64,000 bases of DNA, filler included, from Globobulimina sp. (GCA_003354225.1; 33 parts of 33 records of this genome joined end to end with filler, not necessarily neighbours in it); one strand, 5' to 3'; shown: positions 1-64,000, counted from the whole stretch's first letter. The notes: generated from the letters alone by a model not told the origin. Numbers and translations: made by a program.

Positions 1-1140
1 CTTCTTAAGCTGAACAAATGAACAATAAAAATTTGACGCAGAAACCGGATACTCTTTGTTTTCTATGAGGAGAATTACCAAAGTGAGCTAGTTAGGCATC
101 CAAAAGATTTCCTCAAAGTGAGCAACCTCATCAAATTCAGCCATCGATCCAAACAATGAACTCAACAAAAAAGAGATTGCTGTATAAAAAAAACATTAAT
201 GTTATTTGCTGGGAAAACATTTTGACGAAAATGAAAACACATTCTTTAGTAATAAGTATAAAATGCAAACTTTTATTTTAATTAAGAGTTACACAATTTA
301 AATATTTATAGCCACTGCACTTTTATAAAAAAACAAAACAAAAAAACAGATCGTAAACAAGGCAAAAAAAACAGAGAGGCAACGAACATTTATTGTTCGT
401 TGAGAGGATGTCATTTATACAAAAAAAAATTAAAAAATACAAAAATTATGGGAATCGAAAAAGAATAGAATATCAATTTTTTAATGTCGTACTTTGATTT
501 TTATAATAATTAAAACATTAAAAAAATGATAATAATAATAGCTTAAAAACAAAAAACGCCCAATTATAATTTGCAATATTCTTATATGAAACAAAATGGA
601 TTGTGGCATATTTAATTTTTTAAGAATTTATGTTGCTTTGTTGTAACACAAACATTAAATACTATTCGCAATCTTCAATTGTTGTCATATTTATTTCAAA
701 AATAAATGGGTTAAGGATAAGGATAATGCAGTGACTGAATACAAAACAAGAAAAACAAAAAAAACAAAAAAAGTCATTTCTTGGTGTTTTGAAAGAAGAA
801 AAAGTGCAGTCGTTTTTAGATAATTATAGGAATGTTTGGTGGTAATAATCGTTTGGTGGATACATAACACTGTTACAATCATCGTGCGATGGCGATGGAA
901 ATAATGCAGTAAACTCAGTCTGGGGTGCTTCGAAAAATGTATTTGTCTCAATCTGTTGCGTCTGTGTATTCATTTTAAAACTTATAGCAAAGCCAAAAGA
1001 AACTCAATTTAAAACAATATACGGTACAATTTTAAGAGTCACACAAAACAAGATTTAATTTCACGGAGAATCTGAAATAATTTTGTGCAATAAATCAGAA
1101 GTAATACCTACCAATTTAGTGATTTGTTGATGTTGCTGTG

Positions 1141-1845
1141 TCATATAACTCTGTAATTCGCATACTTGCGATTCCTATTTATTACCATTTGACAACAAAT
1201 CGGATCGACAAACAACAGCATACAAAACTTAACTAATAATTGTTTTTCTTTCCCTAAGATGCGATTTGATTCAACTAAATGCATATTTACAGATTCTAAT
1301 TCATTATTTCGTAGCGCCAAGACATTATATTCATGTTTAATTCGACTCATTTCATCGTCAACATTCATATCAAACTGATTCTGCATGTTATTATTGGTAA
1401 AAACCACACTTTGATCCGTAAAATTATTCTGATACATATTGTTGACATTTTGCTGTGCAAAATGTGCACAATGTGCGAAGTTATTATTTACATTCAGCGC
1501 ATCCGCAAATTCTTGTTCATCATTACTTTGATATGAAGTGTACGTAGAGACCGACGATGCGATATCAGTCAATAACGGCACAGCAGGCCTACTATTAATT
1601 GCATCGAAATTAATAACTTGTGAGCCAATCTGTAATATGCCGGATGGATTAGGACCGCTTGAATAGACTCTAATAGTCGAATTTTGAAGACATTCTAATG
1701 GGAAACTTGGATGTTTACGTAATACCAATACGGTAGCAATGTCATTGGAAGAGGGAGGACGATAAAAACCAACCCCTCCGGCAATATGCTTCCAGCCATC
1801 AATGGTATATTGCTCATTGTCGCCATTCGAAGCACATGATTGTAA
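1141..1845 (-). CDS. Hypothetical protein with Asn/Gln-rich linker and C-terminal leucine zipper (5' truncated)
   Basis: The frame is open to the contig edge. LALRNNELESVNMHLVESNRILGKEKQLL has five Leu at exact heptad spacing, with no basic region. Confidence 0.55.
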   Translation of the reverse strand, partial: LQSCASNGDNEQYTIDGWKHIAGGVGFYRPPSSNDIATVLVLRKHPSFPLECLQNSTIRVYSSGPNPSGILQIGSQVINFDAINSRPAVPLLTDIASSVSTYTSYQSNDEQEFADALNVNNNFAHCAHFAQQNVNNMYQNNFTDQSVVFTNNNMQNQFDMNVDDEMSRIKHEYNVLALRNNELESVNMHLVESNRILGKEKQLLVKFCMLLFVDPICCQMVINRNRKYANYRVI

Positions 1846-1945
1846 NNNNNNNNNNNNNNNNNNNNNNNNNNNNNNNNNNNNNNNNNNNNTTAATTAATTA
1901 ANNNNNNNNNNNNNNNNNNNNNNNNNNNNNNNNNNNNNNNNNNNN
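1846..1945. other. Artificial contig linker N44-TTAATTAATTAA-N44 (first of 32, recurring about every 1.94 kb)
   Basis: The identical 100-bp block has stops in all frames. The flanking segments are all about 1841-1845 bp, consistent with length-sorted contigs. Confidence 0.98.
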
Positions 1946-3483
1946 TTATAAATATCATAATACTCATTTCTTAATAATTCATCGCCAACATATTGTCCAA
2001 TTATAACACCTTTATTAATATTAACTTTTGCAAAAGTTTCTTTTTGACCAATCAATAAAGGCAAATGTTTACATTCTTCAATTTTCCGCGTCGATAATAT
2101 CTTTTCCATTGATAAAAATTTATTTTTTTTATATTCAATGTTGGGATTTGCATTTCCGATATGATTGCGTTCAACGAATTTGTTGATTAATTTTAAAGTG
2201 TCCTCTGTTTGTATATATTTACAATTATCATATGGATTATTCTCAACACAATATTTTCCAGGTTGTAACTTTGAATATTTTGCTTGTTGTTGAATTTTTT
2301 TATGATATGTTTGAACTGACAAAGATCTGATTGTCAGTTGTTTGAATGAGAAAGTTTTTGTCCATTTAATATTATGGAGACGAGCTGGTTGTAAATGTTG
2401 GGCACGACGCCTTAATGCGGACGCTGCAAAGCGAAGTTTGTTATTTTCTTTTGTCAATGAATTATTTTGTTTTCTCAGTTCATAATTATTATCATTCTGT
2501 CGTTGATTAAATAAACTGAATAATGTTTTTATATTTTTTTTTAATTTCTTATTATCATTTTTTAAATGTGATATATCTTTTGTTAATGATACAATTTTTG
2601 CATTCAAAATATCTGTTTTTTGATTAATTTGAGTAATGTCCCTCTCTTCTTCTATGATACGAATGGTTGCTACCAATGTTAATGATGTATACGTATTCAT
2701 TTCTGTTGATTTCATAAATTTGTCAGTGCCGTAATATGATTCGTTATAACTAAGCTTAAGATCTGCAGTATCATTCCATTCGTCATTTGTTTGTATACAT
2801 TTTATTTTATACTTTACTTTGATTTGTTTTATGGTTGTTGGTAATCCACATAATTGAAGGAATACACTCAAATATCCTTCACAATCTTCATTCTCTCCAT
2901 TAGGATAACATGAAATCAACCATTGATTATCAAATATGTCGCTTTCAAACGGTTTTTCAATATGAGCACATTTCCACTGTGTTAATAATTTATTATTGAT
3001 ATTCCAGGAAAATGTATGCTTTTTTTTATACTTTATATTATTATTTAATATGTTATTGAAATAGAATGATGATATCGATTGTTTATATTTTACTGATAAT
3101 ATATTAATGCGTGCGCCAATGGTCAAAGATTTCATATTTTTGTTTAATTCTGACAGTAATAATGCTTTATCATGCAATCCGTGGCTATTTCCATTTTTAG
3201 TGTATGTGACAATGGCTGTATCTCTCATCATTGTTTCTTTACAAAATTGTGATACACATAATATAATCGATTCTATTCCCTCTGGCCATGGTTCCAATGT
3301 TACAAAGAATATGAATGCGTTCTTTGCCCCATCACCCTTACTTGGATACACACCCAGTGGAAATTGGGAATTCGATATTTTAAATGTATCCCTTTCCCAT
3401 ATATCACCATTTTTAGCATTTAACATTTTGGTTAATACTTTGGACTTGATTTCCCATTCAAATAACCCAGTTAAACCTGACAT
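1946..3483 (-). CDS. Tandem MATH-domain protein with coiled coil, running into a SET-like N-terminal segment (3' truncated)
   Basis: Two MATH-like repeats: FEWEIK...FPLGVYP and FSWNIN...WLISCYPNG..EGYLSVFLQL. The C-terminal FAKVNINKGVIIGQYVGDEL resembles the start of a SET domain. Confidence 0.7.
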
Positions 3484-3565
3484 GATCACTTTTTTTTGTG
3501 GTTGGCTGATGATTTCGCTCACAGAGTTTTTATTGTAGTGAAATCTAAGTGAATCGACAGTGACC

Positions 3566-3789
3566 ATGGCATATGAAGAAAAGGACGTTGATACGGTTAA
3601 ACAAATGGAAATCACTGAAGGACGTGGTAAAATGTATAATTTTCATTTTATTGGAACAGTAGAATCCTACGAAGACATATTAGGATTAGATACGACAGAA
3701 TTTCGGGAGAAAATATTAGATTTATTCGATATTCCATATGACAAAGATTTGAAAGAATTGATAATTGAGAAAGACGATGAAGGTCAAGA
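3566..3789 (+). CDS. Hypothetical acidic protein, N-terminal fragment
   Basis: The frame is open from an ATG to the contig edge, divergent from the MATH gene. Confidence 0.4.
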
Positions 3790-4209
3790 NNNNNNNNNNN
3801 NNNNNNNNNNNNNNNNNNNNNNNNNNNNNNNNNTTAATTAATTAANNNNNNNNNNNNNNNNNNNNNNNNNNNNNNNNNNNNNNNNNNNNAAGTCCGATGG
3901 TATTGGCTTGACGATGATGTTGGATTTGTTGGCGGAGAGAGGTTATCGGGTTATTTTGGACGTGATCAAGAAAGACAAGCCAATTAATATGAATCTGGCA
4001 AATGGCGACATATCATATCATGAAAGCAAAATATATAAATTCCATATCAATTTCCCTCCGCCCAAAATGAGACATGCACAGCACACCTACGAAACTGATG
4101 TGGCTATTATCCATTGACATATATTAATATATTATCGTATTTAAGCTACTTCACATGCAAATTATCTTATAATTAATGTTTTTTAACTCAACTCAACTAC
4201 TGAACTAGT

Positions 4210-5660
4210 TTGCATGTCCGCTTGCCGCTCCTCATGCAACGCTTAACACACCTCGTCAACCAGAAGAGAGGCAAAGCAAAAGACAACGCCAACGCCAATA
4301 ATGTCTCGCAGTCGTTTCTCTGGTCATGGGGCAACTTATCCTCTTACATCCCAGCCAGACACAAGCAGCGAACGCCTCTGTTGACCGAGTCCCTCGACAC
4401 CCAACGCATCGCCTCCATTACCTGCGACTCGCGGCACATCATCGTGGTGACCCGCGACGGCATCATATTCCTGTGGGAATTGGGCAAATCCTTAAAAAAA
4501 ATCTCCAAAAAAAGGCGCTATTCAAACTATCAAAGTCGGCCCGAATCCCTGCACAAATTGGTCAATATGATGCGCAATCAACTGCCCATTGTGTCCAATT
4601 TCGAAATCACGCAAAATGCGCATAAAAACGCCACGGCAATCTCCAACGACATCTCCTTCTCTTTGAACAAGCGCATCTTTTACGGCTCCGACGCCGTGAA
4701 ATGGTTAATCGACCACGAAGCCGTCGACGACGAGACAGAGTCCGTCCGATTCTGCCAAGCCTTGCTCAACGACGGCCGCATGGAATGTGCCAATGCCAAT
4801 ATGGATCAAACCAAAAAAAACGAAACGACCAAGTTTGAGAACAATAAATCTGGCTTGTACTACTTCAGCGACTCTAAAAAGAAAACTTGCACGGATTACA
4901 TGCAAAAATTCCACGCCGTGCCAGCCGACCCAACGTTGAAATTTTCGATAGTGGCTTCCAACCAACATTACGTATACACCATTACGCAAAACGGGCAGTT
5001 ATTTGAATGGGATTTGAAGCAACGGTCCATTTACTTAAAGAACAACTTTATTAAACTCAACAAAGCCGAAACAAAGGCACAGTGTCCAGTGGAAGTGGAA
5101 GAGGAAGAGTATGAATATGAGGAACAATCCGAATCGGACTCAGATCCGTTGGATTCGTCGAAAGGCTCCAAAGAGATCACCATAATCCGCAAAAAAGCAG
5201 CCATGTCGCTAAACGGACAGAGTGTGGACTCCTTTCCTACGGACTCCACAGACTCTGATCTCAAACACAATGCCCATATAAACCGCGATCGCGACCATGA
5301 GTTTGAGTGCGAATTGAAGCACAAATTAAGCCGCGAACAGGCCAATTATGCCAAATACAAAAACGAACAGCAACGACAGGTAAGAATTGTGCCACTTTGT
5401 TGACGCAGAAAAGCAATGCAAAAACGCGTCTAATTCGCAGGCAAAATCGAAGAAAAAAAAGGTGCAACAGACGGTGAAGCAAATTGCGTCGAAATGGATC
5501 GAACCGCACGAGTTTTTTATTGGCGATCAGGAGAACTCGAAAGAGGACGACCAAGAATCTGCGCATAGCCACAGTTTGCCGGAGATGTTGTTGTTGGAGA
5601 AATTGTCGTGTCGGCCGACATTGATCCATTCACTGCCAATCAGCAGCAAATGCAGTATGC
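4210..5660 (+). CDS. RCC1-like repeat protein with an inserted DEP domain (partial; frame change near 5390)
   Basis: RCC1-like blades IASITCDSRHIIVVTRDGIIFLW and SIVASNQHYVYTITQNGQLFEW flank a DEP signature FYGSDAVKWL...FCQALLNDGRM...FENNKSGLYYF. Confidence 0.65.
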
Positions 5661-5665
5661 GGTAC

Positions 5666-5733
5666 GTGGGTGTGGAGGGTGTGTGGGTGTGGAGGTGTGG
5701 AGGTGTGGAGGTGTGGAGGTGTGGAGGTGTGGA
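5666..5733 (+). repeat. (GGAGGTGT)n microsatellite at contig end
   Basis: An 8-bp unit is directly repeated up to the gap. Confidence 0.9.
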
Positions 5734-5892
5734 NNNNNNNNNNNNNNNNNNNNNNNNNNNNNNNNNNNNNNNNNNNNTTAATTAATTAANNNNNNNNNNN
5801 NNNNNNNNNNNNNNNNNNNNNNNNNNNNNNNNNGGGTACTGCGAGCGTTGGCCAATCAATGCCGCGTTTCAATTTTGATGCAGCGTTTACCG

Positions 5893-6778
5893 TAACGGGG
5901 TCTCGGAGCGAAATGTAAATCGGTATGAAATTCTCAGTAAAAGGAGGTAAACTGACGACGGGCAAGGGTGGTCAATTAATTATTTCGGTCAATTTCGGCC
6001 AATATACGAGGGATTGATTTCAAATTTGTTTTGGGGGTACCTGACTGATAGACTAACAAAATGTACATCTCGGATTTTTTATTTTGATTGCCGATTCGGT
6101 GATTCGCGGGGTCACGGACTTAAATGTAAATCGTTATAAAACCTTTTCGATTGGTCGGATTGAGCCGAAATTTGTTTTGGGGGTACTGGTGACATATGCG
6201 AACACAACCAATTGTCGATTTTGGTCCGACGGTTCTCGATTCGGTGATTCGCGGGGTCACGGACTTAAATGTAAATCGTTATAAAACCTTTTCTATTGGT
6301 CGGATAGAGCCGAAATTTGTTTTGGGGGTACTGGTGACATATGCGAACACAACCCACTTTTCGATTTTGGTCCGACGGTTCTCGATTCGGTGATTCGCGG
6401 GGTCACGGACTTAAATTTAAATCGTTATAAAACCTTTTCTATTGGTCGGATTGAGCTGAAATTTGTTTTGTGGGTACTGGCGACATATGCGAACACAACC
6501 CACTTTTCGATTTTGGTCCGACGGTTCTCGAATCGACGATTCGCGGGGTCCGAAAGTAAAACTGGAATCGCAATAACACCTTTAATAATGATCGGATTGA
6601 GCTGAAATTTGTTTCGGGGGTACTGGGCACATATGCGAACCCAACGCACATCTGTTTTTTGGTCCGACGATTCCCGAATCGGCGCTTCGCCGGGTCCCAA
6701 AGTTAAATGGAAAAGGTTATAAAACCTTTTCTAATGGTCGGATTGGGCTGAAATTTGTTTATGGGGTATTAGGGATAT
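5893..6778 (+). repeat. 146-bp tandem satellite, about 5 copies plus a degenerate 5' copy
   Basis: The anchor GATTCGGTGATTCGCGGGGTC and its variants fall at 6093, 6238, 6384, 6530 and 6676. Confidence 0.92.
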
Positions 6779-7339
6779 ATATTGTATTGTAAATAAGACT
6801 GAACATTTCATTTAATAGTGCACCGAAGAATAATCTTTTATTGCTTATTTTTCATAATACATATTTTATTGCAAATATATTTGTATTAATTAATAATCAC
6901 TAATTATTGCTGCCTGTGATGTTTGTTATTCCCTGCATCTGCTTTTGTTTAATAGAAACCGGCACGAGCGTCCTGCATTAAGATTTATCACTTTGTTCCG
7001 TCCGACACAGATGAAAAAAACTGACATTTTCCGACTATTTATATTTTGATTTGAGACGACCTCGGAGAGATTGGCGTTAAAACCATGGTAATGAAGAATA
7101 ATCAATACGTATCTTTCACCAGTGGTGCAATGCAAACCAGTTGAACGAATAAATGACATTTTGGGATATTTAAGGATTGGGCACTGCCGAATGCCGATGG
7201 CCAAACCCGATCGTTTCTTGTGTGAAAGACACACTATTCATTACTGACACAATTGATTCTGGACTAAATTTTTTTATAACATCTTTTATTTTTAACAAAT
7301 ACATCAATGAACAGAACAATGCTTTTTTAATAAGTTGGT

Positions 7340-7355
7340 GGCCCTGAAGAGGGCC
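7340..7355 (-). promoter_or_regulatory. Replication-dependent histone mRNA 3' stem-loop
   Basis: The minus strand reads CCCAAACGGCCCT-CTTC-AGGGCCACCA, 47 nt after the H4 stop. Confidence 0.9.
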
Positions 7356-7402
7356 GTTTGGGTTAGTTTATTGATGAAGATGATGATTTAGGCTATGATG
7401 AT

Positions 7403-7519
<117 letters not shown>

Positions 7520-7632
7520 TCATAATAAAATCACATAAAATAAAAATTTATTCAAGCAAGGTAGACAGAACAAAACAAAACAGTAGGATTTAGTGTCTCC
7601 TATAAGACATAGTGCCTTTTCAGTAAATTTAT

Positions 7633-7648
7633 GGCCCTGAAGAGGGCC
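7633..7648 (-). promoter_or_regulatory. Second histone 3' stem-loop
   Basis: 7632-7665 is identical to 7339-7372 (34 bp). Confidence 0.85.
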
Positions 7649-8087
7649 GTTTGGGTTAGTTTATTCTTTGTTAATGANNNNNNNNNNNNNNNNNNNNNNN
7701 NNNNNNNNNNNNNNNNNNNNNTTAATTAATTAANNNNNNNNNNNNNNNNNNNNNNNNNNNNNNNNNNNNNNNNNNNNACTTCATATATCTATACCCTCTT
7801 CTACCATATTTCTCGTGCAAAAGTTACCATACCCACTGGATCGAGTTATTCTTTTTCAAAGATGATCACACAAGAAACGATGTTCCCAAAAGTGGGCATC
7901 ATGTGGCAGTTCACACTGACAATCATGTCACTTCCAACTGTTTCTCCATCACTATCCCCATCAACAAAATAAGCTCGAAACGGCAAAGGTTAACACTCAG
8001 TGTTTTTGCAAAGAAAGTTTTGATATAAATAATAAATATTGATAAAAATATAAATATTTAATAATAGATATACAAAAAGATAACAAA

Positions 8088-9506
8088 TTATGGAAGTTTT
8101 AAAACATGAATACTTTGATCTTTTAGTCCACAAACCCACGGCTGGTCACCTCCACGTTTTGCAGAATCACTCACCATCACAAACTCATATGTACTAAGAA
8201 AAGTAACTCCCTCTATGTTGCAAAATATTACTTCACAATCTCCGCCATACGGCAACGGATACATTTCATCATCATAATCATTGTCAAAAATAGGAGTCAC
8301 CAAACCATCACTCACTGTCCATACCATTTGGCCAACCCACAAAGCTGAACTTTCTTGACTTACAATAACAACATCATATTGATTCTCTACACCTGAACTA
8401 TTGTCAATCATAAATTGAAAATCCGAATAATCCACAAACTCAATAAATGACGGCAACGCAAATATATTTATTACATTATACACACAGTCGATACCTTCAT
8501 CCATTAAATATTCATACTGCGATGTGTTTGTATCAATATTAACAGATTGGAATTCAATTAAAATGAGTCTACCATGTCCTGCATCCTTCCCTTCATCAGA
8601 ATAGGAACAATAATTACCTTCACAAAGTGCCACAAAATACTTTTCACCGTCAATGGTGATCACATCCAATCCCTCCAAACCTTTGTTGACTGTCGGTGTG
8701 GTCATATTAACCACACAAATTGCAGTTTGTTGATACGTCGAACCGTCGCCAGCATAAACCACAGATCGTATGATGGGATGATACATTTCTTCATCGTCTC
8801 CGGCATTGTTTTTCGTATCAAACCCAACCGACTCTGTTAATAAATACAACATAGTCGTTTCTGGATCATATGCAATGCCTTCATAGCCATCATCATCTCC
8901 ATTGATTTTGATGTCTGTGGAAGGTGGCACTAAGATATTATCATCGTTTCTGGTCAAATCTGAGCTTAATTTGCCGATTGAATGCAAATTATCAAAAACT
9001 ACCCAGTATACATCGCGTAAGTAATCGTACGTAACACCGGATGCTTCGTACTTTTTTTTATTGTCTCCATTTTTAATTATCCCTCCAATAAATTCACTAT
9101 ATTCTTCTTTTAAAACGGACTTAAAATAATCGTCGTGTTGGCAGAATTGAGTTGGAGAGATTGTGGGAAGTGTTGTTGGTGTCGAGCTTGTTGGGAATGA
9201 GGTGGGTGCCGTCGACGTGGGAGCTGTGGTTGGAGTGGAGGTAGTTATCGGCATTGTGGTGGATATCATGATAGATCCAACGTTTTCAGATGATTCGTGA
9301 CCAGCTTGTAACTCATTTATTTGCGATGTTAATACAACATTCCAGACAATTAATGCTGTGAACATAACTAACCCGACGACTGCTGCAGCACATCCATATT
9401 TTAAGCTACTTTTGTGTTTAGTATTGGTACTGATGGTTGTGTTATGATGCCCAGCGTCTTCGGTTGCTGTGACATGTTCGTAAGAGGCGATCTGTATTGT
9501 TGACAT
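8088..9506 (-). CDS. Type II membrane protein: TM helix, Thr/Pro stalk and acidic beta-propeller (SdiA-regulated/phytase-like)
   Basis: Complete intronless 472-aa ORF with repeated blade motifs EASGV, YEGIA, LEGL, DYSD and IEGV. Confidence 0.7.
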   Translation of the reverse strand: MSTIQIASYEHVTATEDAGHHNTTISTNTKHKSSLKYGCAAAVVGLVMFTALIVWNVVLTSQINELQAGHESSENVGSIMISTTMPITTSTPTTAPTSTAPTSFPTSSTPTTLPTISPTQFCQHDDYFKSVLKEEYSEFIGGIIKNGDNKKKYEASGVTYDYLRDVYWVVFDNLHSIGKLSSDLTRNDDNILVPPSTDIKINGDDDGYEGIAYDPETTMLYLLTESVGFDTKNNAGDDEEMYHPIIRSVVYAGDGSTYQQTAICVVNMTTPTVNKGLEGLDVITIDGEKYFVALCEGNYCSYSDEGKDAGHGRLILIEFQSVNIDTNTSQYEYLMDEGIDCVYNVINIFALPSFIEFVDYSDFQFMIDNSSGVENQYDVVIVSQESSALWVGQMVWTVSDGLVTPIFDNDYDDEMYPLPYGGDCEVIFCNIEGVTFLSTYEFVMVSDSAKRGGDQPWVCGLKDQSIHVLKLP

Positions 9507-9721
9507 TATCAGCGAAATATATGTGATAACAACTTGTCAAAAACATTATCTTCGCTCATCCGTTGCCCAAATATAAATATGTCTTCCCAACAAAACTCAA
9601 ACAAGAAAGAAGAAGAGTGTGNNNNNNNNNNNNNNNNNNNNNNNNNNNNNNNNNNNNNNNNNNNNTTAATTAATTAANNNNNNNNNNNNNNNNNNNNNNN
9701 NNNNNNNNNNNNNNNNNNNNN

Positions 9722-10299
9722 CACGCATCTTCAGGGAAACAGGTATTCTCTGCAATCAAAACATCATCTAAGTCATCTGCTGCATTTTGACGAGCGATTA
9801 ATGGTTCACCATCGGCGAGTTTCTGCATATTAACTAAACCGAAGGCAACACCGTTCGATTCAGTGTCGTACGCATAGACAGATAGCGTGGCACGGGCATA
9901 GCAACCTGCATAAATTTCGCTTGGGTCAATAATGTCTTCACGATTTTTATCAACAATACCAGGTTTATGTTTGTGAGCTTGAGCTGATGCTGTGATAAAG
10001 ATTTTACCTTCAAAACCATTGTATTCGTCGCGTTCCAAATCACCGTCGCGGAATGGCCATTTGAAGTTTGGATTTTTACGTAGTTTTTCAAATTTTTCTT
10101 TACCCCATAAAGCATGACATTGTTTAGTTGCTGCTTTTTTAAGTTTAGATAAATCTACATTTTTTTCAAACAACATGCAGACATTGTAGCGCTTTGCGTC
10201 ACCTTCTTTCTTGCCGTCTTGTGGAACGAACACATTAGGAAACGCCACTTGGAATTTAGGAGACATTATTTTAACGAATTCTTGTTTTGATTTAGCCAT
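9722..10299 (-). CDS. Phage single-stranded DNA-binding protein, DUF2815 family (last residues truncated)
   Basis: Motifs FRDGD, IYAGCYARA, NGVAFGLVNMQKLADGEPL and an acidic tail. AAGGT ribosome-binding site upstream. Confidence 0.9.
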
Positions 10300-10323
10300 T
10301 TTAATTATTACCTTATAAACTAA

Positions 10324-10432
10324 TTAACATTGAATGTTGAACGTTTAACGTTTAACGTTGAACAGGAACCGTAGGATATTAGACCTACGCGACTGACTCA
10401 ATATAGATGCTTGAGTCAGTAAGAACATTATA
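10324..10432 (-). promoter_or_regulatory. SSB leader: TATAAT box, two hairpins and six 7-nt repeats
   Basis: TATAAT at 10432-10427; 10-bp stem at 10392-10420; 6-bp stem at 10370-10389; T(T/G)AACGT-like unit six times at 10324-10365. Confidence 0.6.
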
Positions 10433-10478
10433 TAACGCAGTACTTCATAAATACATAAATTTATTCATTTATTTTCAA

Positions 10479-11564
10479 TTAATCTAATTCACCGTCGTCA
10501 AAGTCAGACTTGGCGCTGTTTTCACCAAGGCATTCTTCGCGTTCGTCATCTAAGTCAACCATTATTAGACCACCTTCAGGTCTGAATGTCAAGTCTGCCA
10601 TTACATCTTTGCCGATGACTTTTTCTAATTTACCCATGGATAACACTTTGCCAGGTGTCATGAAGTCGGCTTTGTCTAACAGCAATTCGTCTTCCAAATA
10701 GTCAATGAGTTCATTTTCTGTTAGTTTGATTTGACGATTCTTTTTACCGCGAACTAACTTCATGCCTAGCGCATCACCCATTTGCTTGTCACCTTTCTCC
10801 ATCATAGATTTAGATAGAGATTTGGCACCATCAAGGAAAGACTTTATTGCATCTGCATTATGAACAATACGTGCAATGGCAGTGTAGGTCAATGAACCTA
10901 ACGCAGGTAGTTTTACAATATCGTCATCAAAGTCAGCTCTAACATCTAATGCGCGAGCAGACGCTTGAGCGTCACAGCCGCCGTTTGCAGGACAGTAGTG
11001 GCAATTGTCTTGACTTGGATTGAACTCCTTCCATTTATAGATTGTATCCAATGCTGCTTGACGGAATATAGGTATCCATGATTTCAGTTCATCTTTGGTG
11101 ATAACCCAACGACGTACTTTGTCAGGATTAGTTGCATCATTAGGCTGAACGACTACCATTTCAACTTCTTCAAAGTCCCAATTGTGTTCGAACGCAGAAC
11201 CTAACGCATAATATAAGAACTGAGTGTTGTTTTCAACATCAACAGACCAGCGACCATTTTTGTAATCGTAAACACCAAGGTATGCACCTTTGATTAAAAA
11301 CGAGAAGTCGTTAGTACCGAACATGTTGAACAGTTCAGCAATTACTTCACGATGATACTGAAGCAGAGGGTCACCAAGATTATGGTCATATTGGTCTTCA
11401 ACTGCATCAATGTCAGGACCAGACAATTGGAATATGTTATCGTTAGTTGCGAATACAGCTAATGCTTCCAAGTCACCATCTTCAAATATATCGTTGATGC
11501 ACATTCGTTGTTCAACGAACATTTCGCCTTCATCAAGATGTTCATCTTCAAGACGTTCAATGTC
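10479..11564 (-). CDS. Phage DUF2800 / Cas4-like PD-(D/E)XK exonuclease (5' truncated)
   Basis: Motifs VEQR, FGTND, VYDYKNG, NTQFLYYALG, VVQP and CHYCPANGGC. It lies next to DUF2815, as in known phage replication modules. Confidence 0.88.
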   Translation of the reverse strand, partial: DIERLEDEHLDEGEMFVEQRMCINDIFEDGDLEALAVFATNDNIFQLSGPDIDAVEDQYDHNLGDPLLQYHREVIAELFNMFGTNDFSFLIKGAYLGVYDYKNGRWSVDVENNTQFLYYALGSAFEHNWDFEEVEMVVVQPNDATNPDKVRRWVITKDELKSWIPIFRQAALDTIYKWKEFNPSQDNCHYCPANGGCDAQASARALDVRADFDDDIVKLPALGSLTYTAIARIVHNADAIKSFLDGAKSLSKSMMEKGDKQMGDALGMKLVRGKKNRQIKLTENELIDYLEDELLLDKADFMTPGKVLSMGKLEKVIGKDVMADLTFRPEGGLIMVDLDDEREECLGENSAKSDFDDGELD

Positions 11565-11666
11565 ANNNNNNNNNNNNNNNNNNNNNNNNNNNNNNNNNNN
11601 NNNNNNNNNTTAATTAATTAANNNNNNNNNNNNNNNNNNNNNNNNNNNNNNNNNNNNNNNNNNNNA

Positions 11667-12014
11667 ATCTGGGCAACTCCAGGATTTGAATGTCAAGTTG
11701 AATTATTACCAGGTTTTGAAGCTGATATGACATTTATCTCTCCCGGAGAAAGTGTTATGTTTACAGATCTAACCGTTGGTGATCCAATAGAATGGATAAG
11801 GACTTTTGAAGGTGGTACTCCTGGTACATTTACCGGACAAACTCCACCTGCCATTATTTACGATGATGAAGGTATCTGGGATGTAACATTATATGTTTCA
11901 GATGGATCAAATAATGCAGAAGTTACTTATCTGGATTACATTGAAGTAGTTAATCTACCTCCACCAACAAATTTACAGGCTGTTGTGGTCGATGTTTGCA
12001 AGCATATTTTATAG
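11667..12014 (+). CDS. Bacterial (Bacteroidetes-like) PKD-domain surface protein fragment
   Basis: FEAD...PGESVMFTDLT.GDP.EW.RTFEGGTP...YDDEGIWDVTL.V, followed by the start of an FN3-like PPTNLQA. It breaks off near 11990. Confidence 0.8.
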   Translation: MWATPGFECQVELLPGFEADMTFISPGESVMFTDLTVGDPIEWIRTFEGGTPGTFTGQTPPAIIYDDEGIWDVTLYVSDGSNNAEVTYLDYIEVVNLPPPTNLQAVVVDVCKHIL

Positions 12015-12341
12015 CAAATCCACGTAATCAACAACGTTATGATTGTGTTTGAAAGTTTTGTCGTATCTTCCGCCGATATTCATATTTCATATTCTGATTG
12101 TAATCTAAATCTGACTCGAAATTGGATGCTGCAAAATTGGCTCAAGAAATAAAAGCTGAACGTCAAAAGACATCATTCACTGCATCTTGCATTAGTTGCA
12201 CTTTCTTCTTTATGATGTTTTATTTAAGATTTTCAACAGCTACTAATAACTTGATTAACTTCAGTTCACTGTCCAAGGATCCCACAAACGGACTAAAATA
12301 ATATTAGTTCATGCTGACTCTTGGAAACACTCAAACAGCCC

Positions 12342-13509
12342 ATGTTGTCATTAACAGTGCAGATTGTGTGGATCGTATATGCGTTTCTGCCAAACATTTC
12401 CTCCCAACCACCATTCACCAAATCTATCCATTTAACTCCAAACACAGTGGCCACAATACCTGGCATATCACTCACAACTAGTTCGAGTGTGGCCGTCCTC
12501 GCAAACAAATGGAAGATCAATGTCAAAACGCAAACAGGCTCCGACCTTCACATCAAAATGGACACTGATTCACAATTTACTTTCCATTCATTGTATCCAT
12601 CCACAATGTCATTGATAATCAATGGCAGCACAGCCAACAAAACCTATCACGACGACGGCGAAGTTATCCTCTTATTCAGTGTAAACAACTCATATTTTGC
12701 AGATATTGTATCGATCGATAAACGTCGCTCCGCTTACAAACAGTGTCCAGCGTCCAACACACCACTAATTACCACAAATATCAATGCAATGATCACAGCA
12801 GCTTTGCCCCAAAGATACTATCGGTTCTGTAAAAACCCAGTGACTGCAAACTTGCATGATCCAGTCACAGATTATTGGACAAATCACCTGCCACCGTACA
12901 AAAACACTGCTAATTGGCCTATGTACGTATCCATCACAAACGACCCCATCGCAAACACTCTGTACTATGCCTGGAGCGATGATATAAATAATGTGAATAA
13001 ACTATCATCATTTTACACCTCTTCATTCAACACCAATCGCGCAATGAATATGTACATTTCCGGTGACAATCTCAATGAACAGTTCACCATTTCAGACATT
13101 CACATAACATATCAATACACGGCCGCTCCCACAACAAATCCCACCAAAAGCCCTACCATAAATACACTGAATCCCTCAACAGCACCTACTTTGAAACCCA
13201 CCTCAAATCCAACAGCAACGCCAACAAATCCCAGTGCAAATCCTACATTATATCCCACCGTAACTCCTACATCCAATCCCACAGTGAATCCCACATTGAA
13301 ACCTACGTTAAATCCCAGCATAAATCCTTCGATAAGTACAGTAAATCCGTCATTCAGTCCAACGTTTGGACCTTCATTGAATCCCAGCAAAATCCCCACT
13401 GTTTCACGTAGTTTTCATCCAACAATCAGTCCAACCATCGAACCTACGATAAATCCAACGGTGGCCACAGCAAACCCAACATCACCGACAATTAACCCAA
13501 CAACGCCTT
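12342..13509 (+). CDS. Secreted/surface protein with a P-T-x-x repeat (mucin-like) stalk, 3' truncated
   Basis: Hydrophobic N-terminus, then a globular domain, then PTTNPTKSPT-type repeats from about 13120. Confidence 0.75.
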
Positions 13510-13768
13510 NNNNNNNNNNNNNNNNNNNNNNNNNNNNNNNNNNNNNNNNNNNNTTAATTAATTAANNNNNNNNNNNNNNNNNNNNNNNNNNNNNNNNNNN
13601 NNNNNNNNNCCATAAAATATGTCCAAATAAATGTCGAAAATATGTGTACATTCTGTATAAAATAAAGGTAGAAATGTCGTGGAAATATGTGTTGTGTATT
13701 TATTTAAAAGGACATTCTAAAAGGGATACATTTTGAGACATTCTAAAAAAATCGTGTCTTACAACTAA

Positions 13769-14872
13769 TTGTTCAGTGTCATAACGTTTTTGACGCTGAA
13801 AACTAATTTAATTTTAATGCGCATGCGATATTCTTTCAGATATTGTGCATTATGCGAATTGTTGGAAGTCGATGAGTTAAATTACGAGATTCGATATTAC
13901 GAAGACGAGCAACGTAAGAAATACAAAGGACACATTAACTGTGCTTCCATCGAAGAGCTACACATTTTGCCAAACTCTTCAATACAAAGCTATGGAAAGG
14001 ACAAAGTGTTGCAATTAGTCGCACAAACTAGGACTTATATATTGGCCGCAAAAGACACCAAATCCAGAAACATTTGGTACAAATCTTTAAAACGCGCCTT
14101 ATTTGACGCTGACATTCCATTTTTTACTCCGCAATTACCGGTACAAGTACAGCCGCCACATATCGCCAAATCTGCCTCCGTGCAGTCCATCGATATCTCC
14201 TTTCCATCCAACGAGGCAGTCACTGCAACCTCACTGACCCCCAATCACTCGAAGGATACCTCGAAATCGAAGAGTATGTTAATCCGCATTTTAGAGCCCA
14301 TCTCGGAGCGCCATAGCAAACAGTTTAACATATTGAGTCCACTCAGCCCCGTGACGCCAGCCACGCCTTTGTTGACCATCAGCAATAACAACGAGGACAT
14401 TGATGACAAGGAATGGGTTGACATCGATTGTACCGCGGTGACACCCAATGCATCCATGGATACATTGCAAATCGTGTCTGATATGGACGAAGAAGTGTCA
14501 ATATCGCCGGTGAGCAGCGTGGATACAGAAAAGTTAATGCTTCATAATATCATTCATTTGTCATCGATGCTGAGTGTGAATAGGACGTTTTCGCAGCAGT
14601 CCAGTTACAGCGACCATGAGCATGAGCATTGCGATGATTTTTATGGAGCCATATCGTATATGAGCGATAATTCATTGATGTTAATGGATATGAATGATGA
14701 GGTGGATAAATTGGGACATATTATCAACAATACATTGGATAGTGTGGATATGGAGTTGTTGTCGGTGAAAAATCTGCAATTTAAGGAAATATCATTTGAG
14801 AGGGCTAAGACGGATGGATGTGACGAGATAATTAAATCGCCAGTGATCGAATCTATTCATTTAAACACTTGA
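13769..14872 (+). CDS. PH-domain protein (last exon)
   Basis: IRYYED...KGHIN...RTYILAAKDTKSRNIWYKSL followed by a Ser/Pro-rich tail. Confidence 0.8.
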   Translation: MFSVITFLTLKTNLILMRMRYSFRYCALCELLEVDELNYEIRYYEDEQRKKYKGHINCASIEELHILPNSSIQSYGKDKVLQLVAQTRTYILAAKDTKSRNIWYKSLKRALFDADIPFFTPQLPVQVQPPHIAKSASVQSIDISFPSNEAVTATSLTPNHSKDTSKSKSMLIRILEPISERHSKQFNILSPLSPVTPATPLLTISNNNEDIDDKEWVDIDCTAVTPNASMDTLQIVSDMDEEVSISPVSSVDTEKLMLHNIIHLSSMLSVNRTFSQQSSYSDHEHEHCDDFYGAISYMSDNSLMLMDMNDEVDKLGHIINNTLDSVDMELLSVKNLQFKEISFERAKTDGCDEIIKSPVIESIHLNT

Positions 14873-15552
14873 TTTTAATATTTATATTTAATATATATTT
14901 TAATTTTATACAATGTATTATATATTTTTATAGGATGTATTATGTAATATGTATAGCTCGATTTCAATGCGCAAATATTATGTTTTATGTGGTCAGAGTG
15001 CAAGGATAAAAGTCGTGTGGTTTGAAATCAAGGTATACTGTGTAGTGTTGCATAATGTTTCTCATTTTTTTTTGTCATTAATAGCTTTTATTTGTTTGAA
15101 ATGTACACTGTGATATTTATACATATTTTTATTTCTATATGAATATCTAATCTGTGTACAAGTGTTCAATTTGCTATTCTTTTATGTTGAAAAAGTGCAG
15201 CTTTTGATGTACTGCTAGCTGTCTGTTAAAATATAATCTTCCATGTAATCAAAATCTTCCATGTGTGCAAGATAAAATTATTCATGTTCTTTTTTGTATT
15301 TTTGTGTTCATAACTGAAGTATATTAATATTACTGTGGATTACTACCACCCTATATAGGCTAGTTTGCCATTGACTTTATGTGTTGACTTCAGATTGTTT
15401 TGTTAACTAAGTTTTCTACTTTAAGACTCTACTCACCTTCGAATTACTTCCTNNNNNNNNNNNNNNNNNNNNNNNNNNNNNNNNNNNNNNNNNNNNTTAA
15501 TTAATTAANNNNNNNNNNNNNNNNNNNNNNNNNNNNNNNNNNNNNNNNNNNN

Positions 15553-16399
15553 GTTGGATTTTTTGTTGGTTCAATGGTCGGTTCAATTGTTGGTTCAATG
15601 CTTGGTCCAATGGTGGGTTCCATAGTAGGCGATTTTGTTGGATTTATCGTTAATGGATTGGTTGTCGGTTCATTTGTTGGTGAGATTGTTGGTATATTTG
15701 TTGGTGGCATTGATGGTATATTTGTTGGTGAGATTGATGGTGTATTTGTTGGTATATTTGTTGGATTTAACGTTGGCGATGTAGTAGTGGTTGGATTGTT
15801 GGTTGGTGACAGTGATGGCATATTACTTGGCGATTTTGTCGGATTGCTTGATATTTTATGTGTATATAAACGTTGTTGTATATAAAAATAGCCAATTCGC
15901 GCAATCTTAACTTTGTTGTAGGATCTCTAGTTGGTATTGGTGAAAGTGTAGGGTTTTTAGTTGGATTTGTAGTGTATATTTGTTGTAAGACACTGTGAGG
16001 GCATTCTCCAGCACATTCAAAACTTATTGCACTATTCGTATGCACAAATAGTTGATTGCATACATTGCTATCTATAGCATTTGATATGCACTCAATTTCA
16101 CATTTATTTGTGCCACATGATACTAAACCCGATTTACAAGCATCTTCACCATAACAGTAGAGATGGAAATCGCTTGCTCCATTTGCTGAAATTGTCGAGT
16201 CTGAACAGGCGGATTTACCATCACACGTTATTTGACACGGATAATTTGGTCTACAGTTTATGTTTGTTGATTTGCACGAATCTTCGCCAATACATTCCAA
16301 TATACATGGTCCAGAAGCGCCGTCACAATATAGGGCCAGGATATGTGGAGCATAAACAATAAAAATTGCAAACAACGAAAGTAAGTGTACTGGTGTCAT
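15553..16399 (-). CDS. Secreted Cys-rich protein with PT-repeat stalk; intron 15847-15911
   Basis: Signal peptide and repeated CxGxxSC units. Removing the 65-nt GT-AG intron joins the two ORFs in frame. Confidence 0.75.
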
Positions 16400-16454
16400 G
16401 ATTTCAAACACAAAAAAACTTCAACAACTGTTTGAAAACATCGTCAACTACATA

Positions 16455-17395
16455 ATGGCAGCTTCTTTACAATTCAGCGTCCTTTACCTGCTATTCTGTA
16501 TAGGATGTATTTCCTCAATGCCAAGCAATCATTTGTCCGCTGATATTGACGAGATACCTACTTCTACAAACCCAGCAAACCCAACAAAAACTAGTAACGA
16601 TTACGGTGTTTTTATAAGTATTAGGTTTGATGAAAAATTAAATATAAATGATAGTACAAATATTATTCCAATTATCCAACGCATCACAAATGAACTAATT
16701 ATCAATAATACATTGTTAATACCCTCGGACTGTATACACTTTGACGATTTAAACATAGAATCACAAAATATGTACAATCAAACTATTGTCAATGTATCCA
16801 TTTTTGTATGTAATGAACAGCAGCAAAAACAATTAGTCTCCGCATTTAATACAAATGAATACATTATTTCCCATTTAATTGTCAATGAAATTAATCAAGA
16901 ATACGGATTGTATGTATTTCTCAATTCAACGCATCTGGAAACAGATACTATTGTAAAATATGAAGAAAAGGAAGATGAAGAATATATTACAACAATGAAT
17001 AATGCAAATAACGGATTTTATGAAAAAGATTCTAATGATTATCAAATATCAATTATGTTCATAATCGTAGTTGGAACATTTGCATTGATCGGATTCTTTA
17101 TTGTATGCATTATATTTGTATTACAATGCATTAAAATTCGTTTACAATCCAAGGCTGAGAATGAAATCAATCGTAGAAATATAGAAACGAGTATTTTTGA
17201 TGAAGATAATACAGCTACAAATAGATGCATATCACCACCACCACAATTAACAATTGTTCGTGAGCCAGGAAGGCGAAGCACGAATAAAGTGTCTGTTTTA
17301 AGCGAAGATGAACAGATTATGTCTGTTGATGTTATGTGTGATGTGGAACATGACGATGAAGTATTTGGATCAGTGTCAGCGGATGGAATGGTGAC
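16455..17395 (+). CDS. Single-pass membrane protein (3' truncated)
   Basis: Signal peptide MAASLQFSVLYLLFCIGC and TM segment IMFIIVVGTFALIGFFIVCIIFVL. Confidence 0.7.
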
Positions 17396-17495
17396 NNNNN
17401 NNNNNNNNNNNNNNNNNNNNNNNNNNNNNNNNNNNNNNNTTAATTAATTAANNNNNNNNNNNNNNNNNNNNNNNNNNNNNNNNNNNNNNNNNNNN

Positions 17496-18279
17496 TCTGA
17501 TCGATATCACTTGTCATGATATAATTCGATGTAAATCGATAGACACAAATAACTAAATAACCAAAATAAAACAGAGATTGTGTATAAATACGTGTTGAGA
17601 GCCAAACATTAAATTTTTGTTTATCAAAAATTGATTTTATTAAAGGTATAAATACAATAAAACCGTGTTTAATTAAATGCGAAGGAAATATGGTGTAAAC
17701 AAAACACAAATTCCATAGCGTATAAACTAAGATCCATCCAAACCTAAACCGAACATTTAAATTATAAAACCCAGACTGTGTATCAATGAACCATTCATTG
17801 ACTGGATATGCAATTTTCTTTGGAATTGGTATTGTGCATAACAATAAAATGCCACATAACGAATTGACATAATATTGATTAAAATATTCAATTAATATCG
17901 AGTCGAATATATTTAATATCCATAAGATATAAAATATCACAAAAACTGTTTTCTCAGAATAACAGCATGATGATACTGATAGCTTCCACATAAATCGCTG
18001 AAATTCTGTTGATAGCTGAATTTGTTTATATTTTTGGATTCTCGTAAATGATATTAACAACAAAAGTAATGTAATACAAAAATATTTTAAAATTATATAT
18101 GTTTCGGTGATACCAATTGGATAAAAATAAAATGGTGTGATACAACAAAATAAAATTATAATCAATAATGTGTGGTGAAATATATGACGGCGATATGACT
18201 CATGCGCTGCATATAATAAAATTGAATATGGGATAAAAATTAATAGTGAAACCCACCATGTTGAATAAGTAACCGTCAT
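17496..18279 (-). CDS. Multi-pass membrane protein, DUF5692-like
   Basis: Several TM segments. LNIFDSI, NSLCGILL and WILVYTLWNLCFVY resemble DUF5692 motifs as I recall them. Confidence 0.5.
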
Positions 18280-18428
18280 TAAGGATGCATTATAATTATG
18301 TAAACTTTTTTCTCAATTAATTACAAAAAAAAAACAGCCAGCTACTTGTATTCTAGCTAGCATAAAATTAAATTACAAAATTACAAACAAATAATATTAA
18401 ATTATATAACATCTTATTTAAATGTATA

Positions 18429-18600
18429 TCACAGCGGAGTATCCCGTAAGCAATAAAATGATTCAGCATCACCTACAGAATCTCTTTGAATATCTTTCAC
18501 CAAATCTTGCTCTCTAATTATTGAAATTAATTTTTTTGTAAATTTAACCCCAATATTACCTGTACCACTTCCTGTTGTATGAATACCCACAATGCTCACT
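18429..18600 (-). CDS. C-terminal fragment of a trypsin/V8-like serine protease
   Basis: IVGIHTTGSGTGNIGVKF. The catalytic Ser motif is not present. Confidence 0.35.
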
Positions 18601-18915
18601 TCCTTCTTTCGGCGCGGAAATATCTCACAATTTAATCCAAATTCAATCAAAATTATCACAGAAATCGTTGTTACCACAGCTGAAAAAGATAAATCAAATG
18701 TTGATCCAAGACACATTAACCCTTTAAGCACCACGAGGTCATTAAAAGCCATTGGCTCTGATTTCGAAAACTAAAGCTTTGCTGTGAAAACTGACTTCGT
18801 TTGACAAGGCTAAAAGTACTCAACTCGCTTTTCCCGTATTGATCATACATATGGACCAATGAATGGGCATGCAATGGACCAATGAACCCAACCTTTCAAT
18901 AAATATATAAAATAT

Positions 18916-19338
18916 ATGCAAAACAATATACCTCCTCAATCCTTAGCTGATCTTCCTCCTCTTCCTCCGAGTGTTATTCCGCCAACAAATGACCCAATAA
19001 ATGAACCAACTTTTGCGGAAACACTTGCGTCTTGGAAAGCTATGTGGAGTGATCAAGCAGCACAAAGACAGCAAAACAATGACAATAATAATGATACAAT
19101 TTATTACGACAAAGACCGCTGTTGCAAATTTATAAAATATGATGACAGTGAGAGAGCAGTTACAAGCGATTTTTCTGGTATTTTTGATAAAGTGTGTGTG
19201 GAATCTGCAGATGATTATATTGGTTGTGGGCATGGAATACAAGATTATGGATATCCAAAGAGGCGTTTCCCACAAGGAACCACATGTTATGATATCGCCA
19301 GATTGGTCTACACGGATGAAATGATAGATAAAAATATC
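18916..19338 (+). CDS. Hypothetical protein with Pro-rich N-terminus (3' truncated)
   Basis: The frame is open from an ATG to the contig edge. Confidence 0.45.
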
Positions 19339-19604
19339 NNNNNNNNNNNNNNNNNNNNNNNNNNNNNNNNNNNNNNNNNNNNTTAATTAATTAANNNNNN
19401 NNNNNNNNNNNNNNNNNNNNNNNNNNNNNNNNNNNNNNAAAGCACACCAAATTACAAACGTACACTAAAAACAAACAAAAAGGGAAAAACACATAAAAAG
19501 TCGCGAATTTTATATATAATTCTATATGTTACGATGATATATATTATATGAACAAAAAAGTAATGAAAATAAACAGAAGCATCAGTTATCGCCACTGTCA
19601 TACA

Positions 19605-21216
19605 TCATATACTTTTGATGTTTTTTAATTTCTGCAAATTCGCTCTACTTTTCCTATGTTTTTTTTTTTTAATAATTTTTTTCCACCGATTTTCATGAAT
19701 CTTATGCAATTCAGAATGCATTTTATGTCTTAACCCAAACGGTGTTTCAATCATTTTTTCGAACTCGAAAGACAAATCAAATTTTTTATGCTCACCCCCT
19801 CGAAATACCACATTAACGCTCATAGTCTCGTCATTGACAAAATAATTTTTAAAATACGCATGTTTCATAGCGTCAGCTGCAGATATTCGGTCTCTCGGAT
19901 TTAATGCCAATAATTTACGCAATAAATCAATGCAAAGCGCGTCCAACTCCTCATTACCATTTGCAACAACAAATGTTTCTGAAATTATTTCTTTTAAGGA
20001 CTTATTCGGAGTTTGTCGGTTTTTCAAATTATTATTAATCCATTGCTTTGCTTGTTGATTTTGGATCCATTCATTCGACTCATTCCCATCATGCATGATA
20101 TTAAATACTTGTTGTAATTGATCCATATAATTATTCCCGGGAAACAGTGGTTTTTTTAATATCATCTCCGCCAAAACACAGCCCACGCTCCAAATGTCCA
20201 TTTTTGAGTCATATCTGCCACCGTTACACATCACTTCTGGCGCTCGATACCACCGCGTACAGACATACTCTGTGATCTCTTTACTAAACGCATTATTGTC
20301 CATATCCACACCGCGCGAAGTGCCAAAATCAATAATTTTCACGTCGACGGAGGTGCCGTTTATTAATATATTTTCGGGTTTGATGTCACGATGAATCACG
20401 TCCGAGTTATGAATGAAGGTCAAACCGCGCAATAATTGATATGTAATGTATTGTAAATGCGAATGTGATAAAACCTTGTTTGTATATTAAAGATAGTATA
20501 TTTTATGCGTTTGGTCGTTGTAAACCAAGATTTTAAAAAGAAAGAGTATGTGACATGGAATGTGGTCAGACCTGTTTACTGTTAATAATCTCTAATAAAT
20601 TTGTAGTATAATACGGCATAATAATATAAATATGGGCAAAGCTGTCAATTTCCTCCATTTTCGGGGCATAACAGTCATAAATTTGGATGATATCACAATG
20701 TTTATAATGTGTGAAATAAGACAATAATTTAATTTCACGCAAAGTGTTCTTTGCATCCGACATTTCGCCAAAGACATATTTATTCTTTTTGATGGCAACT
20801 TTTTTGCCATTCCTGCGGTCGATGGCACTGCAAACCACACCAAACGCGCCGGAACCTATGATTTTGAGCGGTTTGTAATACGAATACAATCGGAATTCTT
20901 CGCCATTTAATTCGTAGCGGATCAGTTTGTCTTTGCGCCACTGTGCAGTTTGAGATTTGCGATTATGTTTACGCTCCGAATCTGAATTTGAATTTGAATT
21001 TGAAGAGCTGGAATAACCGCCATTGGCACTATTTATTTGATGATCAGCACAGAGAGTTTTGGATTGCTCGCGTTCTTCGATTGTGACGGGCTCAGTGTCT
21101 AAAAACTTCAAATTGGGTAAGCTACGGACCACATTTAAGCGATATTCTTTGTGGTTGTCGGTCAAAGAGGGACATAATGGGTTTAATAATAACGATAAAT
21201 GTTCTAAATTCGGAGT
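19605..21216 (-). CDS. TEY-type MAP kinase with an N-terminal LRR/LRRcap segment; intron 20475-20571; 5' truncated
   Basis: Kinase motifs GSGAFGVV, VAIKK, HRDIKPEN, DFG and TEYVCTRWYRAPE. Upstream in frame: PNLEHLSLLLNPLC...YRLNVVRSLPNLKFLD. Confidence 0.9.
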
Positions 21217-21627
21217 CTATTTATTTGTTTTGCGCATTGTATATTTATATATACAGAATAATGTAAGTAAGTTATACGGAANNNNNNNNNNNNNNNNNNN
21301 NNNNNNNNNNNNNNNNNNNNNNNNNTTAATTAATTAANNNNNNNNNNNNNNNNNNNNNNNNNNNNNNNNNNNNNNNNNNNNATTGAATTTATAAATCAAT
21401 CTTATCTTACTAATATAACTAAATGTGCGTTAAAAATTATTATTTCTCAATTTCTGGATCTTTTGTTGAGAAACCATAGAATAGCAACTTATTGGTCGGA
21501 CTTTTTAAACCTTTTGCAGTCAAAAGCTTTATTTAAGCTGTTTTTGCCAAAAACGATCGTTTATTTAAAATTGCGGATTCAAAACCAAGAGGATTCTAAA
21601 TAATAGAAAATTTGAAACCTGTATACG

Positions 21628-22296
21628 ATGTTGCCACTGCGTGGGAAACAATTGCAACACCATTGGAATGTCGAGAAAAGAGAACTCGCCAAAACAATGA
21701 ATAGCAAGTTGAGTGATGAACGAGTTTCTTTAAATGAATTAAATGAAAGAGCTGTTATACCCAATGGCCAAGAGTTGCAAACTAATATTAATGAATTAAA
21801 ACAATGGATGCAAGCAAATGATACATTTGATGAATGTTTATATCGCGTGTTATTAGTAAATGATATTGAGTCCGTGGAGGATTTGCTTCATTTAAAAACA
21901 TCAATATTTGATTTAATATTAAGAAAGGTCCGATGCGATAAATTTCTCAATGTAAAAAATAAAAACGAAAGAGATGAAATTGATAATTTTTTGATTAATT
22001 TCCAGAAGAAATGTAAACATTTAAAGAAGAAATATAAAAATGAATTATCGGTAAAACAATGGATGCAAAAAAATGGCGCATATGACGAATATTTATGTCA
22101 TGCGTTGGAGTTAAATAATATTAAAAAAGTGTGTGACTTAAAAATTTTGAATACAATGAAATTGGATAACATATTAAGGCAAGTAAGATCGCAGAGGTTT
22201 GCTGAAATAACAAATAAAAATTCAAGAGATAAAATTGATAAAATATTGATAAAGTTTGAAAGAAAATGGAGAAAATTAGCATTAACCCATGTTTAG
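21628..22296 (+). CDS. Protein with two SAM-like helical repeats
   Basis: LKQWMQAND..DECLY..L..NDIESVEDL is repeated as VKQWMQKNG..DEYLC..L..NNIKKVCDL. Confidence 0.6.
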   Translation: MLPLRGKQLQHHWNVEKRELAKTMNSKLSDERVSLNELNERAVIPNGQELQTNINELKQWMQANDTFDECLYRVLLVNDIESVEDLLHLKTSIFDLILRKVRCDKFLNVKNKNERDEIDNFLINFQKKCKHLKKKYKNELSVKQWMQKNGAYDEYLCHALELNNIKKVCDLKILNTMKLDNILRQVRSQRFAEITNKNSRDKIDKILIKFERKWRKLALTHV

Positions 22297-22639
22297 GTTA
22301 TAGAATTATAATGTACAATTATTATAAACAATTTTTTCATTCAGTTGGATACGTAGTTAATATTTTGTGGATGTTACTTAATTTATATTGTGGTAAATTT
22401 GCCTCATAATTCCGAAGCAGCAGGCTAGGGTTTGCTTTGTCGTTCCTTTGTCTTGATCTTCAGTACAAGTTTTTTTCAACAACTACTAAACACATTACAA
22501 AACATTAATTAATTATGACAAAATGATACAATTCGTACAATATATCATAATTAATTATGTACATATATAATCTCAGAAAGTACACGCTGACACACATATT
22601 TATGAAAAGAAAATGAATTAATGTACATATGTCATTTTT

Positions 22640-23224
22640 TTAATATGATCGATTTATAATTTTTAATCGATCTGCTTGCAATGTAATACCAATATTATGT
22701 AAATCAGTCTCATTATTTATTTCCTGTATCATCTCAAGCGAATCAAAACCATTTTGTATAAATATATCATAATATCTAAGCAATCCAATTGAATCTAACC
22801 ACCCAATAAAATCATTCTCACCATGTTCACCTAGCTCATTATCAATTGTTTGTTTTCCCGCAAACTCATCAAAACAGCCATCGGTTGCAACAACATGAAC
22901 GCCATCCAAATTATCCATAATTACAATATCATCATCAAAACAACCACCAGTTGCAACAACGTGAACACCATCCAAATTATCCATAATTTCAATATCATCA
23001 TCTAGATCTTGACTACTTTTTACATTTGTAATCTCGATATTACTCATACTTGAAACAATATCCTTTATATTCATTGAATTATTTGTTTGTTTTTTCCTCC
23101 AAAATTTATAAGAAAATAATGCAGCTGCACCAAATATAAAACATACAAAAAATATAATCACTGCAATATACAAACCAGAACTAATACCTTTTTGATTTGC
23201 ATTAATGTTACTTTCATAATCATT
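22640..23224 (-). CDS. Single-pass membrane protein with cytoplasmic SAM domain (5' truncated)
   Basis: TM helix, a 22-aa internal tandem duplication, and WLDSIGLLRYYDIFIQNGFDSLE...DLHNIGI. Confidence 0.8.
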   Translation of the reverse strand, partial: NDYESNINANQKGISSGLYIAVIIFFVCFIFGAAALFSYKFWRKKQTNNSMNIKDIVSSMSNIEITNVKSSQDLDDDIEIMDNLDGVHVVATGGCFDDDIVIMDNLDGVHVVATDGCFDEFAGKQTIDNELGEHGENDFIGWLDSIGLLRYYDIFIQNGFDSLEMIQEINNETDLHNIGITLQADRLKIINRSY

Positions 23225-23324
23225 NNNNNNNNNNNNNNNNNNNNNNNNNNNNNNNNNNNNNNNNNNNNTTAATTAATTAANNNNNNNNNNNNNNNNNNNN
23301 NNNNNNNNNNNNNNNNNNNNNNNN

Positions 23325-24745
23325 GATTACAAATGCCAGTAGGATTAAGACAAGGTTGTACAATGTCACCAACCTTATGGGCATTATATATATCAGATTT
23401 CGGTAGAGAAATAGAAAAATGTAATTTAGGAATAGATATTGGGCCAAAAGATCAAAGAAAGAATATTTCCGGATTATTCTTTGCAGATGATATGCTTCTA
23501 TTTGCAAAAAACGAAAATAATATGAAAAAATTACTAAAAATTGTTAATAACTATGCACAACGATGGAAAATTGAATTTTCAGGACCAAAAAGCTTGATAA
23601 TTCCAATTAAACGACCAATAGATATAAATGTAAAATGGGCGTTAGGAAGTAAATATTTACCGGAAGGAGAAAAAATAGATATTTATATTCAAGAAGAAAA
23701 AGAGGCAAAATATTTAGGTATTACATTAAGTAAACATAAAAGAGATATGACTACACAACATAAAGTGAGACTAACAGAAATTACTAGAAAACAAACATAT
23801 AAATGCTTTAAACCGGCTATGGCAACGGCTAGACAAATATACTATGGAGCTAAAATATGGAAAATATATGTAGTTCCTAAAGTAATGCATGGAATTGCAG
23901 CTATTATATTTACTAAAGAAACCTTTAAAGGAGTTGAAATTCAAGAAAGACAATACATAAGAACAATCTCCCGATTACCTAAACATACCAATAGCATTAT
24001 ATTATATGGGGAAACAGATATATTACCCATGAAAATGGAAGCAGAAAAAAGAACGATAAACTATTTATCACATATACAAAAATTAGATAGTAATAATATA
24101 GTAAAAATTGCTTTATTAGAACAAATAGATATTTATAATAATAAAAATACCACACAAATATGGCTAACACATGCATATGAATGTTGTACTAAATATAATA
24201 TAGATTACAATAATATTCCAAACAAAAATAAAGTTAAAGAAATTGTATATGCAAAATGGCTAGAAATTTATACAGAAAGATTGGAACAATCTCAATCATT
24301 AGTACATTATCAGAACAAATTAAAACCAAAAATAAACTATAAGTTAAACCTCAAAACAGGAGGAGACTTCTGGTTAAAAGCTAGAAGTGGTAGTATGATA
24401 CTAAACTGCAATAGAAACGAACCATGTACAAGATGCAGTAATGACTCTTTAGAAACAATAAAACATTTAATGTGGGATTGTGAAAATAATATATATTTAG
24501 AACATTATGAAGACAATATAAAATCATTATGGAATCTACTCCCAGGTAACATGTTCGGACATAAAAAACCCGATTACTATACATGCACAGATATAGACAG
24601 AACCTCTTATTTATATTTATGTACGGATTATATATTTAGCGATAATATAAACGGACAAATTATAAATATTGTTGGTACAATTATTAAAAATGCTTATAAA
24701 GCCAGAAATGAAACATTAAACTATAAATTACAAAAAAATAATTAG
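23325..24745 (+). mobile_element. Non-LTR retrotransposon (LINE) ORF2, 3' part: reverse transcriptase plus CCHC knuckle
   Basis: GLRQGCTMSP, FADD, KYLG and CTRC-x-ETIKHLMWDC in an uninterrupted frame. Confidence 0.92.
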
Positions 24746-25034
24746 ACAAATTGGTTGCCATGATGCTCCGTTGACTCAAGATCCTGCTATCCTGATGATG
24801 CCTTTGGACTGATGACAAAGGATGAAAAGAAAGATTCAGAAGGAACAAGAAACGGAGGGAGCCACATGGATGAATCAAAAACCTAGAAAATTAAATATTA
24901 GATACTCAAATATATATTAATAATCTGTGATATTAATTTTTTAACATGTGATTATTTTGTGATTTGTATATGCCTTGATACTTATATTATAAGTCTGCGC
25001 ATAAGATAATAAATTGTACTGACCAATTGATCAT

Positions 25035-25167
25035 AATGGTCGGCTTGAGCTGAAATTTGTTTTGGGGGTACCGGGGACATATACGAACCCAACGCACTTG
25101 TAGGTTTTGGTCCGACGATTCCCGAATCGACGACTCGCGGGGTCCCAAAGTAAAACTGGAATCGCAA
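25035..25167 (+). repeat. Another copy of the 146-bp satellite family seen at 5.9-6.8 kb
   Basis: Shares GAGCTGAAATTTGTTT.GGGGGTAC, TTGGTCCGACGATTCCCGAATC and AAAGTAAAACTGGAATCGCAA with units 4-5. Confidence 0.9.
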
Positions 25168-25267
25168 NNNNNNNNNNNNNNNNNNNNNNNNNNNNNNNNN
25201 NNNNNNNNNNNTTAATTAATTAANNNNNNNNNNNNNNNNNNNNNNNNNNNNNNNNNNNNNNNNNNNN

Positions 25268-25688
25268 GTCTATGTTTCATTAATTTCGAAGGATAATATG
25301 GTTGATCAACATGATGATTCTCATATTTTTCACATAAATCTATTAATCCAAGTCCTCCAATCACAGTATTTGATTTTTTATCAATTACAATAAAATGAGT
25401 ACCAGTTTTGATAAAATGTGATATCTTTGGTTCAAAATCTAAAAATCGATGAAATGATGTTAACTGAAATAATGTGGCATATTTTGATCCAGACATAAAT
25501 GAATATGCATTGCACGCTGCCTCTAATGTTTGCCATTTATACTGTTGGTTTGTTATAATAAACTTATATTTTTTATCAAACTCAAAATGACTGCGAAATT
25601 GTCTGAATAATTCTAAATCTAATGTTTCACGAAACGCTTTGTGGAATTCTTCTTTTTGTGTTGCTCTTAATCTGAGTTTGTTTGACAT
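25268..25688 (-). CDS. Putative GNAT (AANAT-like) acetyltransferase, N-terminal part; paralog of 44782-45672
   Basis: KYKFII..QQYKWQTLE...HFIKTG..FIVIDK parallels QYKLIQ..KCYKHQALQ...HLANTG..MLIVDK. Confidence 0.45.
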
Positions 25689-25929
25689 TGTTGTTAATTT
25701 ATTTTAACTAAACCAAGCATCACCAGCTTCTGACTTGAAAACTCTTTCAAAGGCCGTCTATGAAAAATTGAAAATACACGCGATAAAGATACAAGAAATA
25801 GCTATATTTTTGTTGAAATATCACTCAAACAACAAATACAAAAAAAAAATATTACAAAACCAAGCAAAATATTACGTATTTAGATAATTGAATTAATATT
25901 AATATATTTAAAAAAAAATTCAAAGATAA

Positions 25930-27089
25930 TTATTTTGTTTTTTTATAAAATAATAAAATCGCAGTTGCTTGACTTACAACTCGATTAATATGCATTGTAC
26001 TTATCCTTGAATCATCTGCGTTATACCAACTATTATCATCAATTCCTTTAACAAATGCCCAGTAATGTCCATATCCCAAACCACCCGAATGATTACACAC
26101 TGCATACAATTCATACTTATCCCCATCAAATGTTTCATATTCCTGATAACCAACAACTTTCGTAAATTTCTGATCATTGATATATCGATCAATTGCAAAT
26201 ATCAATACATTTGGAAACCGCACAATCTTTGTTTCTTGTTTAAATACATCACATTTTTTCTTACATCTCCCGCCACATTTTAACACTGTACCTCGGTCCA
26301 TTACTTTTGTCGAACAATACGTCTCAAATCCACCACCAATATCCCGTATAAATTTATTTTTTCTTTTCATTCCCATTTGTTTACTACGAAATGCATCAGA
26401 AACTAAAGCAGTTACATCCTTTTGAATATTTGCCAACTGTTCATATATTTCCTTTGCTTTTTGTAAGGATCCAAAAATCCATTTTCCTTCCAATGCTTTC
26501 TTTGATGTTGAATCCAATGTTGCTGCATAATTTTTACATATCTCCATCTTATCACCAATAAATGCAACACATTCTCATATTTTGGAATGTTTGGTTTAAA
26601 TTCATCCCATATTTCAATCTTCCATATATCATCGATCTCATTTAAATCTGACGATTGCGAATTCCATCGGAATCTCTTTGTCGCCTCTTTATGCATCCAA
26701 ATCACAACAATTGTCTTATTTTTCTCATTGATGGCACATTCATGATCTGCATCAAATACCTGATCACCAAACAATATTTGCATGTGTTTCTTTGGATATT
26801 TTGGATGTGAGACGTGTCCAAATGATTTTGTTTGACCATTTTTCATTTCATCAAATTCTAAATAACTTGCTTTCGGATCTGCATTACCTTTTTTATCCAA
26901 ACGTACATGGAATATTGTCACTGTTATGGATCCGGATTTATTTTTTTTATGTGAATCAACCACCGCAAATATTGATTTATCACTTTGAGTCAATACTGAA
27001 CAATCTTGCTTTGCATCACAATGTTCAATCCATTCAGTTAATAATTTATTTTTATCTGCTTTTACAGTTCCAATTGAAATTTGACCCAC
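25930..27089 (-). CDS. Ubiquitin-specific protease (USP/peptidase C19), C-terminal half; frame change near 26550
   Basis: His box YELYAVCNHSGGLGYGHYWAFVK...WYNADDS...AILLFY. Confidence 0.85.
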
Positions 27090-27348
27090 ATTCTTTAACT
27101 TAAATTTAACNNNNNNNNNNNNNNNNNNNNNNNNNNNNNNNNNNNNNNNNNNNNTTAATTAATTAANNNNNNNNNNNNNNNNNNNNNNNNNNNNNNNNNN
27201 NNNNNNNNNNTGCTCCCACCCTTCCGCACGAAGACCTTCCCTCTCCAACGCTCAAACCAAAAGCAATTGCGATTAATGAGCCGAGAATATGCCCTCCCTT
27301 CTTCAGTGTGTACGTATCTGAAACTTCATCAGTCAGCCACGCAACAGC

Positions 27349-27383
27349 TATTAACAAAGAATGAAGGGCAAATTTTAAGGGGT
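27349..27383 (+). repeat. attC-like left arm A (TATTAAC core), complementary to 28413-28450
   Basis: AGAAT-G-AAGGG-CAAA-TTTTAAGGGGT pairs with ACCCCTTAAAA-GCTT-CCCTT-ATTCT. Confidence 0.65.
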
Positions 27384-27439
27384 AGGCTTATTTCAAATAA
27401 CAAAATAAAAAAATCTTCCTTTCGTTCTTGCAGAACGAT

Positions 27440-28360
27440 TTATGTTAAATATTTTCCACATAAAAATCCTTTGCGTGGATTAAAGTTTTCAAACGTACAG
27501 CTTTTAAAAATCCACATCTTATTAGCCCATCGGGCTAAGTCTAATTCGTATTGCTGTGGCTTTCTATTATTTTCAAAATCCCTATAAGGTTGGACAAATG
27601 GAGTTATCCCAAGCTCTTTAAGTCTATTTAATCTATACAAATCTTGCTCAATAGAACTATTAAAACCAACCAATACATAACATGATAATTTATAAGGCTT
27701 AATATACTTTATGACTTCTTTTAGTTTATCTGTTAAATCCAATTCTGGCAAATCCCAAGCAATATGAATATTTTTTTTAAGCTTTAATTTATTAAGCCAA
27801 TATGCTTGTTCTTCATTCATAATACGAATATCTACGCCATGCAAGTTTACTGGTTGGTTAATTTTCATCAAATAGTCAATAGATACTTTCCATTCAGGAT
27901 TTGCAAAGAAATTATTATCAAGCACATCAATCCATTTACCATTTGGATTTAATTCAACAGGATCAACAGCATGAATATTCCCTTCTTTTTCTTTTACTAA
28001 ACAAAACTTGCATTTACGAATACAACCACGAGAAAGAAATTGAATTGAGTAATTATATTGTGGATAAATAGAATAATCCATCAATTTTGAATTATCTATA
28101 CAACTTGGAAGCTTTAAAGCTATATCATATCCAGTACCTCCTTTTATCATTTCTCCATATTCAGCAAATCCATTTGAAAAATCAGGAGAAAAAGTAAATA
28201 TTTTACTCAAATATGTACGATCATAAACTCCAAGGTCAGCCCATCCAACTGAATCACCTTTTGATTTATGATAAGCTGCAATTTTCATTAAAGCAAAGTT
28301 TGGAAACTTTCTCCCATCTACATCAATAAGTCCAATTTTAGTGGTATTGCCAACGCTCAT
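27440..28360 (-). CDS. Radical SAM protein, phage/prophage-type (Bacteroidetes-like)
   Basis: CxxxCxxC in RGCIRKCKFC; also KIGLIDVDG..FPNFALMKI, GGTGYD, LDNNFFA and YVLVGF. Confidence 0.9.
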   Translation of the reverse strand: MSVGNTTKIGLIDVDGRKFPNFALMKIAAYHKSKGDSVGWADLGVYDRTYLSKIFTFSPDFSNGFAEYGEMIKGGTGYDIALKLPSCIDNSKLMDYSIYPQYNYSIQFLSRGCIRKCKFCLVKEKEGNIHAVDPVELNPNGKWIDVLDNNFFANPEWKVSIDYLMKINQPVNLHGVDIRIMNEEQAYWLNKLKLKKNIHIAWDLPELDLTDKLKEVIKYIKPYKLSCYVLVGFNSSIEQDLYRLNRLKELGITPFVQPYRDFENNRKPQQYELDLARWANKMWIFKSCTFENFNPRKGFLCGKYLT

Positions 28361-28412
28361 TTTTTTATTTGTAGTTTAATAATTTAGTTCAATATTTCAT
28401 AGTTCAGAGTGA

Positions 28413-28528
28413 ACCCCTTAAAAGCTTCCCTTATTCTCGGCTCATTAGCAACAATGCCTTTAAATAATTGCCAACACTCGAAAAGCCTTACGCAAGGCAC
28501 AGTTGCTAACATGCAATAAAAAACATGC
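28413..28528 (+). repeat. attC-like right arm A, gene-less 67-bp spacer with complementary ends, and left arm B
   Basis: ATTAGCAACAATGCCTT (28444-28460) and AAGGCACAGTTGCTAAC (28494-28510) match at 14/17 as inverted repeats. Confidence 0.65.
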
Positions 28529-28587
28529 TTAGGTCTGTACCTCGTATTAGCCTTAGTTGGTTATTGGGGCAATTAAAAAATAAAAGC

Positions 28588-28962
28588 CTACGCACCCTCG
28601 TATTTAGCTTTCAGTCTTTTATATTCCGCCAAATCCTTTTCATCGTTAATTTCATCAATACCTTTAACCAGTTCAAGCGATTCTTCATCATACCAACTGC
28701 TACTGTTATCTTCAAATAAGTGTTTAAGTGAATATTGCTTTAGGTTTCGTTCGCTTGAACCTCCATACTTTTGTTGGTAACTATATTGTATTTGGTAAAG
28801 TCGTTCTTTATCTTCATCAAAACTCATCTGCGAAAACCAGTGTGTAGGCTTTGCTATTTTCACTATTTCACCTATATGAAATTTTTGCCCTTCTGGTGTT
28901 TCTTCTTTTGGCGGTATTTGGCTCATCATTTTAGCCATCATTGCATAAGTTTCTCTATCCAT
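28588..28962 (-). CDS. Small phage-like hypothetical protein (possible SH3-like barrel)
   Basis: Complete 124-aa ORF with QKFHIGEIVKI...SWYDEESLELV and a C-terminal EYKRLKAKYE. Confidence 0.7.
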   Translation of the reverse strand: MDRETYAMMAKMMSQIPPKEETPEGQKFHIGEIVKIAKPTHWFSQMSFDEDKERLYQIQYSYQQKYGGSSERNLKQYSLKHLFEDNSSSWYDEESLELVKGIDEINDEKDLAEYKRLKAKYEGA

Positions 28963-29013
28963 CGCTTTTTTGTTTTTTAATTAGTACGCGTAGTTAGTTT
29001 TGTGCGTTATTTC

Positions 29014-29047
29014 GCACGTTTCTTGTTGCTGTCCGTTATGGGTAATT
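29014..29047 (+). repeat. attC-like right arm B with GTTATGGGTAATT core
   Basis: GCACGTTTCTTGTTGC is complementary to GCAATAAAAAACATGC (28513-28528) at 13/16 positions. Confidence 0.6.
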
Positions 29048-29473
29048 CCTCCCNNNNNNNNNNNNNNNNNNNNNNNNNNNNNNNNNNNNNNNNNNNNTTA
29101 ATTAATTAANNNNNNNNNNNNNNNNNNNNNNNNNNNNNNNNNNNNNNNNNNNNTTCACTGATAACTGTCTCGATTTTTCGCGAAAACTTGACAAATTTTA
29201 GTCAAATTTAACTTTTGTAAATGACATTATTTTAAATTTGTATTTACGTCATTTCAATGTTTGATATCCATATTACGTTGCTTTCAAATGTACTGTACAT
29301 TGTACCAATCACCCTTTTTTTTTCACAGAAAAAAGAAACCCCTTTGATTATGTAAATGTTTGGTGACGAATCAAATGGTATGGTGTTATCGTCTGAAATT
29401 TCAACCTTTCAATTGATTGCTTGGTTATATTGATAGTGAGGCAAAATCATAAAGGAAACGTTGTGAAGAAACG

Positions 29474-30608
29474 TCATGGTTTTTCAAATAAATAAACTTG
29501 TTCATAAACTCGAGACCCATTCTCAACAAAATGTGGTTGAAAGTTATAAATCACATTACGATCATATTCATTTGGTATCATAACATTTGCGTTTCTCAAT
29601 CTACATTCATTTACAAAAAACTCCACAAAATATTGCATTACCATTATAGCATCCAAACTATGTTTGATATTATTATTACCACCATCTGCATCAAAAATAT
29701 ATTGCGCTGTTTGTTATTCAACAATCAACTTCCATGCAACAAAAATAATACAAAACAAAACAACAAACGTTTCTCAGGATGAAACTGCGAACCATACCAA
29801 TACAATGCCGTGCTCTCAAAAGTTTCAATCAAAGACACAAACGAATCACCATTTTGATCAATGTTGGTTCCTAAAACACTAAAATTCGAAGATAACCATG
29901 GAAAGCTACCATTGTAGGCAGTTGGTGATATGCCGTAATTATGATGATTATATGTTAAATTTTCCGATGATAACTTATTATAAACGGACGCTGCATCATT
30001 TTTATCCATAAAAGAATTGAATATTCTCGACGTCGCAGCAGCCGTTGTGAACTGAATTGGTAATGATTTGTCAACGGACACTCGCGATATTTTAACGGAT
30101 ATAGTACCAGCAGTAATTTGCTGTACACCTTCAAATCCTCAACAACAATATTTACATTTATCGGAAAACAGTAGATAGTGAGATCAAAATATTTACATTT
30201 GAACATACCTAAACATGTAGCCCAAAGAGGTATGGCTTGTTTGGATAATGTATCATCACGGAATTTACGCAAATTATCTAAGATATTATTTAATTGATTC
30301 CACCAAAATGATGATGCTGTGTCACCAGCTGCGCCGCCTGTAATTAATACACCATTCAACTGTGCCAATAATTGGTTGATATTTGTAAATGAATCGTCTG
30401 CAATTAATGGTACTACTCTGGCACCACCGCCTTCCAACCATTTGACATATGATGCTGGTAAGTATGAGGTTGCTTTCGTGTTCGCAGCACATTGATAGGG
30501 CTCATCAGAACAGGGTAACGTTAATATGCCAACAAGTGGTTCATCTGTACTTTTAGCAATCGCAAATAGCAATATTAAAGCAAAACAAATGTCCATCATT
30601 CGATGCAT
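29474..30608 (-). CDS. GGH: Gamma-glutamyl hydrolase (peptidase C26), intron-containing
   Basis: Signal peptide, YLPASYVKWLEGGGARVVP, catalytic WATCLG, and YGSQFHPEK. Confidence 0.88.
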
Positions 30609-30663
30609 TTTATCACCAAGTTTTTTTTTTTGCTTAAGTTGAGTGTTCATATTTGAGCTAAAT

Positions 30664-30996
30664 ATGTCAAAAAGAAGCAGGGAATATTTTGAATCTTTCC
30701 AGGAATTTAATCGTTTGTGTGATAAAGAAGGCGTTTGTTCGCCTCCAAAACAAAAACGAAAAACATCGGTAAACACAAATAATGAAAGTACTCCTCCATC
30801 ACAAATAAATCCCACAATACTCTCAAAGTCATTGTCGCCGTCACCATCACCACCATCGATATTAAATATAAACAATATAAATATCACCGATGAACAAGCA
30901 AATGGAGAAAAGAAAGTCTTTGATGAATACATATTTTATTTTGCAAATATTGGAGTTAAAAATAAGCGAACCGGTGTTCGTAAAGTATGGACGGAT
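30664..30996 (+). CDS. Hypothetical Ser/Pro-rich protein, N-terminal fragment
   Basis: The frame is open from an ATG to the contig edge. Confidence 0.45.
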
Positions 30997-31096
30997 NNNN
31001 NNNNNNNNNNNNNNNNNNNNNNNNNNNNNNNNNNNNNNNNTTAATTAATTAANNNNNNNNNNNNNNNNNNNNNNNNNNNNNNNNNNNNNNNNNNNN

Positions 31097-31761
31097 GGTT
31101 TTAAATGAAAAGTATGTGCTCTAAAATCATCAGCATCGTCGTCATCAACTGTTACTGTGTGAGAAACAACCTCATAATTTTTCTCTGTTACCAAATAAGT
31201 CGCAAAGTCTTTCGCAGTTTGTATTAGTACCTTTCCTTTTTGTGTTACAACATATTTCATGTTGTAACTGTTGGCGCGAACAGCATCCACATCATACTTC
31301 CACCAATCAACCAACGGTATGTTTTTATTGTTAATTACCAGTCTATAACTTGGTCCCCACGGAATTTTAACATCTTGCACAATGATTGGTAATTTAAAAT
31401 AATTATCTAATTTATCTTTGTCTTTTTTAAATTCTGAGTGATGACTCAAATCCACACTGGTCTGATAAAAATCAGATTCGATCTGAAATGGAATTTTAAG
31501 TTCGTATGGAATTATAGTATAACCACTTCGCATATAATCTAATACAAATGCAAAATATTCACCATTCCTATCAACAAAGAAAGCACCAGCATCATCTAAC
31601 TGAGGTGCAAATTTGCCACTCAATAATCCTGCAAAATATGCAGATTTTAATAATGTTGTCTTTGTGGTTTCATATTTCACTCCACCCACATTTATTTTTA
31701 TCACGCATGCATCTTTGTTGGATTTATGGTCGTCATCATCATCTAAAGATTCCATTGCCAT
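31097..31761 (-). CDS. KCTD-type BTB/POZ (T1) domain protein
   Basis: IKINVGGVKYETTKTTL...FFVDRNGEYFAFVLDYMRSG. Confidence 0.9.
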
Positions 31762-31856
31762 TATATATACTACTGCAAAACTAGCGTAAATCCGCCGGCA
31801 AAGTTTTTAATTTAATGATATGAGCTAGTAGTTTTCCTAAAAAATATATTATTTAA

Positions 31857-32939
31857 TTACGCTTTAAGTGATGCAGTCAATGAATTCTGATTTTGTGAAA
31901 GTGCAATAGAAACACTTCTCTTATTCAATTCTGTGGTTTCTTGCTCAGATTTCCGATGAAAATAATTATCATCACAATTACCAGGTTGATATTGAACATC
32001 AATTGTTGACATTGAATTTGTTCGTTTTTTCTTGTACTTTGCAATTGATTGTATTACTATTTGTTTCTTTAAACAACATCGAGTAACAATTAAAGCTGAT
32101 GCTATAAACAATGCACTCCCAACAAACGGAAGCGAAGCAAATCCAATTTTCTTACTATGTCGGTATGCCGATCCAAAAGCAAATGGTGCTATAATCGTAG
32201 TGATGGCCCGATAGGACTGCACGATTCCAAATCCCTGCCCTTGCTCGCCTTCTCCCAAAAACCTGGTTAAAATCGAGTTCAATGCAGCCGCACTTATCCC
32301 AACACAAAAAAATAGCAACCCACCAAACACAATGACTGGTATTTCAGGCACATAGTAAAACGTTGCAAATATGAGTTGTGATGCAATTGAGCCACAAATT
32401 CCAATTTCAACTATATTTAAATCGCTAAATCGTTTCTTTAAAAAAGGTAAGATAACCGCCGCACAAATTATTCCTGACAAACCAACGGAAACTAAAAATA
32501 TTGCATTTATTTTGGACGACTCTCTGGCTTCGTGAATGTCCATTGATTCTGATAAATAAACCAAAATAATACCAATTACACCGGCCTGCGGCAGAGATAT
32601 TAAAAAGTAAACCATTGACACAAACAAAACAATCCTATTATCTGTGACATGCAGTAAAGGCCGAATTGGATTGAAATTCTATATAATATGTTTCCGTTAA
32701 AAAAAAATAATGTAAGAAAACATTTGTGAAGTATATAAAACATAACTTTTATGCTAAACGGCGCTCTGTTACGTGGCAATAATGATTCTTTTACAAAAAC
32801 GACGGTGTATATTATGGCAAATATATAAACAATGCTGATGGCAATCCAATTGATTGAAGTTTCGAATAAAAAAGAAATTATGGTCGCAACGAAGGCACCA
32901 ACAAATAGCATAATTCCTGAAACGCCATAACTTAAACCA
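31857..32939 (-). CDS. MFS transporter (TetA/MFSD14-like), 5' truncated, with intron
   Basis: Many TM helices; FVKESL; EQGQGFGIVQS....TIIAP. Confidence 0.8.
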
Positions 32940-33039
32940 NNNNNNNNNNNNNNNNNNNNNNNNNNNNNNNNNNNNNNNNNNNNTTAATTAATTAANNNNN
33001 NNNNNNNNNNNNNNNNNNNNNNNNNNNNNNNNNNNNNNN

Positions 33040-33599
33040 AGAATGAAGAATATATAAAAACATCTTTCTGGGGATCGCCAATCAAAGAAAACTTTTGCAA
33101 GCTGCAATCAGGCGGGAAAGTATTTGTTTTAACAAATGAAATTAGTATCGGCTTAATCAGTTTTGGCTTGATTCTCATGGTTGTGAGAGGACATAAGCTT
33201 CGATATCTCAGTGGCTCTTTGCTTACAATCGTTGGAATATTATTAATCTGTGGCTATGTTTTGGTGAATATTAAATTGAATGAAAACGCATGTGCTATGA
33301 AAGAAAAAATCTTAGAACACGGAGGAAGCAAAACAGCATTGCTATTGGATGAAGAAAGATTTTGTTGGGACCATCCTGATTCGTATGTAACTGTTGAAAT
33401 GACGAAGCCAGTGATATGTATATGTGCAGCAGGAATCATACTATTTGTTTTTGGGATCAGTTTTTGTTATGTCATTGACAAATTATATCAAATTGATCCT
33501 GAAAAAAAACGTATTGTCAAATATGATAGTATTGAGCAAAATGATTTGGATTTTGGCACTGATAATAACATTACTAAGCAGGAGACAGAGTTCTGGTGA
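33040..33599 (+). CDS. Multi-pass membrane protein, C-terminal part
   Basis: Hydrophobic helices separated by a Cys-containing loop. Confidence 0.5.
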
Positions 33600-33745
33600 A
33601 ACCACGATAAATTCAACATAAATTCTTTACTGTATAATTATTTCATTGTAGACTTTTTGTACTGCCCTTTGTCGCATCTTGCTTTTTTTAATTACTTTAG
33701 AATAGGATTTGTTACTAAAATTAAAATCATTAAACTCAACGGATA

Positions 33746-34330
33746 ATGGCAGCCATAAAATCAAGAACACATTGTAAACATGGATGTGGTCGGAAGGTAG
33801 CATCAGGGGCCACCAAAAAAGGTAATACTTACGATACGTGTTGCAGAGCCTGTGTAAAATCTGGAGGATCCAGTCATGACAAACATTGTATTTCTAGAAA
33901 TCCGACCTGTTCGAATCACACAACAACTTCTGTGCATAAATGGCAACTAAGACGATCAAAAAATGTGCATGGAACCAAAACAATGATTCTATATCATGTG
34001 ACAAATAAATCCGGCGCAGATGGTATTACATCGAAAAATCAAATGATACGGGGTGGGTCGGGAATGTTTGGTGGAGGCATATATTTTGCTGAAACAATTG
34101 ACATTGCAAAATCGAAGGCACATTACAGTGGATATGTGATAACAGCCACAGTGTTGGTGGGCAAAGAATTGCAAGTCAGTGGATCCAGTGTTGGCACTTT
34201 TGGTTTCCGAGAATTATGGAAAAAGGGGTATGATTCAGTGTGGGCAGCAAAAGGATCCGGAGCAGGGCAGTGTGAACGAGTTATTTATAATTACGATCAG
34301 ATCGAGATAATCAGTGTCAAGCCATTGTAA
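33746..34330 (+). CDS. Small PARP-like (Gig2-like) ADP-ribosyltransferase with N-terminal Cys/His finger
   Basis: H-Y-E motifs LYHVT, GMFGGGIYFA and GYDSV...ERVIY. N-terminal CKHGC...CCRAC...HDKHC. Confidence 0.8.
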   Translation: MAAIKSRTHCKHGCGRKVASGATKKGNTYDTCCRACVKSGGSSHDKHCISRNPTCSNHTTTSVHKWQLRRSKNVHGTKTMILYHVTNKSGADGITSKNQMIRGGSGMFGGGIYFAETIDIAKSKAHYSGYVITATVLVGKELQVSGSSVGTFGFRELWKKGYDSVWAAKGSGAGQCERVIYNYDQIEIISVKPL

Positions 34331-34648
34331 TATAAGCAATGACTACTGATGTTGTATGCCAATGTGTTGTGTGTTGTGTGTTTAATCTCTGATGAAGTGT
34401 AACACATGCAATCCATATCGTGCTTTATTGTTAATTATTCATGAGAGTAAGTCTCATTTTGATTATACTCATTCAACTATAAAAATCTGGTGTTTGCATA
34501 ATTGCATTGGCAAATTAATAATCTAACAAACAACAAAAATGAAAAATGTGTGTTGTCGGTGCAAAGTGCAGTAGTTTATATATGAGATGTATTTTAGTAA
34601 AATACCAGATCGTTATCAGTTTAATAGCATTACTCATTGTATTATACA

Positions 34649-34730
34649 GGCACTATGGCCGAGTGGTTAAGGCGTTAGATTAGAAATCTAATGGGTGTTA
34701 CCCGCGTGAGTTCAAATCTCACTGGTGTCG
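34649..34730 (+). tRNA. tRNA-Ser(AGA)
   Basis: Acceptor stem GGCACTA/TGGTGTC, D arm TGGCCGAGTGGTTAAGGC, anticodon arm TTAGA-TTAGAAA-TCTAA, long variable arm, GTTCAAATC T loop and a downstream T run. Confidence 0.95.
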
Positions 34731-34982
34731 TTTTCTTTTTTTTTATCACAAAAACTTTTAACCCTTTATATTAGAACCAAAACCAGGAAAAAAATTGTAC
34801 AAAAAAAATCATTCAAAAAAAGTTTATTTAAAAGTATAGAGTATAGTTTTTTATTTTTTTTGAATTGCCAATGCTTCTTTACNNNNNNNNNNNNNNNNNN
34901 NNNNNNNNNNNNNNNNNNNNNNNNNNTTAATTAATTAANNNNNNNNNNNNNNNNNNNNNNNNNNNNNNNNNNNNNNNNNNNN

Positions 34983-35838
34983 ATGCGGAAAATGTTTACA
35001 GATCAACAAATATATCAATTTGCGTGGAGGCTACCATTTTTAGGTCTGGTTTTCCATAATGTTTTGATGAAATGCAGCAGTAAACGCACATAAAAACTAC
35101 TAAATAGGAGGTATCGTCGTGGCTGGTTTTGGTATTTGGATCCGGCGGGCTTTGCCAATGAGCGATGCTTTTCTACACAAAAAGGAAGAAGGCGCATTAA
35201 AAAAGAACCCAACGTTATGGGTATTATTCAACAATAAGCTAACTATACTTATACTGGTTTGCCATTTATGTGTGCAGGGCAGTGCATATTACAGTATATA
35301 TGTTTGGTTACCGACGTATTTACACGAACTGAGACATAATCCCATTGACAATGCATATGCGATAACAGTCGGTGTGATGATAATTGGTATGTTTGTTAGT
35401 ATGCTTTCTGGATATTTGGGTGATAAATATTCGCCAATCAGAGTATTACTGACTGTTGGACCAATTTTTTTAATTTCGATTGTGATTTTATTTCCAATCT
35501 TAGCACATTCCAATGAAGCAGGCACCGCTCTGGTTATGATTATTATTTCTATGTTGCATGGTTTATTTAGTGGGCCGTCGTCAGTTTGGGCCATTGATCA
35601 ATTGCCAGATGCATCCACAAGATATTCTGCATTGGGTATTGGATATAATATATCCTTAGCTTTATTTGGAGGAACTGCACCTTTATTTGCAACTGCAATA
35701 ACAAGCAAATCGGGCATCAGTGCCTGGGCCTGGGTTTTGTTTATTTATGGGGTTATTTCATTAACCACTGATGCTCTGGTTTCAAGATATAATGTCAAGC
35801 GGAAAAAGAAAAATGAATTGGGAGCATTTCAACAATAA
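34983..35838 (+). CDS. MFS transporter, metabolite:H+ symporter (ProP-like), C-terminal part
   Basis: FAWRLPF, WLPTYL, GYLGDK and RYSALGIGYNISLALFGGTAP. Confidence 0.85.
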
Positions 35839-36021
35839 AATGAACATTGTATTAGTTTTTGAAGTGGTTGCTACTATTTTTAAATAATTTAAAGTTATTG
35901 CATTTTCTTGGTCTCAAGTCTAGAGCTCTGCTGCAAGTAGTGCAGTTTAGAATAATTGCATATCGTTAAAAGTTGTCGTTTAAATCCGAGATCCTCGCAC
36001 TGGTAAATCTCCAATACAACG

Positions 36022-36693
36022 TTGAAACATATATTTAAAGCACCGTTTAAAAGCATACAAAATAAAAATCGCGGTGACTGTATACAAAAGTGTGTGAATA
36101 ATATTTTAGGTGCGCGATATTGGACAAATGAGCAGTATTATAATGAGTTTGTGAAACCTTACGATGATACCACTGCGAAACGAAGAGAGTTAAGTTTGGT
36201 TCCTGGCAAATTTTCTAAAGCAGGTTATGAAGATTTTGATGAAATATCAATAATTCGCGCATTAGGCAAAGTTGGTGCATTTGAGCAACGTTTAGAAAAT
36301 GTAAATGATTTAAGAAAAATAAATTTTTCATATCCAAGCCAATGTTTAGGGATTCGAGTCACATATTCAGCGCCGCAATTTCATAGTGTAGCATTTAGAT
36401 TTGTCGATGGATATTGGTGGTTTATACAGAGTTGGCGAGGCCATTTGTCGCAGCAATTAGCAAATAAAGAAGCATTGATACAGAAAATTAAATTATTGCT
36501 TGCCTTGTCAGTCACACAGGGCACTGTAAATATTGTGCGATTGAGACCTGACGCCAAGACATTAATTCCTCCTGATTTTATTAATCGCATTGAATTGGTT
36601 GATATAACCACGGAAAAGTGTATCACTTATTTTGTTACAGATCAAGAACCTGAGGCCAACGAAGTGCAAGTCGGTGTTCCAAATTATGTTTGA
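36022..36693 (+). CDS. Divergent Josephin-like cysteine protease domain
   Basis: Q..RGDCIQKCVNNILG and FHSVAFRFVDGYWWFIQS align by eye with the Josephin Cys and His boxes. The start is uncertain. Confidence 0.55.
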   Translation: MKHIFKAPFKSIQNKNRGDCIQKCVNNILGARYWTNEQYYNEFVKPYDDTTAKRRELSLVPGKFSKAGYEDFDEISIIRALGKVGAFEQRLENVNDLRKINFSYPSQCLGIRVTYSAPQFHSVAFRFVDGYWWFIQSWRGHLSQQLANKEALIQKIKLLLALSVTQGTVNIVRLRPDAKTLIPPDFINRIELVDITTEKCITYFVTDQEPEANEVQVGVPNYV

Positions 36694-37352
36694 TGTGTTT
36701 CCTATTTAATTATGATATTAATTTTAAGTCAACCATCCCTTTGTATACAAGTTATACTTTACTTGAAAGTTTTTCACAGAAATGTGTTTCAAATCGATAT
36801 GTGATATTCAAAAGTAAACGTAAANNNNNNNNNNNNNNNNNNNNNNNNNNNNNNNNNNNNNNNNNNNNTTAATTAATTAANNNNNNNNNNNNNNNNNNNN
36901 NNNNNNNNNNNNNNNNNNNNNNNNGCGCCAGCAGCGATGCCGTAAAGCTTGGACTTGTCAGGCTTTGTTCCACAATAGATTGTATTTTGGAATATCATTG
37001 TAAGGACAAAGCGTCACAAATTGAATGTCGGAATAATTTATTTCCGAATCAATTCAAATTATAGATGATTTAATCAATGCATTTGATGCTACTCAAACCC
37101 ATACATTTAAGGAACTGTGTATCACAAATATAGAAAGTCACATTCGGTAGAATAATATTTAATTCACAAGAATACAATAATGGAATGCATGAATGATACT
37201 AATAATATAAATAAATATATGTATGGATGTATTGAGTCCTACATTTTCTAACGTATCCGCTTACTAATAAGTGTGACCGTCTTTTCCTGACAGCATGATT
37301 CATGTGTCTTAAAACAATTTTTTTAAACATTTTGGTTCAAGCTACATAAAAC

Positions 37353-38766
37353 ATGGCAATCAATGAGAAAAAAGATGCTGTCGATATGCCATCCCATTAC
37401 AAACCATCATTGTCGACTGGTGTTTATGGAACATATACTACCATCGACTCTAGATCTGATGCCAAACAATATATTTATTTGCCATCAGTAAGTTGTGGTG
37501 TCTTTGGAACCTGGTTATACAACGACTCATCGCCGTATACTAATACCACCGATACAACCACTCCCAAACAAACAACTCGCAAAACAAAACCAATGAAAGC
37601 ATCATCCGGATACAGCAGTTGGTTTCGTAAAAGCGAACCAATCGATTATAAATTTGAAATTCGAGGCGCACGAAATGAAACAATACAAAATGGTAAAAAA
37701 TACAATGTTAAACTATTACAAGAATATAAATTGCCTATCGGGCAAACCCTAGCTAATATGACCAAATCCAAACAACCCAACACACAGCAAAACACACAAC
37801 AGTTAGTACAGTTATCTCTATACTCATTACTTACTGACTTATGTCATTTGCATTGCATCCTTGCACACAGCGCCACTGCAACAGGAACAAGAACAGGAAC
37901 AGGAACATTATTTATTTGCGAAGGAAGCGTGGTATCATTCAGTGGCGAATGTATAATCAATGCAGCCAACGAAGGAATGCTTGGCGGTGGAGGGGTATTT
38001 TGATAATACATTGTATCCGCTCCATTTCATTTGATTACATATGAAATAATTTGTACTTTTTATAGGTTGATGGTGCCATATCATCCGCTGGCGGCGATGC
38101 ATTATATCATTTACGTGAACAGGTAGCAATCATCAAAGGTTCTCGATTTGTGCGCTGTAGAGTCGGTGATGCCAAATGTACTCAATCTGGATACCCGTAT
38201 AATAAATTACAATGTGACTATGTAATCCATGCAGTTGGCCCCAATTATTCTATATTGTATCGAGGTGGCAAAAATATGAAAATGAGTGATATTGATAAGT
38301 TTTTATATGCCTCGTATGCCAAATCAATGTTGATTTGCAGAGAGAAGAATATAAAATCTGTTGGATTTTGTTTGATATCGTCGGGAATATTCCGTGGGCC
38401 TCGGTCGTTGGATGATGTCTTGAAACTGGGTATTGAGGCAATTCGCGATCATATGTTTCCAGGGATTGAAGTGTTTATGATTGGATATCAAAATTCCGAA
38501 TTGGTTTGTTTGAGTAAAGTGGCACCGGCAGTTTTAGGCAAAATGCATAAGGAATATGCAAAGGTTAAAGAAAGAAAAGGATGGGGTGGCTGGGGTGCAT
38601 GGAATAGATCAAAAGGTGCGAATCAGGACAATGGCAAAGATGGTGATGATGGTTCTGGCTTTTTCAATTTTGGATGGGGAAATAAGAAAAAAAGGATTGG
38701 TAAAAGTAATAAAGGCAAAGCTAAAGGGAATGCAAAAAGTGGACAGAAAAGGAAAAATGATGCATG
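37353..38766 (+). CDS. MacroD-type macrodomain protein; intron 37995-38065; 3' truncated
   Basis: IINAANEGMLGGGG|VDGAI across the splice, plus VIHAVGP and LISSGIF. Confidence 0.9.
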
Positions 38767-39097
38767 NNNNNNNNNNNNNNNNNNNNNNNNNNNNNNNNNN
38801 NNNNNNNNNNTTAATTAATTAANNNNNNNNNNNNNNNNNNNNNNNNNNNNNNNNNNNNNNNNNNNNATCACATATATCCTTGCACTTTCACATTTATCTT
38901 GGTGCGCATGCTGCTGCTGATGAAGTACAGTAACACAAATGGTTCACGCAACAACAAATAACCATAACGACCACGCAAATAATTATCTGTCTTTGTCTCT
39001 TTGATCTTAAACGATACAATTATTTCTAACTCATTTTTGTGTTTTTGCAGAATATGATGAAAAACGCGGGCAATAGAGGGCTGGGTAAGGTTCGCAC

Positions 39098-39357
39098 GGG
39101 ATATGAGAAACAGGAACTGGGATATGAGATTGGGATATGAGAAATATTTATATTTAACACGATTTATACTATAGAAATTAATAGGAAATAATATAAAAAA
39201 TAATAATATTATACTAAAAATTTAGCTTTTATGCTCTTTTTCTCTTGTATGTCATATCCGTACATAAAAACCTCATATCCCAAAAGCATGGTTTCTACAG
39301 TATTTCTATAGTAATTGTGTGCTTATTCTCATATCCCAGACCAAAATGTCATATCCG
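39098..39357. repeat. Cluster of GGATATGA motifs, 3 forward then 4 reverse
   Basis: Forward copies at 39098, 39119 and 39132; inverted copies at 39252, 39272, 39328 and 39349. Confidence 0.7.
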
Positions 39358-39428
39358 TATAGATGATTTCAATACAGTGAAGATTATTTTAATATATTAA
39401 ATTTTAGTGTATTTTTATTAAATTTTTA

Positions 39429-40556
39429 TTATGTTTTCAATATATTTTTATTAAATTTTATTATATTTTTGTTAAATTTATTGTAAATTGTTTTTTGTTC
39501 GAAAATTGTTTTTAACATGGACCTATAATTATGAATAATCATAATTATCGCATGTGCTTCTTGGTAATTAATGGACATATGTCGATAATTTAAGCCTTGT
39601 GAATTTATTTGATTTATAAAGTGATAATTTGCGTATTTAGAACCAATTATGAATCCACCTCCTATGCTGCTTGCATCTGTGGCACCTGTCATTGTTATCG
39701 AAGGTTGATTTACTATGGAATGCATAGTTACTTTTTGCATATATTTGGCGAATTTCAACCAAAATCTGAAATCGATGACAATAAGATCAGGTATCCAAAA
39801 AATCTGATTTTTTAATCTTTTGTTAGATCTAATTTTGTCATGAATCATACGCAATAATCTGTAGCATAAAATTTTAGCCGGTTTGCGGAGTTGTGCCCAA
39901 TGCATCATTTTACCACAAATTGACTCTAAAGCATGGCCGGAAGCGTACCGATGCTGAATCATCAAATTTAATGCTTTTATAATTTCATGGAATTTAATAT
40001 CTGGGATGAAAACGTGTTTTGTTGATAAATCAAAACCAAATCCATGGACCACCCCTTCTGTTATGGCATTTTCATCCTTATCATGAGAAATATTTATATT
40101 TAATTGTTCGCACATAAAATCAAACTTATTTGCTAAATCAACTGCTTCTTTCTTACTATTTGCAGCTAAAATAAAATCGTCAATGTGTACCAAAATCCGA
40201 TTTCGTTGAGAAAGATTTAAAAACTTATTCTCTAAAATCCAAATTAAAATTGAGGCAAAATGTTGACAATTTGCTGCTGCTGACGCAATGCCATATGCTT
40301 GGCGTAAATCTCTGAATGTTAAGCCAAAAATACAATATTGTATATATTGTGAGTCTTCTGACGCTAAATTTAATTGACGGAAAGCGTCTTTTAAGTCTCT
40401 CAACGAAACATAACTATATTTTAAAAGTAGATTTACATATTTGCGAATGTTAGGCAGTGTTGGCATTTTACATTTTTGTTTATCGATTATGTCATTGATT
40501 GAAACCAATCTGCTCGTACTATATGAGCCGTGGCGTGCGACTCTAATTTCAGTCAA
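39429..40556 (-). mobile_element. DIRS/Ngaro-like retrotransposon RT-RNase H fragment
   Basis: RT motifs DLKDAFRQL, YGIASA and HIDDF. RNase H motifs TDASSIGGG and SINYQE. It degenerates into AT-rich sequence at about 39515. Confidence 0.8.
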
Positions 40557-40808
40557 TAATTTTGTCTCATTATTTCGCTTCCTTAACCATCAAAGGTGGC
40601 CTTTTGGCATAACACTCGGTAACCTCCCCCTGGTAAGAGGGTGCACATGGGAAACTCTAGCATCTACTTTCATACAGTCAAACAGTCGAACATCTACAAC
40701 TCAATTGTNNNNNNNNNNNNNNNNNNNNNNNNNNNNNNNNNNNNNNNNNNNNTTAATTAATTAANNNNNNNNNNNNNNNNNNNNNNNNNNNNNNNNNNNN
40801 NNNNNNNN

Positions 40809-42100
40809 CTACTTTGTAAGAACGAACACAGGCAACTCCGAGACATCTACAGTCACAGAACCAGTAGCAACGGTTATCTTTCTTTGTTCCCCATCTGCGT
40901 TGCCAACAATGGGTATTATTAACAATGCTTCATTGTTAGAACTTGTTCCAGTTGTAAGTGAATAACTTTCTACTCTCTTGTCACTTGATGATGGACACCA
41001 TAAAACAAATGCATTCTTTGTCTCAATTGTAAACGTTTGCACACAAACATTATCCGTTCCACATTTCCGATCTACAAAATACGCATTCTTCAATGCCCGA
41101 TACATACAAGTAAAATACCAATATCCTTGTTTTACTCGTAACCAACCCAGATGTTGCATATGGACAACCACTCGCACTGTTTACATCTGACCACATATAT
41201 TGATGAGCTCGCTGGACATTTGCTGCTGCAAAATATAAAACAGTTCGCATGATCCACATTCCTACATATAAAATATCAAATATTTTCTGTTTCGATATTA
41301 TAATGTTAGTATACGTTACCTTGAACTTGTTCAGCTGAAAAACTTCCAATTGCCGGTGCTGCGTATTTCGATGCAGCATTTGTATCATAGCCCATAGCTG
41401 CACATCTGGAATATTCCGATCTCTCCATGTAGCTAATTGTTGAATTTTGCCCAAAACATCATATTCTTCCGGTGATATACCAATGGTTCCCGCACTGTTT
41501 TGTGCATAGAAATAAACGTTTACAGCTTCCGCTGGAAAGGTCTTAAAACATCCAGAGCCTGTTCGAAATGCTTGAGACCACCACACAGTCGCTTGCCATC
41601 GATCTAATGTGGTTTGATTTGCCAGTGCGCCCAATGATACATTCATGCTCAAATCAACATTCTTGACACCAACTGTTTTGGGCATAGTGCCGCAATGTCC
41701 ATCATACGCAGCCGATTGCATTGCAGCTTGTTCTGTTGCACTAAAAAAAACATCACGACTCTCCCAAAAGCAATTCGGTTCGTTATAAATTTCAACCCAT
41801 TGCAATAAATTTGTACCAGTTAGCCTGGGCTGAGGTGCTGCGTCCCACGTTGATACATTTGGTGCTAATTTCAACAACGAATCATCCACTTTGCTTCGTC
41901 CATATCTTGCGGTTACTTGACTATGCGCTCGTCAGAGACCATAATATAACTATGCGGGTCTGCAGTGGCGCCATCTTTAAAATATATAGAATCACTTATT
42001 GGCTTCCAATTAGATTCACTATCATTCCAATTATTCACATCAATGTCTGGATGTTTTCCGGTTTGTTGTTGCGCACTTTTGCCATTGTTAAGAGACCCAC
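40809..42100 (-). pseudogene. Clan GH-A glycoside hydrolase-like gene with intron and frameshifts
   Basis: Acid/base motif WVEIYNEP and SAAYDGH. The expected xTEFGYD nucleophile motif is broken at about 41392. GT-AG intron at about 41262-41319. Confidence 0.6.
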
Positions 42101-42750
42101 AACAATTATTGCAAGAAGTTTTTAAAGTAAGGAGTACCTAATAAGTTAGATACAATAAATCAAGAGGATTTAGGATAAAATGTCAGTTCCGCACATTACA
42201 ATTGTATTTATGCAAAATCTTCATTATACTCTGCTAATAAGGCCGTTGCTCTTCGATGTAAAGTTCATACGAAAGTTTGCGTTTTTTCAACCATTTATCC
42301 CATGCATCAATTTGATTAAATTCTTGCAATTTATTTTCATCCATATTTATTTCACGACTGACATCTAATGACCAAACTTTATTATTAGCATCTTTGTCAG
42401 ATATTTTATACGTTTTTGCCCATTTCTTACACCAATCATTCGGTACAACGACATTGATACAACCTCCAATTATCTCATTTTTATCGATATCGCAATCAAT
42501 TGTAATAACATATGGCAAGAAATTAGAAATACGTACGGCAAACATTAAAGTGGAGCGTCTGTCTTTGTACCAATTGTGCTGTAAATACCATTAATTTGCA
42601 ACCACAATATGGACAAATAGAAACAATATACGGTCATATGACAGCTCTATNNNNNNNNNNNNNNNNNNNNNNNNNNNNNNNNNNNNNNNNNNNNTTAATT
42701 AATTAANNNNNNNNNNNNNNNNNNNNNNNNNNNNNNNNNNNNNNNNNNNN

Positions 42751-42890
42751 GCGATATTTTTCCTTTGTTTTTGAGACGAAAAAAACGACCGTATCAAATA
42801 ATAGGTGATCAATGCATTTGCCGCAGTAAATATTGTTGCCATTATCGTTACTGGAATTGTGATAAATTTCTCTATGTCATGATTCACCAT
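42751..42890 (-). CDS. Membrane protein, N-terminal fragment
   Basis: An ATG is followed by one TM helix and basic residues, open to the contig edge. Confidence 0.4.
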
Positions 42891-42981
42891 TTACAACAAT
42901 TATTCTATTAATATTTCCGCAAAAGCTCCAATGATGAATGTTGAGGAAACACAAAAAACCCTTTTTTTGTTGAGTACATAG

Positions 42982-44592
42982 ATGATGTCTACAATGGACA
43001 ATGCACAACATTCATTGTTTGATGAAGCCAATGATGAAAAAACAACCACCAGCACTAACGAGAAAAATGCAGCTGATAAATTTGAAAATGACCCATCAAT
43101 ACAAAATATTGTTTCAGCATTAAAACATTATCAAACAATTCTAAATGATGAACATTATATAACAATTTTAAAAACATATTTAAATAATACTGTTCAGCAA
43201 AATCATGCCACATTTGAGCAAATTTATAATATCATGTGCAAGGATATTAAATGTGATATTAAAAATTGCAAACATTATTCAAGAAACAATAGAAATCGAG
43301 AAAAGGAGTCAATAAAATCAAATAACCACAAAGACGAAGAAATTAAAGCCATATTTTATACAGATTTATTAGACACAGTTCATTGTTATTTCCTGCATTC
43401 CTACGATATTGGCTTCCGAATCAAATACAGTGAATCACAAAAAATATATAAAGACGATACATCGCAACAAACACAACAAAATATCGACGATACCAGTGCT
43501 AATTTAGACAATTCCAAATTTTTAAGTAATTGTATTGATGACGGAATGCATAAATTCAACTCATTCCTTCGAAACAGACGAGAGTCATTGAGACAAATCC
43601 GTGGAGCAAAACGAACAGAAAATAATAAATTTATGACCAATGTGAGTAAAGATACGTTAGTTAGCCATCAACAAAAAGAGCAAGAACCAGAAGAGGAAGA
43701 AAATAAAGATATGGCTGACCAAAAAACAGAAACAAAAAGCGATGATAAAGATAAAATGAGTTCTTTTAGCTTTGGATATCGATATTATTATTGGAAACAA
43801 GAAAAGTTTCGTGAAAGATGGTATATTCCAAAGAAAATGTGTAAATATAAATCTCTTAAAGATGAATTATTAAACAATTCGATATTTACATTAGAAGTGG
43901 AAGCTTATAACATTGCATTGGAGAAAGCAACACAGTTTGCGCAATGTTGCTATATTCACAAACTCAAAACCAATAATATTTTATGCAGATATTATGGCAT
44001 TGACAAAAATTCAATTATGGATATTCAACATATTTTGAGTCTGGTTTTGTACACTGATTTTGATCAACTTTCTTTTCATTTTAGCGGTACATTTAGGCGG
44101 CAAGACAATGATAGAAATAAATCCGTATCCTTAATCCATAAAGAATTAAAAGAAAGAAATGCCGAATATTGGCATTGGAGCAAAGTGTTAAGAGAAACAG
44201 TGGAATTAAGGGAACTGCATTGAATTCCAAAGATAATAAATATAAAATATTTTACCATGGGACTAGTTATTTAATTTTTGATAAATTGGTTGCTAAATTT
44301 TCCAGTCCAACGTCTACCACCAGCTCCATTGAGGTGGCCACCATATTTGCGCGTGAAAAAGGACTAATTTTGGAGTTGGAACAATATGTTGGATATGGCA
44401 GCGATTTGAGATTTTTTGATGTCAATTTTATCTCAACTTTTAGCAGTGAAAATGAGAAATTATTTTTTGGAGGAAAGAAGCAGCTGCGATTAGGTGCAAT
44501 TCGTAATATTGCTCAAAATGAAAATTATAGAATTTTTATTAAGGCATTGACCCTTTGTCAAATTGCAATTCGTGGCATGAATAATACGGTTA
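42982..44592 (+). CDS. Large protist protein with C-terminal ADP-ribosyltransferase-like motifs; frameshift near 44205; 3' truncated
   Basis: LVLYTD, FYHG, FSSPTSTT..IEVA..F, GLILEL and ISTFSSENEKLF. Confidence 0.6.
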
Positions 44593-44781
44593 NNNNNNNN
44601 NNNNNNNNNNNNNNNNNNNNNNNNNNNNNNNNNNNNTTAATTAATTAANNNNNNNNNNNNNNNNNNNNNNNNNNNNNNNNNNNNNNNNNNNNAGTGCAAG
44701 GACCTTGCCACACTTTACTGACTGAGTCCATATTGTGATCTCTTTGAATGTTTTGCACATAAAATTGTTCTAGTCCTCACC

Positions 44782-45672
44782 ATGTCGCTGTTGGAATTAC
44801 GAAAGCAGCAAAAACAAACGTTTGCACATTGTTTAAAACAAATAACATTGTCTGTGGCATTTCAATCAAAACTAGAAGCTACAATCGGCAGACAGTACAA
44901 ATTAATTCAATATCAAAAGTGTTACAAACATCAAGCATTGCAAATCTTATCCTATCAATTCTCATCGATGGGCGGCACAAATCATGCAAAAATGTTACAA
45001 ATATCTGTTAGTGATCATTATAGATCATTATCATTGGAATTGGATCATTTAGCAAATACAGGAATGGCTATGTTGATTGTCGACAAGCATAACAATGTTT
45101 GTTTTATTGCATATATGTGGGATGAATGTGATCCGCCAATATTTAATATTGAAAACGAAAAAATATATAAAAAACATGAAATATGTTCAACTGCAATGAA
45201 GAATGACCCATTGTATAAAGAACTAGTATTATCACACAAAAATTCATTAAAATATGGTGATATGTTGGTGATGGCAAAAGCAGCCATAAGACCTGATTTG
45301 AGTGGCAAAGGGTTTCTTATCTTTGACTTTTCATATTTGATGGCAATATTACTTGGATATGAATATAAATATGCATTGCAAACCAATTCCTATACATTAG
45401 CTGTTGGTGATGCGTTATGCAAAAATACATCAATGCTAACAAAATGGAGAAGGTCGAGTTATTTTGATTTTTCACAATTTGCATGCGATAATGGAACGAA
45501 TTGGAATAATGCATATGTGAATAAATTAAAAATGAAATATTCAAAGATTGGAGTGTTATTCGGAATAAATTCAAAACAATTAGTTAGTATTGAACAAGCA
45601 ATGGAAGATTGGGTGATATTTTGTAAGGTGCTTAATAACATGAAAAATTCAAAACGGAAAAGCAAGATTTAA
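44782..45672 (+). CDS. Putative GNAT (AANAT-like) acetyltransferase
   Basis: Complete ORF with the motif-A-like AAIRPDLSGKG and a later TNSYT. Confidence 0.55.
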   Translation: MSLLELRKQQKQTFAHCLKQITLSVAFQSKLEATIGRQYKLIQYQKCYKHQALQILSYQFSSMGGTNHAKMLQISVSDHYRSLSLELDHLANTGMAMLIVDKHNNVCFIAYMWDECDPPIFNIENEKIYKKHEICSTAMKNDPLYKELVLSHKNSLKYGDMLVMAKAAIRPDLSGKGFLIFDFSYLMAILLGYEYKYALQTNSYTLAVGDALCKNTSMLTKWRRSSYFDFSQFACDNGTNWNNAYVNKLKMKYSKIGVLFGINSKQLVSIEQAMEDWVIFCKVLNNMKNSKRKSKI

Positions 45673-45909
45673 GTGATTGATAAATATCATTTCCATATGG
45701 ATATGGTCAATATGGGAAAGTTCGTTCGTTCGTTCGTTCGATAATACAGTGATAATATATGACTGTGATCAGATATATTTTGATCATATGTAGCATCTTA
45801 TATGTTTCTGTGTAATCTTCCGAACACGCAGGAGCAGAACTAGACAACTAGTATCTTAACGATTACAGGTTAACCATCTTTACATTTCAGTCTTGTTGAT
45901 ATTTGATAA

Positions 45910-46534
45910 ATGAATAGATTTCAACATTTGCATCGCTTATCAAGACAGCTTATCAGTATTACCAATAAGAGATGCATCCAAACAAGAACAGAAAATGGTA
46001 TAATTTACGCAGAGCACAGATTTAAAACATGCACAATCCGTCAAATCAGTGCATTTCAAGATAATTGTATGTACAGTACACACCTAATGAATAATGAATT
46101 AATCTGTTTGCCACAATATACATTTTCAGATATTTATTTTATCCGTGATCATAAAACTGGCTTAATTGGCGTTGTTGATGCTGGCGAAACAAAACCAACA
46201 TTGGATGCAATAAATATGTGGAAAAACACAGAATTTATTGCTGATGGCCTTGATTTTATATTAAATACTCATCATCATAATGATCATATTGGTGCTAATT
46301 TAGATTTAAAACAAAAATATCCAAACTGTATAATTATTGGTTATAATAAAGCACAGTCTCGCTTGCCTGGATGCGACACGGTATATAATGATGGAGAGAT
46401 ATTTAGCACTTGTAATGAGTTACAATATGAATTGTTTGATACTGGAGGACATACAAAAGATCACTGTGCATTTCTTGATTCTCAAAATAATTTAATGTAT
46501 TTGTTAATTGTCCTTTTTTATGATCATTTTAATT
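45910..46534 (+). CDS. HAGH: Hydroxyacylglutathione hydrolase (glyoxalase II) with probable mitochondrial presequence; introns; truncated
   Basis: FQDN, VVDAGE, THHHNDHIGAN and TGGHTKDH, with an Arg-rich N-terminus. Confidence 0.88.
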
Positions 46535-47015
46535 NNNNNNNNNNNNNNNNNNNNNNNNNNNNNNNNNNNNNNNNNNNNTTAATTAATTAANNNNNNNNNN
46601 NNNNNNNNNNNNNNNNNNNNNNNNNNNNNNNNNNCAAATGATATTTCTAATGAGATAGATATTTAATAACACGCATATATTGATTTAGGTGATATTTAAT
46701 TGGCAATCCACAGCCATAGCACACAAAGAAAAGCAAAAGAAAAAAATTGATATATTTGAATAAATAATTTGGGGCAATCCACAGCCACAACAAACCAGTT
46801 TGGTTTTTATAATTTCATCTAATTTTTTGGATGTATTTGTTGTATACGAAATTGTTGTTTCAGTATTTTGATTTCGCTTTGACGAAGTGCGCAGTGATTT
46901 GATTGGATTACTACTATTTTTGTTTGAAACGTCCTTGTAGTGTTTTAATGATGACATTGTTTATTTAATTACAGTTTTTCGATCAGATGTAACTTTTTGA
47001 TATTTACAATTAATT

Positions 47016-48412
47016 ATGCGTTCGTCATTTTACTTGTTATTTTGTCTTTTTTATGCTTCGCATTCTCTCCCGGAAGAAAGGATATTTTCTGATCCAATGG
47101 GAACATCAACAGCCAGCCAATGGACATATGGTGGAAACGCTGTTATTCCATCGACAGCAAGTCAATGCAGCCCACAAAATAGCTGTTTTGAACTAAACAG
47201 CGGAGGTTGGGTAGAGAGAACATTATCAACTCAAGGATATCATGATATTAATTTTAATTTTATTTGCGATGCGGCAATTAATGGCAGAATTACGGTAAAA
47301 GTATACAATCAAAATACACTTTTAACAGAAACGTCCAGAGATATTCCGATTTGGGAAACAACAGAGACCATCAATCCATCTCCAACATCGTTATGGGATA
47401 ATATTTCACAATTTAAAATTCGATTTGAACGAGCAAGTGGATCAGTATACATTGATAGTTTAGAAATCAACGGTGTTCCTATCACATTGTCTCCAACGAG
47501 TACTGGTATATATATACTCATTATACTGTATATAGAAAATACAATAATGGATTTTATATAATATATAATGTCAAAGCCACAGATAACCCAACTTCATATC
47601 CAACAAATAACCCAACATCTTATCCAACAAACCATCCAACATCAAATCCAACAAATGTTCCAACCTCAAATCCAACCTCAAATCCAACCTCAAATCCAAC
47701 ATCAAATCCAACATCATATCCAACAAATAATCCCAGTAATCATCCAACAACAATATCTATGAGTACATCCTTTGCATCCTTGACAACAACGATATTTCCA
47801 ACAAGCACAGTGTTTCCCACAACAGCTCCATCTCTAAAAACGACCTCAGTCACCTCACATGATGGCAGTGTGCAAGAAGATGAAACAACCACTTCTGCAA
47901 ATGATGGAAATATTGATGACTCGCCAGCGGATGATTCTATATTTTCTGATGAGTACATGGTAACACATTGGTATTTGTTGGTAATTGTTTTGTTGGTATT
48001 GGTATGTTTTTTGTGTATGGCCATGTTATGTTGGAAAATAAAAACAAGGCTTGCATATGGAAGAAAAACAGAGGAACAAATACTGTCAGTTTCAAAAACA
48101 GAATTAACAGATCATAAAATCATGAAAACGGCAGGCCTACAGACTGCAGAGATAGAAATGGAACAGTTTTCAAGTGATGAGGTAAATACTAATATGATGA
48201 TTATGAATGAAGCAAATATGTTTGAAATAATACATGCGTGCACTGACCAAGGAGATGATGAGGATGACAGGGTCGATGAGGATGAGATTGATGAAATGTA
48301 CGGTCCAATGAAACAACAAACTGTAGGAGCAGATATTATGGCAAACTGTATTAATGTCACTGGTGGAAATTGGAATGAAAATGAACATGAAAATGAAAAA
48401 GAAAAAGAATGA
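47016..48412 (+). CDS. Type I membrane protein: signal peptide, beta-sandwich-like domain, PTSN repeats, TM, acidic tail (intron near 47505-47575)
   Basis: Signal peptide, 12-bp tandem repeats (CCAACCTCAAAT-type) at about 47580-47755, and TM segment WYLLVIVLLVLVCFLCMAMLCW. Confidence 0.7.
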
Positions 48413-48576
48413 ACTCTGTACGTATAAGAAGGAACTCTGTTCTTTAATATGATTGTGTTATTTATGTAAAATATTANNNNNNNNNNNNNNNNNNNNNNNN
48501 NNNNNNNNNNNNNNNNNNNNTTAATTAATTAANNNNNNNNNNNNNNNNNNNNNNNNNNNNNNNNNNNNNNNNNNNN

Positions 48577-50418
48577 TTGTCATTTATCAACAGTTTCAGC
48601 TTAAACACAAAATCATTCAATTTTGTATTTGTCTTTTCTAATTTCTTCAAACTTTCCCTCAAAAAAATCAAGCCGTTCAGCTCTTTTATACCCGCATATT
48701 CCTCATTATTTATTATGATTTTCGGGCATAATTTAGCTAAAATAAACCAGTCCTCATTCAGCCATTTATTCGGCAACAAATCATTCAAATAAATGTACGC
48801 CAAGCGTGATATTAATAATTCACCCTTTTCTGCGATCAATTCCTCCCTAAAATAACAATTTAAAATATCTCTTATTATCCTCCGATACTCAGAACAGTAA
48901 TACTCAAATAAATATTGGTCTTTTGTCTCTTTAAAATGCTCCAATTCGAACTCCCAGCCTTTAATCGCTGAGGATAACCAACATAAAATATTCAACGCGT
49001 CATTCTTTAGAAAGTTTGAACCCAAAGAACAGGGCAAATAACACAATAAAAACCATAATTTGCGTCTATTCGCAACCTCGCCGGCCAAAGTTATCAGACT
49101 AAAGTCGAGATTGTATATATTATCCTTACGCGGCGGCAATGGACATATATTCACGCCCAGCCATGCAAATAAATTGTCACTCCCCGTGCCCACATTGCGC
49201 CTCTTATCATTCCTGTTGTTTATCGCAGATATTATTTTAAAAATAGCTCTTGGTAACACCATTAAACTCAAATCATTTTCATTTTGAACATTATTGTAAA
49301 TACTCCACACACCATCTATTTCTATATTCGTTTTGCTTTTAAATATGTATTTGTTGTGATTCTTTTCCAGTTTATTCAATATCACTGCGATGTTGTTTGC
49401 CAACAACTTATTCTCATTCAATATATTTATCACATTCGAATCTAACCGCAATATAATGTCATGCTCATCCATTGATATCTTATCTGTGGCCGTGGCTGCA
49501 TTCATGGGTATAAACAATTTATTTTCCTCGGAGGTTAGGTCCATATTTGCCTCATGGCCGCCAGCCTGATCCTGCATGGAAATAGCATTGAAATTCTTGG
49601 CCACACCAAAAATATGGTACATTACACATATAACCGAATAAAAGTCATTCTGGATCAACGTATCCTGCAATTTGGCAAACTTTGCATCCTTTTTAAGGTA
49701 TTTATTTTGTTTAAATTCCTGCTCATTATCAATTTGCAATATATTGCCAATATGGCTCCAAATGGAAATTACTGGATTTTTCTGCGTCAAATCAAACTCG
49801 ATTTTGTCTCTCTCATCGATGTCTTTATATTGATGCACTACAAATTGCCGGAAGGATTGCAATATTTTGATGATGTTTGATTTTATGCTTTGATTCCTGT
49901 CCTTATCGTGTCTGTATAAGTTGTGATAACTATAATACACATCGTTGATATAATGGACAATCTCATTCAAAGGGATTACTTTTTTTTGATGTATCTGCTG
50001 TTCATATAATAATTTGTGGAACATAATGAGCATAATTTGCGTGGATTCTTTGTTGTCGGCGTTGTTGCTTAGAATCTGTAAATAAATGCTATCAAAATCT
50101 ATTTTCTTGTTGCTATATTTATTGATATCTTTCATGCAAATGCCCCATATTTGAAATAAGGAGCGGATGTATGTAGGACTGTGATGTCGAAATAGATTTT
50201 GTATGAAGAGGCGTTGTGTGTTGCTATATGGCGCTTTCATAACACGCGATAAGCGGATCCATTCAAATTTATTTACTATGTGTTCTTTATGGATACTATC
50301 ACACAAAAAGCGACGATGGAAATGGTAGGTTCCTTCGAATTTATTGTCGAATTTGTGTTCTTCTTTGCGTTGATTGGTAGTGGTGGTGGTGGTGGGTAAT
50401 GAAGTTAAAGCTGTGGTG
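48577..50418 (-). CDS. Large helical hypothetical protein, internal fragment
   Basis: An open frame spans essentially the whole contig, with no motif I recognise. Confidence 0.6.
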
Positions 50419-50518
50419 NNNNNNNNNNNNNNNNNNNNNNNNNNNNNNNNNNNNNNNNNNNNTTAATTAATTAANNNNNNNNNNNNNNNNNNNNNNNNNN
50501 NNNNNNNNNNNNNNNNNN

Positions 50519-50566
50519 AAGGCCCTTGAGAGCCTTATAAGGCCCTGAAGGGCCTTAAAAGGCCCT
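50519..50566. repeat. Short AAGGCCCT/CCTTATAAGG-type low-complexity repeat
   Basis: aaggcccttgagagccttataaggccctgaagggccttaaaaggccct at the contig start. Confidence 0.6.
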
Positions 50567-50573
50567 ACTTGCA

Positions 50574-52208
50574 TTGGAATATGGATATTTGGGCGCATCC
50601 GCCACGGGCAAATCTTACGATGCGTATAGTGTAATGGTTAGAAACTTGAGTTTCCGCATGGATCGTATTGATGTTACAACGCAAATACATGTCACTGCAG
50701 GCTTTACTAAATCATTTGTAGCGTTTACCATTCACAACCTTGATTTTGATAATAATGTGGCCGATCGTTTAGAAAAGAAATGGAATGTATTGACTGTGCA
50801 ATTTGATGTATATAACTGGTCCATTGTGCAATATGAGGAAAGCATGGCAGTCAAAGAATTAACAGATTATGATTATAATATTGGAACTATTGCTTTCGTA
50901 TCATTCACGACATGTATATGGATTATAGGAATCCTCTCTTTTTTGCATACAAAGGGTAAATTAAAATGTTTGGATAAAGTGCCAGGTATTAAACCATGTG
51001 ACGATGAACGATATGTCAGCATCATTAGATATGGTGCGCAGACATTAGATTTATATTCGGATGTCGCGTTCTGTTGGGAATTATATGTATTTTCAGATAC
51101 TTTAATGGGGAATGATTTGACTGTTATTAGGATTTTATACAGTTTATCATTTGTATTCTTCCTGCTGCCATTCACAATAAATTTAATCGTTGCAGTTGTA
51201 TTTCAAAAATTTATGGGTCGGCAGGAGCAGAGACTATCAGTTTTCACACAAAATTGGTTCAATCGGTATTCGCGCTTATTTTCCATTCTTGTGATTGTAT
51301 CTGGCTCCGTTTCAGCTTCGTTGCAATTAATAAATTCGAGTATGTTCGGTCATTCTTTTTTTCATGCTGGATTTACAAGATATGAATTATCAGAAATGGC
51401 TAAATTTAGAATTCTTTTTAATGTTTTAATTGAAAACATGCCGCAATTTATGGTTCAGTTGTTTTATTTGAATTATTTCAAAGGAGATATTGTATCATTG
51501 ACCTTTGTGGTCTCTACGGCTTCATCGATAATCAGCATATTATCATCAATTATGGAGTATTTCTTAAAAAGACAGCATACTCCAACATTTCAGACGAGAT
51601 TTAATATTGAAATTGTTTTGGTGGCACAAAAGCAAACAGAATTACGATATGTACAAAGTTTGATTGATCATAACAGAGAAAAATCGAGCAGCAAAACCAA
51701 GATTGAAGTTCGCGATGCAAATGTTAAAAAATTGCATAAACGCGGTAATTTGAGGAAAGCCATTAAAAAGAATGTTGCCAAATGTGTTTGTAAATTATCT
51801 GACAATTTTGAATTATTGTATTGTTATCAGCAGATTGATGGATTGACTCTTCATGGATTATGTTCCAGTGACGATTATAAAACATTGCATGACTTGTTTT
51901 TGAAATATGAGCAAGAATTGGTGAAAATTGTTAAAAAGGTATATAAAATTGATGGTAAAATTCAATTGAAAAGTAAAACGGATGGGTTATTATCACAGAA
52001 ATATTGGAAAGTTGATTTTATTGTGTTTGATGAGGATGGCCGAAATATGCATAATACGGCGATTGAATTAGCCAGAATGGATCGAGTGGATCCGGATAAT
52101 AAAAGTTTCCGAACAAAAAGCATTGGCAAGGATGGGATATTAAAAGTTTTCAATATCAAACAGCAAAAGGGCAGAGCAGAAACAGTGGTGGAGGAACACG
52201 TAGATTAA
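50574..52208 (+). CDS. Multi-pass membrane protein, C-terminal part (XK-related-like motifs)
   Basis: About 6 TM segments with LDLYSDVAF and IENMPQFMVQL. Confidence 0.65.
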   Translation: MEYGYLGASATGKSYDAYSVMVRNLSFRMDRIDVTTQIHVTAGFTKSFVAFTIHNLDFDNNVADRLEKKWNVLTVQFDVYNWSIVQYEESMAVKELTDYDYNIGTIAFVSFTTCIWIIGILSFLHTKGKLKCLDKVPGIKPCDDERYVSIIRYGAQTLDLYSDVAFCWELYVFSDTLMGNDLTVIRILYSLSFVFFLLPFTINLIVAVVFQKFMGRQEQRLSVFTQNWFNRYSRLFSILVIVSGSVSASLQLINSSMFGHSFFHAGFTRYELSEMAKFRILFNVLIENMPQFMVQLFYLNYFKGDIVSLTFVVSTASSIISILSSIMEYFLKRQHTPTFQTRFNIEIVLVAQKQTELRYVQSLIDHNREKSSSKTKIEVRDANVKKLHKRGNLRKAIKKNVAKCVCKLSDNFELLYCYQQIDGLTLHGLCSSDDYKTLHDLFLKYEQELVKIVKKVYKIDGKIQLKSKTDGLLSQKYWKVDFIVFDEDGRNMHNTAIELARMDRVDPDNKSFRTKSIGKDGILKVFNIKQQKGRAETVVEEHVD

Positions 52209-53544
52209 TATTGACAAACTCATTGCCTTATTACTCATTCTTATTTCTGATTTCTTTTTTAGTTGAGTTTGTTGTCTTAATTATTTTTTTTGTTATTTTG
52301 TCGTGTGTATTCATAATTATTCAATAATTAATAATTGCTCTATTCGCAGTCACTTCCGATNNNNNNNNNNNNNNNNNNNNNNNNNNNNNNNNNNNNNNNN
52401 NNNNTTAATTAATTAANNNNNNNNNNNNNNNNNNNNNNNNNNNNNNNNNNNNNNNNNNNNTTGGGATGGTTTGATCTTTATTGGTTCGACTTTTCATCGG
52501 ATTTGGATATGTTTGTTGCTGTTTGTAATATAGATAAAGAAAAGTACTGTAAACTGTACATATTATTTGGATTTGGTCTAAAACAATTTATAAAACATAG
52601 TAAAACACAGCAAACATTTGATAAAACAAATGAAAATAGTATTTTATCAGAAGTCAGTAAAATCGAGGCTGGTAACGAGTTTCTGAAAACACAGTTTTTC
52701 ACGCCAAGGGGGGCGCGTCTTAGGCCGAGATTATATAACTGACTTTTGATACAATGTTTTACCAAAAAAAATGACCATACAATGATTTTGCCATAATTTA
52801 TAATGTTCATATTTATGATTTCCCACTTTTTGATTAGTTTCATGGGACAAAATATATCACAAAACAAAACAACACAAAACACATAATATATTCATAACTC
52901 GATGACATTAAAATACGAACGAGATCGACATGCAACGATCGATGACATTAACTCAAAGTCCAAAGCTTTTTCCAGCTTTCGGAGCGAAGCGAGACATCAA
53001 AAACAATGGATGCTTTCGGAGCGAAGCGAGTCATCCATGGATATAATGCATGCATGGTATTTATACTATACTATACTATCCTATACTATCCTATTTATGA
53101 CGGGGCATGGTGACAAAGTTGGTCGAGGTTTATCCCGGGCGACCGCTGGTGACATGGTGGTCAAAGAGATCATGGGACGTAGCACCATGGTTAAAATCGT
53201 CAATCATTGGTCTGTAGTATGTTCAATAGTCTTTATAATTTGAATATAAAATGTGAAGTACCCGGTTTGTGTTATGACTTTACAGCAACAAATTGGTTTC
53301 AATGACATGTGAATCCTGGAATACATTGGCGAAATAAACAGATCATCATGTTTTAGCCTTCATTTACAAATGTAATCATTTAAAATTTTGTAAATATAAA
53401 CCCTTGCAAACAAGTTTAATAATTGGATAGCACCGGATCGAAAATTAGCAGCAGTTTTTCCTTTGGAAAAATTTAAAATAAGTTATAAATGTTACAATAA
53501 ATTGGAACAAATATTGTCGCCAAATACGTTTAGATTGGATTTGG

Positions 53545-53856
53545 ATGAAAAAGAATCGGATATTATGGACAAAAATTGATAATAATAAAATAAATTTAGA
53601 TAATTTGGATAAATGGCAGGGTTTTATGAGTTGTGCGAAATTGAAGAAATTAAACATAACCAAAGGAAGAGACGATTGTATTTGTAGAAAATACCCAAAT
53701 ATCATGAATATGGCAAAAAAATGGAAATCAATAATTACGGGACAAGCAGTAAAAATAAACAGATCATCATGTTTTATCAGAGATATTATTTACGTAATTT
53801 ATTGCAAAAATTGCAAAAAAGTGTGGACGTGGAAAAAGTGGACAAAGACAATTTAA
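53545..53856 (+). pseudogene. Degenerate Penelope-like GIY-YIG endonuclease region
   Basis: SSCFIRDIIYVIYCKNCKK resembles CxxxNVIYxIxCxxC. The downstream YxG motif is lost. Confidence 0.45.
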
Positions 53857-54402
53857 AACAAGAAAGAGGGAGCATACCGGCGACAATTTACAAAACACCA
53901 TAAAACAAAACGATAACAATAAATAGAGAAGCAATATTGGGGAGCCTTCACCTAGGGGCAAAGCACTTATTGAGCGAAAGTTTGAGCGTAATTGTGAGCG
54001 TAATTGTAAGCGTTAAACAAAGCGAGCATGGTAATGAAGTGAAGTAAATACTTAAAACGTGAATCGTATAAATTAATGCCTGGAAATATAATAAATGAAA
54101 TACCTCATATATTATCACCAGGTTTAGGCATAAAATGAATCAAATTTAATATGGATAAATTGATGCAATTACGACACGATACACAATGTCAAATAATGCC
54201 AGAGAATATAATTAATAATATACCAGAGATATTACCCGTTTGACAAGTTTTTTAAAAAATCACACTGGTGTGATTTGTGTGATTTGTGTGACTGGTGTGA
54301 TTNNNNNNNNNNNNNNNNNNNNNNNNNNNNNNNNNNNNNNNNNNNNTTAATTAATTAANNNNNNNNNNNNNNNNNNNNNNNNNNNNNNNNNNNNNNNNNN
54401 NN

Positions 54403-54672
54403 TGCTTTATAAGCATTCAGATGCTTAATCAAGGATGCCAATTTTTTACCCTGCCAGGAATTATTGTCTTCACTGTATAAAGCACGTTCCAGTTGAGTTA
54501 ATTGTTCTGATAAGGAGACATTATCCAGTCGTCTGGCTAACTCAGCTAATGAGTAAACTGACTCCAGGCCAGGTTGACTGGTACACCAGTTTAACAGTGC
54601 ATCTTTAGTTTTAGATGCAGAATTTTGTTTACAGGCTCTTACAACAGATACATTCTGCCAGCTCACAGACAT
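54403..54672 (-). CDS. Bacterial BatD-like protein, C-terminal fragment (gammaproteobacterial type)
   Basis: ACKQN.A..TKDALLNW...SLAELA...L.EQLTQLERALY.....WQGKKL. Confidence 0.6.
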
Positions 54673-54948
54673 TTAATAAGTATCACTGATCTATTTATTC
54701 ACCGTTACATTTATTTAAGATTTCAGAATAATCAGATAAGATCTGATCTAAATACTGATCTGATCTGATATATATACCTGCAATATATTGATGAGTGATT
54801 GTTCTATTTAAGAAGATTTATGATTTATAATTAAATTTTTGAGATTGTTGTTGGTTGATACTGATCCGTGGGATGTTTGGTTTTCGACGGGATGTTTGGT
54901 TGGAAATGTAAAACTGTTTAAACCACTCAGCTCAAATTAAGTTAAACC

Positions 54949-56022
54949 ATGGGTCGATCATCACGAAAGTTCACAATGTCAAACAAATGCAGTTTCCGAC
55001 GTCGACTGAAAAGATTTCGCTGTGTTGTGTTGATTATATTATTTGGAATTCTGATGACGATTAGTTTTACAATATATCAACTGTCTATTTCTGCCCCAGA
55101 CAACCAACAGATACACAATAATATATTCCAACCCATCATACAACAAAATGCACTCAAATCCAGCCACCACACTACACAGAATCCCACACAAAAACCAGCC
55201 ACCACACTAACTCCAACACGAAAACCAATCAAATTACAGCAACATATTGAACATAATTGGTTTAGCAAACCACAAACTGTCACCACAATCAACTCCAAAC
55301 TAACAACAAAGCCACCAACTGACAAACCTTCCCCATTGCAATCGGAATTGCACCACAAACCTCACAAATATGTACACATTGAGCGCCAGTCATGGACTGT
55401 TAACTGGACACTAGCAAATTCAGTGCATAATCTAACCGCAGATAATGTATCATCATCAGTCATATGGAAACATGCACATTACACTGGTCATTGTGGCACG
55501 CAGTTATATCCAATCCTGACCAATGCAAATGGAGTGCAGTATTTATGGGTTCACGATGTGATGTCCATTGAGCTGGCGACCAAAGTATGGATATTTGCCA
55601 CTGATCCAAGCTCTGTATTTAACAGAGAGACTGAACCACCAATTTGGTTGGGATTATATGAGTCATATTTAATCTGTGCGTTCAATGATGGCTCCACTGT
55701 GATTTCGCAGGAAATTAAATTTATGAGGAGGAAAAACTTAGATTTCCTCATTGTTATTTGTGATATTCCGCTATCTTTGAGAGGAGCGGTGTTATCGTCT
55801 GGTTTCAATACAAGTGTTGCTGTCTCTTTGTTTGATTCACGAAATAGATCGTTGAATATCATAGGGGATACATTGTGGATCAATGTCACCATTCCAGTTT
55901 GTTCCACTTTTGTGGTGAATCGAGGCAAACATATTTATCACAGCGACGGTGCGCAATTTTCGCATATTATAAACTCTGATGATCCAATTAAGGTATTACA
56001 GTGCACTGCGATTATTATGTAA
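54949..56022 (+). CDS. Type II membrane protein with stem region, possibly a glycosyltransferase (first exon)
   Basis: Basic N-terminus, single TM, Pro/Thr stem and a lumenal Cys-containing domain. No catalytic motif is visible. Confidence 0.55.
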   Translation: MGRSSRKFTMSNKCSFRRRLKRFRCVVLIILFGILMTISFTIYQLSISAPDNQQIHNNIFQPIIQQNALKSSHHTTQNPTQKPATTLTPTRKPIKLQQHIEHNWFSKPQTVTTINSKLTTKPPTDKPSPLQSELHHKPHKYVHIERQSWTVNWTLANSVHNLTADNVSSSVIWKHAHYTGHCGTQLYPILTNANGVQYLWVHDVMSIELATKVWIFATDPSSVFNRETEPPIWLGLYESYLICAFNDGSTVISQEIKFMRRKNLDFLIVICDIPLSLRGAVLSSGFNTSVAVSLFDSRNRSLNIIGDTLWINVTIPVCSTFVVNRGKHIYHSDGAQFSHIINSDDPIKVLQCTAIIM

Positions 56023-56344
56023 TATAACTGTGTTTTTGATAATGTGTTGGCGTAAAATGTTACACAAAAACATAAACAATATTACATAAAACTGTGGTAA
56101 TATAAATTGCGTTATTTTTTATGCATTTTATATGAATTAATGTGTTGATGTTTTGATACCTTAAGGAAAAAAAGAATCATTTTTTAAGTGCATGTTTAAT
56201 TATTCATCCATTGGCGGATAAATACAATGAAATGAATACGCGGANNNNNNNNNNNNNNNNNNNNNNNNNNNNNNNNNNNNNNNNNNNNTTAATTAATTAA
56301 NNNNNNNNNNNNNNNNNNNNNNNNNNNNNNNNNNNNNNNNNNNN

Positions 56345-58185
56345 CCTGTTTGACCATGCTACTGAAGACCATCACGCATTTACTGGACCATTACAGGAAG
56401 TTGGTGGTGTTGGACGAAGAGGGCAAGAAACGCCACAATATGCCGCGAATGGGCATGTATCAGAAGCTCATCAACAACGAGAAATGAAGACCCACTCCGC
56501 AAAGGGCAAGAGTTGCCGGCCTGGTTTGTGTGGCAGAATCGAGCCGACGCCCTGGGTTTTGTGCTGTTGTGCCACTATCATATGCATGTTCGGGTGCATG
56601 CCTTGGAGTTTCTGAATAAGATCACCGCCATTTACAGGGAGTTCACCGGCGTGGGTGGTGGCAGTGTGTACATCCAAAAGAATAGCTTGGACGCGCTGGC
56701 ACAGAGCCGCGTGATCGATGTGCTGAACGAGAGCAAGAGTTTGGGGGAACGCACCGTGGGGGGTTTGATCGCAACGCACGGCCGGTCCATCGCGAGGAGG
56801 GCCACCATGAAATATGACGATGAGTGCCAGCAATCGGACAACAAAAGCAATCAGAACATGTTGCGCAGATCGTCGACGTACCAGCCGCAGACTGCCAATG
56901 TGGATTTTTCGCAATGCATTCATCAATGGGCTTGATACCATTTTGTATCTCTCAGTTGGCGAAGAGAGTGGTGGCCTCGCATTTGCACGAAACGATATTG
57001 AATGTGCTGGACGTGCTGCTGTATACGTTGTCGTTTATGCCGCCGCATACGGCTGCTTCGCGGGATAAAACTGGTTGGAGTTCGCAGCAAGAATGGCAGG
57101 GCAACCATTTTATTCGCGGATACTGGATCTCGTTACACACGCTCTTTTTCAGCATCATCGGCTCCGGTTTGAGCAATCCGTTTAGTGTGTCGTGCAAAAA
57201 AGATTTGGAGCTTTTTAAGCAGAATCATTTGAATAAGCGGAAGATCAACGACTCGTTCAAGTTAACAAAGAAACAGTTTGAGGCGTATTTGGACGAGTTT
57301 TGGTACTGTTTATACGAGGAATCGCTGTGGGTTCGCGATGCGGTGAACACCATCTTGCAACAGACGCATTGGGAGTCGATCCCCATTGTCTTGCAAAGCA
57401 TAAATAAGAGCTATGAGAGCGCCAAGCAAAGGCGCAAGAAAGGCAAGAATATCATCTCCGACACCGTGTATTTGCTAAAACACATAGCGGAGATCGCAAA
57501 GTTCCCCGCGGGGATTTATATTGGCGGCGAGCAGATTGTTGATATGGTTTTCAATTTCATCAAAGACGTGAAACAGCAGGCTTTCACCCACGACCGTATG
57601 GTGAAGAAGCGATGGTGGGATACACAGACGGAGTTAGCCGAATTTTATGCGTATTTTCTGCGCTCTTTGTCGAAAATAGGAGCACATAACGAATTGCGGA
57701 ACGAATTCTGGGCCTTTGACTTTATTAAACAGAAGAAAGACAGGTTGGATATCCTGGAGATTCGCAGAACGTGGCTGCAAAAAAAGAACCATACTTCGAA
57801 CGGGATCATCAAAAAAGACCCCATGCCGCATATCAAGAAATCCAAAACCATTGACCGCTTTGCTATGTTTAAATGGCTGTTGCAGTTTTTGGTGGATGTG
57901 GAGAAAATTGTGACGCCCTTTGTGGACCCAAACGAAGCCCGCGAGCAAAAGCAGAGGACGATCAAAGTGCGGCGCGCGGTGTTCCAGTCGGTGCAGTATT
58001 TGTTAAATATGGGCACATTGATCCCGACCCACCAATTACAGCAAGACGGCTATATCATAAATCTGCTCCGTGGGCGGAAAGGCATCGACAAAGATTTCGA
58101 GGCCCATTATTCCTTACAAACTTCGAGCAAAAATAAGTGTATTTTGCAGGTGTTTATTGAGGCTGAAAACGAGGGATTCCAATGT
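56345..58185 (+). CDS. Furry / MOR2-PAG1 (Tao3)-like scaffold, internal fragment with frame changes
   Basis: ADALGFVLLCHYHMHVRVHALEFL and RVIDVLNE resemble the MOR2-PAG1 N-terminal domain as I recall it. Confidence 0.55.
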
Positions 58186-58285
58186 NNNNNNNNNNNNNNN
58201 NNNNNNNNNNNNNNNNNNNNNNNNNNNNNTTAATTAATTAANNNNNNNNNNNNNNNNNNNNNNNNNNNNNNNNNNNNNNNNNNNN

Positions 58286-58700
58286 ATATTGATGATATGA
58301 TTGAATTGGATAAAGAGGAAATATTTATATTTATATTGGTTGCTTTGTCGGTATCAATTATTGGTTTATCAGTACTCTCCGTATCAAATTCAAATGGTTC
58401 TGGCGATGGGATTTTAATGTCGCCGCATATAATATTATTATTTTTTATTTTTATGTTTTGTAATGATGCTAATAATTGGTCAATTTCAGCTGAATCAATG
58501 TTTGATAATGAGTACAAACCATTTTTCATTATATTTAATATATGCGCTGCCATAGGACTCCCCATCGCAAATACTATCCATTCTTTTAAGTCTTTTTTGT
58601 TTGATGTTTCTAATTCTTCTTTTAATGTCAACATTGATTTGAACTGTGACTTGTATGTTGGTGTATTTGTGTAAAGTGATAACATTGAGGACATTGCCAT
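58286..58700 (-). CDS. Hypothetical protein, N-terminal fragment
   Basis: The frame is open from an ATG to the contig edge, divergent from the 7TM-RGS gene. Confidence 0.45.
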
Positions 58701-58752
58701 TCGTTGGATGGCCAAGGTTTTTGGTAGTGACTATTTCAAAACTTGCACCAGA

Positions 58753-60126
58753 ATGAAAATGGACAGTTCCTTCAGTTTGTACTGCTCAGCCATTGTATTC
58801 ATTGGATTCATATATTGCTCATTACCACTAATTATCATAGAAGTGATAAACCTCTCTCGATCAGAGTTATTGACGCATGATTTCTTTAAGAGTCGTAAGC
58901 CGATTATAAATATGTCATATATTTCATGTTGTTTATTTTTATTATATGTCTTTAATCCATTTACGTTATTTTTATCCAATATATTGCAGTTAAATTACAT
59001 TGTTTCATCCATTCTGATCGATATGTCGGACTTATTAATATTTTTATCATTTTTTATGAGAATATGGATATTGTGGTTTGAGAGGAACTTTGTGAGTCAT
59101 TTACAAAATTGGCTCTGGCGAAGAGAGATAAATGCCCAGGAAACAAGTTTGATGATTAAATACCGAAACATTTTACAATTGACCTCATTGCTAATTATCA
59201 TTTTGTACATTTCATTATTCGCTCCAATTTATGCCACATTACAAATATTTGCATACTTCTCGCTTATTCCAAACACCATTTATCTCATAAAAACAGTTAA
59301 TTAATTACAGCTTCCTCGATTTTGTTTATCTGATATATTAAAATACGGTTGTTTTTGTCTGAATAGCTTTTATTGATTACATTGTGGTGTTATACATTTC
59401 ATAGTGTCCGGAAACTGTATGTTGATTCGGATGAGTTCTGTGTTCGCAGTGAGTTATTATCATTACTTAAAACCGCCGGTTTATGCTATATTATGTCACA
59501 TGTTTTATATTTAATCATTAACAGCATTTTTGAGCAGAATATGTTAGCATTATTTATAAAGACAGCATTGTTTTGGACAACAAATATGTTTAGTTTATAT
59601 TATTCATATTATTGGATTAAAAAACGATGTTTATTTGCACGGAAATTGAAAGTCTTTCATCAAATTAAACTTCAGCCAATTACAACAAACTCATTTACTG
59701 CTTTGTTAACAAAACAAATCCAATTCGAAGAGGTATTAGTTATTTAATTTGTTCTTTTGATCAGTTTCTATGAAAAATATTAATACGCAGATAATGAACA
59801 CAAAGCAAGGAGTCATTGCGATATGTAACCATTTGATGAAGGAGCTTAGTTTGGAAAATATATTATTTGTATTGGAAATAACACAATTTAAGGCTGTAAT
59901 ATTAAGTGCCGCACACGGCGAGATTGTGGATAATATTTGTACATTATGCAAAATAAGCGATAATCACGCATTTTCATCCAAAATATTGGATATTTCATGG
60001 CTACCAATTGATGCTCGAATGCATTCCTTATCGGCATATAACATTGCTTTATATTTATATGACAAATACATTGAGGAAGCAGCAGATCTTTGCATTAATA
60101 TATCATACGAAGACAGAAAGAATATT
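58753..60126 (+). CDS. Multi-TM (7TM-like) protein with C-terminal RGS domain; introns; truncated
   Basis: TM helices followed by KELSLENILFVLEITQFK...LYDKYIEEAADLCINISYEDR. Confidence 0.8.
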
Positions 60127-60226
60127 NNNNNNNNNNNNNNNNNNNNNNNNNNNNNNNNNNNNNNNNNNNNTTAATTAATTAANNNNNNNNNNNNNNNNNN
60201 NNNNNNNNNNNNNNNNNNNNNNNNNN

Positions 60227-62067
60227 CGCTGCTATTAAGTGCAGCAATTGCCATGCTTTTATTTTCATCGATAGATTGAGTCAAAACAAAATGATCAAAA
60301 TCAACAATTGAATTGGAAATAAGTGCTTGTTCTTCTTGTAGACTTTCATTTAAATCGAAATCTCGTGTTCCAGGCACTATGCCCACACCATTCGTAACGT
60401 TGACTGTGTTGTATAGTTTGGTAGCTTCGATCACTAATTTCCTGCGTGCAGCAGAATGTCTTTTATAACCAAATGAATGCAATTCCTGTTCCAAAATCTG
60501 TCTGCTCACTTCACCCAACAATGTGCGTGTAGTCGTCGATAAAACTGGGAAAAATATCTCATTCGAATGTGCTAACATCAACGCAACCTCTTTAAAGGAC
60601 GACGTGTCGTTCAAATATCCATATTCGCGAATGTCAACCATCAAATCTGACGCTATAAAGGGTCGAATGGGCTTCGTGGCATAATTCGTGTGGTGTTTAG
60701 GGGTTAACGGCAACAATGGAATTCCTCGCAAATTCAAAATACTATCATACAGCGAGTCACTTTAAACAATTACATTCAACAAAAAGAGCAGATGCAAAGT
60801 GTATATACATATAATTACCGACCTTAACCCACTGGCTACGGTCCATGACACAATAACTCCCAACAAAACAGGCACGGATAGTTCAACAGATAACGTCATC
60901 TCAATCACAATCACCGCCACAGAAAAGGTTCTGGTCACTCCGCCAACCAAACTCGCAGCGCCCACCACTGCATAGGTAGCAGCTAACAACTTCGAATTGG
61001 ACCAGTTCATAATGGCAGAATTCAAGATCTCCCCAAACAACCTCCCCGTTGCCGCACCGATGGCAAACACAGACGCAAAGCAACCGCACGGCCAATCCAA
61101 CACCAAAAAGCAAATCGAAAAGAGGTAATTCAGCACTGTGAAGAAAAATAAATTCCAATATACACCCAAACCCTCGCCCCAATCTGAAAAGTTACAGTTA
61201 CTGTCTTCATCGCTGCAGTTCGCCAATGACTTCGCATTAAACAAATCCGAAATGGCCATACGTGACGGCTGAAATGCAAACTCGCCCAAAATAAACGCAC
61301 ACAGCACATACGTCGACGTCACAATGCCTGCCAACACATAGGCATTGTTCCAAAAGCCATTGCCGTACCTCGCGATTCGGGGCCTAGACAGCGTGAAGTA
61401 CGGATGCAACTGCACGTAGGCACTGCCCATCAGTCCCGATATGGCCCCCAAGATAATAAAAATGATAAACTCGTACGTTTTGTACGGCACTCCTTCAAAC
61501 GAAGTGTGCAGCAGTTGCAATGTCGTGGGCGCAATGGCCTGCACTATGATGGTGAACAGGGCCGCAAAGGTAGCGCACAAAAAGGCGCTCCAATAACTAT
61601 CAATTTTGTAGTAGTGATGAGTCACTTCGATGCTAAACAGCACGCCGCCGATGGGAGCTCCAAAGATCACGGCGATGCCGCAGGCGCAGGCCGCCGATAA
61701 CAGCATTTTGCGGTCAATGTGCTTGAACATGGACATTTTGGTCAGTTGGCGGCCAATGATGGCAGAAATGTGGATGACGGGGCCTTCAATTCCGATGGGC
61801 AGACCACTGCCCAGTGCACAAATCAGTGCTAGACTCTTGATGAAAAAGCCGCGAATGGAGAGGTATCTGCGGATCCATATGCCCGACAATATAGCTTTCA
61901 GTTCGGGGATGCCGCTGCCTGCAGTTTGCGGAGTGGTGATGGTGAAGAAGATGGCGGCAAACACGAAGCCGCATTTTAACACCAAGCAGCCCAGAAAAAT
62001 GAGTATCTCATCGTACATATTGTTGGTGTAGACATAGTTGATGACGCCCCAACAAAAGGAAGTCATT
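60227..62067 (-). CDS. CLC chloride channel with CBS domain; intron 60760-60822; partial
   Basis: GSGIPELK, GIEGP, FGAPIGGVLFSIEVT, and SLYDSIL after splicing. Confidence 0.93.
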
Positions 62068-62524
62068 NNNNNNNNNNNNNNNNNNNNNNNNNNNNNNNNN
62101 NNNNNNNNNNNTTAATTAATTAANNNNNNNNNNNNNNNNNNNNNNNNNNNNNNNNNNNNNNNNNNNNTAAAAGCAACTATGGATAAGAAACGATTACTAA
62201 AACCAATACCATTCACATTGAAATTAAGCGTAATTATTACAGGGCTGTACTTCATAGTGTACAAATGATTCCAATCCGCAATAATATACTTTACAAATAT
62301 GGCATATCTTTTTTTAAAAAACCTTAAATTGTGACTTAGTGAACAACAGAGTCACAAATGAAGCATTTGCACGTTCAATCATGGAGGTAGTACAAGAAAA
62401 CGAAGGAGAATACCGGTACAGGCGGTACCCAAGAAAGTATGCACAAAATCTATGCCAAAAAATAAAATACAAAATATAGTATAAAAATAAAAAAAATACA
62501 AGTCGCACCAAATCCAGTCCGCAA

Positions 62525-63950
62525 TTGCAAATTGAAGGAAATAGATCCTCCCCAAAATCACCAAGTGTACATATCGATGATATAGAAGGCGCACAAACAC
62601 GCCCCACCAGACCCAGTCCACCTAGACCCAGCCCACCACTATTTGTCCCAGACTATGATGAAGAGTCAAGTGATGAATATAACGACGACTTTGATCAGAA
62701 ACAACTAATGGAAGGCGACAATATAAATATTAATAATAACAATCACAATTCCGACAACAACGATTCGGATACAGATATTCTATCAAATTATTCTTCATTT
62801 CGACGACGACGACGTCCATCACCACCAATATCACCTGCTAAGATTAAAAAGGACAGAAAACGAAAACGAAAACGAAGACATAAACACCATAAACATGAAA
62901 ACAAGCGAAATAAGAAACGTCGCTCACAAAATGGCCATTATAATAACGCTCAGCCATCCAAAAAACGAAAAAAACACCACAATGACAACCTTCCTGTCGT
63001 AGATTGTATGTTACTTTCAACCATAATATACACACATTCGTGCTATTGATACATAGTAATATCAGAGGATGACACTCAATCCACAGTCAGTTCGTTTTCA
63101 AACAAAGACCATCCGATATTTATATCTGACGACGAGGACGATGACATGCAGCCATCTCCAAGTAATTACCTCCCACCATGCGACACGAAAATACATTTAA
63201 ACGGTACACGTATACATACAAAACAATTTTATTTTGTATTTGTATAAACTCACAATGTCAATACAGACAATAACAACAACCGCCAAGTAACCAAAACCAC
63301 CGAAAGTTGGGACGGATTACATTTAAAAAACGCCACTATTCGCGGACTAAAATTATTAACCGACCTAAACCTCCCACGCAAAGAAGGCAAGGCGTTGATT
63401 GAGAAAATAAGGCATGGGTTTTCCCATTTAATTGGCGAAAGTATCTCGTATTCTGACCGATTGACTGCAATGGTTATTGGCTTAATCGAAATCGTGGATC
63501 TTCAACACAACCATGACCATAATGGCTCATTTAGTGACTGGTTCGATGCCACCCGCAAACCGCAAATATTAGTAATTGCGCCACGAAGACACATGGCAAT
63601 GCAGGCGAGGAAAATGTTTATGCACATCTCGAAATTTTACCGCATGAACGCGTCCTGTCTGATTGGCGGCATATCCACACTGCAATGTATCCGTCGCTTA
63701 GCCTGCGGCGTACAGATTATTACAGGCACTCCCGGCAAACTTATGGATATGGTACAGAGGGGACATATGGATGCGGATTATTTGAGTAATTTGATTTGTG
63801 TGGCATTGGATGGTGCGGAGGAACTATATTCATCCATCTCTATGTGTCAACAAATGGATGTTATTAAGTCGTATGTGCTTTTTGTATTTGATTGTATACA
63901 ATATTTGATTATATTGTGTGTATTTGTGTACATGTTTATATTCAGAGCGA
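62525..63950 (+). CDS. Low-complexity N-terminus plus degenerate DEAD-box-like RecA domain; multi-exon
   Basis: Reading 63560-63830 gives ILVIAPRRHMAMQ, LIGG, IITGTPGKLMDM and VALDGAEEL. Confidence 0.6.
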
Positions 63951-64000
63951 TGCCGAAAAGAGAAATCCGTGTGTTGTCTATGCATAATATTATATTGCCT

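Follow-up and report, generated by a model that had tools for sequence, protein, structure and literature searches.

A contig of 1.8 kb (27211-29053) within the 64-kb window, by which we mean the whole stretch of DNA analysed, carries two genes on the minus strand that are each bracketed by complementary arms, and we consider it rather probable that this array arose from integron-like hairpin sites whose halves, in unit B as in unit A, flank a whole expression unit. A normal site of this kind consists of TAACG, four unpaired nucleotides, a stem strand, a loop of ~30-150 nt, the opposite stem strand and TGTTA, and is situated between genes. In the present contig, the expression unit enclosed by the two halves comprises a 5' leader and the ORF, plus a terminator-like hairpin in the case of the radical SAM gene, and with the gene occupying the loop the usual gene position between sites is left empty.

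The window is composed of ~33 unrelated contigs of 1833-1845 nt that differ in GC content and are joined by N spacers, and the stretches flanking 27211-29053 likewise belong to unrelated contigs. The contig itself, which has a coverage of ~5x, is probably phage-derived and most likely represents a piece of a cassette-type accessory-gene array that originates from a marine Flavobacteriaceae-type phage.

Anatomy of the two gene-bearing units

Read on the minus strand, site B opens with a left half at 29014-29038, composed of TAACG (29038-29034), a 4-nt spacer (29033-29030) and a 16-nt arm (29029-29014), and closes with a right half at 28507-28528, where a 16-nt arm (28528-28513) is followed by 1 nt and TGTTA (28511-28507). 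Site A, also on the minus strand, has a left half at 28413-28447 with the motif TAATG (28447-28443), which carries T in place of the family's C (one transition), a 4-nt spacer (28442-28439) and a 26-nt arm (28438-28413); its right half at 27352-27383 consists of a 26-nt arm (27383-27358), 1 nt and TGTTA (27356-27352). The whole units measure 532 nt (B) and 1096 nt (A) with loops of 485 and 1029 nt, respectively, and both loops contain ORFs, just as the original prediction had placed genes within the loops of attC-like sites. Every arm pair it had listed for A and B was found in place upon re-scanning, and its description of the cores, including the deviation of ATT for GTT and the asymmetric spacer, proved correct: B has AAC and GTT, and A combines GTT with AAT/ATT at its opposite end. 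The one-sided spacer fixes the orientation of the sites and also places each gene between the left and the right half of one and the same site.

Within site A, positions 27364-27383 pair with 28413-28432 at 17 of 20 positions, and within site B, 28513-28528 and 29014-29029 form 13 Watson-Crick pairs and two G-T pairs with one mismatch out of 16 (13/14 in the pair scan). One C is bulged in the A duplex, and the B duplex has no bulge. An outer copy of A sequence at 27274-27289 is moreover complementary to 28432-28447 as a perfect 16-mer, or over 30 nt at 80%. The calculated duplex energies amount to -18.0 kcal/mol for the A arms, -24.2 kcal/mol for the outer A pair and -16.0 kcal/mol for the gene-less hairpin in the middle of the contig, and in none of these cases did any of 500 shuffles of one arm perform as well. 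The energy of the B arms, -12.4 kcal/mol, was matched by 6/500 shuffles and by 4/934 pairs of random contig segments, so that B taken alone is moderately above chance. The stem of A bears no relation to that of B, and cross-pairing between look-alike neighbours therefore does not account for the pairs. Single-strand folds of the intergenic regions had a slight advantage over shuffles (z -2.1 and -1.8), and a crude folding scan for AAC..GTT gave no discrimination.

Between the two units lies the gene-less hairpin (28445-28509, no strand assigned), whose arms at 28445-28460 and 28494-28509 are complementary at 14/16 positions and leave 33 nt between them, which agrees with the claim that the cassette positions are empty. 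Here the tail past the TGTTA of B is complementary to the head preceding the TAATG of A, and the same tail/head complementarity is found in relatives, where it spans a gene. On the far side of unit A, a further version of an A-type site, inverted and collapsed in its interior, is located on the plus strand at 27260-27306. Its head, TAATG, spacer and first arm bases are those of site A, and it continues with right-arm-like bases that pair locally with 27358-27370, which explains both the perfect 16-mer at 27274-27289 and the local hairpin. The 75-nt stretch left of A was considered as a MITE or a target duplication and ruled out, as it has no terminal repeats. A 13-mer shared by the right end of site A and the contig at 5834-7677 of the window was judged to be a chance match.

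The gene in the loop of site A (27440-28360, minus strand) encodes a radical SAM protein of 306 aa that matches phrog_9298 over its full length (E 1e-125), contains the CxxxCxxC motif and has matches in 17 phage records, the best at 70% in Bacteroides phage BKO1-TP3, as well as in 40 IMG/VR loci. Its stop codon is followed after 2 nt by a terminator-like 7-bp hairpin (27422-27438, no strand assigned), which precedes the right arm. The loop of site B holds an ORF of 124 aa (28588-28962, minus strand) for a conserved protein with 90 metagenomic relatives at E <= 0.001 among 91 candidates (56-97% identity, the closest being encoded on a contig of 46,932 nt) and with two relatives on IMG/VR contigs (L158 and L159); it matched no Pfam or NCBIfam family, nothing in the phage collection and nothing in 401 Flavobacteriaceae genomes. 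Both ORFs are real genes. The arm repeats are specific to 27211-29053: the flanking DNA of 31 related radical SAM loci has neither an inverted repeat above shuffles nor similarity to the intergenic DNA of the contig.

A hairpin-site family of Flavobacteriaceae and their phages

On L159, one of the two IMG/VR contigs bearing a homologue of the 124-aa protein, an imperfect palindrome follows nearly every small gene. From 12 aligned sites of this one phage, whose record (G001) comprises 40,681 nt and is rated 100% complete, the covariance model R1 was built. Its consensus has 21 pairs, 15 of them with compensatory changes: an invariant TAACG is paired with an invariant TGTTA, one G-T pair included, 4 unpaired nt stand behind TAACG with none on the opposite side, and 16 further stem pairs are accompanied by two symmetric 1x1 mismatches. 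With R1, 19 sites were found in G001 at E < 0.01 (9 of them outside the training set), arranged in two divergent arrays, and L158 has one site immediately before its homologue of the 124-aa gene. In 48 kb of three phage isolates of Baltic Flavobacterium, which are relatives of G001, 40 matches were obtained, and 113 of the 151 Flavobacteriaceae genomes contained matches. Polaribacter phage P12002L has one R1 match, and several more sites of the same build can be read in its intergenic DNA, between a methyltransferase and small early genes. As a negative control, 468 kb of radical-SAM-bearing phage loci (41 loci) gave no R1 match, and an Rfam search returned sub-threshold noise and no family. 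In an Aliivibrio genome with a true IntI, no R1 site was found among the 150 of 5036 first-look candidates that were scored, a fraction that makes this null result no evidence on Vibrio sites. The hairpin-site family is common to marine Flavobacteriaceae and their phages as an integron-like cassette system, in keeping with the Bacteroidetes or phage context that had been proposed for the contig.

R1 gives no match in 27211-29053 at E <= 10, as is expected with kb-sized loops, and the membership of A and B in the family is therefore a reading of motifs and spacing. TAACG/TGTTA with its G-T pair is exact in B and differs by one transition (TAATG) in A, and in both sites 4 nt separate motif and arm on the 5' side, compared to 1 nt on the 3' side; the loops of A and B, at 1029 and 485 nt, exceed the maximum of ~150 nt taken as typical of the R1 family. 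That A and B should fit the motifs and spacing of the family by chance is very unlikely by our own estimate, which is a judgement and not the output of a tool. The arms are thereby supported as halves of attC-like sites and as members of an R1-type family. The original prediction had compared them to integron attC sites, and of this comparison the attC-like halves are supported, but an identity with classical attC sites is not, given the symmetric mismatches, the lack of two extrahelical bases and the lack of an IntI companion.

The host side of the family is exemplified by a complete 3.09-Mb genome (G096) with a co-oriented array in which one site stands behind each gene, comprising 24 matches in 37 kb with further matches out to 601 kb. 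This array begins 15 nt past a co-directional, Xer-like recombinase ORF of 394 aa, and the tyrosine-recombinase match in this frame aligns to the integron-integrase model in two pieces that skip model positions 179-237. In G096, the GTT core of each site is followed by bases that can pair with the head of the site after it, which is the mark of circularly permuted cassettes, and the same signature is present in G001. For IntI, none of the 151 Flavobacteriaceae genomes scored above the family cut-off, one of them having a sub-threshold candidate (237 bits against a cut-off of 265), and no match was obtained in five genomes chosen for multiple, clustered sites; G001 gave no tyrosine recombinase match. 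The family is thus one without a classical integron integrase as its companion. Clusters of attC sites without integrase (CALINs) have been described in virulent phages, P12002L included, and IntI1 recombined one P12002L site (Qi et al., 2023; PMC9892861).

In the relatives the genes lie between sites. This holds for the 124-aa homologues in L158 and L159 as well as for G001, P12002L and three Flavobacterium isolates, in which the loops measure 56-206 nt. The loops of relatives already carry the upstream region of the next gene, and some of them contain the start codon of that gene or annotated mini-ORFs (P12002L gp57 and gp41). For phages, it had been suggested to look for cognate arm pairs around other genes or for ordinary short sites; short-loop sites with genes between them were indeed found in relatives, but a full-size gene within a loop was found at none of the ~60 sites in four related phages. 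The gene-in-loop layout of contig 27211-29053 is accordingly an extreme and rare form.

Modularity of the units and competing readings

Public evidence on the contig comes from contigs and unitigs of four metagenome runs, placed at 85% likeness. In the marine run X1, contigs cover 28508-29037 at 95-100% identity and are unlike the present contig beyond it on both sides, and the stretch covered corresponds exactly to unit B from AAC to GTT. Run X4 contains one contig identical over 28456-28646 and another in which 28508-28593 is found behind a different gene. In X2, the flanks of B reach a depth of 190-380 in up to 12 contigs, compared to 36 for the gene interior, and one weak joint, with 21 letters on a side, omits the ORF. 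X14, possibly the sample of origin, contains 0.80 of the words; unitigs of this run terminate within the A arms (27355-27384 and 28413-28442), and one of its contigs, 599 nt in length, has both A arms and their inner flanks (~88% alike) around a different insert of 403 nt. Single unitigs run from the left arm of A through the middle hairpin and the right arm of B into the 124-aa gene (28413-28888), and others extend out of the radical SAM gene into one or the other A arm. The leftmost 174 nt of the contig have a best match of ~97%. According to these alignments the arms are members of a repeat family and the units are modular, with breakpoints at the cores. As unitigs break inside the A arms, it may have been the assembly that joined unit A to unit B. 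Exact-word scans with a 16-mer (genome and viral contigs), a 19-mer (viral contigs) and an 18-mer (metagenome contigs) and a scan of viral contigs with a gapped A-arm pattern returned chance or coding matches only.

If the array was indeed built from such sites, the layout may have originated by insertion or replacement of ORF modules within the loop, and whole units would change places through recombination at the AAC and GTT cores. This exchange could be driven in trans by a tyrosine recombinase of the host, or homologous recombination could take place via the conserved arms and flanks.

Part of the evidence would also fit a decayed canonical array, in which each arm is the remnant half of a separate short site and the pairing reflects family resemblance. 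Left-half-only sites are common in P12002L, phages have no integrase to maintain their sites, and cross-site pairing of 12-14/14 is frequent in homogeneous arrays, G096 alone containing 17 long-range pairs of left and right halves with 12-14/14 paired in 20 kb. We nevertheless regard decay as improbable, because four independent half-deletions would be needed that spare exactly one left and one right half for each of two unrelated stem types, in the correct order around each gene, and because unit B travels in another metagenome as an intact block bounded by its cores. A lower probability still is assigned to a chimera that arose at the repeated arms during assembly or amplification. The coverage of ~5x, the unitigs that end exactly in the A arms, the alternative insert sharing both nodes and the imperfect best match of the left 174 nt speak for a chimera; however, single unitigs span the passage from site A into the 124-aa gene, others lead out of the radical SAM gene as far as either A arm, unit B is covered by X1 on its own, and the alternative insert likewise shows arms around an insert, all of which make it a faint prospect.

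Two further readings concern the function of the arms. By analogy with RNase III-like stems around cistrons, the flanks could pair in read-through transcripts and form processing or stabilising stems around each cistron. The phage sites are in gene sense with stop codons within TAACG, and the closing pair of the stem, read on the sense strand, is an invariant G-T, as such an RNA-level role would have it. In host arrays, however, the same sites (in R1 orientation) are antisense to the genes, the strand test by G-T pairs gave no strand preference, with both strands folding equally well (-9.75 versus -9.79 kcal/mol), and the radical SAM gene and its right arm have a terminator-like hairpin between them. 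The tail/head signature of cassettes points to DNA recombination, as does the finding that IntI1 recombined a site from this group of phages (Qi et al., 2023; PMC9892861). Structure by itself neither favours nor disfavours a role in RNA, and the orientation of the host arrays together with the cassette signature speak for DNA, leaving the RNA reading with a small probability. A similarly small one is to be given to an invertible segment, in which a recombinase would flip the radical SAM unit between inverted junction copies at 27260-27289 and 28432-28461. The perfect inverted repeat of 16 nt (or 30 nt at 80%) across both junctions and the fact that sites of this family are tyrosine recombinase targets in hosts are in its favour, but the left copy can be read as a collapsed inverted site that accounts for the repeat, unit B has no outer pair, and no strand-changing joint was seen in the four runs, although contigs drop rare forms and can hide them.

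Under the favoured reading, that of halves of integron-like sites around whole expression units, the terminator-like hairpin before the right arm and the sizes of the loops make efficient folding doubtful. That arms separated by 0.5-1.1 kb should retain the ability to fold and recombine is a tentative proposition that we hold to be rather unlikely. Much the same reserve applies to the idea that the site acts as a cargo carrier, where an ORF captured in the loop would gain both arms and both cores, and site and gene would be mobile as one. The layout could represent a functional architecture for gene capture or, alternatively, a stage in the genesis of cassettes.

Relation to known systems and significance

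The P12002L CALINs share with the contig the kind of hairpin site, the lack of an integrase and a cargo of accessory early genes, but their genes lie between sites with loops of up to ~200 nt, whereas contig 27211-29053 has whole genes in the loops. The P12002L sites read here may include the two published ones (Qi et al., 2023; PMC9892861). With sedentary chromosomal integrons, the family has in common that inverse AAC/GTT cores close an imperfect hairpin, that the stem sequence varies while the structure is kept, and that consecutive sites show complementarity between the tail of the first and the head of the second (as in G096 and at 28445-28509); it differs in having neither IntI nor two extrahelical bases on one side. 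A classical attC is a short site (~55-150 nt) with a gene-less loop, unlike A and B, which extend over 1096 and 532 nt and contain ORFs. Variable regions of T4-type phages contain PeSL, promoter-stem-loop repeats that flank genes and have been proposed as drivers of gene shuffling. Like the present sites, PeSL are repeated regulatory or structural modules at the gene borders of phage accessory regions, but they are direct repeats without AAC/GTT cores or covarying hairpin arms. REP and REPIN elements are short palindromes rich in GC that occur scattered in either orientation and carry a conserved tetranucleotide as their head (PMC3733652), whereas the R1 family forms co-oriented arrays behind single genes and beside a recombinase, with TAACG as head. 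The literature consulted, mostly outside subscription journals, yielded no description of genes within attC loops or of an integron-like system of Flavobacteriaceae.

Integron biology has yet to explain how an ORF first joins a recombination site, and the sites compared here present a natural series that leads from empty loops via loops with a start codon or a mini-ORF to a loop with a 306-aa gene. If the cargo-carrier reading were true, it would provide a direct birth route for new gene cassettes and a phage-specific way of keeping self-expressed genes mobile. Tools that limit the length of sites to ~200 nt would miss gene-in-loop units of this kind. Beyond the single contig, marine Flavobacteriaceae and their phages have in common a large cassette system that lacks a classical integron integrase.

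Composition of the window and repeats around the two sites

The window (1-64000) chains about 33 unrelated contigs of near-equal size (1833-1845 nt each) and with GC contents of 0.28-0.48, joined by spacers of the form N...TTAATTAATTAA...N, and the contigs adjoining the one that carries sites A and B (27211-29053) are uninformative about it. A separate contig (5834-7677) contains one GC-rich hairpin with a T-rich tail that is present twice; the 13-mer that ends this contig also occurs where site A terminates on its right, a match judged to be due to chance. Hypothetical circularisation of the DNA lying between the crossover cores on the two sides of A would bring its ends (27273-27289 and 28432-28444) together as a perfect 30-nt palindrome with the junction at its centre.

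Around the 124-aa ORF enclosed by the arms of site B (28588-28962, minus strand), the motif CTCGTATT(T)AG of 11-15 nt, read on the plus strand, occurs in three direct copies, two of which flank the ORF within the loop (28537-28552 and 28984-28999) while one lies in its last codons (28594-28607). The three copies are more alike in the consensus from X2, a public metagenome sample whose contigs match the flanks of this unit, and they may be the trace of an ORF replacement.

Site loops and reading frames in related phages

In phage G001, from which the covariance model R1 of this hairpin-site family was built, the following gene often has its start codon within the site loop, and the right arm is translated (L200 2338-2477 and 2424-2696; L159 10355-10495 and 10745-10890); in one example it encodes the signal peptide of a 90-aa lipoprotein-like ORF. 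Among the phage isolates, several mini-ORFs in the annotation, namely gp09 of a Flavobacterium phage (L236 4956-5051) and gp57 and gp41 of Polaribacter phage P12002L (L201 39530-39664 and 32486-32638), map onto loops or arms of family sites and may be annotation artefacts.

Host arrays and site orientation

The complete Flavobacteriaceae chromosome G096 carries an array with one hairpin site 3' of every gene (L235 2369-3662; L229), in which 24 matches fall within 37 kb and others reach as far as about 70 kb; further matches on G096:C1 extend to 601 kb. The array begins 15 nt past a co-directional 394-aa ORF, and the tyrosine-recombinase match in the frame of this ORF leaves out the segment of the integron-integrase model that is specific to IntI. 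Of the 151 Flavobacteriaceae genomes, 113 contain R1 sites and one an IntI-like gene. A Polaribacter chromosome holds an 85-aa C-terminal tyrosine recombinase fragment with one internal stop (G004:C1 2245394-2245765), 37 nt from an R1 site, and a second such fragment 4 kb away. Phage sites (L199 and L200 of G001; the three Flavobacterium isolates L236-L238) have the same sense as the genes, whereas host-array sites (L229, L230, L235) are antisense to them.
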